DNA of 64,000 nucleotides. Source: Isurus oxyrinchus. Lineage: Eukaryota. Under the pieces are notes generated by a model. That model had not been told where the DNA came from and searched no databases. It worked only from the letters and a program-made list of their open reading frames with translations. The position numbers were made by a program, and so were the translations under genes. Shown piece by piece: positions 1-64,000 of this stretch; position 1 is the first letter of the stretch; each line of letters begins with the position of its first letter. The stretch lies in contig JANJGN010000022.1 of the NCBI GenBank assembly GCA_026770705.1, positions 6,324,001-6,388,000 of the forward strand. The letters run 5' to 3'.

Positions 1-389
1 AGCATTTTCAGTTTTTAAATTAAAAAATCACTTTGACGTTGTTTCTCTGCACTGTTTGAGTAAAAGAACAATGCTGCCCTCTGTTGGAAGTTCCAGCTCA
101 TTGTGCTGCTTCAGAGTAAAAGCCCATAAATTCATGGGGATTTTTCTGTGAAATGACTAAATCTTCAGATTGTCGGAAACTATACATAACGACTGAAGTT
201 GTGTGTCAGGATCCTGTGAAGGGTGCACAGACCCTAAGTGGGAATTGCCGGGGAAATTTAATCTACCGATGGGCAATTCCCCTGCTCCCAGCAACCCTCT
301 GAGTTAAAGTCAGGGATTTCAGTCAGATCTGTTGGATTTATCTGGGTAGTTACCCAGGAAATGTTAGATTAAAACCTGGGTAACTCCAC

Positions 390-759
390 AACTGACCCCC
401 AATCACCCAACTACCCAAGACCCAACCTGACTATCCCACCACCCACCCCACACGACTACCCCCAAACCCCACTCCTTCAACCACCTAACTAGCCCCTCAA
501 CCAACCGACCGACCAATCCCCGATCACCCAACTAACCCCTGAACCAACCCAACTACCCCCACCCTAACCCGACTACACCCCCAACCCAATTTGACTACCA
601 CCAAACTAACCTCCCACTGACCCAAGCCGACTACCTCCCCTAACCAGATTACCACCCCAACCAGACCCCTACACCTGACTACCCAACTACTCCCCAACCT
701 GACAGGACTCACCTGATCCACTTCACCCACCTACCAACTCACTCATCTACCCACCTACG
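390..759. repeat. C/A-rich degenerate tandem array (ccaact/ccgactaccc-like units)
   Basis: Strongly skewed low-complexity tract. A similar texture resumes at 2430-2500 after the nested LINEs. Confidence 0.75.
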
Positions 760-2428
760 AACATACAAATTAGGAGCAGGAGTGGGCCTTTCAGCCCATC
801 AAATCTGCTCTGCCATTCAATTAGATCATGGCTGATCTGATTGTGGTCTCAACTCCACTTTCCACCCATGCCCCAATAACCTTTGACTCCTTTGTAGTCA
901 AGAATCTAACTTTGCTTTAAAAACATTCAATGACCCTGCCCCCATCGCTGTCTGGGGAAGAGAGTTCCAAAGATTCACGACCCTCTTAAGAGGAAATATT
1001 TCTTCTCATCTGTTTTAAATGGGGAACCCCTTATTTTTAAACTGTGTCCTCCAGTTCTAGTCTCTCCTGCAAGAAAAAACATTCTTTCAGCATCCACCCT
1101 GTCAAGTCCCCTCAGGATCTTACATGTTTCAATAAAATCACCACTCAATCTTCTAAACTCCAATAGATTTTTTTTTTAACTTCATTCGTGAGATGTAGGC
1201 TTCACTGGCTGGGCCAGCATTTATTGCTCATCCTTAGTTGCCCTTGAGAAGGTGGTGTGCTGCCTTCTTGAACCGCTGCAGTCCATGTGGTGTAGGTACA
1301 CCCACAGTGCTGTTAGGGAGGGAGTTCCAGGATTTTGACCCAGCGACAGTGAAGGAACGGCGATATATTTCCAAGTCAGGATGGTGAGTGTCATGGAGGG
1401 GAACTTCCAGGTGGTGCTGTTCCCATTTATCTGCTGCCCTTGTCCTTTTAGATGGTAGCGGTAACGAGTTTGGAAGGTGCTGTCAAAGGAGCCTTGGTGA
1501 ATTCCTGTAGTACATCTTATAGATGGTACACACACTGCTGCTACTGTGCATCTGTGGTGGAGGGAGTGAATGTTTGTGGATGTGGTGCCAGTCAAGCAGG
1601 CTGCTCTGTCCTGGACGTTGTTAAGCTTCTTGAGTGTGTTGTCCCCACAAACTCATCCAGGCAAGTGGGGAGTATTCCATCACACTCCTGATTTGTGCTT
1701 TATAGATGGTGGACAGGAGTTGGGGAGTCAGGTGGTGAGTTAATTATCGCAGGATTCCTAGCCTCAGACCTGCTCTTGTAGCCACAGTATTTATAAGTCT
1801 AGTCCAGTTCAGTTTCTGGTCAATGGTAACCCCCAGAATGTTGATAGTGGGGAATTCAATGATGGTAATGCCATTGAACATCAAGGGGCAATGGTTATAT
1901 TGTCTCCAATTGGAGATGGTCATTGCTGGCATTTGTGTGGCGTGAATGTTACTTGCCACTTGTCAGCCCAAGCCTGGATATTGTCCAGGTCTTGCTGCAT
2001 TTGGACAGGGACTGCTTGACTGAGGAGTCAAGAATGGAGCTGAACAATCATCAGCGAACATCCCCACTTCTAACCTTATGATGGAAGGAAGGTCATTGAT
2101 GAAGCAGCTGAAGATGGTTGGGCCAAGGATATATAGGCCCAGCTGTCCAACCTTTCCCCGTAAGATAACCCATCCCAGGTATCAGTCGAATGAACCTTCT
2201 TTCTAATGCATTTATATCTGTTCTTAAATAAGGAGACCAAAACTGTACACAGTACTCTGGATGTGGTCTCGCCAATGCCCTGTACAACTGTAGCAAAACA
2301 TCCTTATTTTTATATTCCATTCCCATTGCAATAGACAACATTCCATTTACCTTCCTTATCACTTGCTGTACCTGAATGCTAACCTTTCCTGATTCATGTT
2401 CCAGGACAGCTAAATCCCTCTGTACCCT
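760..2428 (-). mobile_element. CR1 3' fragment, split by a nested LINE at about 1170-2130
   Basis: The minus-strand peptides LYRALARPHPEYCVQFWSPYL (2140-2360) and EFRRLSGDFIETCKILRGLDRVD (975-1163) are consecutive parts of CR1 ORF2. Confidence 0.85.
1170..2130 (-). mobile_element. 3' fragment of a second CR1-group LINE family
   Basis: Encodes INILGVTIDQKLNW and is reverse-complement similar to 20090-21040. Carries the tail gggatgggcaataaatgctggcc-like followed by (ATGA)/A. Confidence 0.85.
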
Positions 2429-3038
2429 CTACCGCTCACCATTTACCTATTCACTCAATCACCTATTCATCCGCTCACTCATTAGCTAACGCACACTCAT
2501 TCATTAAAAAACTGGGCTTTAAATACTTATCAGAATACTGCAGCTAGTTGTGCAAAAAAGGACCGTGTCTTCTGCACAGGTGTCTACATGGACTCTGCAT
2601 CATGGAACGGAAGTCAGATCTTTTTAAACGTGACCAGGTGAAAGTGCACAGTTTTCTGAGTGATCAGTGTCGGACGCAGAGGTATTGATGCGAACCACAA
2701 GATTTGGGCCTATAACACTTACAATCCACAATATAATCTGCTTACTTACAAATTTATTTTTATTTTGTTAATCATTGACTTCAACAGAAGGGAAAATTTG
2801 AAGGAGGAAGGTGTATAGTGAGCGCCTGATCCATTTTGCAAATAAGACTCTCATTTTGATTTTTCACATTCATGCTTAAAAAAAAAGATTGGTGAACACA
2901 GCAAAATTTCACCCAAGCCACATTTTAATTGGCTGTTACTTCTTTGTTATTTCATTTCAGCTATTCCAATTGCAATTGTAGGTGACTTAATACATTTAAG
3001 TTTGTTCGGACAAGACTTAACCAATTAAGGCAAAACAG

Positions 3039-3176
3039 ATCTGAAGAAGAGTCATGTAGACTCAAAACGTTAACTCTTGTCTTTCTCTCCACAGATGCTG
3101 TCAGACCTGCTGAGTTTTTCCAGCATTTTTTGTTTTTGTTTCAGATTTCCAGCATCCACAGTATTTTGCTTTTATC
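3039..3176 (+). mobile_element. Short Penelope pLTR insertion with 14-bp target-site duplication
   Basis: ttaaggcaaaacag at 3025-3038 and 3177-3190. The insert begins at a hammerhead-like CTGAAGA-A-GAGTC-atgta-GACTC-aAAAC-GTT-AACT. Confidence 0.85.
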
Positions 3177-4283
3177 TTAAGGCAAAACAGGACTCTTTGG
3201 ATAGCGAATTTAGAAAGTTTATTAAAGAAAAGGTATACTTAAGCTTAGGACAATACCTCTTACAGCTTCAGCTGGTTAATCAGACCATTGAAAGGTCACA
3301 TTCACCCTCTCAGGTCTCTGGTCTTGATCTTGAACCCGCTTGTGGAGATTGCCATGTGGTTCATACTCTGGAGTCTCCAAAATCTGGCTAGCAATGAAAC
3401 CCTACTGAACCTCTACATTTATCCTGTAAATCATCATCACAGCATGTTGGAGTTAGGCCATTGTTGACTTAATGATTGGTTCTAATTGTTGTTAGGTGAA
3501 TTTGATTGATTTTTAACTATTCTTTCAGTTGATATTACTTGGTTCAAAAGGATATCAATGTATCATCCATGAAGAACAATGGCTTCATTACTCTACCAGT
3601 TTTAACCTGATCATGAACATCTAATTCAGACTCCTAAAGACCATGATGTACTGTACCTTATCAGGGTCAGAAAGATACCTTTGTTCAAAGTGTTCTGCTG
3701 AGACTAAACTTTCTAGAGACCTTCAGCTTATGCAGTTATTATACATTGATACTTTAAATGAAACCTTGTCTTTCTAATTTACTTAGTAATTACGTTAATT
3801 CTCTATTTTTAACTTAATCAAGTCTGACTATTTGTACAGCCTCTGTTTCATGACTGACTATAACATAATACAATGGTTTGATCAATACATGTCATTAATA
3901 CAGAATACAAAATGCAGGAAATAAAATGGCTGAAAACACCACATGTTAGTGTTAAAATGACTTCCTTGACCTTGTTAGTTATTTCAGTGAATACAGTATA
4001 AAAATGGTTGTTACACTAAAAACTAACTATCCAGACCTACCAACAATGAACACAGCAAAATTGCACCCAAACCACATTTTAGTTGACAGATATTGAAATT
4101 TACAAAACGTAGGAATTTTAATTATTCTGATGAGAACTTCCTGTAAATGCGCATCCATCAGTAATATCTTATTGTTCTTAAACAATTGCAGTCATATAAT
4201 GTAACCTGCTTTATTGTGAGATATAGCACCATGGGGCCTGTTTTTGAAATTGTCTCCAACAGTAACCACACAGATCAGGAAAT

Positions 4284-6600
4284 AGAGCAGTATGTTGATG
4301 AACCAACTAGAGAACTGGCTATTTTATACCTGGTATTATGGAATGAGGAAGGACTAATTAATAATCTTGTTGTAAAAGAACCTTTAGGAAAGAGTGACCA
4401 TAATATGATAGACCATTAAATCTGAAAATGATGTAGTTCAACTGGAAACCAGGGTCTTAAATCTGAACAAAGGAAATTATGAAGGTATGAGGGACAAGTT
4501 GGCTATGGTTGATTGGGAAAATACATTAAAAGGTATAATGGTAGACTGATAATAGCTAGTATTTAAAGAATTAACACATGGTTTACAACAAATACATATT
4601 CCTTTAAGGCACAAAAACCCTACAGGAAAAAATGAGCCAACCATGGAAAACAAAGGAATTTAAAGATTGTATTAGAGGTTTATAAAGTTTCCAAAAAAAG
4701 GTAGTAAGCCTGAGGATTGGGTGTAGTTTAGAACTCAGCAAAGGAGTACCAATAAAATGATAAAGAGAGAGAGAATAGAATATGAATGTAAACCAGAAAG
4801 AAACACAAAAACAGACTGTAAAAGCTTTTATAGGAATGTAAAAAGGAAAAGATTAGCAGAGACAAATGTGGATCTATTACAGGCAGAGACAGCAGAATGT
4901 ATATTGGGGAGTGGGGAAGTGGCAGGGAAGCTAAAGAATTACTTTGTGTCGGTCTTCATGAAGGAAGATCAAAAAGCCCCCAGAAATAATAGCGAACCAA
5001 GGGACTAGCAGGAATGAGGAACTGAAAGAAATTAGTATTAGTAAAAAGTAGTGCTGGAGAAATTAGTGTGACTGAAAGTTGATAAATTCCCAGAACCTAA
5101 TGATCAACAACCCAGAGTGTTGAAAGAGGTAGCTATAGAGTTAGTGGGTGCATTGGTGGTCATCTTTCAAAATTCTATAGATTGTGTAATGGTGCCTGCA
5201 GATTGGAAGATTGCAAATGTAGCTTCACTATTTAAAAAAAGAGGGAGAGAGAAAACAGGGAACTACAGACCTGTCAACCTGATGTCAGTAGTAGGGAATT
5301 TATTACAAAGAATGTGATAACTGGACAACTAGTAAGTGATGATCTGATTGGGCAAAGTCAACATAGATTTATGAAAGGGAAATAATGTTTGATAATCCTT
5401 TATTAGTTTTTTTGAGGATGTTACTAGCAGAATAGAGAAGGGGGTACCAGTGGATGTGGTGTATTTGGATTTTCAGAAGCTTTCAATAAGGTCCCACATA
5501 GGAGGTTAGTAAACAAAATTGGAGCACATGGGGTTGGGGGTAATATACTTGCATGGAATGAGAATTGGTTAATGGACAGAATATAGAGTAGGAATAAACA
5601 GATCATTCTCAGGTTGGAAGGCTGTGACTAGTGGGACACCACAAGGATCAGTACTTGGGTCCCAGCTGTTCACAATCTATATCAATGATTTAGATCTGAG
5701 GACCAAATGTAATATTTCCAAGTTTGCGGATGACACAAAACTAGGTGGAATTTATGTTGTGAGACTTCGAGGGGATTTAGACAGGCTTAGTGAGTGGGCA
5801 GGAACATGGTAGTTGGAATATAATGTGGGTAAGTGTGAGGTTATCCACTTCGGTAGGAGGAATGGGGGTGCAGAGCATTTTTTAAATGGTGAGAGACTGG
5901 GAAGTGTTGATGTCCAAAGGGACCTTGGTGTCCTTGTTCAAAAGTTACTGAAAGCTAACATGTAGATGCAGCAAGTAATTAGGAAGGCAAATGGAATATT
6001 GGCCTTCATCACAAGTGGATTCCAGTGAAGGACTAAAGATGTCTTATTTCAATTGTATAGAACTTTGGTTAGACTGCACCAGGAATATTGTGTACAGTTT
6101 TGATCCTCTTACCTAAGAAAAGATATACTTGCCATACAGGCAGTGCAGCGGAGGTTCAGCAGACTAATTCCTGGGCCAGCAGGACTGTCCTATGAGGGGA
6201 GATTGAGGAGACTGGGCCTGTACTTTCCAGACTTTAGAAGAGTGAGAGGTGATCTCATTGAAAATTCTTAAGGGGCTAGATGGGGTATACACAGAAAGGA
6301 TGTTTTCCTTGGCAGGGGTGTCTAGAACCATGTGACACAGTCTCAGAATAAGGAGCAAACCATCTAGAACTGAGATGAGGAAGAATTTCTTCACTCAGAG
6401 GGTAGTGAACCTTTGGAATTCTTAACTCAGTCATTGAGTATGTTCAAGACAAAGATCGATAGATTCTCAGATACTAATGAAATCAAGAGATATGGGGATA
6501 GTGTGGGGAAATGGCATTGAGGTAAATGGTCAGCCATGACCTAGTTGAATGATGGAGCAGGCTCGAGAGGCTGAAATTCCTATTCCTGTCCCTATGTTCC
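4284..6600 (+). mobile_element. 5'-truncated, decayed CR1 LINE (end of endonuclease, RT, 3' UTR)
   Basis: Fragments LGKSDHNMI, VPADWKIANV, NYRPV, GTPQGSVLG and KFADDTKLGG with many stops, followed by a CR1-like 3' end. Confidence 0.9.
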
Positions 6601-6835
6601 TCATAGCAGGTATATACCAGCAAATATACCCCAATATACCAAATTTGCTGATGTCCGTGAGTAAGGAGCTTGGTCCCTGTACACCCATGCAGAATCTTCC
6701 TATTTCCTGTCAACTTGAGTGGAGTTAAATAAAGAGAAAGGAGCTTGCATTTATATAACAGCTATCATGGGCTCAGGACATCCCAAAGTGCTTTTACAGT
6801 CAACGAAGTAGTTTTGAAGTGCAGTCACAGTCATT

Positions 6836-6937
6836 GGGCAGAATTTTACAGCCCCCTTTCGGTGGGGATGGCGAGGCATTATAATCCCCATTGACTGCAG
6901 CGGGAACGTAAAATCCCGCTGTCATAAAATTCTGCCC
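6836..6937. mobile_element. 102-bp MITE with perfect 13-bp TIRs, inside a SINE
   Basis: gggcagaatttta (6836-6848) and taaaattctgccc (6925-6937). Same TIR family as 62426-63141. Confidence 0.75.
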
Positions 6938-7859
6938 CTAATGTAGGAAATGAGGCAACAAATCTGAACACAGCAAGTTCCCATTGGAAAAAATTAGGAA
7001 CTTTTTTTTTATCCAGAGTGTGGTTAGAATGTGGAACTCACTACCACAAGGAGTAGATTCAGCAAGTGGCACAGATGAATTAATGGGGATGCTAGATTAA
7101 TATATAAGGGAGAAATGAATTGAAGGTTATGCAGGTAGGGTTATATAGTAGTGGAGGAGTCCCATGTAAAGCGTAAACATTAGCAAGGACTAATTGAGCC
7201 CAATGCACTGACTCTGTGCTAAACACTACGTATAAAAATGATCAGATCATCTCTTTCAGTAATGTTGGTTGAGGGATAAATATTAACCAAAACACTGGGG
7301 GGGAATCCTCTGTTCTTTTTCTAAATAGTGCCCTGGGATCCTTTATATCACCTGAGAGGCAGATCAGGCCTTGATTTAATGTCTCATCCAAAAGACAGCA
7401 CCTCTGACGGTGCAGCTCTCCATCAGTACTGAAATATCAGCCTAGATTATGTGCTCTGGTCCCTGGAGTGTGTGTTGAATCCCCAACCTTCTGGATCAGA
7501 GGCAAGAGTGTACCCACCGATCCACAGCTGATACCAAACTAATTAACGGGAAGTAGAAAAAATTCTTAGAAGAAATTAAATAACAAACCAAATGATCAGC
7601 AAGCGTAAAGACAGCTTTCCCATTTATTTCTCTAACTGATTTACAATTTTATCTAAAATCTGTTTAATCTTTTCAAATAAGAAATCTGGCAAGAATGAAG
7701 AGAATTGTCCTAAGAACTCGAAAGGTCAGAATGAATATTATTATCCGATTGAAGTACGTATTTAAATGGTTGGGGGGTGGAAATAAAAGTAGGGAAAAAA
7801 GAGACAGAGAAACACTTTAATTTAGAAGGGAAGAAATGGTGAATAATTGATGGGGGTTC

Positions 7860-8220
7860 AGTGCCCAAGGTAATTTCAGCAGCTCACACTATCTCACAAA
7901 GACATTTAGTAGTGATTGAGATCAAAGTGTTGGAAGCCCCTGCTGCTAAACTGAAAGGCAAAACTCGCTGCTGCTCCTAATAATATCATCTTTATGCAAC
8001 TAATAAACTGCACACTTCAGTCAAACTATATCATTACAGAGGACTTAGGGAGCTAATAATTTAAAAGCACAGAAACAGCCTTTGTTCTTCACTTTGAACC
8101 AAACAACATACTGTTGAATGAGGGGGAACATCAAAGGTTTGTCGCTATTACCACAGTTGCTAAGGCATCAGGCTGCAGAGCCTGGACCACAGCTCCTGAC
8201 TAAGATTAAAGATAGGGGAT
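7860..8220. promoter_or_regulatory. Candidate Wnt-responsive enhancer (TCF/LEF motif cluster)
   Basis: AGATCAAAG 7919-7927, CTTTGAA 8092-8098, ACATCAAAG 8128-8136 and SOX-like CCTTTGTT 8079-8086, in non-repeat DNA. Motif evidence only. Confidence 0.4.
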
Positions 8221-11200
8221 TATCAGATCATGGGCAGTACCTGCTCTTTTCATTTTATATTAGTTACTGTCAGTGGACAGGATACCTACCAATCAATGAA
8301 TTTTCTTGCATAAAGGCATGAGTGATTTAAGCTTTTTTTGCCCCTTCCTGTAATTTCTCTTTCTATCTCCAAACTTCTGTGATAATTTTTACTGTCCTTC
8401 CTGTCACTTTTCTTCAATAATATCAGCATAATATTGGAAAACAGCTGCCACCTCAATTATGTCCCAGTTTCACTCCAGAGTTTACAATTGGTTAGTGTCT
8501 GCTTGGTGTTCCTGCCTTCCATTCCACACACACACCTTGCCTTCCTCTTACCTTCACTGTCCTACACGAACACACGTCCGCAGCAGGAGGAGCCAAGCTC
8601 CTTGGCACCTGGAGTACTGCTGGGGAAGAGGCATCCGTGTGGTCTGAATCAGATGACAAGCCTCCGGATACAGCCTTCCAACGCATTGCGGAGAGTCAGC
8701 AGAAGGCAGGGAAACATCAGGCAGAGCTGTTGGAAACCCTCATCAGGGTGACACACCAGTCGGAGGAATGCGTCTGCCTGCTCTCTGATGAAGTGGCGCC
8801 CACATGTGTGTGTGTATGGAGGTCTCTGTGGGAAGGATGGCGGATGCCATGTAGACCCTGGTCCAGGAGAACGTGGAGATGCACGCAGACCTGCACTGTA
8901 TCGCGGTAGCCATGGGTGAATTCCTACAGTGGCAACATGAAAGGGAATGGGCCACCTTGACATCCCTCCAGGTGCTCCTTCCTCTCAAGGAGTCATGCTA
9001 GGACCCTTGCGCGCCTGAAGGGAGGAGGAGCAGCACTGGACACCCCTGGGTCATCCACTCAGGAATCTCAGAGGCTGTCCGCTCTCTCCGAGTTCCCTTT
9101 GCATGTGACCCTCCTCAACCGCATTCTCTGTCACCGCAGAGGGAGCAGCCGGCCCAGAGGAGGACAGCCAAAGCAAGCCCTGGCCCTCAAGGCCTCAGCT
9201 CTCCGGAGGATGCACACCAAAGTCATCAGAGGCAACAGAGCCAACCTTTGCACAGGCTGTCTCCGCCCCTGCTGCAGATGTCAGGGTAGCACCTAGAAGA
9301 AGTGGCAGGCCTAGAAAAGTTAAGAAATTCTGAAAAGTTAAGAAAGTGGTTGCACGGGTGAACATATTTTGTCACTTTATAACCTGAAGATATATTCACT
9401 TTCACTGAATAATGTGTAATGTTGTCTTTCATCTTCACTGACAAGCTTCACAAGTCCTCCTTTGGCATTTCCTCCCCCTCACCCCCCACTAGCAGTTCAG
9501 CTGCAAGCAGCCGGGCCACGAGTCATTCTGGAGGGAGAAGTGTTTGTGGCAGGGCCTTTTGGAGCCTCATGCAAGAACTCTCCCATACATGCAGATCCTT
9601 CATCCATCACACTCACCTCACTGTCCTGAGCATTTTCAATGCTGCCTGCTGGACTTCTCTTTCAGTTGTCCATCTGAGCTGACCAGCATCTCCGCCCCCA
9701 CCCCACTGATTGTATTCCCATGCAGCAAATGTGCCCATCCAACGTGAGGCGCTGCTCACTTTTGATTTTGACAACTATGGCCGTAGTCAGATTTTTGCTC
9801 AATTCCCCCATCCTTTCCTCTCTCCCAGTCCCCCATGTCCTGTCCCCATCACTGTTGACCCCACTGGCATCACCTTCCACCTCCCCACTGTCACCTACCA
9901 ACCCAAACCCTTGTCTTTCCAGGAAGTCTAGGTGAACATGCATGTTCCCTACCTTCCTGAGTATCCCATCCCCATCTACATTGACCCCCCCCCACCCCCC
10001 CCCCCCCCGGGCTCCTCCTTCCCACCCCTGGGCCCATGTCTGCCTCCGAGTCCCCAGAAACCCTTCTCGCCGTCCCTTCTCCACTACTGATGCACCCTCA
10101 CGGTCCCACCCTTCCACTCCCTCTGCCCCCCCTCTAATACTCACCATTCCCTCCTACCACGCCCACCCTCAGTTTCCTCTCCAAGAGGCAGTCATTGACT
10201 CCACAGACCTCTCTCTTGTAATTCACCTGGACATCACCACCACCCCCCTCACCCCCAACCCCTTACTTCCTCCTGTACCCGTACACTCTCCTCCACCCTG
10301 GACACCTTCTCCCTGCTGAACTCAATCCTATGCCGGACACCTTCCTTCCCCTAGATTCCTTCTCTTGTACCTTCTTCTCCCCCACCCCCCACCACTTACA
10401 TCTACCAACCCATTTGCCACATTCTCCCCCGTTATACATTCCTCTTCCTGTACTCCCCCCCCGCACCCCTCCGAACCTCACACCCCCTGACACCCTCGGT
10501 CTCCCCCCCCACCCCTCCAATCTCACCCTCACCAGCACACCTACCTCTCCCAGTCAAACCTAGACCTTCCTGTCTCATCCCAGCCCTCCCACCGGTACAC
10601 CTCCCTCTCCTACTCCCAGCTGAACCTTCCTCTCTCCCTCCTCCCTGAGCATCTGTAGCAGCCCATGGCCAAGACCCTAATGTTCTGAAGCAGACCCAAG
10701 GCATCAATGGAGACCTCCCACCTTCTGAGGCCTGCTTCGTGGTGGAGCTACGTCCATGAGAATCCACGCAGTATGCTATGCATGTGTTACCCCACAGTCC
10801 GGGAGCTGTAGCTCTCCAGGAACTTCTGCTCCTTGGACATCTGCAATCTGAGCAAGGCCCTAACGTTAAGTCCTGACATCTGCACGCCACACTTGTCCAG
10901 ACGTGTTCTGGGCTGATGTGTTTTCCCACAGCGTGACGGTAAATCTGGTGTGGGGGGATACATCCTGTGGGACTTTACTTTGCATCCCATTGGCAGGATG
11001 CAAAGCGGATTCACGCCAGCCTCCAGCAGGATTGGTGTTCCACCATGACAGACACCATCGGATAATCCTGCTGTGCAAAACCGATTTTTTGGCCTTCTCA
11101 CCATATCACTCCGTCCACCCCCCCACCCCCCCCCGCCCCACCCCCCAACCCCCCACCCCCCACCCCACCCCACCCCATCCCTAGTATTTCCTACTGTGGT

Positions 11201-11279
11201 TTGGCATCACATTTTGTTCGATAACACCTTGGGATGTCATACTACATTAAAAGCACAATGTAAATAAAAGTTTTTAAAA

Positions 11280-11810
11280 GTTCATTCATGGGATGTGGGG
11301 TCACTGGCTAGGCCAGCATTTATTGCCCATCCCTAATTGCCATTGAGAAGGTGATGATGAGCTGCCTTCTTGAACCGCTATAGTCAATACAGTGTAGGTA
11401 CACCCACAGTGCTGCTAGGGATGGAGTTCCAGGATTTTGACGCAGCAAAGTTAAGCATCGGCGATATATTTCCAAGTCAGGGTGGTGAGTGGCTTGGAGG
11501 GGAACTTCCCGGTTCTGGTGTTCCCATGTGTCTGCTGCCGTTGTCCTTCTAGATGGTAGTGGTCGTGGGTTTGGAAAGTGCTATCTAAGGAAGTTTGGTG
11601 AGTTCCTGCAGTGCTTCTTGTAGATGGTACACACTGCTGCTATTGTGTGTCAGTGGTGGAGGGAGTGAATGTTTGTGGATGGGGTGCCAATCAAGCGGGG
11701 CTGCTTTGGCCTGGATGGTGTCCAGCTTCTGGAGTGTTGTAGGAGCTTCACTCATCCAGGCAAGTGCACACTCCCGACTTATGCCTTGTAGATGGTGAAC
11801 AGGCTTTGGG
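11280..11810 (-). mobile_element. 3' fragment of the second LINE family
   Basis: Nucleotide similarity by eye to 1180-1720 and, reverse-complemented, to 20500-21030. Confidence 0.8.
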
Positions 11811-12910
11811 TTATTGTAGTTATACCTCATACTGAATCTTAGAGTACATGATAGCCAATCTAATAGGTCATTAATATATTATGTAATACCAAACATAATA
11901 CTGTATCCAATATGCTAATACAGTATCTAATACTATAATTGGTACGGTATCTAATACTGTCTCTGATATTGTATTAATAGAGCATCTGATATAGTATTTA
12001 ATAGTGTATCCAACATCCTTCAGCATAGTTTTTTTATGATGTGAGGTGTTGAGGCTTTGATCTCTGCATATTTGACACCAGCCTGCAAGCAATTTAACGC
12101 ACCTGCTGTACACCTCGCTCAACCAGGTTAAAGTGAGCCATTAAATCTACAAATCACACCGCTGGCCATCCCCAGTCTGTCCTGGAACAAATTAAATGCT
12201 AATCTCCTTGGCTCTGAGGAATCTAAATCTGTTTCATTGTCTGCACTCCTCGCAGGAGGCCTGGCTAAGGGAAGGTGGTGGGGGAGGGGGAGGGGGTGCG
12301 TGGGGTAGCGGAGAACATCTAGGTTTAACTTCTAAACTGCAAGGGCAATGCATGATTGTTGCTATGAACTGTATTTTAGTAACATTTTGTCACTTTTTAC
12401 AGAAGCTGCATTTGTCAGATGGGGACAGAAACCACAGTTGTGGATTCTTGCTGATTGTGCTGCCCTCTTGTGTCAGTTGGACTCTACTGCGCTGTGTAAT
12501 AGTGAAGAATTGGGATTCAGGTGACACTTTAACGTCAGTTATTTCTTTAACAAACCTGACAAACTAATGTTGTGCATTGTGGAAATCAGGAGACACTGTC
12601 CTAAGTATCAAAAATTCCCGGACCTCGGGGATTTAAAAAAAAATTAAAAGTGGCGTCACGGTAAATCTGTGATCTGATTGGCTGGTAGAGAATCTACACT
12701 GAATTTGAAACTAAAACATTGTTAAACTAATTAAACCAAATAAATTAATCACTTAATTAATAAGAAGAGGGTATCTAGACCAGAATCAGGAGATTACTGT
12801 TCTTAGAATTTAGCATTTATAGTAGAAATCTAGCCCTAGGGAACATATAGTTAATAAGGAGTCAAGAAGCAGTTATTAGATTTAAATTAATTTATTAAAT
12901 AGTTCTAGAA

Positions 12911-13845
12911 ATGGCAGTTGCTGGGGTGAAGTGCTTCACCTGTGGGATGTGGGAAATCTGTGATGCTTCAAGTGTCCCGGACAACTACATCTGCGGGAAG
13001 GAAACCCAATTGCAGCTCCTAGACCGCAGGGATCGGTTGGAGCAGCAGCTGGATGCACTTAGGAGCATTCAGGTGGCGGAAAGCGTCATTGACAGGAATT
13101 TTACAGACGTGGTCACACCCAAGGTACAGACAGATAGATGGGTGACTGCTAGAAAGGGCAGGCAGTCAGTGCAGAAATCCCCTGTGGCTGTCCCCCTCTC
13201 TAACAGGTATACCGTTCTGGATACTGTTGGGGGGATGGCCTATCAGGGGAAAACAACAGCAGTAGCCAGAGCAGTGGCACCACAGCTGTCTCTGTTGTTC
13301 AGCTGGAGGTGGGGGGGTGGTGGTCAAAGCACAGAAGAGCAATTGTCCTAGGGGACTCTATAGTCAGGGACTCAGATAGGCGCTTCTGTGTTCGTGAAAG
13401 AGACACCAGGATGGTATGTTGCCTCCCTGGTGCCAGGGTCCAGGATGTCTCTGATCGGGTTTGGGATATTCTGAAGGGGGAGGGAGAACAGCCAGAGGTC
13501 GTGGTACACATTGGTACTAACAACATAGGCAGAAAGAGTGATGAGGTCCTGCAGCGGGAGTTCAGGGAGTTAGGCAGAAAGTTAAAAAACAGGACCTCTA
13601 AGGTTGTAATCTCAGGATTACTCCCTGTGCCACGTGCCAGTGAGGCTAGAAAAAGGAAGATAATGCAGCTGAACACATGGCTGGACATTTGGTGTAGGAG
13701 GGAGGGTTTCCGATATCTGGATCATTGGGATCTCTTCCGGGGCAGGTGGGACCTGTACAAGAAGGACAGGTTGCATCTAAACTGGAGGGGCACCAATATC
13801 CTGGCTGCGAGGTTTGCTTGTGTCACTTGGAAGGGTTTAAACTAG
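12911..13845 (+). pseudogene. CR1 ORF1: Cys zinc finger/leucine zipper and SGNH/GDSL esterase, frameshifted
   Basis: CFTCGMWE...YICGK, PLSNRYTVL, and the esterase blocks IVLGDSIVR, HIGTNN and DRLHLN, split over two frames near G-runs. Confidence 0.88.
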
Positions 13846-13989
13846 TATGGGGTGGGGGGGGGTGGGTGGAGGAGGAACCAGAGCAATAGGTCAGCTGGTG
13901 ATATAAAGGACTGGGAACCAGTGAATATGGCCAGTAGGACTAAGAGGAAGGGCAGGCAAGGAGAAATTATTGAACACAGTGGGACTGGG

Positions 13990-16763
13990 GATCTGAAACG
14001 CATTTGTTTCAATGCGAGAAGTATAACAGGCAAGGCAGATGAGCTTAGAGCTTGGATTAGTACTTGGGATTATGATATTACTGCTATTACAGAGACTTGG
14101 TTGAAGCATGGACAGGATTGGCAAATAAACGTTCCAGGATTTAGATGTTTCAGGCAGGATGGAGAAGGATGTAGAAGAGGTGGGGGAGTTGCACTGCTGG
14201 TTAAGGAGAATATCACAGCTGTACGACCGGAGGACACCTCCGAGGGCTCATGCAGCGAGGCAATATGGGTAGAGCTCCGGAATAGGAAGGGTGCAGTCAC
14301 AATGTTGGGGGTTTACTATAGGCCTCCCAATTGCTGGCGGGAGATTGAGGAACAGTTATGTAGGCAGATTTTAGAAAGATGTAAGAGCAATAGGGTTGTT
14401 GTGGTGGGTGATTTTAACTTTCCCTATATTGACTGGGAATCACTTAGTGCTAGGGGTTTGGATGGTGCAGAATTTATTAGGTGCATCCAAGAGGGCTTCC
14501 TGAGACAATATGTAGATAGTCCAACTAGGGAAGGGGCAATACTGGACCTGGTAGTAGGGAATGAACCCGGCCAGGTGGTCGAAGTTTCAGTAGGAGAGTG
14601 TTTCAGTAAAAGTGAACATAATTCAGTAAGTTTCAAGGTACTGGTGGATAAGGATAACAGGAGTCCTCAGGTTAAGGTGTTTAATTGGGGGAAGGCTAAT
14701 TATAACAATATTAGGCAGGAACTGAGGAATCTAGACTGGAGGCAGACGTTTGAGAGCAAATCAACAACTGACATATGGGGGGCTTTCAAACATCAGTTGA
14801 TAAGAATTCAGGACCGGCATGTTCCTGCTAGGATGAAGGATAAGCATGGCAAGTTTCAGGAACCTTGGATAACGAAGGATATTGTGAGATTAGTCAAAAA
14901 GAAAAGGGAAGCATTCGTTAGGGCTAGTAGGCTGGGAACAGATGAAGCCTGTGGAGAATATAAGGAAAGTAGGAAGAAACTTAGCAAGGAGTCAGGACGG
15001 CTAAAAGGGGTCATGAAAGTCACTGGCAACCAGGATTAAGGAAAATCCCAAGGCCTTTTATACATATGTAAAAAGCAAGAGGGTAGCCAGGGAAAGGGTA
15101 GGCCCACTCAGGGACAGAGGTGGGAATCTGTGTGTGGATCCAGAAGACATGGGAGAGATACTAAATGAATACCTCATCAGTATTCACCAAAGAGAAGGAC
15201 TTAACAGTCGATTTGTCTAGGGAAGTGTGTGTAGATAGCCTGGATCATGTTGAGATCAAAAAAGAGGCGTTAGGCGTCTTGAAGAATATTAAGGTGGATA
15301 AGTCCCCAGGGCCAGATGGGATCTACCCCAGAGTATTGAGGGAGGCAAGGGAGGAGATTGCTGGGTTCTTGACAGAAATCTTTGTATTCTCACTGGCTAC
15401 GGCCAATGTTGTTCCATTGTTTAAGAAGGGTAGCAGGGATAATCCAGGAAATTACAGGCCGGTGAGCCTTACGTCAGTGATAAGGAAATTATTGGAGAAG
15501 ATTCTTTGTGACAGGATTTACTACCATTTGGAAGCAAATGGGCGTATTAGTGAGAGGCAGCATGGTTTTGTGAAGGGGAGGTCGTATCTCACTAACTTGA
15601 TCGAGTTTTTCAAGGAAGTGACAAAGATGATTGACAATGGAAGGGCGGTGGATGTTATATACATGGATTTCAGTAAGGCCTTTAACAAGGTCCCTCATGG
15701 CAGACTGGTACAGAAGGTAAAGTCGCACGGGATCAGAGGTGAGCTGGCAAGATGGATACAGAATTGGCTTGGTCATAGAAGACAGAGGGTAGCACTGGAA
15801 GGGTGCTTTTCTGAATGGAGAGCTGTGACTAGTGGAGTTCCGCAGGGATCAGTGCTGGGACCTTTGCTGTTTGTAGTATACATAAATGATTTGGAGGAAA
15901 ATGTAACTGGGCTAATTAGTAAGTTTGCAGACGACACTAAGGTTGGAGGAGTTGCAGATAGTGAAGAGGATTGTCAAAGGATACAACGGGATATAGATCG
16001 GTTGGAGACTTGAGCGAAGAAATGGCAGATGGAGTTTAATCCGGACAAATGCGAGGTAATGCATTTTGGAAGGTCTAATACAGGCAGGAATTATACAGTA
16101 AATGGCAGAACCCTTAAGTGCATCGACGGGCAGAGGGATCTGGGTGTATGGGTCCACAGGTCACTGAAAGTGGCAATGCAGGTGGATAAGGTAGTCAGGA
16201 AGACATATGGCATGCTTGCCTTCATTGGCAGGGGTATTGAGTATAAAAGCTGGGAAGTCATGCTGCAGCTGTATAGAAACTTGGTTAGGCCACACTTGGA
16301 ATATTGTGTGCATTTCTGGTCGCCACATTACCAGAAGGATATGGAGGCATTGGAGAGGGTGCAGAGGAGGTTTACCAGGATGCTGCCTGGTCTGGAGGTT
16401 ATTAGCTATGAGGAGAGGTTGGAGAAACTTGGATTGTTCTCACTAGAGCGACGGAGATTGAGGGGCGACTTGATAGAAGTTTACAAAATTATGAGTGGCA
16501 TGGACAGAGTAGATAGTCAGAAGCTTTTTCCCAGGGTGGAAGAGTCAATTACTAGGGGACATAGATTTAAGGTGAGGGGAGAAAACTATAAAGGTGATGT
16601 ACGGGGCAAGTTTTTTACACAGAGGGTAGTGAGTGTCTGGAATTCGCTGCCAGAGGAGGTGGTGGAAGCAGGTACAATACTGGTGTTTAAGAGGCAGCTT
16701 GACAAATACATGAATAGGATGGGAATAGAGGGATACGGACCCCAGAAGTGCAAAATGTTTTAG
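13990..16763 (+). pseudogene. CR1 ORF2: APE endonuclease and reverse transcriptase, disrupted
   Basis: Motifs FNARSI, ITETW, YYRPP, GDFNFP, NYRPVSLTS, QHGF, GVPQGSVLGP, KFADD and RPHLEYCV. Frameshifts near 15000-15170, a premature TGA at 16011-16013, and a short in-frame deletion (LATANVVPLFKK). Confidence 0.93.
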
Positions 16764-19070
16764 TTGACGGGCAATATGATCGGCGCAGGCTTGGAGGGCC
16801 AAAGGGCCTGTTCCTGTGCTGTACTTTTCTTTGTTCTTTGTTCTTTGTTCTAGAAAATTGTGTCAAGAAAGAAAAGAACCAAGGCCATTAACATCTCGTC
16901 TGAAAGACAGCAGTACTGCACTGAAGTATGGTTCAAATCTCTGGAATGGGATTTAAACTCACAACCTTCTATCTCAGAGGTGAGGTTGATACCTACTAAG
17001 CCATGGCCAATACTTGGGCTGGCATAAGAGATTGGCTGATAGGCTTTAGAGGAACAAGAAATGACCTCCAACTCTTCCAACTTACTCCATCGTCCAGGCT
17101 CACCAATTAAAAGTATGGGTCCCTTTTGAACAAGTTTGTGATTTATTTTAGAACTGCCAATGAGATATAATTTCCATGTACCCATTCAGAATGTCACCTC
17201 ACATTGCAGGCAATTGCTCCCTCATTGTACAGAAACCCCAGGTTCAGGCAGGCACTCCCTCCTGTACCAATGCGATACTCCACATTTCCCCATAGATCTG
17301 TGGCCTCCCTCAGCCGGATTGACAACTTGGTGCTGAATGAGAAGGTTAACAATCCCTCCAAAACAGCTATATTGACATACTATTTTAAACAGATTGTTTG
17401 CGGAGACCAGAAATGTCACAATTAAAATAACATTGAAATAAAACTCTCGACAGACACCAGTTAAATAGATCCAAACTCACAGTCAAGGTCTGAAAAATAT
17501 TTGCTGTATTCAGCATTTTGAACAATGGGAGTCTCCCACAGTTAAACCACTATAAAATATTAAAAGGGAAGAGACTGCTTGCTGCATTAAATTGGATGTG
17601 AATGCGACAGATTTCAAAGAGATCAGAATAATGAATTTACATCATAAAATGCACATATTCCTTTCAAACTCCTCCTTGACATCTCTGGAAGGCACTTAAT
17701 AGAGAATAGGTTCAAAGTAGCACAGATTCCTGCTGCTATTGAAAGCAGGAGGTGGCCAGGCCAGATCCCAATACTTGTAACGTATTTCTCTTTTCTATAC
17801 TAAGTATGCTTCTGATACTTTACTGCTAAATAAGACAGAGTGAGCAACACACAAAGACCAATTCTCACCTTGAGATTTGCTTAAGAAACACCAAAGGAGG
17901 CAAAAAATATTAGTTGAGACGTCCTCCAGTCTGAAATTGCTTGATAAAATCAAAGAAATTTCCAAGAAGGAGAATTGAAAGTTTTCTTCCTTTCTAATAC
18001 AGTTCAGCAGCCTTGAAAAAATGAAAATTAACTTGGTTTAACCGTCAGCTATGACTCAGTGAATAGTATTCTTGCCTCTGAGTCCCACTCTGTGACACCT
18101 GAGATCAAATGCTAAGCTGATAATTCAGCATGGAACTGAGGGAGCCCTGTGCTGTCAGAGACGCAGTCTTCCAGGTAGGATGTTAAAACTGAGGCCCATC
18201 CACCCTCTCCGGTGGATGTAGAAGATGGTACGGCACTATTTTAAAGAAAGCAGGAGAGTTCTCCCTGGCTATCCATAATCACCTAAATCAGCCATTTATC
18301 TCAGTTCCTGCTGTATGGGAATTACTTCATTGTGGAGCTTCACACTTTGGGGTTCTCTCAAGTTATGAAAGGAGCTTTGGACTTACAAAGATCTTTTGTC
18401 TTTATATTGCACCTTTCATGTCTTCAAATTTGTTTAAACCACTTAAAACCCATTAAAAGCAAATCCTAAACTCCTTCTGCAGGACTGTAAGTTACTGTTG
18501 TTATGCTGACAAATGAAATAGGCAATTTCCACACAGAAAGCTCCCACAAACAGCAATGAGATAAATAACTGGTTTTGTTTGGCCAGGCCACCAGGATAGC
18601 TCCCCTGCACTTCTTCAAATAGTGCCATGGCATCCTTTACATCCACTGGGAGAGACCGATGAGGCTTCAGTTTAACATTTCTCCCAAAAGATGCCATCTC
18701 ATACAATAATCACACTTCCTGGTATTGTGCTGAAGATACTGCAGTTGATAGTGTTTATGTCAAACATATTTATCTCATTGAATTGACCACATGGCTGATC
18801 TTTGTTCCTCCTTTAATATTTCATTTCCATAAGTTGGGAGGTTGTATAATTAGGTCACCATTTTTTGTACTTGGTGACAGTCAAAACCAGCCATTCACTC
18901 GAGAGGTCAGTTCAGTTAAAGTGGAAGGACGATTATGTGGAATATAAACATGACCAGTTGGACCAAATGATCTGTTTCTGTGCTGCATGTTCTATGATAG
19001 GATAGGTTGAAATATAAATCCCATGGCATTATTACAAGAACAGCAGAGGGGTTTTCCTGGTATCAATGAG

Positions 19071-21043
19071 CAGTGCAGGAAGGCATGTCAGGAGCAGCAC
19101 CAGGCATACCTAAAAATGAGGTGTCACCCTGGTAAAGCTACAACACAGGACTATTTGCATGCCAAACCCCATAAGAAACAAGTAATAGACAGAGCTAAGT
19201 AATTCCAAAACCAATGGATCAGATCTAAGCTCTGCAGCCCTGCCATATCTAGACATGAATGGTGGTGGGCAATTAAACAACTCACTGCAGGAGGAAGCTT
19301 CACAAATATCCCCATCTTCAATGATGGGGGAGCCCAGAACATCAGTGCAAAAGATAAGGGTGAAGCATTTGCAACAGTCTTCAGCCAGAAGTGTTGAGTG
19401 GATGATCCATCTCGGCTTCCTCCAGAGGTCCCCAGCATCACAGACGTCAGTCTTCAGCCAATTTGATTCACTCCATGTGATATCAAGAAACAGCTGAAGG
19501 CACTGGAAATGGGCCCTGACAATGTTCCGGCAATAGTACTGAAGACTTGTGCTCCAGAACTTGCTTTGCCCCTAGCCAAGCTGTTCCATTACAGCTACAA
19601 CACTGACATCTACCTGGCAATGTGGAAAATTACCCAGGTATGCCCTGTCCACAAAAATCAGGATAATTCCAACCCGGCCAATCAGTCCATCAGTCTACTC
19701 TCCATCATCAGTAAAGTAATGGAAGGGGTCATCAACAGTGCTATCAAGCAGCACTTGCTTAGCAATAACCTGTTCACTGATGCTCAGTTTGTGTTCCATC
19801 AGAGTCTCTCAGCTCCTGATCTCATTACAGCCTTGGTTCAAACAAGGACAAAAGAGCTGAACTCCCGAGGTGAGGTGGGAGTGACTGCCCTTCACATCAA
19901 GGCAGCATTTGATTGAGTGTGGCATCAAGGAGCCCTAGCAAAACTGAAGTCAGTGGGAATCGGGGGAAAACTCTCCACTGGTTGGAGTAATTCCTAGCAT
20001 GAAGAAAGATGGTTGTGGGTGTTGGACGACAATTATCTCAGTTCTAGGACATCGCTACAGGAGTTCCTCAGGGTAGTGACTGAGGCCCAATCATTTCAGC
20101 TGCTTCATGAAAGACCTTCCTTCCATCATAAGGTCAGACATGGGGAAGTTCACTGATGACTGCACAATGTTCAGCACCATTCGCAGCTCCTCAGAAATTG
20201 AAGCAGTCCATGTCCAAATGCAGCAAAATCTGGACAATATCCAGGCTTGGGCTGACAAGTGGCAAGTCACATTTGCACCACACAAGTGCCAGGCAGTGAT
20301 CATCTTCAACAAGATATAATCAAACCATCTCCCCTTGACATTCAATGGTATTACGATTACTCAATCCCCCACTATCAATATCCTGGGGGTTACTATTGAC
20401 CAGAAACTGAACCAGACTAGCCATATAAATACTGTAGCTACAAGAGCAGGCCAGAGGCTAGGAATCTTTGGCAAGTAACTCACCTCCTGACTCCTCATGC
20501 CTGTCCACCATTTACAAAGCACAAGTCAGGAGTGTGATGGAATACTCTACACTTGCCTGATAAGTGCAGCTCCAACAACACTCAAGAAGCTTGACACCAT
20601 CCAGGACAAAGCAGCCCGCTCGATTGGCACCACATTCACAAACATTCACTCCCTCCACCCTGATGCACCGTAGCAGCAGTGTGTGTACCATATACAAGAT
20701 GCACTGCAAGAACTCACCAAGGCTCCTTAGACATCACCTTCCAAACCCATGACTGCTACCATCTAGAAGGACAAGGGCAGCAGGTACATGGGAACATCAC
20801 CACCTGGAAGTTCCCCTCCAAACCACTCACTATCCTGACTTGGAAATATATCGCCGTTCCTTCATTGTTGCTGGGTCAAAATCCGGAACTCCCTCCCTAA
20901 CAGCATTGTGGGTGTACCTACACCACATGGACTGCAGCAGTTCAAGAAGGCAGCTCACCACCACCTTCTCAAGGGAAGTTAGGGATGGGCAATAAATGCT
21001 GGCCCAGCCAGCAATGCCTACATCCCATAAATAAATTTAAAAA
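19071..21043 (+). mobile_element. Decayed RT-encoding LINE of the second CR1-group family, inserted into a DeuSINE
   Basis: Encodes GPDNVPAIVLKTCAPELALPLAKLF, GVPQGS, KFTDDCT and WADKWQVTFAPHKCQ. Deu-domain SINE halves flank it at about 19005-19070 and 21044-21230. Confidence 0.88.
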
Positions 21044-22059
21044 ACATAATCCCCCAAAGAACACCATCAAAAACAGATCATCTGGTTATCTCACTATCAG
21101 TGGGGCCTTACTCCACACAAACTACCTGCCATGTTTGCCTACATAACCATGACTGGACTTCAAAAGTACCTTATTAGCTTCAAGATGGCCTGAGGATGTG
21201 AAAGGTGCAATATTAATGCAATATCTTCATCTACTTCTGGATGAGGAAGATAGTTTCTGGAGAACAAAGAGTCTTTTTTTTAGGATGGGTCCATATTATC
21301 AGTGGGGGTCCAGGTGATGTTAAGTTCACAGATTTTAACTGTACTTATTAACCTTCCTCGGGAAACGTGAATAAATGTCCCCAGTGTCACAACTCAATGA
21401 GCCAACAGCCTTATCTCACTACAGGCTTCTCTCAGTCCATATATTATCAGTCCCAGTTAAGTTTTGATGTCTCCCACCTGATAATATGTTTCTTCATTTG
21501 TTTTTTTTTTGATACAGTGATAATCTGCCCTAATTGCACAAAGTTTGCACTTGGTCGTTGGAATGATAAAAATTGATGCTGTTGGATCACATCAATCGTT
21601 CATCACCTACCAGTAATTACTGGACTGTATCAGACACATACAGTCATTATTAATTTATTATCTAACAGATACCAAAGACACCCCATGTTACACTACACTG
21701 CATCAGATTTGAGAGAGTTCCCTTTGAAGAGCTTTATGTAAATGAGAAGCTGCTGTGCTCTTGTTTTCTAAGTTTCTTTAATGTTGTATTCAAGGGTGCA
21801 TGGAGCAGGGAACAGGCTTCAGAATGGAAACGTGCTCTTTTGCTGCATTTACCCAGCAAACACAAGAGTAGGATTATTTCAGATTGTGTACATTGTGCCC
21901 CTGGCTCCTGAGTATCTAAGTCCCACTCACTAATGTGGCAGGGATTTCCATTCTGAAACAAAATATTGCAACTGTTGGAAAACTGAAATTAAAACCAGAA
22001 AATGCTGGAAACATTCAGCAGATCAGGCAGGATCTGTGGAGAGGGAAGTCAGATTAATT

Positions 22060-23985
22060 TTTCTGTTGAATGTCATTCCTCTTGGTAAACACTTCATCTG
22101 CACTCCTGTAGGTCCAGTGGACACAGACTTGGACAGATATGGCAGACAATTAATTTAATAATTTACTGCCAGATCTGGCTGGAGCACCTAAAGCACAACC
22201 GATCCTGCTCTCGTTTACCAAAGTTCCCTATGTCAGGGTCACCCCGGAATGAAAATTAACCCCAGCTTCTTTGCTGCAAACAGTCTTCTTAAACTATTCT
22301 CTCCTGTCCTCTCCACCCTCACATCCAACAATAAGTTTGAGGAGCTCATGAGCTCCTTTGTCACTAAAATTGAGACCATTCGATCTACTGCTTTTTACTT
22401 CTGCTATCCCAACAGCCCACACATCCTCTAAAGTTCCCCGCTGCCCTAGCCGCGAACTGTTCGTTGGCTTCTCTTCCATCTTCCCTCATGCCCTTGTCAA
22501 GCCCATCTTGTCCATCAGACCCATCTCCTGCTCCCATGATACTACTCCCTAAACTGCTGACCACCCGTTTCTCCTCCTGGCCCTCGTGTTAGCTGATATT
22601 ATTAATGGTTCTTTCTCTTCAGGTACTGTCCCCCTCTGGTTCAAATCTGCAATCATCACCCTCTCCTCAAAAAGAACTTAACTCCTTCACCCTTACAAAC
22701 TACGCCCCATCTGCAACTTCCCTTTGCTCTCCAAAATCCTTGATCATGTTGTTGCCTCCCAGATCCCCATTTTTGCAGGGACTCCATGGTTGAATCCCTC
22801 CAATCAGGTTTCCACCCCTGCCATAGTTATTGAATTGACTTTTATCAAAGTCACAAATGACATCCTATGTAACTGTGACAAAGGTAAATATCTCACCATC
22901 CTTTTTAGCCTGTATGCAACCTTTGACATGGTTGACCATATCATCCTTCTCCAATGCCTCTCCGTTGTCATCCAGCTACGTGGGACTGCATTCAACTGCT
23001 TCCATTCTTATCTATTTAATTGTAGATAGAGAATCACCTGCAATGTTTTCTCTTTCCATTCCCATACCATTACATTCAGCATCCACCAGGGATCTATCCA
23101 TGACCCCCCTCTCCTATTTTGCATCTACATGCTGCTCCTTAGTGATGTCTTCCAAAAACATATTCTTAGTTTCCACATGTATGCTGACGACACTCAGCTT
23201 TGTCACACCACCATCTTTCTAAACATCCCTACTGCCTCTAAACTGTTAGACTGCTTGTCCAATATCCAGTATTGGATGAGCAGGAAGTTCCTCCAATTAA
23301 ATATGGTGTCTTTGGTTCCTGCTATAAACTCTGTCCCTTAGCCACTGACTCTATCCCTCTCTCTGGCAACTGTCTGAGGTTAAACCAGATGGTTCACAAT
23401 CTTGGTGTCATACTTGACCCCAAGATGAGTTTCTAACCACATAGCTGCACCATCACTAAAGTCAACCATTTCCACCTCAGTAACATTGTCTTAATTTAGG
23501 CATGCCTCAGCTCATCTGCTACCGAAACCCTCATTCAGTCTTTGTTACCTCTAGATTTGACTATTCCAATGAACCCTTGACTGGTTTCCCACATCTACCC
23601 TCCATAAACTTCTGTTGTCCAATCGCATTGACTTACCAATGTTGCATTCATTGACCTACATTGATCCTGGTCAAGCAGCAACTTGATCTTAAAATTCTCA
23701 TCCTTGTTTTCATATCTCTCCATGGCCTCACCTGCCTCTATCTCTGTAAGCTCCTCCAGCCCTACAATCCTCCCTAGTAATTGTGCTCCTCGAATTCTGG
23801 CCTCATGAGCATCCCCAATTTTAACTGCTTCATCATTGGTGGCTGTGCCTTCAGATACCAAGGCTCTAAGCTCTGGAATCGCTTTGTAAACCTCTCCGCC
23901 TCTCTTTTCTCCTTTGAGATGTTTCTTAAAACCTACTTTTTTGACCAACCTATCTGCTCTAATATCTCATTATATGTGATTGGAG
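22060..23985 (+). mobile_element. Decayed L2 LINE (RT and 3' region)
   Basis: Fragments IKVTNDIL, ATFDMVDHIILL, FHMYADDTQL and IQYWMSRKFLQLN, followed by L2-type tctagatttgactattccaatg and a 3' segment. Confidence 0.85.
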
Positions 23986-25369
23986 AAGGTTTGCATGCAA
24001 ATATTCCTCTCTGGACAGGCAGGAGGAGAAGGCAATGTGAAATAAAGGGAATTCCACTTGTTTGGATTATTGGCCATTTCCTTACATGCAATATCCATCA
24101 TTGATAAAGATGCTTCTTTAACAAAGCCCACTGAGTCGACAGTTATACATCACTGAGAGACACATCTGGCACAGTCTCCTTGACCACTATCCAAAGAGAC
24201 ATCCAACAGTCTGTTTTACCATTGCATTTGATTTGGGTTGTTCTTGATCATGAATTTGGCTCATTTTATTTCAGGATATATTTCCAAATTTTCCCATTTT
24301 TCTACAATAATGAATTCCAGCTCTCTGCAACAGGAGCTCAAAAATTCCAGCTCCCTCCAACAGACCTCCACCTAATTCCTGCTCTACAGCATACCCAACA
24401 CCCAATCCCAGCACCCTCTTGAACACCAATCCCAGCTGCCTCCAGTACACCTTTAATACATCCTATGGTACACACACCCTCAACCAAATCACCTTTGCCT
24501 GAATCCCAGTCTCCACCATCATAATCCCTCAACTCTGGAACCGCTCACTCTCTCACCACATGCCCTTCCCCCACAATCAAATAAAACTTCATGTTGTCTT
24601 ACTGGAAAACAAGGCTCCTTTGCCAATCTCCTACTTTGTCAACACCTGTTATTGTCCTGTATTATACGTCTCAAACACCTTCTCAACGGTAACTAGGGAT
24701 GGGCAATAAATGCTGGCCCAGCCAGCAAAATCCACATCTCATGAATGAATAAAAAAAAATCTGAGATTCACATTTACTCACCTACAAGAGCAATTGATGT
24801 TAAAGAGAAGGTCAGATTGTAATCTAACTAAGAGTTTATACTAAATTGAAAACTTCATTAATTTTGATTACTTTGAATTGTTACTTTAACTGATACTCAG
24901 TACATGAACTAAAATTAGTTTCCAATGTTAACACATCTTCTTTATGGTAAATTTAGGTTTTACATTTTAAAAATTTCCATGAATTATTAATGAATTCCAT
25001 ATGTTCTTTTTCACTTTTCTGACTTTTTGCAAAGTTATTGAAAAAGGATGTGATTACATACAAAATATTCTCTCTTTTTAAGGAATTGATTTTGTTTTAA
25101 GGGTCAATATTGAAAAGGGCAGAAAAGGTGACAAATAAATCATTTATCCATTCTCATGCATTCATTAGTTTGTGATATTGAACCTTTCCTTGCATTTCCT
25201 GCACACTCCCTGATTCTTCATAAGATCTTTTTTGATTTGAGCGACATTATATAATAAGTATGTGAGAGAGGATCCTGTTACGTACAGTGCGCTTCCGCGG
25301 GGAATGAGTGATTACTTTCTTCTCTGTCGCCAAAAGGTTTTGAGGTCAGTTGTTGCTCCCTTACCATCA

Positions 25370-25710
25370 TAAGAACAAAAGAGATATAACCAGAAGATGG
25401 CCATACAGCCCCTCAAACCTGCTCTGCCTTTTGATAAATTCATGTCTGATCTTGTACCTCAATTCGACTTTCCTGCCTTAACCCCATATCCCTTGACTCC
25501 CTTTGTATTCACAAATCTGTGCCTTGAATATACTCAGCCACAAAGCATCCACAGCCCCCTGGGCTAGAGAATTCCAAAGATTCACAACCTTCTGATAGAA
25601 GAAATTTCTCCTCTTCTCAGTCCTAATTGGTTGATCCCTCATCCTTAGATCGCAACCGTGGTTCTAGAATCTCTTAGGAGGAGAAACAGCTCTCTTGTTG
25701 AGCCCTTTAA
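25370..25710 (-). mobile_element. CR1 3' fragment
   Basis: gaattccaaagattcacaacc...gaagaaatttctcctc, similar to 760-1100. Confidence 0.7.
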
Positions 25711-27624
25711 GAACTTAAGTGTCATCCCATCTGAAGTTGGCTAATCCAGCACAGGTCAGGGATCAAACTCCAGGAGCAATCCTGGATGGTTCACATTGCA
25801 TTTACCTGTTTAGTGGCTGAGGAGCTCAACTAAAGCAAATTTGGCAGGAATATAATGCCCACCAATCCATTCATCTCACTTTTTCTCCTGCTCCTGTCTC
25901 AATGTTTCCCTGTCTATGAGCTATTGACTGCTACCAGCTGAGTACTGACTGCTGCCAGAGTGTAAACAGTTAAACCTTGTGCAGGCTGTGGTGTTGGGTG
26001 TGGGGGATGGTTTCTGTCCTTAATAGGGGCACATGCTTCCTTTTTTGTTTTAGATTTAGAGTGTAGTCCAGTCACTACTCCAAAAAGAATGGGACAAAAT
26101 GATACAAATTATTTGATTTTACATTTCCTTCTTATTGAGGCAAGGGAATGGAATACATTTTCACCATGGAAGTCTAGTGCAGGTGTCATGCACTCTTGAG
26201 TGTGATCTAGAATGAGTTTAATGGGAAGTACATCTCTTCTATTTCTTTCCCAGTTATATATCTTTATTCCCAAACTGGGGAAAATTGGTAAATAATAAAC
26301 ACCGGCCTTACCAGCGATACCCTCATCCCAATAATTTGTATAAAAATGGAAAAACACCACCTACTCCAACCATCGCCACTCTCCAATTAATTAGCCTTTT
26401 AATTTTCTGGAGGCTGAATCCCTGTAGAAAAGAGAAGACTGAGGTCTGACATGACAGAGGTCTTCCAGGTTATGGAAGGGTTTGCTAGGGCAGATGTTGG
26501 TCAGACCTTCCCACTTGCAGGTGAGCCAAGAACTGGGGACCATAACTTTAAGATAATCACTAATTAAATTCAATAAAGAACTCAAGAGAAACTTCTTTAC
26601 CCGGAATGCTTATGGAGTGTGGACATTTGTACCACAGGAAGCAATCGAGGTGAATGACAGATGTATTTAGAGGGGAGGCTAAAAAGAATATGAGAGAAAG
26701 GAGTAGAAAATTCTGCTGATAGAATGAGATTAAGAAGGGTGGGTGAAGGCTCGTGTGGAGCATAAACACCGGAATTGAGCCGAATGGCTTGTTTCTGTGA
26801 TGTACATTCTGTGTAATTTCATGTAATTACACCTATCCTCACAATGTACTTTAATGATGTTTCTGATATAATTTGATCCAAGTGTTGTTTTTCTTGTAAA
26901 TTAGATTTTTTGTTGTTTTGGTAAATGACTGAGAATATATTGAGTATCTCTCAGCTGTGACCCTGGTGGTTTCACAGCGCCGCAGAAAACTGGGACAAAC
27001 ACACCACAAAGATCAAAAGAAACCTAAAGATTTGAGGCATTTCTGTAAAGCCATGTTACACACAATATCAGAAATAAATTATGGTGAAAGTATTTATTTT
27101 CATCGTGTTTGGTGAATGCTGCCTTCACCTAGACCAGACAATGACTCGGAGCCTTCTCAATTACAATTCTTCAAAGCACTGTCAAAACATGACCCTGTGT
27201 ATTAGTAACATGGAAAGGGGTTTTCAGAGTTCTTCATTGGGTGAATGTATCTGGCCTAGCACCGAACCACATGTGTCTCCAGCCTCTGCTGAGTTAACTG
27301 AACATATGTGTGTCAGGATGACCTTGTTAGGTGAAGTCAGGATTGGGCCACCGTTCCCCTTCACCTTCCCTTCCCCCCACCCTACCCCAGCCTGCCCAGT
27401 GATTTCTATTTCCCAAGCAACAGGTTGGCAGCATGTAGGATCTGTTGAAGAAATGGGGGAGTCTCGCAGCTACTTTTGCACACCTCGTGTTTCGAATGGC
27501 ATTGGCCAAGAATTGACAGCAGATTGACTATTTGATTTTTTAGCTAAGGATTTAAGGAACTTTGACTGTGTTAGTGTTAATGTGGTTGGTCCGCTATGTA
27601 GGGTGGGTGATAAAGTAAAAATAA

Positions 27625-28050
27625 GGCTTACATTTACATAGTACCTTTCACAACATCAGGACATACCAAACTGCTTTACAGCCAATGAGGTACCAACAGT
27701 GTCGTAGTCACTGTTGTAATTTAGGAAACACAGCAGCCAACTTGTGCACAGCAAGCTCCCATAAACAGCAATCAAATGTGGCAATCAATTAATCTGCTTT
27801 AGTGATGTCAATTGAATCACAGAATCACAGTGCAGAAGAGGCCATTCAGCCCATGTATTGACTATTTGGCCGGAGCACCACGGAGAACTTCCCTGCGCTT
27901 CAAAATAGTGCCATGCAATAATTTACATCTACCTGAGAGAGGCCTTAAGCCCTCAGTTTAAAGACAGAACATCCTGCTGTGCAGTACTCCCTTCAACCAA
28001 TGGGTCTTTGACTCAGAGGGAGAGTGCTACCCGCTGAACTACAACTGACA
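27625..28050 (-). mobile_element. DeuSINE copy
   Basis: aatagtgccatg...tttacatctacctgagag and ctcagagggagagtgctacc. Confidence 0.7.
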
Positions 28051-28373
28051 TCAAGAAATAGGTAACACTTCTCAAATGTTAACTGATATTCAAAATGTCC
28101 CCAAATCACAAGGTAAACAAAATAAACCAGTGTGGAAACAGGTTCGCAAACATTATTTAAGCCACATTTCTTTAAAAAGAAGTCAAGAATCAGTAGCTTC
28201 TCATGTCATTATAGATCACAAAACCTCACTGTACCTTACATTACAGTTTGCAGCAGAAGTCCTGTCGTAGTGCATAACACTGCTCTTACTGTAGCTCCTG
28301 CAAACTGTAACACAACACTAATGATAGCATTAAACTTCGGGCAATTGCACCCCAATGAGGTGATTGAACAATA

Positions 28374-29047
28374 ACAACTTGCATTTATATAACGCCTTTA
28401 ATGTAGTAAACCACCTGAAGGTGCTTCACTGGATCCTTTTCAAACTTTGTCACCAAGCCACATATTAGGACAAAAACAAAAACAGAATGCACTGTAACAG
28501 AATACGGTCCCCCGCTTATTACAGCACCCCGCCCACCAGCAATCAGCAACCGTTCATACCAGATGGTTAATTAATTATCTGTGCGTTTGGATATAATTGA
28601 CAAAGGAACCGTATGCTAGAATAGTATACCGGTTAGTGTACTGTGATAAAGGCACCAGTGATAAACTGTGCAGTGTATTGCATGGTGTACCACATAGCGT
28701 ACGGTAGCATATCACATTAAAGGTACCACTTTAAGGACACCAGCTATTCCAGGCAGACTCAGCTATTTTTTAAAAATCCACTGTAATCATCTGCAGTTTT
28801 TTTGTTTTTACCACATATTAGGGCAGATGGCCAAAAGATTAGTCTGAGTTAGGTTTTAAGGACTGTCTTAAAGAAGGAAAAAGGGAGGTGGAGAAATGGA
28901 GAGATTTGGAGGAAGCGGGTGTGGAGTTCTAGAGCCCAGAACTGGAGGAAAGCAAAGATCATGGAGAATTATGGGGCTGGAGGAGGTGCAGAAATAAAGG
29001 GGACCAAGACAAAGGAAGCCTTTGAAAACAAGAGTGAAAATTTTAAA
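28374..29047 (-). mobile_element. L2 3' fragment interrupted by the TSD-flanked insert at 28470-28810
   Basis: Tail acaacttgcatttatataacgccttt at 28374. L2 sequence resumes at 28811 after the duplicated ccacatattagg. Confidence 0.75.
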
Positions 29048-29361
29048 ACAGTGGATTTTTAAAAAATAGCTGAGTCTGCCTGGAATAGCTGGTGTCCTTA
29101 AAGTGGTACCTTTAATGTGATATGCTACAGTACGCTATGTGGTACACCATGCAATACACTGCACAGTTTATCACTGGTGCCTTTATCACAGTACACTAAC
29201 CGATATACTATTCGGTGCCTTTATGTGATCTAGCATACGGTTCCTTTGTCAATTACATCCAAACGCACAGATAATTAATTAACCATCTGGTATGAACGGT
29301 TGCTGATTGCTGGTGGGCGGGGTGCTGTAATAAGCGGGGGACCGTATTCTGTTACAGTGCA
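28488..29361. repeat. Long inverted repeat: arms 28488-28784 (297 bp) and 29048-29361 (314 bp)
   Basis: The arms are reverse complements apart from about 3 substitutions and one 17-bp indel. The spacer is a Penelope tail followed by L2 sequence. Confidence 0.95.
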
Positions 29362-29982
29362 CTTCTGGGACAAGGATGCACAAGAAGATCTTTTGTGCTT
29401 GTGAAGGAAGATGGGAGATAAAGACAGCTTTTAACGTATCAAGTGATTGTGGCAGTGTAAGTGCGCTGGCATTGCCTGCAAGTACAATACTTTACATAAA
29501 GATGAACTGATAAATACCAGCCAACCTCCTTTAGGAAATGGTAACAATAGATGGGAAGTCAATCAACACAGGTTCTGACAAGAGGCTGATTGTATTGTGC
29601 AGGTGTATGCTTGTGCCCTTTAACTACAGAACAGGATATGAGTGTGTACACCCTGTAAAGGAATCTTGCACTCAACACATCAATCACAGAAACCCAACCA
29701 AACCCTTTCCAAGTAACAGAATCACAACATGGCCCCAATTCTCAACTCACATCCCTACTACTGCTCTTTAACTGTCTACATACCTGGGACATTAAACTGG
29801 GCTGCAGCCACTCAGAAGACCTATTATGGAGTGTGTTTACACACGGTGAATCTCTGAACTCCACACAGCAAAACTGGATCATCTTTTGGGGAGATTGTGA
29901 CCTGATGTCCTTGTAGAATTTAGTACTGATTCCAACTCCTCTCACTTACTGACATTGACTTAACAGGGCAGTACATATTCAA

Positions 29983-31084
29983 AACAAAAACAGAAATACC
30001 TGGAAAAACTCAGCAGGTCTGGCAGCATCAGTGGAGAAGAACAAAGTTGACGTTTCGAGTCCTCATGACCCTTCAACAGAACTAAGTAGAAATAGGAAAG
30101 GGGTGAAATATAAGCTGTTTTAAAGGAGGGTGCGGGGGAAGAAGTGTGTGTGGGGGGTGGGGGGGTTGTTGGGACAAGCAAGCAGTGATAGGAGGAGATA
30201 ACCATAAGATGTCACAGACAAAAGAACAAAGAGGTGTTGAAAGTGGTGATATTATCTAAAAGAATGTGCTAATTAAGATTGGAGAGCAGGATGAGCAAGG
30301 TACAGATAGCTCTAGTGGGGGTGGGGTGAAATAAACCATGGGTGGAATACATTTCAAAATAATGGAAGTAGGTGGGAAAAGAAAAATTTATATAAATTAT
30401 TGTAAAAAACAAAAGGTAGGGGGAAGAAACAGAAAGGGGGTGGGAATGGAGGAGGGACCTCAAGATCTAAAGTTGTTGAACTCAATATTCAGTCCGATAG
30501 GCTGTAAAGTGCCTAGTCGGAACAATGCAGCAGGCCAAACACGGACATGTGGGCAAGAGAGCAGGGTGGAGTGTTAAAATGGCAAGCGACAGGGAGGTTT
30601 GGGTCATTCTTGCGGACAGACCGCAGGTGTTCTGCAAAGCGGTCGCCCAGTTTACGTTTGGTCTCTCCAATGTAGAGGAGACCACATTGGGAGCAACAGA
30701 TGCAGTAGACTAAGTTGGGGGAAATGCAAGTAAAATGCTGCTTCACTTGAAAGGAGTGTTTGGGCCCTTGGACGGTGAGGAGAGAGGAAGTGAAGGGGCA
30801 GGTGTTGCATCTTTTGCATTTGCATGGGGAGGTGCCGTAGGTGGGGGTTGAGGAGTAGGGGGTGATGGAGGAGTGGACCAGGGTGTCACGGAGGGAACGA
30901 TCCCTACTGAATGCTGCCGGGGGGGTGAAGGGAAGATGTGTTTGGTGGTGGCATCATGCTGGAGTTGGCGGAAATGGTGGAGGATGATCCTTTGAATGCG
31001 GAGGCTGGTGGGGTGATAAGTGAGGACAAGGGGGACCCTATCATGTTTCTGGGAGGGAGGAGAAGGCGTGAGGGCAGATGGTTG
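29983..31084 (-). mobile_element. Penelope-like retroelement 3' portion: GIY-YIG endonuclease remnant plus pLTR
   Basis: Encodes FTCISPNLVYCICCSQCGLLYIGETKRKLGDRFAEH (GIY-YIG). pLTR at about 29983-30085. Flanking direct repeat acatattcaa at 29973-29982 and 31085-31094. Confidence 0.9.
30045..30083 (-). ncRNA. Minimal type I hammerhead ribozyme motif in the Penelope pLTR, variant core CUGUUGA
   Basis: Minus strand reads AGUU CUGUUGA A GGGUC augag GACUC GAAAC GUC AACU: stem I AGUU/AACU, stem II, GAAA and a GUC cleavage triplet. Activity is unknown. Confidence 0.65.
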
Positions 31085-32527
31085 ACATATTCAACCTTGC
31101 TCATTGGTAACAGTGTTAACTCTAAGAGGGGAAAAGTGTGGGCTCAAGCCCCATTATGATGCTTGAATACATAGTCCAGACTGAGAATGCTGCATTGTTG
31201 AAAGTGCTTTTTCTGAATGACTTACAGTAATGAGGAAATGCAACAATATCAGAGGTGCATTTTTGAATGATGTGCAGTAGTGAGGGAATACTACATTGTC
31301 AGAGGTGCTTTTCTGAATGATGTAAAGGGAGTGCCACAATGTCAGAGTTGCTGTACTTTGAATAAGGCATTAAACTGAGACCTTGTTAAGGCACTTAGGA
31401 GAATCCACCACAATATCATATGGAAGGATTCTCTTCCTGGCCAAATTCCGAGCAGAAACAGAATCACTGGACATTAATTTTGTGTCTGAAGGGGCTCATT
31501 AGGTGTCAACTGGCAGCTGCAATCGCGCAGTGCTTGAGTAGAATTGAGAATGTGATTGAGTAGTTGCTCCTCTCTACACCATTATTGTGCATTTCACTTC
31601 TGGTTTAACTCCTGTCCTGGATCTTGCTGAGGACTGTGGTTTCATGGGAGGCCCTTGTGCTCAGTATCTTGCTGGGTGATAATTCTTCACCTGCAAACCC
31701 ATAGACAGTGACTGTCAGCTAGTTATGTTGCTGCAGAGAGCAGCACATGCTTCTTCCTAGTGGGCAGTGACTGGATGGTCGTCAGGAACAGACTCATTTG
31801 ACACAGGATGACTGAGGCCAATTGCAGTGCTCACCTTTCCCACAGGGGCTGAGCTACTAAAATGCAGAACAGATTAAATTTCAACTCCGTCCCAGTGTGC
31901 TTCCAGGTGGTAGGTAAGGAAAAGGCAGTGGTGGAGGCCGCTTTCACTGTATCCTCTGAATGATTGATAAGGGTTCATCTGTGAGGCTTTTACCTGGGTG
32001 GCAGCATCAGCACTTAGAAAGGTAGTTCATAACTGTGGTCCTATAGTGTTGAAATCTTTGGTCTGAGCTACCAGAGATTTCATCCTGGCAGGAGAACGTC
32101 AGAAGTAATTCCTTCTGTTCATTAGATAGCAGGCTGAGGCCCTTATAGGAGGCTGTTAACCCATAGTCCGAACTCAGATCCCAGAGCGGACGCACTGCCC
32201 TATCCATTCCCCTAAGTCAGGGCCCCGTTTCGCAGTCACACTCCATGTGAGGCTGCAAGCAGGAGACAACCATGCATGTTGTTTTATTATTTCACGGGAT
32301 GCGAACAACGCTGGCTGCACCAGCATTTCTGCCCATCCCTAACTGCTGTTGAGAAGGTGATGATAAGCAGCTTTTTCAAACCGCTGCAGTCCAAATGGTG
32401 TATGTACACCCACGGTGCTGTTAGGGAGAGAGTTCTAACATTTGAACCGGTGACGGTGAAGGATGGCGCTGATACAGTTCCAAGCCAGGATAGTGAGTGA
32501 CCTATAGGCAGGAAACGTGGAGGTGGT

Positions 32528-32759
32528 AAAAAATAAACAGAATTACCTGGAAAAACTCAGCAGGTCTGGCAGCATCGGCGGAGAAGAAAAGAGTTGACGT
32601 TTCGAGTCCTCATGACCCTTCGACATTCTGTCGAAGGGTCATGAGGACTCGAAACGTCAACTCTTTTCTTCTCCGCCGATGCTGCCAGACCTGCTGAGTT
32701 TTTCCAGGTAATTATGTTTTTGTTTTGGATTTCCAGCATCCGCAGTTTTTTTGTTTTTA
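32528..32759. mobile_element. Penelope pLTR fold-back (inverted pLTR pair)
   Basis: Perfect 85-bp arms at 32541-32625 and 32629-32713 with a 3-nt loop. The arm sequence matches the pLTR at 29990-30080. Confidence 0.9.
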
Positions 32760-32962
32760 CCAGCATGGACTGGTTGGGCTGAACGTCCTGCTTTTGTGCT
32801 TCATATCCTCTGTAATCCCATCTAATAACCCTCTCAGACCCCCTTCGCCCACCACAGACACCACCTCACCCTCAATTACCCTCACACAACCTTACCCCGT
32901 TCTCAGCTCCCTTTCGCCCCCTCACTCCCTCCCCTCACATCCTTGGACACGCCCTTACCCCT

Positions 32963-32967
<5 letters not shown>

Positions 32968-32995
<28 letters not shown>
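32968..32995. repeat. (CA)n microsatellite
   Basis: Direct reading. Confidence 0.95.
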
Positions 32996-32998
<3 letters not shown>

Positions 32999-33179
32999 TC
33001 CCCAGCCCTCAACCCCCCCTCCCCCCACTCACTCATGTGTGTTGCTGATTCCCCAGGCCTGTAACCCTGGGGGGGGGGGGGGGGTTGGTTTCTGGGGGGG
33101 AATCGCAGCCCAACAAGGGAGTCAGCAATTTGAGAGGAGAGGGGGGAGGGGAGGAGGGAGGGGGGATGGGAGGGGGAGG

Positions 33180-34100
33180 GTGAGCTGGCTGTTCACCCGC
33201 AGGATAATGATCAAAGCCGAGGATAACCCAGGGCAGGACTGCACATCCGCAGTGTTTACAGGTTTACAGGCGTTTGGTTGTGGAGTGGGGTGGCGAGGTG
33301 GGGGTGGGGGGGGGGGTGGGGGGCGGAGAGCTTTATTAATTAAACATTTTATCTTCGGCAGACAGGCGAACTTCTGACTGTCCGAGAGTGCAGATGTGCA
33401 ACATGCAAGTGTGAGAAGCTAATTAAAGTGGAGTTTCACTGCAGGAGGGAACGGGCAGCTGAAGGGAGATGATTGATTTACCTTGTCACACTCTCTGCTG
33501 GGTGTCAGAATTTAGGAGTAAATAAAGAATCACATTGTCCCTGAATTATCCAGCTCCTTTGTTTATCCAACTTCAAAGGTATAAGATTATACGAACAGTT
33601 TTCCTTTGTTTCCCTGTAGAGGGAGTATCAAACCCGGACTCCAGTTAAATGCGATCGACTTTGAAGCATTTTTTTTAAAACGTCAGGTTATAAATATTTC
33701 TCTTCCCCCCCCCTCCCCACCTTGTTTTCTAAACAGTGAATCTGTTCATTTGTAATCCCCAATATTGGGAATGAGTGAGCAACTGGACTGGAGAGAAGGG
33801 ATCAGGTGGGATCTGAGCCCACAGTCTTTGCGGTGAGATCAGCTGATCCCAGCCGTCCCAAAGGGACCTCTTCCGATTGACCTCAGGACCCTCCAGCGGA
33901 GATTCGGCCTGATTGGTGCCTATTGACTGGCTGAGCTTAGGAACTGACCGGGGCCGCGACGCCCCTCGTAGCCGAATAGCTCGCCGACGCCGTGCCTGCT
34001 ACAGGGTTCAGTGTTGGGCTGCCGGATCCCGTGGACCCTATTACTCCCGCAGCGACCAGGGGAAGGGGGCTAAAATTGGCCGTCGATTTAAAAAAAATAA
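33180..34100. promoter_or_regulatory. Candidate enhancer with TCF/LEF motifs and an adjacent CpG-rich patch
   Basis: GATCAAAG 33209-33216, ACTTCAAAG 33570-33578, CTTTGAAG 33659-33666, and dense CpG at about 33850-34090. Confidence 0.4.
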
Positions 34101-34564
34101 CCAACCGATTAATTTTTCGCTAATAAATGCATTAAGAAAGCTGAACTAACTTTCCTAAACACAAGTATCGTTAAATTGCAGTTATGGCTTGTTTGAAGCC
34201 AACTCTTTATTAACAGCCTGCAATGGAATGGGACATAAGAGTCCCATTATCAGTAATCTTGAAAAATCCCTTTCATGTGCTGGCACCCTACACAATGTCC
34301 TTCTAACATTTATGACTTTTAACAAATACATTAAGGCAAAAGGATTATCAGCATCTGAAGAAATTCTTTGAAAAGGATATGCTAATTCCTAAGGAACAGA
34401 AACATCAAACCCGTGCCAGCAAATAGCCAAGGGATCTTCACTTCTTTAATATCCTCTGTGTCGCTTTATCTCCTTACAGAACCTGTATCATCACATAAAC
34501 AGGAAATGAAACAGTTTCAGCATCAAAGCCCCACTAGGCCATGCTGTAATTTTAGATCAGGGCT

Positions 34565-34567
<3 letters not shown>

Positions 34568-34599
<32 letters not shown>
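34568..34599. repeat. (TA)n microsatellite
   Basis: Direct reading. Confidence 0.95.
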
Positions 34600-34602
<3 letters not shown>

Positions 34603-35639
34603 GTTATCTCGAAACCTTAATCAAACCACGGGTATGTGTCTTTTTCAAAGAGCCATTTGATCATTGTCATTTAAAAAACCATCAAAAACTCCAACAAGAA
34701 CTTTGTTTTTTAACCTCTTTCTGCACTTGTTTTTCTTTTTCTAGAGTTTAATTGACAGAAGGAATAGCCACAGAAAGCTTGCTTATAAACTCCACTGATC
34801 TGTTTTAAGAGATAAGGCAGATATCTTTCTGAGCTCTGTTCTCTGGGCTTTCTGTACAGTATATGAACCTTCACGTTCTTTCAGCACCCAGAGGCTTAAG
34901 GAAGTGGTGGGATATTCCCCATCACCCCCCCACCCCCCCCACCACATCCCTCCCAAGTATTAACCTCACTATCGCTATAATCTCCCCCAGGCCTACAACC
35001 CTCCTGGATCTCTGCTGTCCTCCAATTCTGGCCTCCTGTGGAACTGTGATTTTCAGGGCTCCCCCCTTGTTAGACGTGCTTTCCAGTTGCTTAGGCCCTG
35101 AACTCTTGGAACTCCCCCCAAACCTAAGTGCCTTTCTCTACCCTTCTCCTCGCAGGCCCTCCTTAAAATCTATGTCTTTGATAAAGCTTTTATTTGCCTG
35201 TCCTGATATCCCCTAAGTGATTTAGTGTCAAATTTCATCTGTGTTAACCCAGGATAATAAGTTAAAAAAACTGCGGATGTAATTCAGGATAATAAGTTGT
35301 TTGGCGATATTCAAGGAAGACTCTCAGGAGGCCCAGCTCGGATCTCAGTAGTGCCCATTGCAGGAGTATCAATGAGGGGCTGAGACCAATTGTAGCACCA
35401 CCCCCACCCCCCCCCCCCCCCCACCCCCCCACCCCCCCACCACCACCCCCAGCCACACTGGATGAGCTCATGTAACTCCACATGGTGGAGGGTGGGGCGT
35501 GGGTGGGGGAGAAGGTTGAATGTGGGAGCTGCTGGCAAGTTCTGAATGGTCTGTTTACTCACTGAATTATGGGGTAGGGGCTAAAGAAAGTTCTCCATTA
35601 GATTGTAATTAAACTTTGGAACACTGAGCAGGGGGTATC

Positions 35640-36011
35640 ACATAGAATTGCAGTGAGTCTACAGCACAGAAACAGGCCATTCAGCCCAACAGCTCCTTGC
35701 TGGTGTTTACATCCCACATGAGCCTCTTCCCATTCTTCTTCCTCTCTCACCATCAGCATACCCTTCAATTCCTCTCTCCTTCATTATGCATTTATCTAGC
35801 TTCCCCTAAAAAGCATCCAAGCTATTTACTTCATCTATTCCTTGTGGTAGCAAATTCTACATTTGAACCACTCTCTTGGTAAAGAAGTTTCTCCAGAATT
35901 TCCTTTTGAGTTATTATGACTGTCTTATATTTATGGCCTCCAGTTATGGCCTCACCTACAAGTGGAAGCATCTTTTCTATGTCTGCCCTATTAAACTCAT
36001 TCATAATCTTG
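35640..36011 (-). mobile_element. Old CR1 3' fragment
   Basis: Encodes FKIMNEFNRADIEKMLPLVGEAITGGHKYK. Similar copies at 26410-26820 (+) and 40630-41080 (-). Confidence 0.7.
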
Positions 36012-37215
36012 AACATAAGAACATAAAAAGTAGGAGAAGTAGGCTATTCAGCCCTTTGAACCTGCTCCACCAGTCAGTGAGATCATGGCTGATCTTTTAT
36101 TTTAATACCATTTTCCTGCCCTATCCTCCTGTCCCTTGATGGCTGAATAGGTAGAAATTTATCGATCTCAGTCTTGAATATAACAGCTGAGTCTCCACAG
36201 TCCTCTGGGTTAGAGAATTCCAAATATCCACCACCCTCTGAGTGAAGAAATTCCTCATCTCAGTCTTAAATGGCCTGCCCTTATTCTGAGACTGTTTCCC
36301 CTGGTTCTAGACCCCCCAGCCAAGAGCCCCGCAAAAAATTTATATGTTTGAATGAGATCACCTCTCATTCTTCTAAATTCCAGACAATAAAGGCCCAATC
36401 TTTCCTCATAGGACAATCTCTCCATCCCAGGAATTAATTTAGTGAACCTTCGTTGCACTTTCTCTATGGCAAGTATATCCTTTCTTAGATAAGGAGGCCA
36501 AAACTGCACACAATACCACAAGAGTACTCCTTTGCCAACAACAGCACTCAGGTGCTGTCTCACCAAGGCCCAGTATAATTGCAGTAAGACATCCTTATTC
36601 CTCTACTCAAATCCTTTTGTAATAAAGGCCAAAATAGCATTTACCTTCTTCATTGTTTGCTGTACCTGCATGTTAGCTTTCAGTGACTCATGAACAAGGA
36701 CACCCAAGTCCATTTGAAGTTCAACGCTTCACAGCCTCTCACCATTTAAGAAATACTCTGTATTTCTGTTTTTCCTACCAATGTGGATAACCTCACATTT
36801 CTCCACATTGTATTCCATCTGCCAAATTCTTGCCCGCTCGCTTAGCTTCTCCAAATCCACTTGAAGCATTTTTGCATTGTCCTCACAACTTACACTCCTA
36901 CCTAGTTTTGTGTCATCTGCAAACTTGGAAATATTACATTTAACACCAATATCCAAATCATTGATATACCCCACTAGTCACAGCCTGCCAACCTGAAAAT
37001 AACCCATTTATTCCTACTCTCTGTTTTCTGTTCATTGACTAATCCTCAATCCATGCCAGGATATTACCCTCAATTCCATGTGCTCTAATTTTGTTTCCTA
37101 ACCTCTTGTGTGGGACCTTATCAAAAGCTGTCTGAAAATCTAAATATACCACGTCCACCGGTTCCCCCTTATCTATTCTGTTATGTATGTCTTCAAAAAG
37201 CTCCAATGAGTTTGT
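36012..37215 (-). mobile_element. CR1 RT/3' fragment
   Basis: Encodes INDLDIGVKCNISKFADDTKLG and YCVQFWPPYLRKDILAIEKVQRRFTKLIPG. Confidence 0.88.
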
Positions 37216-39377
37216 TAGTCGTGAAGAACTCTATCAGGTAACCCTTCAGCCTTTTCTTTTCTAAAGAGCTCCAGCCTGTTCAGTCTTTCCTGATAGGTAC
37301 AGTATAACCTCTATGTTTTGAATCAGAACAAGAAAAGTAACCAGTGAGTAGTCCATTGTTGGCAAAGGCCATTTACACCAGAGGTACCAGGAGCCCTTTA
37401 ATAAATTGTTGCTCAACTGTAGCCTGATTCAATGGGAATGGTAAAATCTGATAAAATTTCAAACAGATAGAAAGGAATTACAGTAAAAAGTATTACCCTG
37501 CTGCCAGGCTGACTATTTCTGGGCTAGCTGTGAAAAGGAAAACAAGAAGCTGCCTTGTCACTGATGTCTGCTCACAAACTACAGCAATTGATTCAATAAA
37601 ACGTTCAAGATCAAAGCCTCCAGTTTGTTCCAGCAGCTTGTACTGGATATGACAAAGTGATGATTTATTTATTAACCAAGCTAAGAAATAAGAAACTTTT
37701 TGAAGTATTTTGTTTTTGATGAGCAGAGAGAGAGGTTGCTGCTTTCTCTCAAGTTTGGTGATGAATTAAAGCCAAAAGGAATTTGTTAATATTGATAGCT
37801 TGCATGCAGGAAGTATTGATGACATTCTGCTTTTGTACATAATTATTTTTTTGCCCCCAAAGTAGGGAAAACTGGCTTTAGATTGGAGCCTGAATCATTT
37901 TCTGTCCTTCCCATTCTGTTGTTTCAACTCACTTTGTATCTTAAGATCAGCTCTGCAGATTCCACAACATTCTGATCCCTTGCCTTGTTTCCACAGTCTA
38001 ATCTGTTTGCAGATGCTGACAGGTTTTAGATTTAAGAAAGAAAAATTACTCCGTTTCCACGGAGACTGCAGTTTTCAAAAAGAAGCTCTATATATACACA
38101 ACACACACACAGAAACAAAACACGCTGACATTTTTGGGGTGACAGTGACAACCAGAGAATAGAAGAAATGAATGTGGGCTGGAGATGTCCGACGCATAGT
38201 CAGCCCCCAGGGGCTGGAAACTCAGCGACATCCCTCTGTGCAAGAGGAAACAGACAGGGCTGCTGTCCACACTGGGCCTCAGACACTCTGTCTCAAGCTA
38301 GGAACAATAATATACCCCCACTCTCTAAATTAGAACACATTGAAACCTGTCTTTGATCTGATACCTTCCCAGGGGAGCTATAAGGGGTCATTAATTAAAA
38401 TGGACTCACCCTTAATTTATTAATATTAATTTGACTTCAATAAGTTTGGTGCAGATTGGATCATTAAACTCTTTACATAATGCCCTGCGTGTTTAATGCT
38501 CTTTCATCCATTCGATTTTATCTGCGTTATGTTTAACAGAAAGTCGGACATTGTCAGACTGGAGCTGTCCTTCACCTAGTACAGCCCCCTCGTAAACTTT
38601 TCAAGTGCAGGTATAATTTGGAATGGTTCTCAATCAGATACAGCCTACGACTGAGAAGATAAGGGAATGCGCTACGTGACTAATATCCACCCATCTGCCT
38701 CCTGACTACGCTGTGGGATGTCAGTCTGATTTCACAGACTGGTGTCTCACTGAGAGTCAGATGACATCTTCACTGGTAATGAGAAGACAAGCATTAGGGT
38801 TAATGATGAGACTTCTAGTTGCTAGGCACTGTTTTCCTCCGATCACATAAAGTAACCCACCCTTACATCTCCTCCCCACAAATATAAATGAAATTGAAAT
38901 TTAATTTAATATAAAGAGGTTTTTTTGTTGGGGGACCAGGGTTGAAAGAGGATGAAATGGGGGGGCTTGTCACTGGGGGCTAATTCTTGGACAATGCAGC
39001 CAGCACCACAGGCAATTAGTACCAGACTGAACCATCCTCACAGTCCCCAGCAAAGCCTTCTCATTTAACACAATAGCTAGACAGACAGAGACAGAACCTG
39101 GCTGTATGACAGGTCACAAAACACACTACCAAGTTCCCGATAAAAGGAAATATCAAGACCTGGCCAGCGTTACAGATAAAGATGTGGTCGTCCCTTTCTA
39201 TGATATTCATACCTTTTGGTTGATTCAGCTTCCTTACATGTCCGTATTATTTTAGATATGTTTTACTCCTTCTACGAAGCTGGATATGGAGTAAAGGGGA
39301 TTTTCTCATGCATCAACGATAGATACCCTTGCTGCCACTTTAGGGAATTGAGTTCGACTCCAGCTCATACCGATAGT

Positions 39378-40035
39378 GCGGAATCTTGTACTCTTGAGAT
39401 GGAAGTGGGAAGGGCAGGTTGGTGGCGCTCTGGATCTTCCTGCCACTGCCAGGATTAAGTTCTGGGCAGGGAGGCCCATGGTTGACCTTACTGCCCCACT
39501 GCCTATTGAGGCCCTTAAGTGGCGAATTAATGTCCACTTAAGGCCTCAACCCACTGCCAGTGGTATTAACCCAGTGGCGGGCGGGCCTGTCGCCATTTGG
39601 CGTGCACGACAGTGAACACTGAGCCCAGCCTGTCTCCTCCAGGGGTGCAGCTTCCCCATCAAAAGCACTCAGTGTCTAACTGGCGGGGGCGCTGACAGCC
39701 CTTGATGCCTGCCCCCCTCTCCCCATGACTCCCACCCTGCGAAGCACCAGCACCACCCCCCCCCCCCCCCACCCAACAAATCCCCTGCCACATTACTTAC
39801 CTGTGGCCTGGGTCGCTCTGTGATCCTGGGACTCTGGTGCCTGTCCTTCCGGAATGGTAGCAGCCTCAGACTCTCCTGTGGTCTCTGATGGCCGGCAGCT
39901 CTTGATAGGCGAGACTCCCATTCCGGGCCCTTGCTCCAAGGGAAGGCCTGCCACTGGCCTCACCACTGCCTGTTTGATTGGTGGTTTGGTGGGCCTCCCT
40001 GCCAAGAGGCAGCATGGGTCACTTGCCGGCCCTCC
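39378..40035. mobile_element. Probable Harbinger-like MITE fragment
   Basis: GC-rich block with the internal hairpin ttgaggcccttaagtgg...ccacttaaggcctcaa (about 39505-39549) and a TIR-like start gcggaatctt. The second TIR was not found. Confidence 0.45.
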
Positions 40036-41356
40036 ACCCTGTTGTCTCAGCATAGAATCTGTAGTAGGTCAGTAAACTGCACATCCTCACTGGAAACTAA
40101 GATTGAATACAGCATACAGTGATTGGGCAGGACGTCCGCTGCATCTGACAGGCCCCATTCTCTCACTTGATGGTCCCATCATCTCTGACAAGTGGAACCC
40201 CTTACTGATGGGATAAAACTCTGCTCCCAACTGGCTGTGGTAAAAGATAAGGCCTAATAAAACGGATTTTATCCCAGGTCCTGGTGGACATGAGCCTATG
40301 GTACAAAACAGCCCAACCTCTGCCTTTAGTTTCTATTTTTGTGCCAAATAGACTGAAGCCACAAAGATGATGGTGTAGGTGTGAGACAGACTGGGTGAAA
40401 AGTAGTTCAAACCTCCAGGGTAGGCAATGATGACTTGAATTTATATATTACCTTTAACAACAACAACTTGCATTTATATACTGTCTATAACAACAACTTG
40501 TGTTAATATAGTGCCTTAAAAATAATTTGCATTTATATAGCGCTTTTAACAACAACAATATCAAAAACAAATTGCATCTATATAATGTCTTTTGCCACCT
40601 CAGGAGATTCTAAAGAGCTTCCCAATCAATGATCATAGACACAAACAGGTCATTTGGCCCATAGATCCACGTTGGTGTTCCTGCTCCACATGATCTTCCC
40701 CCCAGCCCCCCCTCCCCCACTCTACTGTTATCTAACCGTATCAACACATCCTTCTATTTCTTTCTACCTGATGTGTTTATCTAGCTTTCCTTTAATTGTA
40801 TCTGTGCTATTTGCTCAACACCAGTTGGTAACAGGTTCCACATTCTCACCACATTCTGGTAAACATGTTTCTCCTGAATTCATTACTGAATTTAATAACA
40901 ACTGTCTTATGTTTATGACTCCTAGTTTTGGACTCCCCACAAATGGAAACATCTCCTCTATGTTTACTCTATCAAATCACTTCATAATTTTAGAAATTTC
41001 TATCAGGTCACCCCTCTGCTTTCTTGTTTCTAGATAGAAGAGCACCAGCATGTTCAGTTTCTTCTGATAGTTGTAACTTCAACAGCAGGCACGACCTTTA
41101 GAGAACAAGAAGAGGATTAGGAAGAAAAGGAACTCCTGATTCAGAGGGAGATACTGAGTGGGGTTGAAATACAAGCAATCCTATTTCCACTTGGCCTCTT
41201 GTGTGCATACCCTTCCTAGCCCAAAACCTTCACGAGCTGGACCTTCAGCTGTCTTCAAGTCTTATCCTCTGGAATTCTCCTCTTAACCCCAACTCCCAAT
41301 CTACCCCCTTTCTTAGCCTTTTATCTTTCGCCTCAACACATCGCCTCAACAATCTT

Positions 41357-41705
41357 AATAAAAAGGCAAAATACTGTGGATGCTGGTAATTCAAAAAAAA
41401 CCCAGAAAATTCTGGAATACTAAGCAGGTCAGGCAGCACCTGTGGAAAGATAAAGTTAATGCTTTACATCAATGACCTTTCAACAGAACTAGAAAAATGA
41501 GAGATTAACAGGTTTTAAGCAAATGCAAAGACAGGGAGACAGGTGAGAAACAGAAGAACAAAAGGTCTGTGATAAGGTGGAAAACAGGAGAAATGAAATG
41601 ACAAAAGTGCTGATGCTGCTGCAAGGCAAAACAGGGTGGTAATTGGACCAGTAAAGGATCAAAAGATGGGTCTTGAGGAGGTGTAAATGACAACAGCAGA
41701 ATCAT
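41357..41705 (-). mobile_element. Older Penelope pLTR/3' fragment
   Basis: gcaaaatactgtggatgctgg...agcaggtcaggcagca...gacctttcaacagaact is similar to the reverse complement of 3039-3176 and to 29990-30085. Confidence 0.7.
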
Positions 41706-42149
41706 TGCAATCCCTAATACCCTCCTATTTTGACAGTGCCTTCAGTCATCTCCTGATATGGATATTTATTGGCTGTTACTTCTTTGTCACTGGGTCAAAA
41801 TCCTGGAATTCCTTCCCTAGCAGCTCTGTGCGAACGCCATCATAGCCGACTCAAGGGGCAACCCAAAATTGGCAAGAAATGCCGGCTTTGCCAGCAACAT
41901 CCACATGGCAAAAAAAAAACATTTTTTAAATATTTACCATGACTGCTTGATAACTGTTTCTCCTCTGAGAAACCTCTCGGGAGATTTACTGTTAATCCAA
42001 AAAGAGATAGAAAATGGAAACATAAATTGGGAGTAGGTCCCATGGATCTTAAAGTATCAGAACTCCCTCTGATTTTTTAGGTTACAACAGCACATGGACT
42101 GCAGTGGTTCAAAGACCCACCACCACCATCTGGGCAGCCAGGGATAAAA

Positions 42150-42590
42150 GACGAACTTGCATTTCTACAGCTCCTTTCAGCACGTGGGGACATCTTGAAG
42201 TGTTTTGCTGCCAATGAATTGCTTTTCAAGTATAGTCGCTGCTGTAGGAAATGTGGCAGCAATTTGTGCATAAGCTCCTACACTCAGGAATGTGATAATA
42301 ATCTGTTTGTAGTGATGTTGATTGAGGGATAAACATTGTCCAGGACACCAGTGATAACTCTTCTGCTCTTCTTTGGAAGTGCCATGGGATCTTTTCTGTG
42401 AGAGAGTAGACAAGAAGGTGGTTAAATATCTCATCTAAAAGATAGCACCTCCAACTCTGTAGCACTCCCCCAGTGCTGCACTGGAGTGTCATCTTGGATT
42501 ATCCGTTCAAATCACTGGAGTGGGATTTGAACCTATGATCTTCTGACTCAAATGCAAGTGTGCTATTTATTGAGCTATGGCGGACACACA
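42150..42590 (-). mobile_element. DeuSINE copy
   Basis: gtgccatgggatctttt and ggagtgggatttgaacc (reverse B box), with an L2-type tail aacttgcattt. Confidence 0.75.
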
Positions 42591-44934
42591 TGGGCAATAA
42601 ATGCTGGCCTTGCCAGCGATGTCTACAGCCCAAGAATTTTTTTTTAAGTGTGTGAAGGATGGAGGGGAAAGTTCATTGGATCAATAACCATGGCAGCAGT
42701 GATAAGAGAAACAAAATGAAGCTTGTAACAGAGGTAGAGATTATATGGTACTTAATGAATGAGTCCCAGAAATTAGCTGCTTCACCTCCAGTTGGAACAG
42801 GGCAGGTGAGTTCAGAGAGACAGTGCACTGGGATTCAATGTGTTCTGGCAGAAAGCTATCTGCTGCTGTACCAGGCTGACTGAATCCCACTGTATAACAG
42901 GCTGCTCCTTGGCAATGTGTTGCCATCATCTCAGACTCACCAAGAATTGTACAGAAAGCAGCCAATTACTCTCAGAAAGCTCAACAAAATAATTAAATAA
43001 ATCCTCAATAAAAGTCAGTGAGTAGGAAGATTTAATTTTAGAAATGGCATTACTAAAACTCTACATTAAATGAGTACATAAACTGCATTGAAATATTAAT
43101 CAAATTGAAGAAGTAATATTTTGGATCTCTTTCTATGGCAATCCGTGCTCTGTTGGTGTCTTTCTCTCTCAATTCAATTTTCCCTTCATTCTTGCACGTT
43201 TACAAATGGTGTTTATCTGTGACACGGAACCCAAAAACATCTCCACTGATTGCCATATTGACAGTATTGACATTTACCCCAGAGGCTCCTTTGATACATT
43301 CCAAAGTTATTTCCTCAGGCCCATCAATACAGAACCTGAAAGCCATTTTTCTATATGTTCTTATTACCATAATTGTCTGAAACAGGCTAAGATAGAATCA
43401 AACAATAATAGTGTCATTCAGCCCTTCATGCCTGTGCTGGAAGTAACACCGAGTGGAAGAGACCGGGTTTGAGAGGGCTTTTGAATGAATTAGGAAAAGG
43501 GTCAGTGCTTAAAGAGTGCTGCACTGTCAGAGGGGCTGTTCTTTGATGGAAGTTAAACCAAGGGCCCCAATGGTCCTTGACTGGATGTAAAAGATCCTGG
43601 GGCACTATTTTGATGAAAAGCTGGGGAGTTACACCCAATGTCCTGGTCAATACATATAACTTAATGAACTCTATAAGAAACAAATCACCTGGTCACTTAT
43701 CTCACTGCTGTTAGCTGTGCTTAAATTCTCTACTGCTTTCATATTAACACAGTTCATGTAGTACTCTGTTGGCAGTAGAGCACTTTGAGACATCTTGAGA
43801 TGATCAAGAGAAATAAACCTTTTTAGGGTACCAGGCTGCATTGGTGAAAGGTGAGGTTGAGAAATGGTTGCACTGTGGAGGTAGAGTGTCAGGAGGAGTG
43901 AGGAGGGAGGGACTGTGGGCAGTGCTCGAGGTGGTTAGTGAGGTACGTTGCAGCAAGGATCTGTGGGGATTTGTAAAGGATGAGACTGTGGTGAATGTGT
44001 GACCATGTTAGATATCCTATTCCCATCACTGGGGCTATTATCGGGAGATATTTAAAACCATAATGAAATAAATTGTAGCTGTTGTCTGTCAAAAAATTAT
44101 CTTGTTTTGATACAAAGGAACATCTTACTGAATCTGAAGATTGATCAGCTGAGTGGCAGGTTCTGAGTGTGTGAAATTGACCGGGAAGTGATGAGATTGT
44201 AGCTTTTCAACATCAAAAAATTCATGCTGCAACTATGATCTTAAGTGCTGCTTGGTTTTGTCTACGCAACATTTCTCAGCACTTCAACAAAAAAGATTGT
44301 CAGCACTCAGCCGAGTTTCACTTTCAACAACTTCCATGAATTTGCCCTTACCTCAAAATATAGAGTGCCACTCAAACCCTTGTCCAGACCATTGGAACCT
44401 GCATGCTCAATTTTTCCCACTCTCTCCTACCAGGCCTCTAGCTCAGCTCCACCTCATATTAAACTACAAGCACCTGGCACACATACCCTATCCCACACCC
44501 CTTCCCCCACCTCCACTCTCTTCCCCCACATCCTTGCGCACTCTCCCTCTCCCTTCCCACTCATGGTCCACCTCACCCCACTCTGCTACTCCACATTCTC
44601 CCCACCTTCTCCACTTTCTCCCTCTCTCCCCTCCTGTGCTCCAACCCTCTCCCTGACCCCCTTCAGCCTCTAGTGCTGTTGGGGTCTTTATGGTCTCCCA
44701 TCTGAGCGCTGTTTTCTTGCCGTTCCAGCCCTGCTGGCAGATTGTTAGCTGCTTTGGTCCTTCCTTTGAGCTCTGAGCCTGTCTCTTTCTACAGAACCCC
44801 CTCTGAAATCCACCTCTCCCATCAAGAGACAGGAGATTCAAAAAGAATAAACTAAAACAGGAACCCCACTATCATCAGACATGGAGTAAAAACCAGTACT
44901 GTGGCCCTCAAAATAAAAAGAGTTCAGCAAATAA

Positions 44935-46940
44935 ATTCATTTGAAAAATATAAAATTTTAATAAAGGCTACATCTCTTAATAATTACATAATTATGGTAC
45001 GAAGGATTCTTAAATCAAACTCTTTTGTAATGCATAATTTACAGAAAGTAGAATAAAATGCCATAAAACATGGTTACAACACTCAAAAAAAGCATAAAAA
45101 TATCTTTATACATAAACCCTTATTAATAAAGGGAGAGGTGACCCTCAACACAGGGTGACACACAGTATTAATAATACCATGCAGGCACAGGTACTGTACT
45201 GGATAAACAAGAAACACTAGTAATAGTGTGTAAAACTCTCCACAATATTTACACAGGTATTGTACAAGTCACGTCCAGTAGTGTGGCCAAAAGTCAGAGT
45301 GATAGTTAAGAGTGTGTTGGGTGAGAAGAGTTGATACTGGGGTCAGGCCCCTTCTCAGAGTGACACTTGGACCTGATTCCTCTCTGCATTAATTTAACAC
45401 ACGTGTGTGAATTGTTTTCATGAGAACAGCACATGCAGTCATTTCTGCCCTGGTACTTTTTGCATTTTTGGGGATGGGATTTGATTCTCCCCATCTTAAA
45501 AGTTTATCACTTTTGGAACTATAAAACTTAAAAAAAAATATCTCTGCTACACGATAGTCTGACTCTGACAGGAGAATAATCTTTACACAATAATCCTACA
45601 GCACTGAGAAAGGGGCCACTGGCAACACAAAGAAAACAGTCAACTCTGGAATTCTGAAATACAAACACAATGGTGTAGAAATGTACAGCTGGTTGTTCAG
45701 TGTCTGAAAGTGGAAGGTGTTGGACTCTCCAGCAGAACAGCAGTGTGTAACATCCCCAGTTCTGGTAATGGATCATGTTCCCAAAGACTGGCTCTCTTCC
45801 CCCATTTTCAGCTCTCTGCACTTTGGAAATTGGGGGCTGAAGTTGCATCTATGATATTAGTGAGCAGCAATGCATGGCTGCAAAGTTCCATTGTTACTTC
45901 TTTCATACAGAGTTAAGCTGCTTATTCTAAATGGGTTTGGTTACTGATGTTGTAATCTCAAACCATGAAGAAAAAAAGAGAATCAACTCCAAGCCTGATG
46001 TCATGCGATTGTTCACTATCAATTCTCTAGCCCACAGTTTGCTCTCTTCAAGTAGCTCTCTGCTGGGAGCAGAGTTTGAATCAGCACTGGAACTGGGCAG
46101 CTGTCACACTTACCCCTCCACTGGTGACACATCTTCGAGTTGGCCAACTTTACAATACACTAATTCACATTATAATCCACATCTGTGTCACTTGAGTAAC
46201 TTTTAAGTGTTGGGATATTGTCACAGAGTAGGTGCAGGAAGGGGAGGGGGTGGTGCAGGTGTTGAGGATGAAGGCGCAAGAAGATTTCTGTGGATTTTCC
46301 TGGATTTGAAAGGCACTAGACAGCATGTAAATGTCAAATGGAAGATTGACACAGGCAAGGCTGGTTGTCATTTTTGCCAGACCATTAAGACTTGGTGATG
46401 GTTCCGGTACAAATACAAAGCAGCAAACGTTATATTAAGACATGGTCACTTGTTTCAGAGAACATTCACAGCCAGCTTCACAATTTCATTTTAACTGCAC
46501 CATAGAAGTGTTCCTCATTATTGTCATGAATGTTATGGGAAGATGGAGGGGCTGTCAGGGAGGAGTGGCTGCCGGTGCCAATGGAAAAGGCGGACACATC
46601 ATTGCAGTAGTAGCGTTTCCACAACCCGAATACACAGATGCAAGTTCAATAAATATCAGGATGTGTCACTGAGCAGGGACTATACAGTCTCGGTTTATAT
46701 ATGTAGTCCCTCAGGAAGCCACAGTTATACCTGGATGTCTGTAAATAACCAATAGTGGTCATTCTTCTACAATATAGCCCAGTATATTTATATAAACATT
46801 TTTATGATCTTTACATCTTATGTAAGGCAAACATCACCACAGCTTCTTCATGCCTGAATTCCATTACCTCACAGCTTATTTCAACCTTGTGGAATTGTTC
46901 ATAATTTGATGGTTCTTAAAAATTAGTCCTTTTTAATGAA
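44935..46940 (-). other. axin2: AXIN2 3' UTR (~2 kb) with candidate ATTAAA poly(A) signal at 44957-44962
   Basis: Repeat-free, AT-rich stretch after the stop codon. ATTAAA lies on the minus strand with a T-rich element downstream, and there is a Pumilio-type TGTAAATA at 45246-45253. The cleavage site is inferred. Confidence 0.6.
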
Positions 46941-47067
46941 TCAATCGATTCGCTCCACTTTCCCCAAAATCTTTCCCTCATACATGGGCAGGGTACTATC
47001 GTCACTCTGAACTTCTTCAAAAACTGCCCCACAGTCAAATTCATTGCTGGCTCGCTTGAAGTAGTAC
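46941..47067 (-). CDS. axin2: AXIN2 last coding exon, C-terminal DIX domain [41 protein letters not shown]
   Basis: 127 nt after acceptor cttttcacacag, with the TGA stop at 46941-46943. The [10 protein letters not shown] terminus is Axin2-type. Confidence 0.96.
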
Positions 47068-47709
47068 CTGTGTGAAAAGAGAGAGAGAGAGCAGTTAGAA
47101 CAAACGAAGCAAAGATGGGGAGAGAGAAAGAGATGGAGAGAAAGGAAAGGAAGCTAGATGAGAGGGGAAGAGGAGAGGGAGGAGGAAGGCAAGGGAGAGA
47201 CTGACAGAGTTACAGCAACTAGTGCCTATCATTCAATCACAGATAAAGCCAGATCACATGAACCCCAATAAATAAATCAAGAAACAGGGGTCAATCCAGA
47301 AAGCGAATATATGGAATATTAAACCATATGAATTCTATACAATATGTCAATAAATATATCCTACTAAATATATACGTATTCCATATGAACTTGTGTATTC
47401 CATGTGAATATTTCTGCACGTATATATAATATGCAGTGAAACAGGGTGTTTCCTGGGCTTATACAGGATCATATTTTCCTTTGTCTCCTGAAAAAGAACC
47501 AGAAGAGAGGGGAGGAAAAATATTTAATGCAGTGAGTTGTTACAATTTGGAATGCACTGCCTGAAAGGATGGAGACGGACTCTCAAAAGGGAATTGGATA
47601 AATATTTGAAAAAGAGAAAAAATTTCAGGGCAAATGGGGATAAAATGGGAGATAAAAGTGGTGGTGGTGGTGGTGGGGGGCTGGTAAGATGGGTGTAGGA
47701 CTAGTTTGC

Positions 47710-48365
47710 TGATAACTGTGTCATGAGGTGAGCTTCCAAAAACATATCTATGCCAGTGCTAAAACCACCTATTTTATTAACTGACTCTGCCCTTGCCTCA
47801 GCTCATCTGCTGCTGAAAATCTAATCTATCCCTTTGTTTAACTATTCCGATGCATTCCTGGCCAGCTTCCTACATTCTACCCTTCTGTAAACTGGAGATC
47901 ATTTAACACTCTGCTGTCCGTGTCCTTTCTTGCACCAAGTCCCATTCAACCATCACCCCTGTGTTCATTGATCTACATTGGTTGTGCTAGAACCAGGAGC
48001 AAATTTTATGTTTATCCTGGTTTTCAAATCCCTCCACGGCCTCATCCCTCTCTATCTCTGTAAGCCCCTACATCCCTACAACTCTCCAAGATATCTGTAC
48101 TCATTTAATTCTGCCCTCTTGAACATCGCCGATTTTAATTACTCCACCATTGGCCATCACGCTGATTGCTGAGAAGATCCTAAACTGAAATTCTCTCCCT
48201 AAACTTCTTTGCCTCATTCCTCCTTTAAGTCTACCTTTTTGACCATGCTTTTACTACCTGACCCAATAACACCTTATGTAGCTCAGTGACAAATTTTGTT
48301 TTATAATGCTACTGTAAAGCACCTTGGGATCTTAAAGGCGCTATATAAATACAAGTTGTTGCTGT
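47710..48365 (+). mobile_element. L2 3' fragment in the last AXIN2 intron
   Basis: Similar to 23430-23960 and ends in aaaggcgctatataaatacaagttgtt. Confidence 0.75.
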
Positions 48366-49614
48366 AGTACTTTCAAAGAGTCAACACTGGCATGATGGGC
48401 TCAATGACCTCCTTTGCTGGGTTATAAATTTCTGTGGGCTAGAGTTTCCCTTTCAGCACAATTGGTAACTGGACACATATCCCACACGTTGTGAAGTGTT
48501 TTCTCCCCCATAAAGTTTCTGCATCAAGCTAATGAATTTACTCCCAAGTGTAAACTCTGTCATAAACTGGCACAATTGGCAGCATTTTACAATGTAATAT
48601 AAACAAAAAATAGGTTTAATCACCAAAAATAAGTATTTTTAATTAGTGTCCGGTCCATCATCTGAGTAACCTGATTTTAAGTAATTAAAAAAAATCACTA
48701 TACCAAAGGATTGACATTGGAATACAATGGTCAGTTTTAAGAAATTAACATTATATCACAAAAATCTGAAAATAATTTTGTCAATGTCCTTGCACCCAAA
48801 AGATCCACCTTCACACTGGAGCCTCTGAGGGTCTATTAATGAATGCGATTAGCAAAACTCACAATGGTGAAGCTTAACTGGGTGTCTGGAAGGTGTCCCC
48901 ATCTCAAAAAACTGGCCAATGTGGCGTTTTTTTAAAAAAAAAGACACAAAAGATTGTGGAAACTCGACTTGCGCTGCATGTGATTTGTATTTGAAAATTC
49001 CACAATATCCTACGCTAATTTTGGCCGGCTTGCCCTGAAAGATAAAACCCAGCAGAGATGAGTGGAAGCTGGAGGGTAGCACATGTGCTTATTTCCCTCT
49101 GGCAGCTCGATGTTTGTGTGTAAAGATACTGAGATTACCCTTCCACTGTACCAACATCAGCCTCTGATAACACTCTGTATTAATAAGTGTGATTTACATA
49201 AATCAGTGATATGGCATTGTACACATCTGTCGGAACAGAGGCAATGAAAAAGACCAAGGCAGATCTCATTAAATCAAAGAATTTGACAGCTGACCTGCTC
49301 CCCTCTCATCTCCCAAGCTCAAAAAAAAATGAAAGAAATTGGCTTCAAAGACCTGCTTATTACACAGGCCTTAAAAATAGAAAAAACAAAATCAATGGCA
49401 GATGTTGCTGAGAGTGCCAAGCACATCATGGGTCAGCTCCTTCACTCAGTCAGGCTGTTTCACTCAGTCACCTGCATCTTCGTTCCCAGGCCAGACCAGT
49501 TTGAAAACAAAGATGGAAGAGAATCTCCAAGCACAGAATATTGTTGCAAAGACTGTTCATTATAGAAACAGACAAGGCCACATTGTGGAGATCTCCAAGG
49601 AGTTTAAGTTATTG

Positions 49615-50000
49615 TTTCAACAACATATTGCATTTATATAGAGCCCTTAACATAGGAAAACCTCCCAAAGGAACTTAGAGGAACAATAATGGAACAAAAT
49701 TTGACACCAAGCACTGGTGAAAGATGTCAGTTTTAAGGAGCATCTTAAAGGAGGAGTGGGAGATAAAGAGGCGGACAGGTTTAGAGAGGGGATTCCAGAA
49801 CTTAAGGCTGAAGGCATGGGTGCCAATGGAGGAGTGAAGGAAATTAAATATGTGCAAGATTTGAGAATTGGAGGAGTGCAGATATCTCAGAGGTTTGTGA
49901 GGGAGGAAGCTGGAGAGATAGGGAGAGGAGAGGGCGTGGAAGGGTTTGAAAACACGGATGAGAATGTTAAATTTGAGGCAATGGCAGACCAAGAGCTCCC
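49615..50000 (-). mobile_element. L2 3' fragment
   Basis: Reverse-complement similarity to 23680-23950, with the tail caacatattgcatttatatag. Confidence 0.75.
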
Positions 50001-50254
50001 CTGAGATCATACACAATCAACTGACTAAAAGTACAGGCCAACACAAGTCGGTAACTAATGCCTGAAGATTAGCTTTCTTCACACTGCAACCCAGCTGGCC
50101 CATTCTTGCAGCAGAATCCAACAGCCCTATTGAGAAGACCCATGTACACTCAACACAACAGAATTTCCCCCCGCCTCTCCCTCCTCAGTCACCTCTCCCC
50201 CTCCATCCTGGGTTAACCCAGCTCCCAAACTGCAACAGGGGGGTATTCCCATAC

Positions 50255-50425
50255 CTGTAATTTCCTTTCTTGCTAAGCTGCTCCTTGAAGTGTGCCAGGG
50301 TCAGGCTGTGACCTTTCATCATCCTCCGGTACGGAATGTCTTCTCCACAGAAGAAGTAAGTAACGACCAGCTCACCAGACTGAGCCGCATGCACAGGTGC
50401 CGCTTGTTTCTTTGGCGCTTTGTGC
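50255..50425 (-). CDS. axin2: AXIN2 coding exon (exon 10 equivalent), N-terminal part of the DIX domain
   Basis: 171 nt, acceptor ttttgtctccacag, donor gtatgg, phase 2-2. Encodes [40 protein letters not shown]. Confidence 0.96.
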
Positions 50426-50619
50426 CTGTGGAGACAAAAAGGAGAGAAAAAATAAATCAGGTCACTTACATCAAAAGCCAAGAGGAGGCGGCACAGATCG
50501 TGAAATGGGGAACCGAGTCCCACAGACAAGGAGGGGCCCAGGTCCCAGTCCCCTCTCCACAGCACTGGACCTGGTTTGCTGATTGCAGCCAGGTCAGTCA
50601 CTGGGATGGGAGAGACTTT

Positions 50620-51105
50620 CAGGTTAGAGAAAGATGCATTCAGGCAGGGGCACTGCTTCATGTCCCTGATACCTACAGGTATGGGTATTGGGCGTGGAAC
50701 AAAATCCTCCACTGTTCCACACCCACCCCCCACCCCCTCTACCCACACCCCCTGGACCTGAACAGCCAGCTGACAAAGTTATGGGTTTCTAAATTCCTTT
50801 GAGAATAAGCAAGACTTGATAGAAGACACATCACTTGTTTATGATTTCCTGTCACACTGCACAGTAGCTAATCACGTGAGACAGGGCACCTGCACCAGTG
50901 GTCAGTTCAGGTGTAGCTCTGCTTGTCTACCTGTTTAACTGGAGAATGGGAACAGGTGGAGGTGACTATTCATGGTCACTGTTGGTAGGAACACATGCCT
51001 TGATGGAACAGTGGAGGATTTTGTTCCACACCCAATACCCATACCTGTAGGTCTCAGGGACATGAAGAAAGTGCCCCTGCCTGAATTGCATCGCTCTCTA
51101 ACCTG
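50620..51105. repeat. Intronic inverted repeat, arms 50620-50719 and 51004-51105
   Basis: About 100-bp reverse-complement arms with a few mismatches and indels, separated by a 284-bp spacer. Confidence 0.93.
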
Positions 51106-51719
51106 CCACATGGTGACAAGGCATGGGTCACTCAGAGGCTGGACAGAGACGGGTACAACCTAAAGAAAACATCAGATGAAACAATTTGCCAGCTTGGACT
51201 CTGGAAACATTTAACCTGCTGTTGCTGTTTATACACACACACACACAACTGAATTCGAGTTAAAAGGGTGAAGATTCAAACTGCAGAAACACATGAACTC
51301 AGAGTTAATAAACAATGAGAAGAGGGCAAAGGGGATATGAACTCAATAAAGGTATGCTAATGTTTTGATGAAACCATGAGTCAGCTTGGGACTAGCTGTC
51401 AGATCCAGCTTTACCTTTCAATAGTGGTTTTGTTTTTTTTGTGCGAGTTAAAACACACACAAATAGATCACAGGGTCCTGGGACATCAGCAAGCCAGTAT
51501 TTGAGCTTCCATTTCAGTCTGTTCACTGGGCTCTCTGACAGTCAGTGGCAAAGACACTGGTGGAGTTAAGATCATCCAGTTAAGAATAAAAAGCTACAAT
51601 CAGGTGGCTTACTGTGACTTCAAACAAACCGAATGCCGTTCTTCCTATCCCAGGATCTCCCCCCCCAACCCCCTTTCCAATCAGCCTGATCCTATAATTA
51701 TTCAGGACAAAATAACCTA

Positions 51720-52150
51720 CTTGCTTGAGACACCCTATCCACCATTTTAAAGACTCACTCCCTTCATCACTGACACACAGTGGCAGCAGCGTATACAAGA
51801 TGCACTGCAGCAACTCACCGAGGCGACTTTGGCAACACCTTCCACACCCATCACCCCTACCACCTAGAAGGACAAGGGCAGCAGATAGACGGGAAGACCA
51901 TCACCTGGAAGTTCCCCTCCAAGCCACTCACCATCCTGACATGGGAATATCTCGCCGTTCCTTCACTGTCGCTGGATCAAGATCCTGGAACTCCCTTCCT
52001 AACAGCACTGTGGGTGTACCTACACCACATACATAGACTGCAGTGGCTCAAGAAGGCAGCTCACCGTCACCTTCTCAAGGTCAATTAGGGATGGACAATA
52101 AACGTTGGCCTTGGCAGCAACCACAGATCCCATGAAAGAATTAATTTAAA
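51720..52150 (+). mobile_element. 3' fragment of the second LINE family, intronic
   Basis: Similar to 20600-21040, including acctggaagttcccctccaag and the shared 3' tail. Confidence 0.8.
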
Positions 52151-52957
52151 AACAATTTGAATCCTGCTCCTCACATTTTACTATCATTCTCTGAATGAAG
52201 GAAATTGAAACAAAGACTTAGAGCGAAACACAATCTTCCTGTATCAAAACAGATATTCTTATGCACTGTAACTGCTTTTTTAAACATTTAAGCTCAATTG
52301 CTGTGGAGAGTCCTCTTGTTCCCTCTTTGATCTGTATTGTTTTTTTCTCAATGGACACTGACTCCTGGAGCTAAAATGTTTGCTGGAAATTAAAGGGGAA
52401 AATCCAGTGAAAGCACAAAGTTTTCCTTCCGCTTAGCTGCCCTGTTTTACAATTTCATCATAACCACCAGTAACGTGTTAAATGTTCTTTGCTATTCCCT
52501 TCACCACAAGTGTGATTGGGAGTGAGAATCGAGATAGCACAACTGTCGTGCCAATGAACACACTTGTCCACTAACACCAACTAGTGACTCTCGCCTTGTG
52601 GTAGTTAGTCTCATTAAACACTACATTGACCTTCAGTAGCCATAGTTTGGAAGGTGAGTATCAACCGGGGCTCCTGCTCCTGATCCACTGCCTGACTGGA
52701 AACAGGACATCAGGTTAGACTCAACTGCAATGCTCCTAGCATTTAAACAGCAGCCCAGGATCAGCAATCATATTCACGTTAACAAAGTTAATGAAGGGTG
52801 CACTACACATAGGCAGAGCTAGACTCTACCACAGATCAGCATCTAGTGGGGAGGAGAGGACAAAAGTAGTGGGGGGCAGGGTGGGAGGGATAAAAAATTT
52901 CTCCTGAGTTCAGAATGCAGATCTTCCCAAACTGGACAAGGCAGGGGGATTACTTAC

Positions 52958-53062
52958 TCTTCCACAGGAGATGTGAGGAGACCAGTGCTGGACAGAGACA
53001 GGCTCGCTCCCTGTGATGGAGCTCCATGATTTCTGTCTCGTTGTAAACTTGATGTTGAATAT
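52958..53062 (-). CDS. axin2: AXIN2 coding exon (exon 9 equivalent), YSTSSLQRDRNHGAPSQGASLSLSSTGLLTSPVE
   Basis: 105 nt, acceptor tatttttcag, donor gtaagt, phase 2-2. Contains the Axin2 QRDRNH motif. Translated by hand. Confidence 0.9.
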
Positions 53063-53117
53063 CTGAAAAATAATGGAAGACTATGTCAGTCGATGTGAGA
53101 GAGACCACTCGAGGAGA

Positions 53118-53312
53118 NNNNNNNNNNNNNNNNNNNNNNNNNNNNNNNNNNNNNNNNNNNNNNNNNNNNNNNNNNNNNNNNNNNNNNNNNNNNNNNNNNN
53201 NNNNNNNNNNNNNNNNNNNNNNNNNNNNNNNNNNNNNNNNNNNNNNNNNNNNNNNNNNNNNNNNNNNNNNNNNNNNNNNNNNNNNNNNNNNNNNNNNNNN
53301 NNNNNNNNNNNN
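53118..53312. other. Assembly gap (195 N) adjoining a (GA)/(GAGT) microsatellite
   Basis: Run of N followed by GA repeats to about 53407, inside the intron between the exon 8 and exon 9 equivalents. Confidence 0.99.
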
Positions 53313-53484
53313 AGAGAGAGTGTGAGAGAGAGTGTGAGAGAGAGAGAGAGTGAGAGAGAGAGTGAGAGAGAGAGAGAGAGAGTGAGAGAGAGAGTGAGAG
53401 AGAGAGAAGAAAGGGGACAGTCAGTGAGGGGTCAAGAGATAAAACCCTTTGTAACATGGGAAGCAGCAGAAATGAATTCTGTAC

Positions 53485-53721
53485 CTTTGCTTCTGTGTTT
53501 TGGAAACTTTCTTTTCCTCTTCCAGCCTGCGGCGAGCCTCTTCCAGTTGAGCGAGAGTGTTAGGCGGCGGGAGGGGGGGCATAGCAGGGTCCTGGATGAA
53601 GGGGTGGGATGGCTGAGCATTTCCCCGCTGGTGGGTACTGCCAACGTGTTGCCGGCTGGTGCGCTCAACTGCACTGCCCCTCAGACAGTCTGTGACACCT
53701 CCTCTCTTCACGCACTGGACA
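53485..53721 (-). CDS. axin2: AXIN2 coding exon (exon 8 equivalent)
   Basis: 237 nt, acceptor ttctctcccaccag, donor gtacag, phase 2-2. Encodes [26 protein letters not shown]. An alternative in-frame acceptor is possible at 53763. Confidence 0.9.
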
Positions 53722-54019
53722 CTGGTGGGAGAGAATCGTTTGTTACCTTCCTGGTTCTTTGACCTGCGATCAATAACCAATAACCTCCCCCAGCTCCCCT
53801 TATTCTTCCTGTGTGTGGGCTCAAACCAGTGGGTCGTTTGGGGTTTGGGAGTCATCGTGCTCCATCTCGATCTGATTCTCATGTTAGTGTCAGTTTTCAA
53901 ATGACAAAAACTCAATCTATTTGGTCTTAAAAATAAGCGCACTGAAGATTTGAGGGTAAGTAATAGCTTTCACATGTGATAGAGGGGGTAAAACACACTC
54001 ACTCACTCACTCTGGGGAG

Positions 54020-54340
54020 GTGGTTCCAAAACCTACCAGGGAAGCTGGTGGAATTTAAATTCAATTAATAAATCTGGAATGAAAGCTAGTTCCAGTAATG
54101 GTAACTATGACAACCATCACCAGTTGTTGTAAAAACCCCAATGGTTCACTAATGTCCTTTAGGGAAGGAAATCTGCCACCCTCACCTGGTCTGGCCTAGC
54201 CTACATGTGACGTCAGGTTTACAACACTTAACTGCCCTCCCAGCAAGCCGCTCAGTTCAAGGGCAATTAGGAAAGGGCAACAAATGCCGGTCTTGTCAGT
54301 GATGTCCACAACCCATGACAGAATGGGAAAAAAAATAAAC
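54020..54340 (+). mobile_element. Short non-coding retroposon sharing the 3' tail of the second LINE family
   Basis: The body ggttcactaatgtcctttagggaaggaaatctgcc is unrelated to the LINE body. The tail gggcaattaggaaagggcaacaaatgccgg...cccatgacagaatg matches 20972-21035. Confidence 0.6.
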
Positions 54341-54444
54341 ACACACACCCCTCAGGTACATTATTAACACACACTCACATTCACGCATCCTTACCCGCAC
54401 GCGCGGACACAGTAACTATCCCAGACAGCGGGCTCAATCTTTAC

Positions 54445-54633
54445 CTGTGGGGCCTGTGTTTGCTGCTGGGCTGTCGTTCACTCTCCAGCATCCACTGCCA
54501 CACGTTCTGTGCCCGGTCTGTCTCCTCACCAGGGAGCTGGGGACTGGAGAGGGGCAGAGCTCCCTCACTGGATATTGGGCTGACACAGTCTGTCACCTGT
54601 GTGCTCCTCCTGGCCAGGGAACCACTCCTACCA
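54445..54633 (-). CDS. axin2: AXIN2 coding exon (exon 7 equivalent)
   Basis: 189 nt, acceptor ccctcag, donor gtaaag, phase 2-2. Encodes EETDRAQNVWQWMLESERQ. Confidence 0.93.
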
Positions 54634-56288
54634 CTGAGGGTCAAACAGAGGGAAAGGTACATCAATGGAAAGCTCTCAATTTCTGCTAATTCAATGAGTG
54701 AGGACCATTTGTACCCCCACTTAGTATCTCATTAACTTTAATAGTGGTTTGCTAGGCCCACTATTGAAAACGCTGGCACACACTCAGATACAGTTCCAGA
54801 GGGACCCCATCAGCCCTGGAACACCAAGGACAACTATAGTCTTATATTGTCTGAGCTGTGATTCATTGGCTCAGTGCAGGCCATAAATTGAACCCCAGGA
54901 CTCACCAGGCCTCATTTCTCCATTCCCCCCCACCCCCACTTTGTCTCACCGCTGTTTAAAGTGACACTTCCTGTCGACTGCCTACAGTGCGTTAAATAGC
55001 CAACTCAAATGCTACCCTCCCATCGACCCTACACTGCATTAAATGATCTAACCAGGGTCCGCGACTCTCCCTGTGCCAGCGGGAGTTAGAAACACAGGAA
55101 CAGGAGGAGGCCATTCCAGCCTGTTCTGCACCATTGGTTTTGATCACAGCTGATATGTACCTTGACTCCACCCCCCCTAAGTTTTACTGCAGCTATTCAG
55201 TATCCAGCGAGTGCTGTTGGGGTGCAGATGTTGTATGAGGAGGCACCACAAGGGTCAGGAACCCTGCCCCCACCATGGTGGGCATTTAGCACCAGTGCTC
55301 ACGTGCCAACAATATCCACCTGGTGAAGCCTCCAACAGCCACTGGATGTTATGGAACATCCTTATCTTTCAACAGAGACTAACCCACTTAAACAGGCAAA
55401 TCGTGAGCCTCTCACCAAGTGACCCATCATTCCCCACACAGGGGCCAAAGTGTGGAGGTGAGTTACTGGAGCATCACCATCAGCACTCACACTGCCTCCA
55501 CCCACTGAGAGGCAACATACCAGGCTGGGGAATGGAGCCAAACGGGGCAAAGACATAGAGAAACGAGGGTACCCAGAATGTTAATCCGTTAACGCCACAG
55601 TAGATATAACAACCGCGAACAGGACATTGAAAGAAATGATGCAACACAGAAATTATGTAACAGCGTCACCCCCCCAGGGAGCGCCACGGCCCAGCCGCGG
55701 AGCTCCCCCCCCCCCCCCCCCCCACCGGGAGCTCCCCGTCAGTGTCACCTCCAAGAAGCTATCAGGAGAACAAAGATAGGATTGGCCACAGTTACAAATC
55801 TGGGTGGGCCACAGAGAAGATACCGAATGTGGTGTCATTGAAAGCGATCGCTGTCACTTCATGCTTGGTTGGACACATAAGTAATGCTATTACAGAATAT
55901 AATCGATGCTTGATTGATGCATCGCTGGGTTCCTGAATTTGAGAAACCAGCAGCCCAGGTTTCAGCTCTGCCTGTGCCGGATCTGACAACCGGGCTCTGC
56001 TATCATCGGCCTCAGTGTTTCCGACTCAGCGGAGAAAGGGAACGGAAAAGGCCAGGGCTCCCGAGTACTATCCTGACGGCCAGTGGTGCTCATGTCCAGG
56101 CACCCAGGGTGGACAAGCTGAGGGTGAGCCATGACACTCACCGTAGTAAAGCAGCCCACTGACTCACTAACCTGGCTTCCAAGCATTGCAGAGCTAGGGT
56201 AGCGGAGGGAGTTGCTCCCCCTCGAGGAAAGGAGGGGGGGGGGTGATGGGAGCTGATAAAACTTTAAAGGAAAAGGACGGGATCTTAC

Positions 56289-56791
56289 CCAAAGGCAAAC
56301 TGTTCCACTTGGAGTACCGGCGTTTCAACCTTTGAGTGACTTCGACACTTGGCGTAGGAACAATAGTCCAGGCTGCTCGGACAGAGGCAATGCACCCTTT
56401 GAGCAGCCTCGGCTTCGATCTGTTCCTTTGTCTTGGGGACAGTGTGATGGTGGATGTAATGGTGGTGGATGTACTTGCTGCCCTGTTTGGAGACATACCC
56501 TTTGCTGGAAGTCCCTGGGGGTGTTGCCTGGGGCCCCAGGGCTGGTTGAAACTTTGTCCCCCGGAGACAGTCTGGTGTCTGGGAGGGCGGGGAGTATCTC
56601 CCCACCCCTGGCGATTGGCAGCCCGGCGTTTTCAGCACACGTGACAGGTGGTCGTCCAGGATGGTCTGTGGGTCATCGTCACAGCCTCCAGAGGGCAGGA
56701 GGGTCAGTGGATGCAGCTGGTGCTGGGGAGGTGCAGGTTCCATCTCCGTCTGTGTTTTTACTGTGGGGAGTTCACCATCTTCACCTTCATC
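56289..56791 (-). CDS. axin2: AXIN2 coding exon (exon 6 equivalent), beta-catenin-binding region and His-rich segment
   Basis: 503 nt, acceptor ctgcag, donor gtaaga, phase 0-2. Encodes DDDPQTILDDHLSRVLKTPGCQSPG, HHHYIHHH and KTKEQIEAEAAQRV, which are Axin2-type rather than Axin1-type motifs. Confidence 0.96.
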
Positions 56792-57669
56792 CTGCAGTCA
56801 TACAGAAATGGGGCTTTTAATATTCACTGACAGCAGTCATTGACTCTACAAAACAACTGTGACACCACATTACCCCCCCCAACCTGACTAAGGCCCACCT
56901 TCTACAGCTGCCCTCCTACACCCAGTCTTGTTCATCATTCCCATCTGTCCAGGAACTCCCTGCCCCCAAACTACTCATTCACACATCCCTCTGGTGCCTT
57001 TCACCCAACCTCTGCAACTTTTCTCAATGGGTGTAACCTCTTCTTCCCTCCAACCAGTTTTCATCCGTGACCAATTCCAAGGGTATTACCAAGAGAGGCT
57101 TATTTTAATTTTGGATGGGAATCCTCTGGGATCGGCCGGTTTTATATCCCATTCTGACCTCACGGCAGACCGAAATGGGGTGTGCTGTAAACCCAGTGTT
57201 GCTCCCAGTTCCACCTGCTCTGTCTGAAAGGTTGGGGGGGGGGGGGGGAGATGGGTTAAAGTTACACCCCCTTCCCCCGCACAGTGCCAGATAAACACAG
57301 ACGGACTTCGCCCCAGCCCCACAGAGGGGCAGATGCTGGAGGTGACCCTGTGAGGGTCTCATCATGATGCAAGCACTTTATTGCCTCAATTCCAAACAGC
57401 ATTTTAAAAGGGATCGCAAGGTAACACTGCCCGATTGGAACTGACTGGAGAGAGATCTAACAAAATCAGGAGTTACACAGATGTTTCATGCAGTACGATG
57501 ATTCTAATTGTATTAAAAAACCCAATTAATTTCTACCACACTTTTACTTTCTTTCTTGGGGGGGGGGGGGGGGGTTGCAAGTTTCAAGAGATTAAAATTA
57601 AAATGACTTTTCCCCTCTCCAGCTCTACCCACAAGCTCTAGCAGTCCCTCGGCGAGTTCGCTGTCCTAC

Positions 57670-57810
57670 CTCTTTGATTTGCTGCAGCCTCTCCTCCAAG
57701 CTGTCCATGGTGTCTCGCTCCCGCTTCAGCTTCTCCAGTCGGGAGATGAGCTGGGTGGCAAAGGCTGTTGGGTCCACAGGTGTCATCTCCTTCGGAAGGC
57801 GATGAGTTCT
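57670..57810 (-). CDS. axin2: AXIN2 coding exon (exon 5 equivalent), GSK3-binding region RTHRLPKEMTPVDPTAFATQLISRLEKLKRERDTMDSLEERLQQIKE
   Basis: 141 nt, acceptor gtgtag, donor gtagga, phase 0-0. Contains the FA..LISRLE GSK3-binding helix. It is absent from the ORF track in this frame and was translated by hand. Confidence 0.95.
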
Positions 57811-58689
57811 CTACACGGAACAAGAGCACAACAGATAGACAACACTTAACCGTCTGTCCATCAGCCTGCACATTTTGGGGAAAGGTTTGGGGGGGTGGGG
57901 GGGGGAGAAAGGGTGCGAGAGAGAGCACACAGAGGAAAGAGATAAAGAGCGAGAGAAAGAAAATAGCAAGAGAGAGAAAAAAAAAAGCGCAAGACCGGGA
58001 GAGAAAAAAAAGTGAGATTGCCAGCAAGAGGAAAAAAAAAGAGGCAATGCTTTTGTTCTTTTTCTTTTAATGTGCTTGTGTGTTTGGGTAAAGCCAGTTT
58101 CTCTGCTCATTGCGATGAGCTGGGGATTTTATGAGCTTCTTACAGTGGCCTCATGGAGCGACATCCTTCCCAGCAGCACCGGCCTAGGGCAAGAGCAGTT
58201 GGTTGTCCTGCTCATTCCCTCTGTAGTACAACCAGCTCATCAGTAGCTTCACAGAGTCTCGAGCTTCTTCAAAGAGTGTTGTCTAACATCAAAAAAACAT
58301 GAAGGTGGGAGGGAAGAATCTTTAACTGAAGTGGGTTATAAACAGAAAATGAAAATTAAAAAAAAAAAAAGATGGAGGGAAGATGGAGTCAAACGGGTGC
58401 AGATCAGAGAAAATGTGGTAATTTATTTCCTGACTGCATGCTGGGTAGCTTTGAGGATCTGTTGGCTCACTGCTCCTGTGTTCTTTTCCACTCTCTCACT
58501 CTCCACTTCTGTCTTCTTTGTACAGCGTGAAGAGAATCAGCTGCAGGCTACTCGTGCTACACTGCTGGGCTCGGCTGCCTAAAGCTGCAGGCTATCAAGG
58601 GAGAAGGGAGGCTATATTGCAAATCAGGAGCAGAGAATCACAAGGCGAGGCAAAGCAAGGCATGGCTTGTACCAGCCTCAGCAAATGAG

Positions 58690-58693
<4 letters not shown>

Positions 58694-58733
<40 letters not shown>
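58694..58733. repeat. (GA)n microsatellite
   Basis: Direct reading. Confidence 0.95.
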
Positions 58734-58734
<1 letters not shown>

Positions 58735-59479
58735 CTGACTATCCCTTCTGCCTGTCGATCTCTCGCTCTCTCCCCGTCTCCCCCAGCACCTACTGAAGGC
58801 TCTCATCTTTTTAAGCTGGGCACCGTACCCACCCAATGAAGCAAAAAAAAAAAAAAAGCCTTCTCTAAGGCAACCACACAGCAGCAGCAATGATGCGAGG
58901 GGCAGAGAAAGGAGTAGCTCTGTTGGAAGTTGTCACTTTGCACACTAGCTGTCTTCTATTCAGCTCCTGATCAAAGCACAGCCTGGCAGAGAATGTCGAT
59001 TGGGGAGCCCCAGGACAAAATAATCTCATTTACAAGCTCGGGCAATAGAACATACGGTGTTTCCAATTTTTGTTTTTTTTTTAAAAGGGGGAAAAAACAA
59101 CATTTTGAAGACAACAGTTTGCGAGACCTTTGAAAAAGAATTTTTTGCCACTGAACTTTTTCTCTTGGTTAGGGAGGTATGAATGCTCCCTGACGGAGCA
59201 GGGGGCACTAGCAAGGAAACTATCAAAGGCCTGACAATATACAATGGCAATCTGAACACACAGACTCAGTGAATACAGTATTAGCTGACAAAGTCACACA
59301 ATATTGTTGGGCAGATGAAAGAGACTTATTTAAAAAAAAAATAAACATCTAAAGCATATTTAGAGGAACCAAGTCCTCCTCAAACCTCCTGGGGAGGTCA
59401 ATGGACACTAACGCTGCCTGGAGTTCAGTGCTTTTGGAGGGGCGGGGGGGAAGAAAGAGTGGGTGCTGACTCTCCCCGC

Positions 59480-59701
59480 ACCAGGGGGGCACCGACTCTC
59501 CCCAGGGTTCAGTACCAGGGGGGCACCGACTCTCCCCAGGGTTCAGTACCAGGGGGGCACCGACTCTCCCCAGGGTTCAGTACCAGGGGGGCACCGACTC
59601 TCCCCAGGGTTCAGTACCAGGGGGGCACCGACTCTCCCCAAGGTTCAGTACCGGGGGGGCACCGACTCTCCCCAGGGTTCAGTACCGGGGGGGCACCGAC
59701 T
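59480..59701. repeat. 34-bp GC-rich minisatellite, about 6.5 copies, intronic
   Basis: Unit caggggggcaccgactctccccagggttcagtac. accgac recurs at 59491, 59525 and 59559. Confidence 0.95.
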
Positions 59702-60221
59702 TAGTACACCAACTGATGCCAGTCAGATCAGAGCATTGATTTCATGTTAAATTCTGTTTGGTTTGGTTCCCAAGCAGTGGGTCACTCTCAAGCAGTGAGC
59801 AACGCACAAACAGACACAGGTGTACATCCGTGGGCATCTCCCAGAGCAGATCAGAGGACTTCCCCAGGGGGAAATTAAATCAAGTTTATATAATCTGAAC
59901 CAGATCTGAGCAATGAATCTGCACTGTGAACATGTCATATTTCTATGTTGCAGAAATCTGGTTCTGGTGGAATCTGTCCTAAATGACATTAATACACACA
60001 CAGCACAAATACTGCATTGCCACAACAACTTGTACTTATATAGTGCCTTCAACATAGTGAAATATCTCAGACGCCTCAAAGGAACATAAAGCAAACAAAA
60101 TGTTGATGGTGAGCCACAGGAGGAGACGATGGGGTCGGCGATAAAGCTCGGTTAAAGGGGGAGGTCTTAAGGGGCGAGCGCCAGAGAGAATACTGGGCGC
60201 AGAGAGGCGCTGGACACTTAC

Positions 60222-60318
60222 AGGAAAGTGAGGTAGTGAGACTTGGCCATTAGCCCTGATACTGCGATGCATTTCCCGCTGTTGCTGTTTCTTATGCCGG
60301 TATGGAGGGATCCCATCT
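60222..60318 (-). CDS. axin2: AXIN2 coding exon (equivalent to human exon 4), DGIPPYRHKKQQQREMHRSIRANGQVSLPHFP
   Basis: 97-nt exon with acceptor ctttgatttgcag and donor gtaagt. The translation matches the Axin DGIPPYR...REMHRS.ANGQVSLPHFP motif and ends in phase 0. Confidence 0.95.
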
Positions 60319-61231
60319 CTGCAAATCAAAGCATCAAAGAGAATGTGAGAGGAGTCCAACAGGATTGATATTGAAGTTTTACATGTCACCCAAGGTGAGT
60401 AAGGCAACAGGCTTTCTGGGAAGCTCCCTTCCTGGCAGACTTCCCCCAGTCTCCTGTATAAACCCCAGCTGTGCCTACTCACCCCCACAGCCGTGGACAC
60501 TCCCCCTCCCCACCTCAAGCTGTGCCTGTTGCCCCTGCCACCCCTCACCATGCACACCCCATGCAAACTCCACCACCCCCCTAGCCATGGACACTCCGCT
60601 ACTACCCCTCGCCTTCACCATGCACATCCCAACCCTGCACACTCACCCATCCCCATCACCCCACCCCATCCAGCCGAACACATTCACTCACTCCCACCCC
60701 CCTCCCGGCCATGCACACTCACTCGCCCGCTCCCCCCACCTCCCACACCCAGCACTTGGCGGCCCCCCCCTCCCCCCACCTCCGTAAACCACCCTACTTC
60801 CTCTGCGCACTCTCCTCTCCTTTCACTGCCTTTGTTAATCTGCTCCTCCCTCTGCACTGATGTGCTATCAATTTCACGTTAATTTCAAGTGCTGCTATCA
60901 CATTCAAACCTGTACCTCAGTCACAATTCAAGACAGGAAAGGGGCAGCTCCTATACCTGCCTAAAAAAGCACCATAAATATTCCAATTCTAAAGAGGGGT
61001 GGGATGTTCTCTCACTCCCACATGTCATTGCTGGCCTCCCTTTCCCTTCCTTTACAACCGCTGACTGGCTGACCCTGGGGTGCGGGTTTTGCTTTTGAGC
61101 TATGAACCCTTCTATTTGTTGGCCAGTTACAAGCAGTTGCATGAACCCCCTGCCCACAGGCAGCTCACTAGCCACATCCAAGAGGTTCCTGTTACAATGC
61201 CAGTGAACTGGATGGCCACTAGAGGTCAGGT

Positions 61232-61630
61232 GAGGGCAGTGTGGGTCAATGGGTAGCACCCTTGCCTGAAGCAGTAGATTAGGGTTCAAGTCCCACACCA
61301 GGAGTTTGGGCACAATAATCCAGTCTGACACTCCCGGTACAGGACTGAGAGTGCGCCGAAAAGTTGGAGGTGCTGCCTTTTGGACAAGTAGTAAAATTCG
61401 AGGCCCCGTCCGCCCTCTCAGGTGGACGTAAAAGATCCCACTGCGTTATTTAAGAGCACTAGAGAAATTCTTCCTGGTATCTTGCCCACTATTTACTCCT
61501 TTAAAAGCATCACAAAAACAGGCAATCAAGTAATCTACCTCTCTGCTGTTTGTGGGAGCTTCCTGTGTACAAAATTAGCTGCCACATTCTTACATTGCAA
61601 CAGTATGCTTTAAAGTACTTAATTAGTTCT
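61232..61630 (+). mobile_element. tRNA-derived DeuSINE (SacSINE1-like)
   Basis: A/B-box head (gggttcaagtccca) followed by the Deu domain ctctcaggtggacgtaaaagatccca. Related copies at about 6740-7520 (-), 18040-18400 (+), 18440-18730 (-), 27625-28050 (-), 42150-42590 (-) and 43500-43810 (+). Confidence 0.8.
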
Positions 61631-61689
61631 GCCTTGATTCCCACAATTAAGGCCTACCCTTTAATTTACCTGGCACCTTTAAAATAATA

Positions 61690-63470
61690 AAGGCTTTTCA
61701 CAGAAGGGTTAAGGAACAAAATCTGACTCCAAAGTCGTATAAGGAGATATTAGGTCAGGTGATCAAAAGTTTGGTCAAAGAGATGGAACTAAGCAGCGTC
61801 TTCAAGGATGAAAGCGAGGCAGAGAAATTTAGGGAGGGGGTTCGAAGGGGCTTGGCAGCTGAAGACACGGACAACAATGATGGAGCAATTAAAACTGCCC
61901 CCCCCAAGAGGTGCAGAGATCTAGTCAAGTTATGGGGATGTGAGGGGCTACAGGTATTGGGAGGGATAAGGCCACAGTGGGATTTGAAAACAAGCATGAG
62001 AATTTTAAAATCAAGACATTGCAAGTCCAGGGACCAATGTGTGTCAGTGGAAGGGAAGATGGGTGAGTGGAACTTGGTGTTGGTTAGGACATGGGCAACA
62101 GAGTTTGAATGATCTCAAGTTTATGGTGGGTGGAAAGTGGGAGGGTGGCCAAGGGTGTGTGAAATAATCAAGTATAGAGATAACAAAGGCATTTATGAAA
62201 GCTTCAGGAGTAGATGAGCTGAGACAAGGATAGAGTTGGGCAATTTTCTGGAGGTGAAAATACACAGTTTTAGTGATGGCAACGGACGTGTGGTAGGAGG
62301 TTCACCTCAGGGTCAAAACCGGTACCAATGGTGCGAACAGTCTGGATCAACCTCAGATCTTTGCCAGGGAGAGGGATGGAGTGGGCAGTTAGGGAATGGA
62401 GTTTGTGACAGGGACCAAAACAAATGGGCAGAATTTTGCCCTTGGCGTTCGGGATTGGTGAGGGTGGGGCAGTCGGGGCAGACTGCTACCCGCAATCGGC
62501 AGTGCTCCGGGATTTTATGCGGGTGGGCCAATTAAGGCTCGCCCAGCAGGAAACGTGAGCAGCAGCACTGAGTACTGTCTGTGCGGGCGGGGCTCGGGGG
62601 GGTGGGGGGTGAGCCTGCCCAGCACAAAATTCGCGCATACTCGTGAAAGAGCATTGAATAATCTCCCTGAGGCAGCTCCACGCACCTCAGGGAGATGAAA
62701 AATATAAATAAAAAAAAATGATTAAAGAACTGAAACATTTAATGAAACATGCCCCCTCATGTGACTCTTTCACATGAGCAGGGACATGTTTTTAATTAAA
62801 AATTAAAAGCTTTCATTTCATTTGTTTTTGATTTTGGAAATTTCATCCCGCCTGTGGATGAGGCTTCCAAAAAAAATGCAAAGGCCGCTCAGCCTTTTCG
62901 CCTGCCCATCAACCGTTAGGTTGAACGGACAGTGAAAAATTAAGCATAATTGGTTATTTAATGGCCTTATCAGGCCTTTTAATTATCGGCGGGTGTGCTG
63001 CTGGCTCTGGCGCGTGCCCACCGACTGAACTATCGCGCGACTGTGCATTGACATCGGTGAACTCAGCCGACATCATCACCTGTCATTTCACGTTCGGTCG
63101 AGTGGGGCGCATGAGCACCCGCTGAGCTAAAAATTCTGGCCAATGGCTTCTGTCTTTCCAATATTTACCTACAGTAAATTTCTGCTCATCCTATACTGGA
63201 TGTCTGATAAGTAACCTGACAATTTAATGACAGCAGAGGGGCTGAGAGAGATGGTGCTGAGATAGAGCTGTGTTGGAGTACAAGCGGATACTGACGCCTT
63301 GTTTTTGGATGATGTCACCAAGGGGCAACATGTAGATGAGGGAAAGGAATGGTCCAAGGATAGATCCCTGAGGTAATGGTGGTTGGGGTGCCAGAGGTAA
63401 CGGCGCAGGTGCAGGAGCAGGATCAGAAGCCACTGTAACCGATTCTCTGGCTATGATTAGGTAAGAACGA
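61690..63470 (-). mobile_element. L2 fragment split by a MITE at 62426-63141
   Basis: Encodes PQGSILGPFL and LSDIQYRMSRNLL (63170-63375). The L2 3' region occupies 61690-62425 and is continuous across the insertion. Confidence 0.8.
62426..63141. mobile_element. Non-autonomous PIF/Harbinger-like DNA transposon (MITE)
   Basis: TIRs gggcagaatttt and aaaattctggcc, a 3-bp AAT duplication at 62423-62425 and 63142-63144, and a CpG-rich non-coding interior. It interrupts the L2 cleanly. Confidence 0.8.
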
Positions 63471-64000
63471 GATCAAGATAAGTCTTGCCCGCTTTCTTCT
63501 CAAACAACAAGCTGATGAGGATAACTGGCACCAGCAGGATATTGAACACTAAAAAATTCAGTGGGAAGCAAATTTAATTTCAGCCCTCCTCCCACCCCCA
63601 CTTATGCCAAGGATCCTGTGCCAACTACCTGCCAGACTACAGTTACCACCTCAATATCTTGGAGTCCAAGTGAGATTCAGAAAAGTGGGGCATGTGAAAT
63701 GTTCACAATTGATGACTTCACACAGCATATGCACTCAGGCTACACAATGGCTCACAATCAGAATATTTCTGGCAGACTGGGTTTACCCACAAATTCAAAC
63801 AAACTGTTAAAATGAATGTTTCTGGAAAGTGTCTGGTAAGTAGCACAATGCGCCCCCTGATCATTCAAACTGGGGTTGTGTCCAGAGAGAAAATATTACC
63901 ATCTGTACCTCACCAAAGTGTAGTAACAGTTGTATTCTATATCTACAGGGGTGCTGACGATGATGTGCGCATGAATAATTGGAGTGATAGCATTTAAAAA

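What the first reader, a model, noticed from the sequence alone, without database searches (positions are those of the whole stretch)
28458..29361. Penelope hairpin shell whose interior is replaced by an inverted copy of neighbouring DNA
Seen: a 12-bp direct repeat ccacatattagg (28458-28469 and 28811-28822) brackets a 341-bp insert inside an L2. The insert starts acaaaaacaaaaacagaa and ends catctgcagttttttttgttttta, closely matching the two ends of the fold-back pLTR at 32528-32759. In place of the pLTR palindrome it holds 297 bp that is the reverse complement of 29048-29361, 263 bp away, with about 3 substitutions and a 17-bp indel. Inference: either a fold-back pLTR was cut as a cruciform and repaired by copying local DNA, or the RT switched template onto nearby DNA during insertion. 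Either way, Penelope hairpins could act as generators of local inverted duplications and long dsRNA-forming repeats.
Basis: partly seen in the sequence, partly recalled or inferred. Interest (0 to 1): 0.7.

Follow-up and report, generated by a model that had tools for sequence, protein, structure and literature searches.

The report
Penelope insertion bridged by local DNA
A tiny, dead insertion of a Penelope-type jumping gene holds a backwards copy of about 300 bases of the DNA next door, likely copied in to seal the break while the element was inserting; the same scar turns up at a dozen other copies in this genome, so these elements are a small recurring source of local duplications, of a kind already known from human LINE-1 insertions and DNA repair.

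Summary
A 12-bp TSD flanks 19 nt of the element's inner start, a 297-bp inverted copy of single-copy DNA 263 nt away, 3 filler nt and 23 nt of the tail. Contigs of a related species, about 1% divergent, cross the same junctions. No earlier hairpin is needed: arms this short occur in ordinary copies. A targeted search found local host DNA between the arms at 12 of 93 loci examined, 9 segments direct and 4 inverted. I estimate about 0.4-1% of 15,417 fold-backs. These copies are as diverged from their sources as the arms are from each other, so capture is about as old as insertion. Best reading (0.6): two short, separately primed cDNAs joined by templated repair synthesis. Early breakage of a hairpin is not excluded (0.27). 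The dsRNA claim has no support here. It works like L1 templated insertions and repair-mediated duplication. This scan noted the same kind in other genomes. One captured unit stands at two sites.

The parts
28458..28469 (.). Target-site duplication, left copy (12 bp)
   Evidence: Exact repeat. TSDs of 11-17 bp flank other copies of the family.
28470..28488 (-). Inner arm: 19 nt of the element, inverted, starting at the inner site about 33 nt in from the tail end
   Evidence: Anchored alignment to observed copies; same start in seven other loci.
28483..28487 (.). 5-nt microhomology shared by the inner arm and the end of the source (29367-29363), followed by a one-base skip
   Evidence: Alignment.
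28488..28784 (-). Captured host DNA: 297-bp inverted copy of 29048-29361; lacks 17 bp, likely lost later
   Evidence: The related species shows one 314-bp contig at about double depth.
28785..28787 (.). 3 filler nucleotides that match neither source nor element
   Evidence: Sequence.
28788..28810 (+). Tail arm: last 23 nt of the element's 33-nt tail
   Evidence: 22 of 23 identical to 32737-32759; the full tail occurs 17,170 times exactly.
28811..28822 (.). Target-site duplication, right copy
29048..29361 (+). Source of the copy: single-copy host DNA, 314 bp
   Evidence: Two genome matches, both local; none in the other loci fetched.
28365..29047 (-). Old LINE 3' end that the insertion interrupts (L2 by recall, untested)
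   Evidence: Left and right pieces are contiguous in 4 other copies.
29977..31081 (-). Separate, longer copy of the same Penelope-like family, with endonuclease remnant (not part of the event)
   Evidence: 92% to the fold-back arm; GIY-YIG E 1.6e-4, just under the Pfam cut-off.
32528..32759 (.). Separate ordinary fold-back copy of the family: 98-nt arms, 3-nt loop, 33-nt tail (not part of the event)
   Evidence: no confident TSD found.

Best explanation
This is one Penelope-like (Neptune-type) insertion with two very short element ends and an inverted copy of neighbouring DNA between them, and the copy was likely made as a bridge while the insertion was being sealed. Inferred steps: (1) the element's endonuclease cut both strands about 12 bp apart. 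(2) Each 3' end primed reverse transcription at one of the element's two adjacent start sites, and both cDNAs stopped early, at 19 and 23 nt. (3) The two A-rich cDNAs have the same polarity and could not pair, so one end primed on chromosomal DNA 225 bp beyond the site and copied 314 nt. The simplest route is the tail-side end, with 3 added nt, folding back on its own strand. (4) The new strand was released and joined to the other end through the 5-nt microhomology, and filling in made the TSD. (5) Three substitutions and a 17-bp deletion came later. Shown: the anatomy, the single-copy local source, presence in a related species, and recurrence of the class. Not shown: the order of steps, which end primed, and whether the RT or a host polymerase did the copying. 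The product is likely a neutral scar.
For: Anatomy and junctions. In vitro, a PLE protein cuts and extends both strands and starts RT at two sites that bracket the 30-40-nt tail (PMC11167929, parts 1-2 of 4 read). Here the tail arm is too short to contain the inner start, so the inner arm needs its own priming unless sequence was lost later. Short arms without filler are ordinary. TSD-flanked inserts with inner/tail arms of 100/23, 108/26, 53/26, 164/28, 41/20, 9/133, 10/33 and 0/24 nt occur. Of 25 genome-wide hits for an inner arm ending at CAGAA, 6 are direct fusions to a 126-135-nt tail arm, 1 is this locus, and the other 18 are mostly older-subfamily, nested or chance matches. Recurrence: 12 of 93 loci (first 100 of 195 hits) hold 69-256 bp of local DNA at the arm junction, 11 of them with a TSD; 1 of the first 50 unselected fold-backs does too (L293). 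Age: arm-arm differences 37 of 1107, copy-source 67 of 1694, Fisher p 0.42; per-event Spearman 0.69, p 0.013, n 12. Of 26 junctions, 8 overlap by 2-6 nt, 6 by 0-1 nt and 12 carry extra bases. Precedent: 22 templated insertions among 3,598 solo L1 insertions (10.1101/2024.08.27.596794, passages).
Against: The dating cannot separate 'during insertion' from 'soon after', which is when a perfect palindrome would be most fragile, and one event (L226: arms 9 of 89, copy 2 of 64) looks younger than its arms. The focal arms are too short to date. The 12 other captures have arms of about 100 and 135 nt that end at nearly the same place (within 2 nt in 11 of 13), which also fits a break at a hairpin tip, and the search pattern demanded such arms. 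The short-armed copies could themselves be later deletions. The L1 templates are described as typically under 250 bp and within 15 bp of the site, unlike this one. Direct-orientation copies (9 of 13) cannot arise by simple fold-back. No empty site or intermediate state was seen.
Confidence: 0.6

Rival explanations
1. An ordinary fold-back inserted first. Its near-perfect palindrome then broke (cruciform or hairpin cleavage), most of both arms were trimmed, and repair synthesis copied nearby DNA into the gap.
For: Near-perfect palindromes are very common in this family (listing). In other captures the host DNA sits exactly at the tip between symmetric arms. L226 has a copy less diverged than its arms. 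L222 and L223 share one unit, which ectopic repair of a broken hairpin could explain. Microhomology and filler are general repair marks (PMC2671141, passages).
Against: It needs two events, plus loss of about 80 and 110 nt while both outer ends and the TSD stay exact. At least 15,417 fold-backs persist, and 18 sampled ones have aged to 3.4% arm divergence intact. Pooled copies are not younger than their arms. Arms end at the same hot spot in plain joins too (listing), so symmetry does not discriminate. The related species shows no intact hairpin.
Confidence: 0.27
2. A generic double-strand break, unrelated to the element's structure, fell inside an existing 42-bp mini-insertion and was patched by repair-mediated duplication.
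For: Such duplications are widespread in vertebrates: mean 162 bp, maximum 619 bp, donors within 5 kb, with microhomology and filler (PMC2671141, passages). Mini-insertions without filler exist (L043, L044, L152). AAT stands on both sides of the copy and could be read as a 3-bp duplication.
Against: The target is about 40 bp and the patch lies exactly at the strand switch. The paper's densities (0.18-0.65 per Mb of TE, other vertebrates, different detection) predict about 1-3 events in all fold-backs, against 12 seen in about half of one filtered search and 65-113 estimated.
Confidence: 0.07
3. The element's RT jumped from its own RNA onto a nascent host transcript of the region and reverse-transcribed 314 nt of it.
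For: Untemplated bases before a jump are an RT habit (recalled, R2 elements). PLEs are reported to capture host sequence between pLTRs (PMC3846280, passages). An Axin gene is transcribed towards the site on the strand that would serve as template for the tail-side end.
Against: The site is about 17.6 kb past the last coding exon. Captures occur in both orientations and on both sides, and one event joins two sources from opposite sides (L254), which a DNA template explains more simply.
Confidence: 0.05
4. An assembly artefact, or two independent insertions of a dispersed repeat or transposon end.
For: No long read or single contig spanning the whole structure was seen.
Against: The arm has only local matches. 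Contigs from the window's species and from two samples of a second species cross the junctions, and the arm shows double depth.
Confidence: 0.01

Closest known systems
Inverted-pLTR plus tail insertions of endonuclease-bearing Penelope-like elements (PMC8557442 passages; PMC3846280 passages; PMC11167929 parts 1-2 of 4)
   Same: Inverted 5'-truncated piece at one end, a 30-40-nt tail at the other, a TSD; the family ORF has RT, a Cys motif and GIY-YIG.
   Different: The arms are only 19 and 23 nt and do not overlap. The passages I read describe host DNA captured between pLTRs and mobilised in trans, not a copy of the immediate flank placed at the arm junction.
L1 templated insertions and twin priming (10.1101/2024.08.27.596794 passages; PMC11702581 passages)
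   Same: Non-element genomic DNA copied into a TSD-flanked retrotransposon insertion; two cDNAs primed from the two target ends; similar rarity (22 among 3,598 insertions, against about 0.4-1% here).
   Different: Different enzyme class. The second primer starts at a fixed site about 33 nt from the first. Templates lie about 90-1,200 bp away, not within 15 bp. The events are fixed in the germ line and this one is shared by two species.
Repair-mediated duplication by capture of proximal DNA (Pace et al. 2009, PMC2671141 passages)
   Same: Single-copy donor within 5 kb, similar size, microhomology and filler at the ends.
   Different: There the copy interrupts an existing element with contiguous halves. 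Here it lies at the strand switch between two oppositely oriented element pieces, at a far higher estimated density.
Local fold-back inverted insertions at yeast double-strand breaks (PMC11724301 abstract and discussion)
   Same: One end primes synthesis on its own side, and the product is captured by end joining, giving an inverted repeat.
   Different: Yeast events are 2 to about 150 bp, mostly under 14, and start next to the break. This one is 314 bp, starts 225 bp away and carries retroelement cDNA at both ends.

Membership tests
Endonuclease-bearing Penelope-like element (Neptune type) insertion | Family ORF with RT followed by a C-terminal GIY-YIG endonuclease | tested here: met
   513-aa and 398-aa frames in L125 and L118. 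RVT_1 E 0.0045 and GIY-YIG E 3.2e-4, both below the Pfam cut-offs, so weak by score. YVDD/YIDD and LVY...YIG motifs are visible.
Endonuclease-bearing Penelope-like element (Neptune type) insertion | CX2-5CxxC motif between RT and endonuclease (Neptune/Nematis) | tested here: met
   C-x4-C-xx-C upstream of the GIY-YIG motif in both frames; definition from PMC8557442.
Endonuclease-bearing Penelope-like element (Neptune type) insertion | Inverted 5'-truncated piece plus a 30-40-nt tail at one end, flanked by a TSD | tested here: met
   33-nt tail in the family; 71 of 162 oriented loci have a TSD of 11 bp or more. The focal insert has 19 nt of inner arm, 23 nt of tail and a 12-bp TSD.
Endonuclease-bearing Penelope-like element (Neptune type) insertion | Hammerhead ribozyme motif in the pLTR | tested here: inconclusive
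   No Rfam hammerhead match in 28300-33000 at E up to 1. A degenerate minimal motif is suspected by eye, from recall; it is absent from the focal insert.
Endonuclease-bearing Penelope-like element (Neptune type) insertion | Placement in the Neptune clade by RT phylogeny | not tested
   No tree was built.
L1-type templated insertion | Non-element genomic DNA duplicated inside a TSD-flanked retrotransposon insertion | tested here: met
L1-type templated insertion | Template typically under 250 bp and within 15 bp of the site | tested here: not met
   314 bp, 225 bp beyond the TSD; description.
L1-type templated insertion | Made during integration | tested here: inconclusive
   Class-level dating fits but cannot exclude 'soon after'; the focal arms cannot be dated.
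L1-type templated insertion | Driven by L1 ORF2p | tested here: not met
   The ends belong to a GIY-YIG Penelope-like family.
Repair-mediated duplication (Pace et al. 2009) | Single-copy donor within 5 kb; copy up to about 620 bp | tested here: met
Repair-mediated duplication (Pace et al. 2009) | Microhomology, filler or deletion at the breakpoints | tested here: met
   5-nt microhomology on the left, 3-nt filler on the right.
Repair-mediated duplication (Pace et al. 2009) | Copy interrupts an existing element whose two halves are co-oriented and contiguous | tested here: not met
   The copy lies between oppositely oriented Penelope pieces; the interrupted LINE is split by the whole TSD-flanked unit.
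Repair-mediated duplication (Pace et al. 2009) | Orthologous site lacking only the copy | tested here: inconclusive
   The one related species laid has the complete structure; no more distant relative was examined.

The most novel reading that the evidence does not exclude
Penelope's double-primed insertion turns a small share of its copies into arm-host-arm cassettes, made by the RT itself switching to nearby DNA. Such cassettes can move again as non-autonomous elements, because their two cDNAs would be complementary and would resolve cleanly. The pair L222/L223 (same 351-bp unit, identical 112-bp filler, different TSDs) would be a caught case. The focal locus would be in-vivo evidence that the two RT start sites are primed independently.
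Probability: 0.2. Interest if true: 0.65.

Novelty: new variant of a known kind. Interest (0 to 1): 0.42.

Why it matters
How Penelope-like elements finish an insertion is open: the in-vitro paper leaves second-strand synthesis and repair unvalidated. Inserts whose tail arm is too short to contain the inner start, yet carry an inner arm, are best explained by separate priming at both start sites in vivo. Host DNA at the arm junction marks a stage at which two unjoined ends search their surroundings, out to about a kilobase. With over 15,000 fold-backs and an estimated hundred or so captures in one genome, the class can be catalogued and its timing tested with polymorphic alleles. The focal copy itself is probably inert. 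The outcome, a local duplication, is already known from L1 and from break repair. My paper searches listed no report of flank capture at PLE arm junctions; the library lacks most subscription papers.

Tried and rejected
Unselected sampling did not find the class. None of 161 other tail-bearing loci (90 taken in genome order, the rest chosen by similarity to the tail end or for short tails) had local host DNA of 20 nt or more abutting the tail-side block. Ten loci were flagged: the focal one, 4 that were at least 94% element, and 5 examined further (L101, L130, L159, L171, L164) that proved element-derived; upper 95% bound 2.3%. Of 71 inserts with a confident TSD only the focal one had non-element filler over 17 nt. 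Dropped from the count of 12 in the targeted set: L276 (source is a repeat, ambiguous); L222 (no local source, same unit as L223); L211, L217, L221, L229, L244 (two neighbouring insertions, or a duplicated flank plus arm); L239 (element-derived); L219, L234, L269 (non-element loop, no source in about 10 kb); about 18 loci with unmasked stretches and no local host hit, not examined further. L294 is a chance match of the motif to another repeat. Flanks were only 1.5 kb for L198-L225 and 3 kb for L226-L290. Concerted evolution of the two arms: the related species' collapsed contig differs from both arms of this genome at 3 places, plus 1 in one sample, and matches the left arm at 2. Conversion and merged variants in the contig explain this equally well; it stays open. 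No RNA holder was listed; this says nothing about expression. The predicted fold of 28488-29361 is strong but trivial for any long inverted repeat. Rfam gave only unspecific hairpin matches. No look-alike stretch appeared in the scan's notes on other genomes. A two-step switch through the 6-mer found at both ends of the source was considered; it rests on 2 extra matching bases and is not supported. PMC13526784 (passages) added nothing. Searches were seen as search listings only. No supplements were read; the L1 preprint's supplementary figure on template distances bears on the comparison and was not seen.

Full report
Observation. A 12-bp repeat at 28458-28469 and 28811-28822 brackets 341 bp. 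Inside lie 19 nt of the element's inner start in inverted orientation, a 297-bp reverse-complement copy of 29048-29361, three extra bases, and the last 23 nt of the element's tail. Copy and source differ by three substitutions and a 17-bp gap. The left junction has 5 nt of microhomology and a one-base skip; the right junction has none. The source has two matches in the 4.98-Gb genome, both local, and none in the other loci fetched. The unit splits an old LINE 3' end whose two sides are contiguous in four other copies; the label L2 is recalled.

Is the assembly right? Contigs from four public runs were laid: one of the window's species, which may be the assembly's own sample, and three runs from two samples of a related species about 1% divergent (5 differences in 569 flanking bases). 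In the related species, contigs cross the left junction (27900-28517), the tail junction (28755-28874) and the entry to the source. A contig of exactly 314 bp (29048-29361) shows about double depth. The insertion therefore predates the split. Both arms there appear to be 314 bp, so the 17-bp gap is likely a later deletion in this species' left arm; that inference depends on contigs that can merge variants. No piece spans the whole structure. Whether the two arms have been homogenised is open.

The element. The exact 33-nt tail occurs 17,170 times. Longer copies encode RT, a C-x4-C-xx-C motif and a GIY-YIG domain (Pfam scores under cut-off), which fits a Neptune-type Penelope-like element as defined in PMC8557442 (passages); no tree was made. 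Typical inserts have a 12-16-bp TSD, an inverted arm of about 100 nt and a tail arm of about 135 nt, and 15,417 fold-backs carry both arm motifs within 500 nt. In vitro, a PLE protein cuts and extends both strands and starts at two sites bracketing the tail (PMC11167929).

Was there ever a hairpin here? It is not needed. Inserts with one or both arms very short and no filler exist: 100/23, 108/26, 53/26, 164/28, 41/20, 9/133, 10/33 and 0/24 nt (most come from searches aimed at short tails). Of 25 genome-wide hits for an inner arm ending where the focal one ends, six are direct fusions to a 126-135-nt tail arm. A 23-nt tail arm does not contain the inner start, so the inner arm needs its own priming unless sequence was lost later. 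These short forms could be later deletions, but tail-only inserts with a TSD (L034, L041, L076) never needed a palindrome.

Is capture general? Among 161 other loci not chosen for capture there was none. A pattern for fold-backs with a non-element loop gave 195 hits; the first 100 rows (93 loci) were all fetched. Twelve hold 69-256 bp of local host DNA at the arm junction: nine with a source that has at most one similar stretch among the other loci, and three with a repeat source whose local copy is the best match. Eleven have a TSD. Of 13 segments, 9 are direct and 4 inverted; 8 come from the inner side and 5 from the tail side, about 90-1,200 bp away. One event joins sources from both sides. 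One of the first 50 unselected fold-backs is also a capture (L293). Correcting for the filter gives 65-113 events, 0.4-0.7% of fold-backs. This is a rough and probably low figure, because the pass rate is estimated and longer-armed events are missed. Background repair duplication at published densities would give about 1-3 (PMC2671141), with the caveat that species and methods differ.

Timing. Arm-arm divergence is 37 of 1107 and copy-source divergence 67 of 1694 (p 0.42); 18 plain fold-backs give 51 of 1500. The two measures correlate across the 12 events (rho 0.69, p 0.013). Capture is therefore about as old as insertion. This argues against late patches in general but cannot exclude breakage soon after insertion, and L226 looks like a later patch. 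The focal arms are too short to date; the copy's 1% divergence from its source is similar to the divergence between the two species.

Mechanism. Most likely (0.6) both target ends were primed, both cDNAs aborted, and with nothing to pair they were bridged by synthesis on nearby DNA. One junction has microhomology and the other filler, as in the hybrid synthesis and end-joining model from yeast (PMC11724301, abstract and discussion). A fold-back of the tail-side strand is the simplest route for this inverted, tail-side case, but direct copies elsewhere need strand invasion or a sister chromatid. The enzyme is unknown. Rivals: early hairpin breakage (0.27), an unrelated break (0.07), an RNA template (0.05), artefact (0.01).

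Consequences. The site lies about 17.6 kb beyond the last coding exon of an Axin gene on the minus strand. Nothing shows that the inverted repeat is transcribed, so the dsRNA idea is untested. The focal copy has not spread. Elsewhere one captured unit stands at two sites 2.6 Mb apart: 351 bp, 98.6% identical, filler 112 of 112, unrelated flanks, different TSDs, and the junction 22-mer found only at those two places. Re-transposition and ectopic conversion both fit.

Known and new. It works like L1 templated insertion (22 among 3,598 insertions; 10.1101/2024.08.27.596794, passages; PMC11702581, passages) and like repair-mediated duplication, but fails a defining feature of each. Host capture between pLTRs is reported in a rotifer (PMC3846280, passages). 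Five searches listed no paper on flank capture at PLE arm junctions. The scan's own notes report six single cases in other genomes. They are unchecked; they prompted the genome-wide search but are not evidence. Verdict: real, a new variant of a known kind, interest 0.42.

Noticed in passing
L222 (G000:C4:9834502-9834650) and L223 (G000:C4:12445721-12445869): The same 351-bp arm-filler-arm unit (98.6% identical, filler 112 of 112) at two sites with unrelated flanks and different TSDs; a 93% source for the filler lies beside L223 only. The junction 22-mer occurs at just these two places. Re-transposition of a chimeric fold-back, or ectopic conversion.
   Followed up: partly
Family-wide; window 32626-32640 as an example: Both arms of most fold-backs stop within about 10 nt of one point. 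By recall this is the 5' edge of a degenerate minimal hammerhead-like fold; Rfam gave no hammerhead match. It may be a strong RT stop.
   Followed up: partly
G000:C1, first 50 fold-backs: Several short loops recur letter for letter at different sites. This may be repeated use of the same microhomology, or re-copying of whole fold-backs.
   Followed up: no
L254 (G000:C7:15132829-15133084): One loop joins two local sources, 125 bp from one side and 85 bp from the other, both direct.
   Followed up: partly
L219, L234, L269: Loops of about 60-160 bp of non-element DNA with no source found in about 10 kb around them; possibly distant templates.
   Followed up: partly
L043, L044, L034, L041, L076: Micro-insertions of 17-41 bp that consist of little more than the tail, each with a TSD; repeat annotation would miss them.
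   Followed up: partly
window 29048-29361: The related species' collapsed contig differs from both arms of this genome at 29173, 29206 and 29298: gene conversion between the arms, or merged variants in the contig.
   Followed up: partly
window 29176-29186 and 29214-29224: An 11-bp direct repeat inside the source; the second copy lies in the 17-bp stretch missing from the left arm.
   Followed up: no
window 32528-32759: The neighbouring fold-back has no confident TSD, unlike most two-armed copies; possibly a target-site deletion.
   Followed up: no
window 56288-56797, 50251-50370, 46956-47075 (minus strand): Exons of an Axin gene: beta-catenin-binding motif and DIX domain.
   Followed up: partly
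L039 (G000:C13:122243277): A 23-nt tail directly preceded by three tandem copies of a 20-bp local unit; possibly slippage at the insertion site.
   Followed up: no
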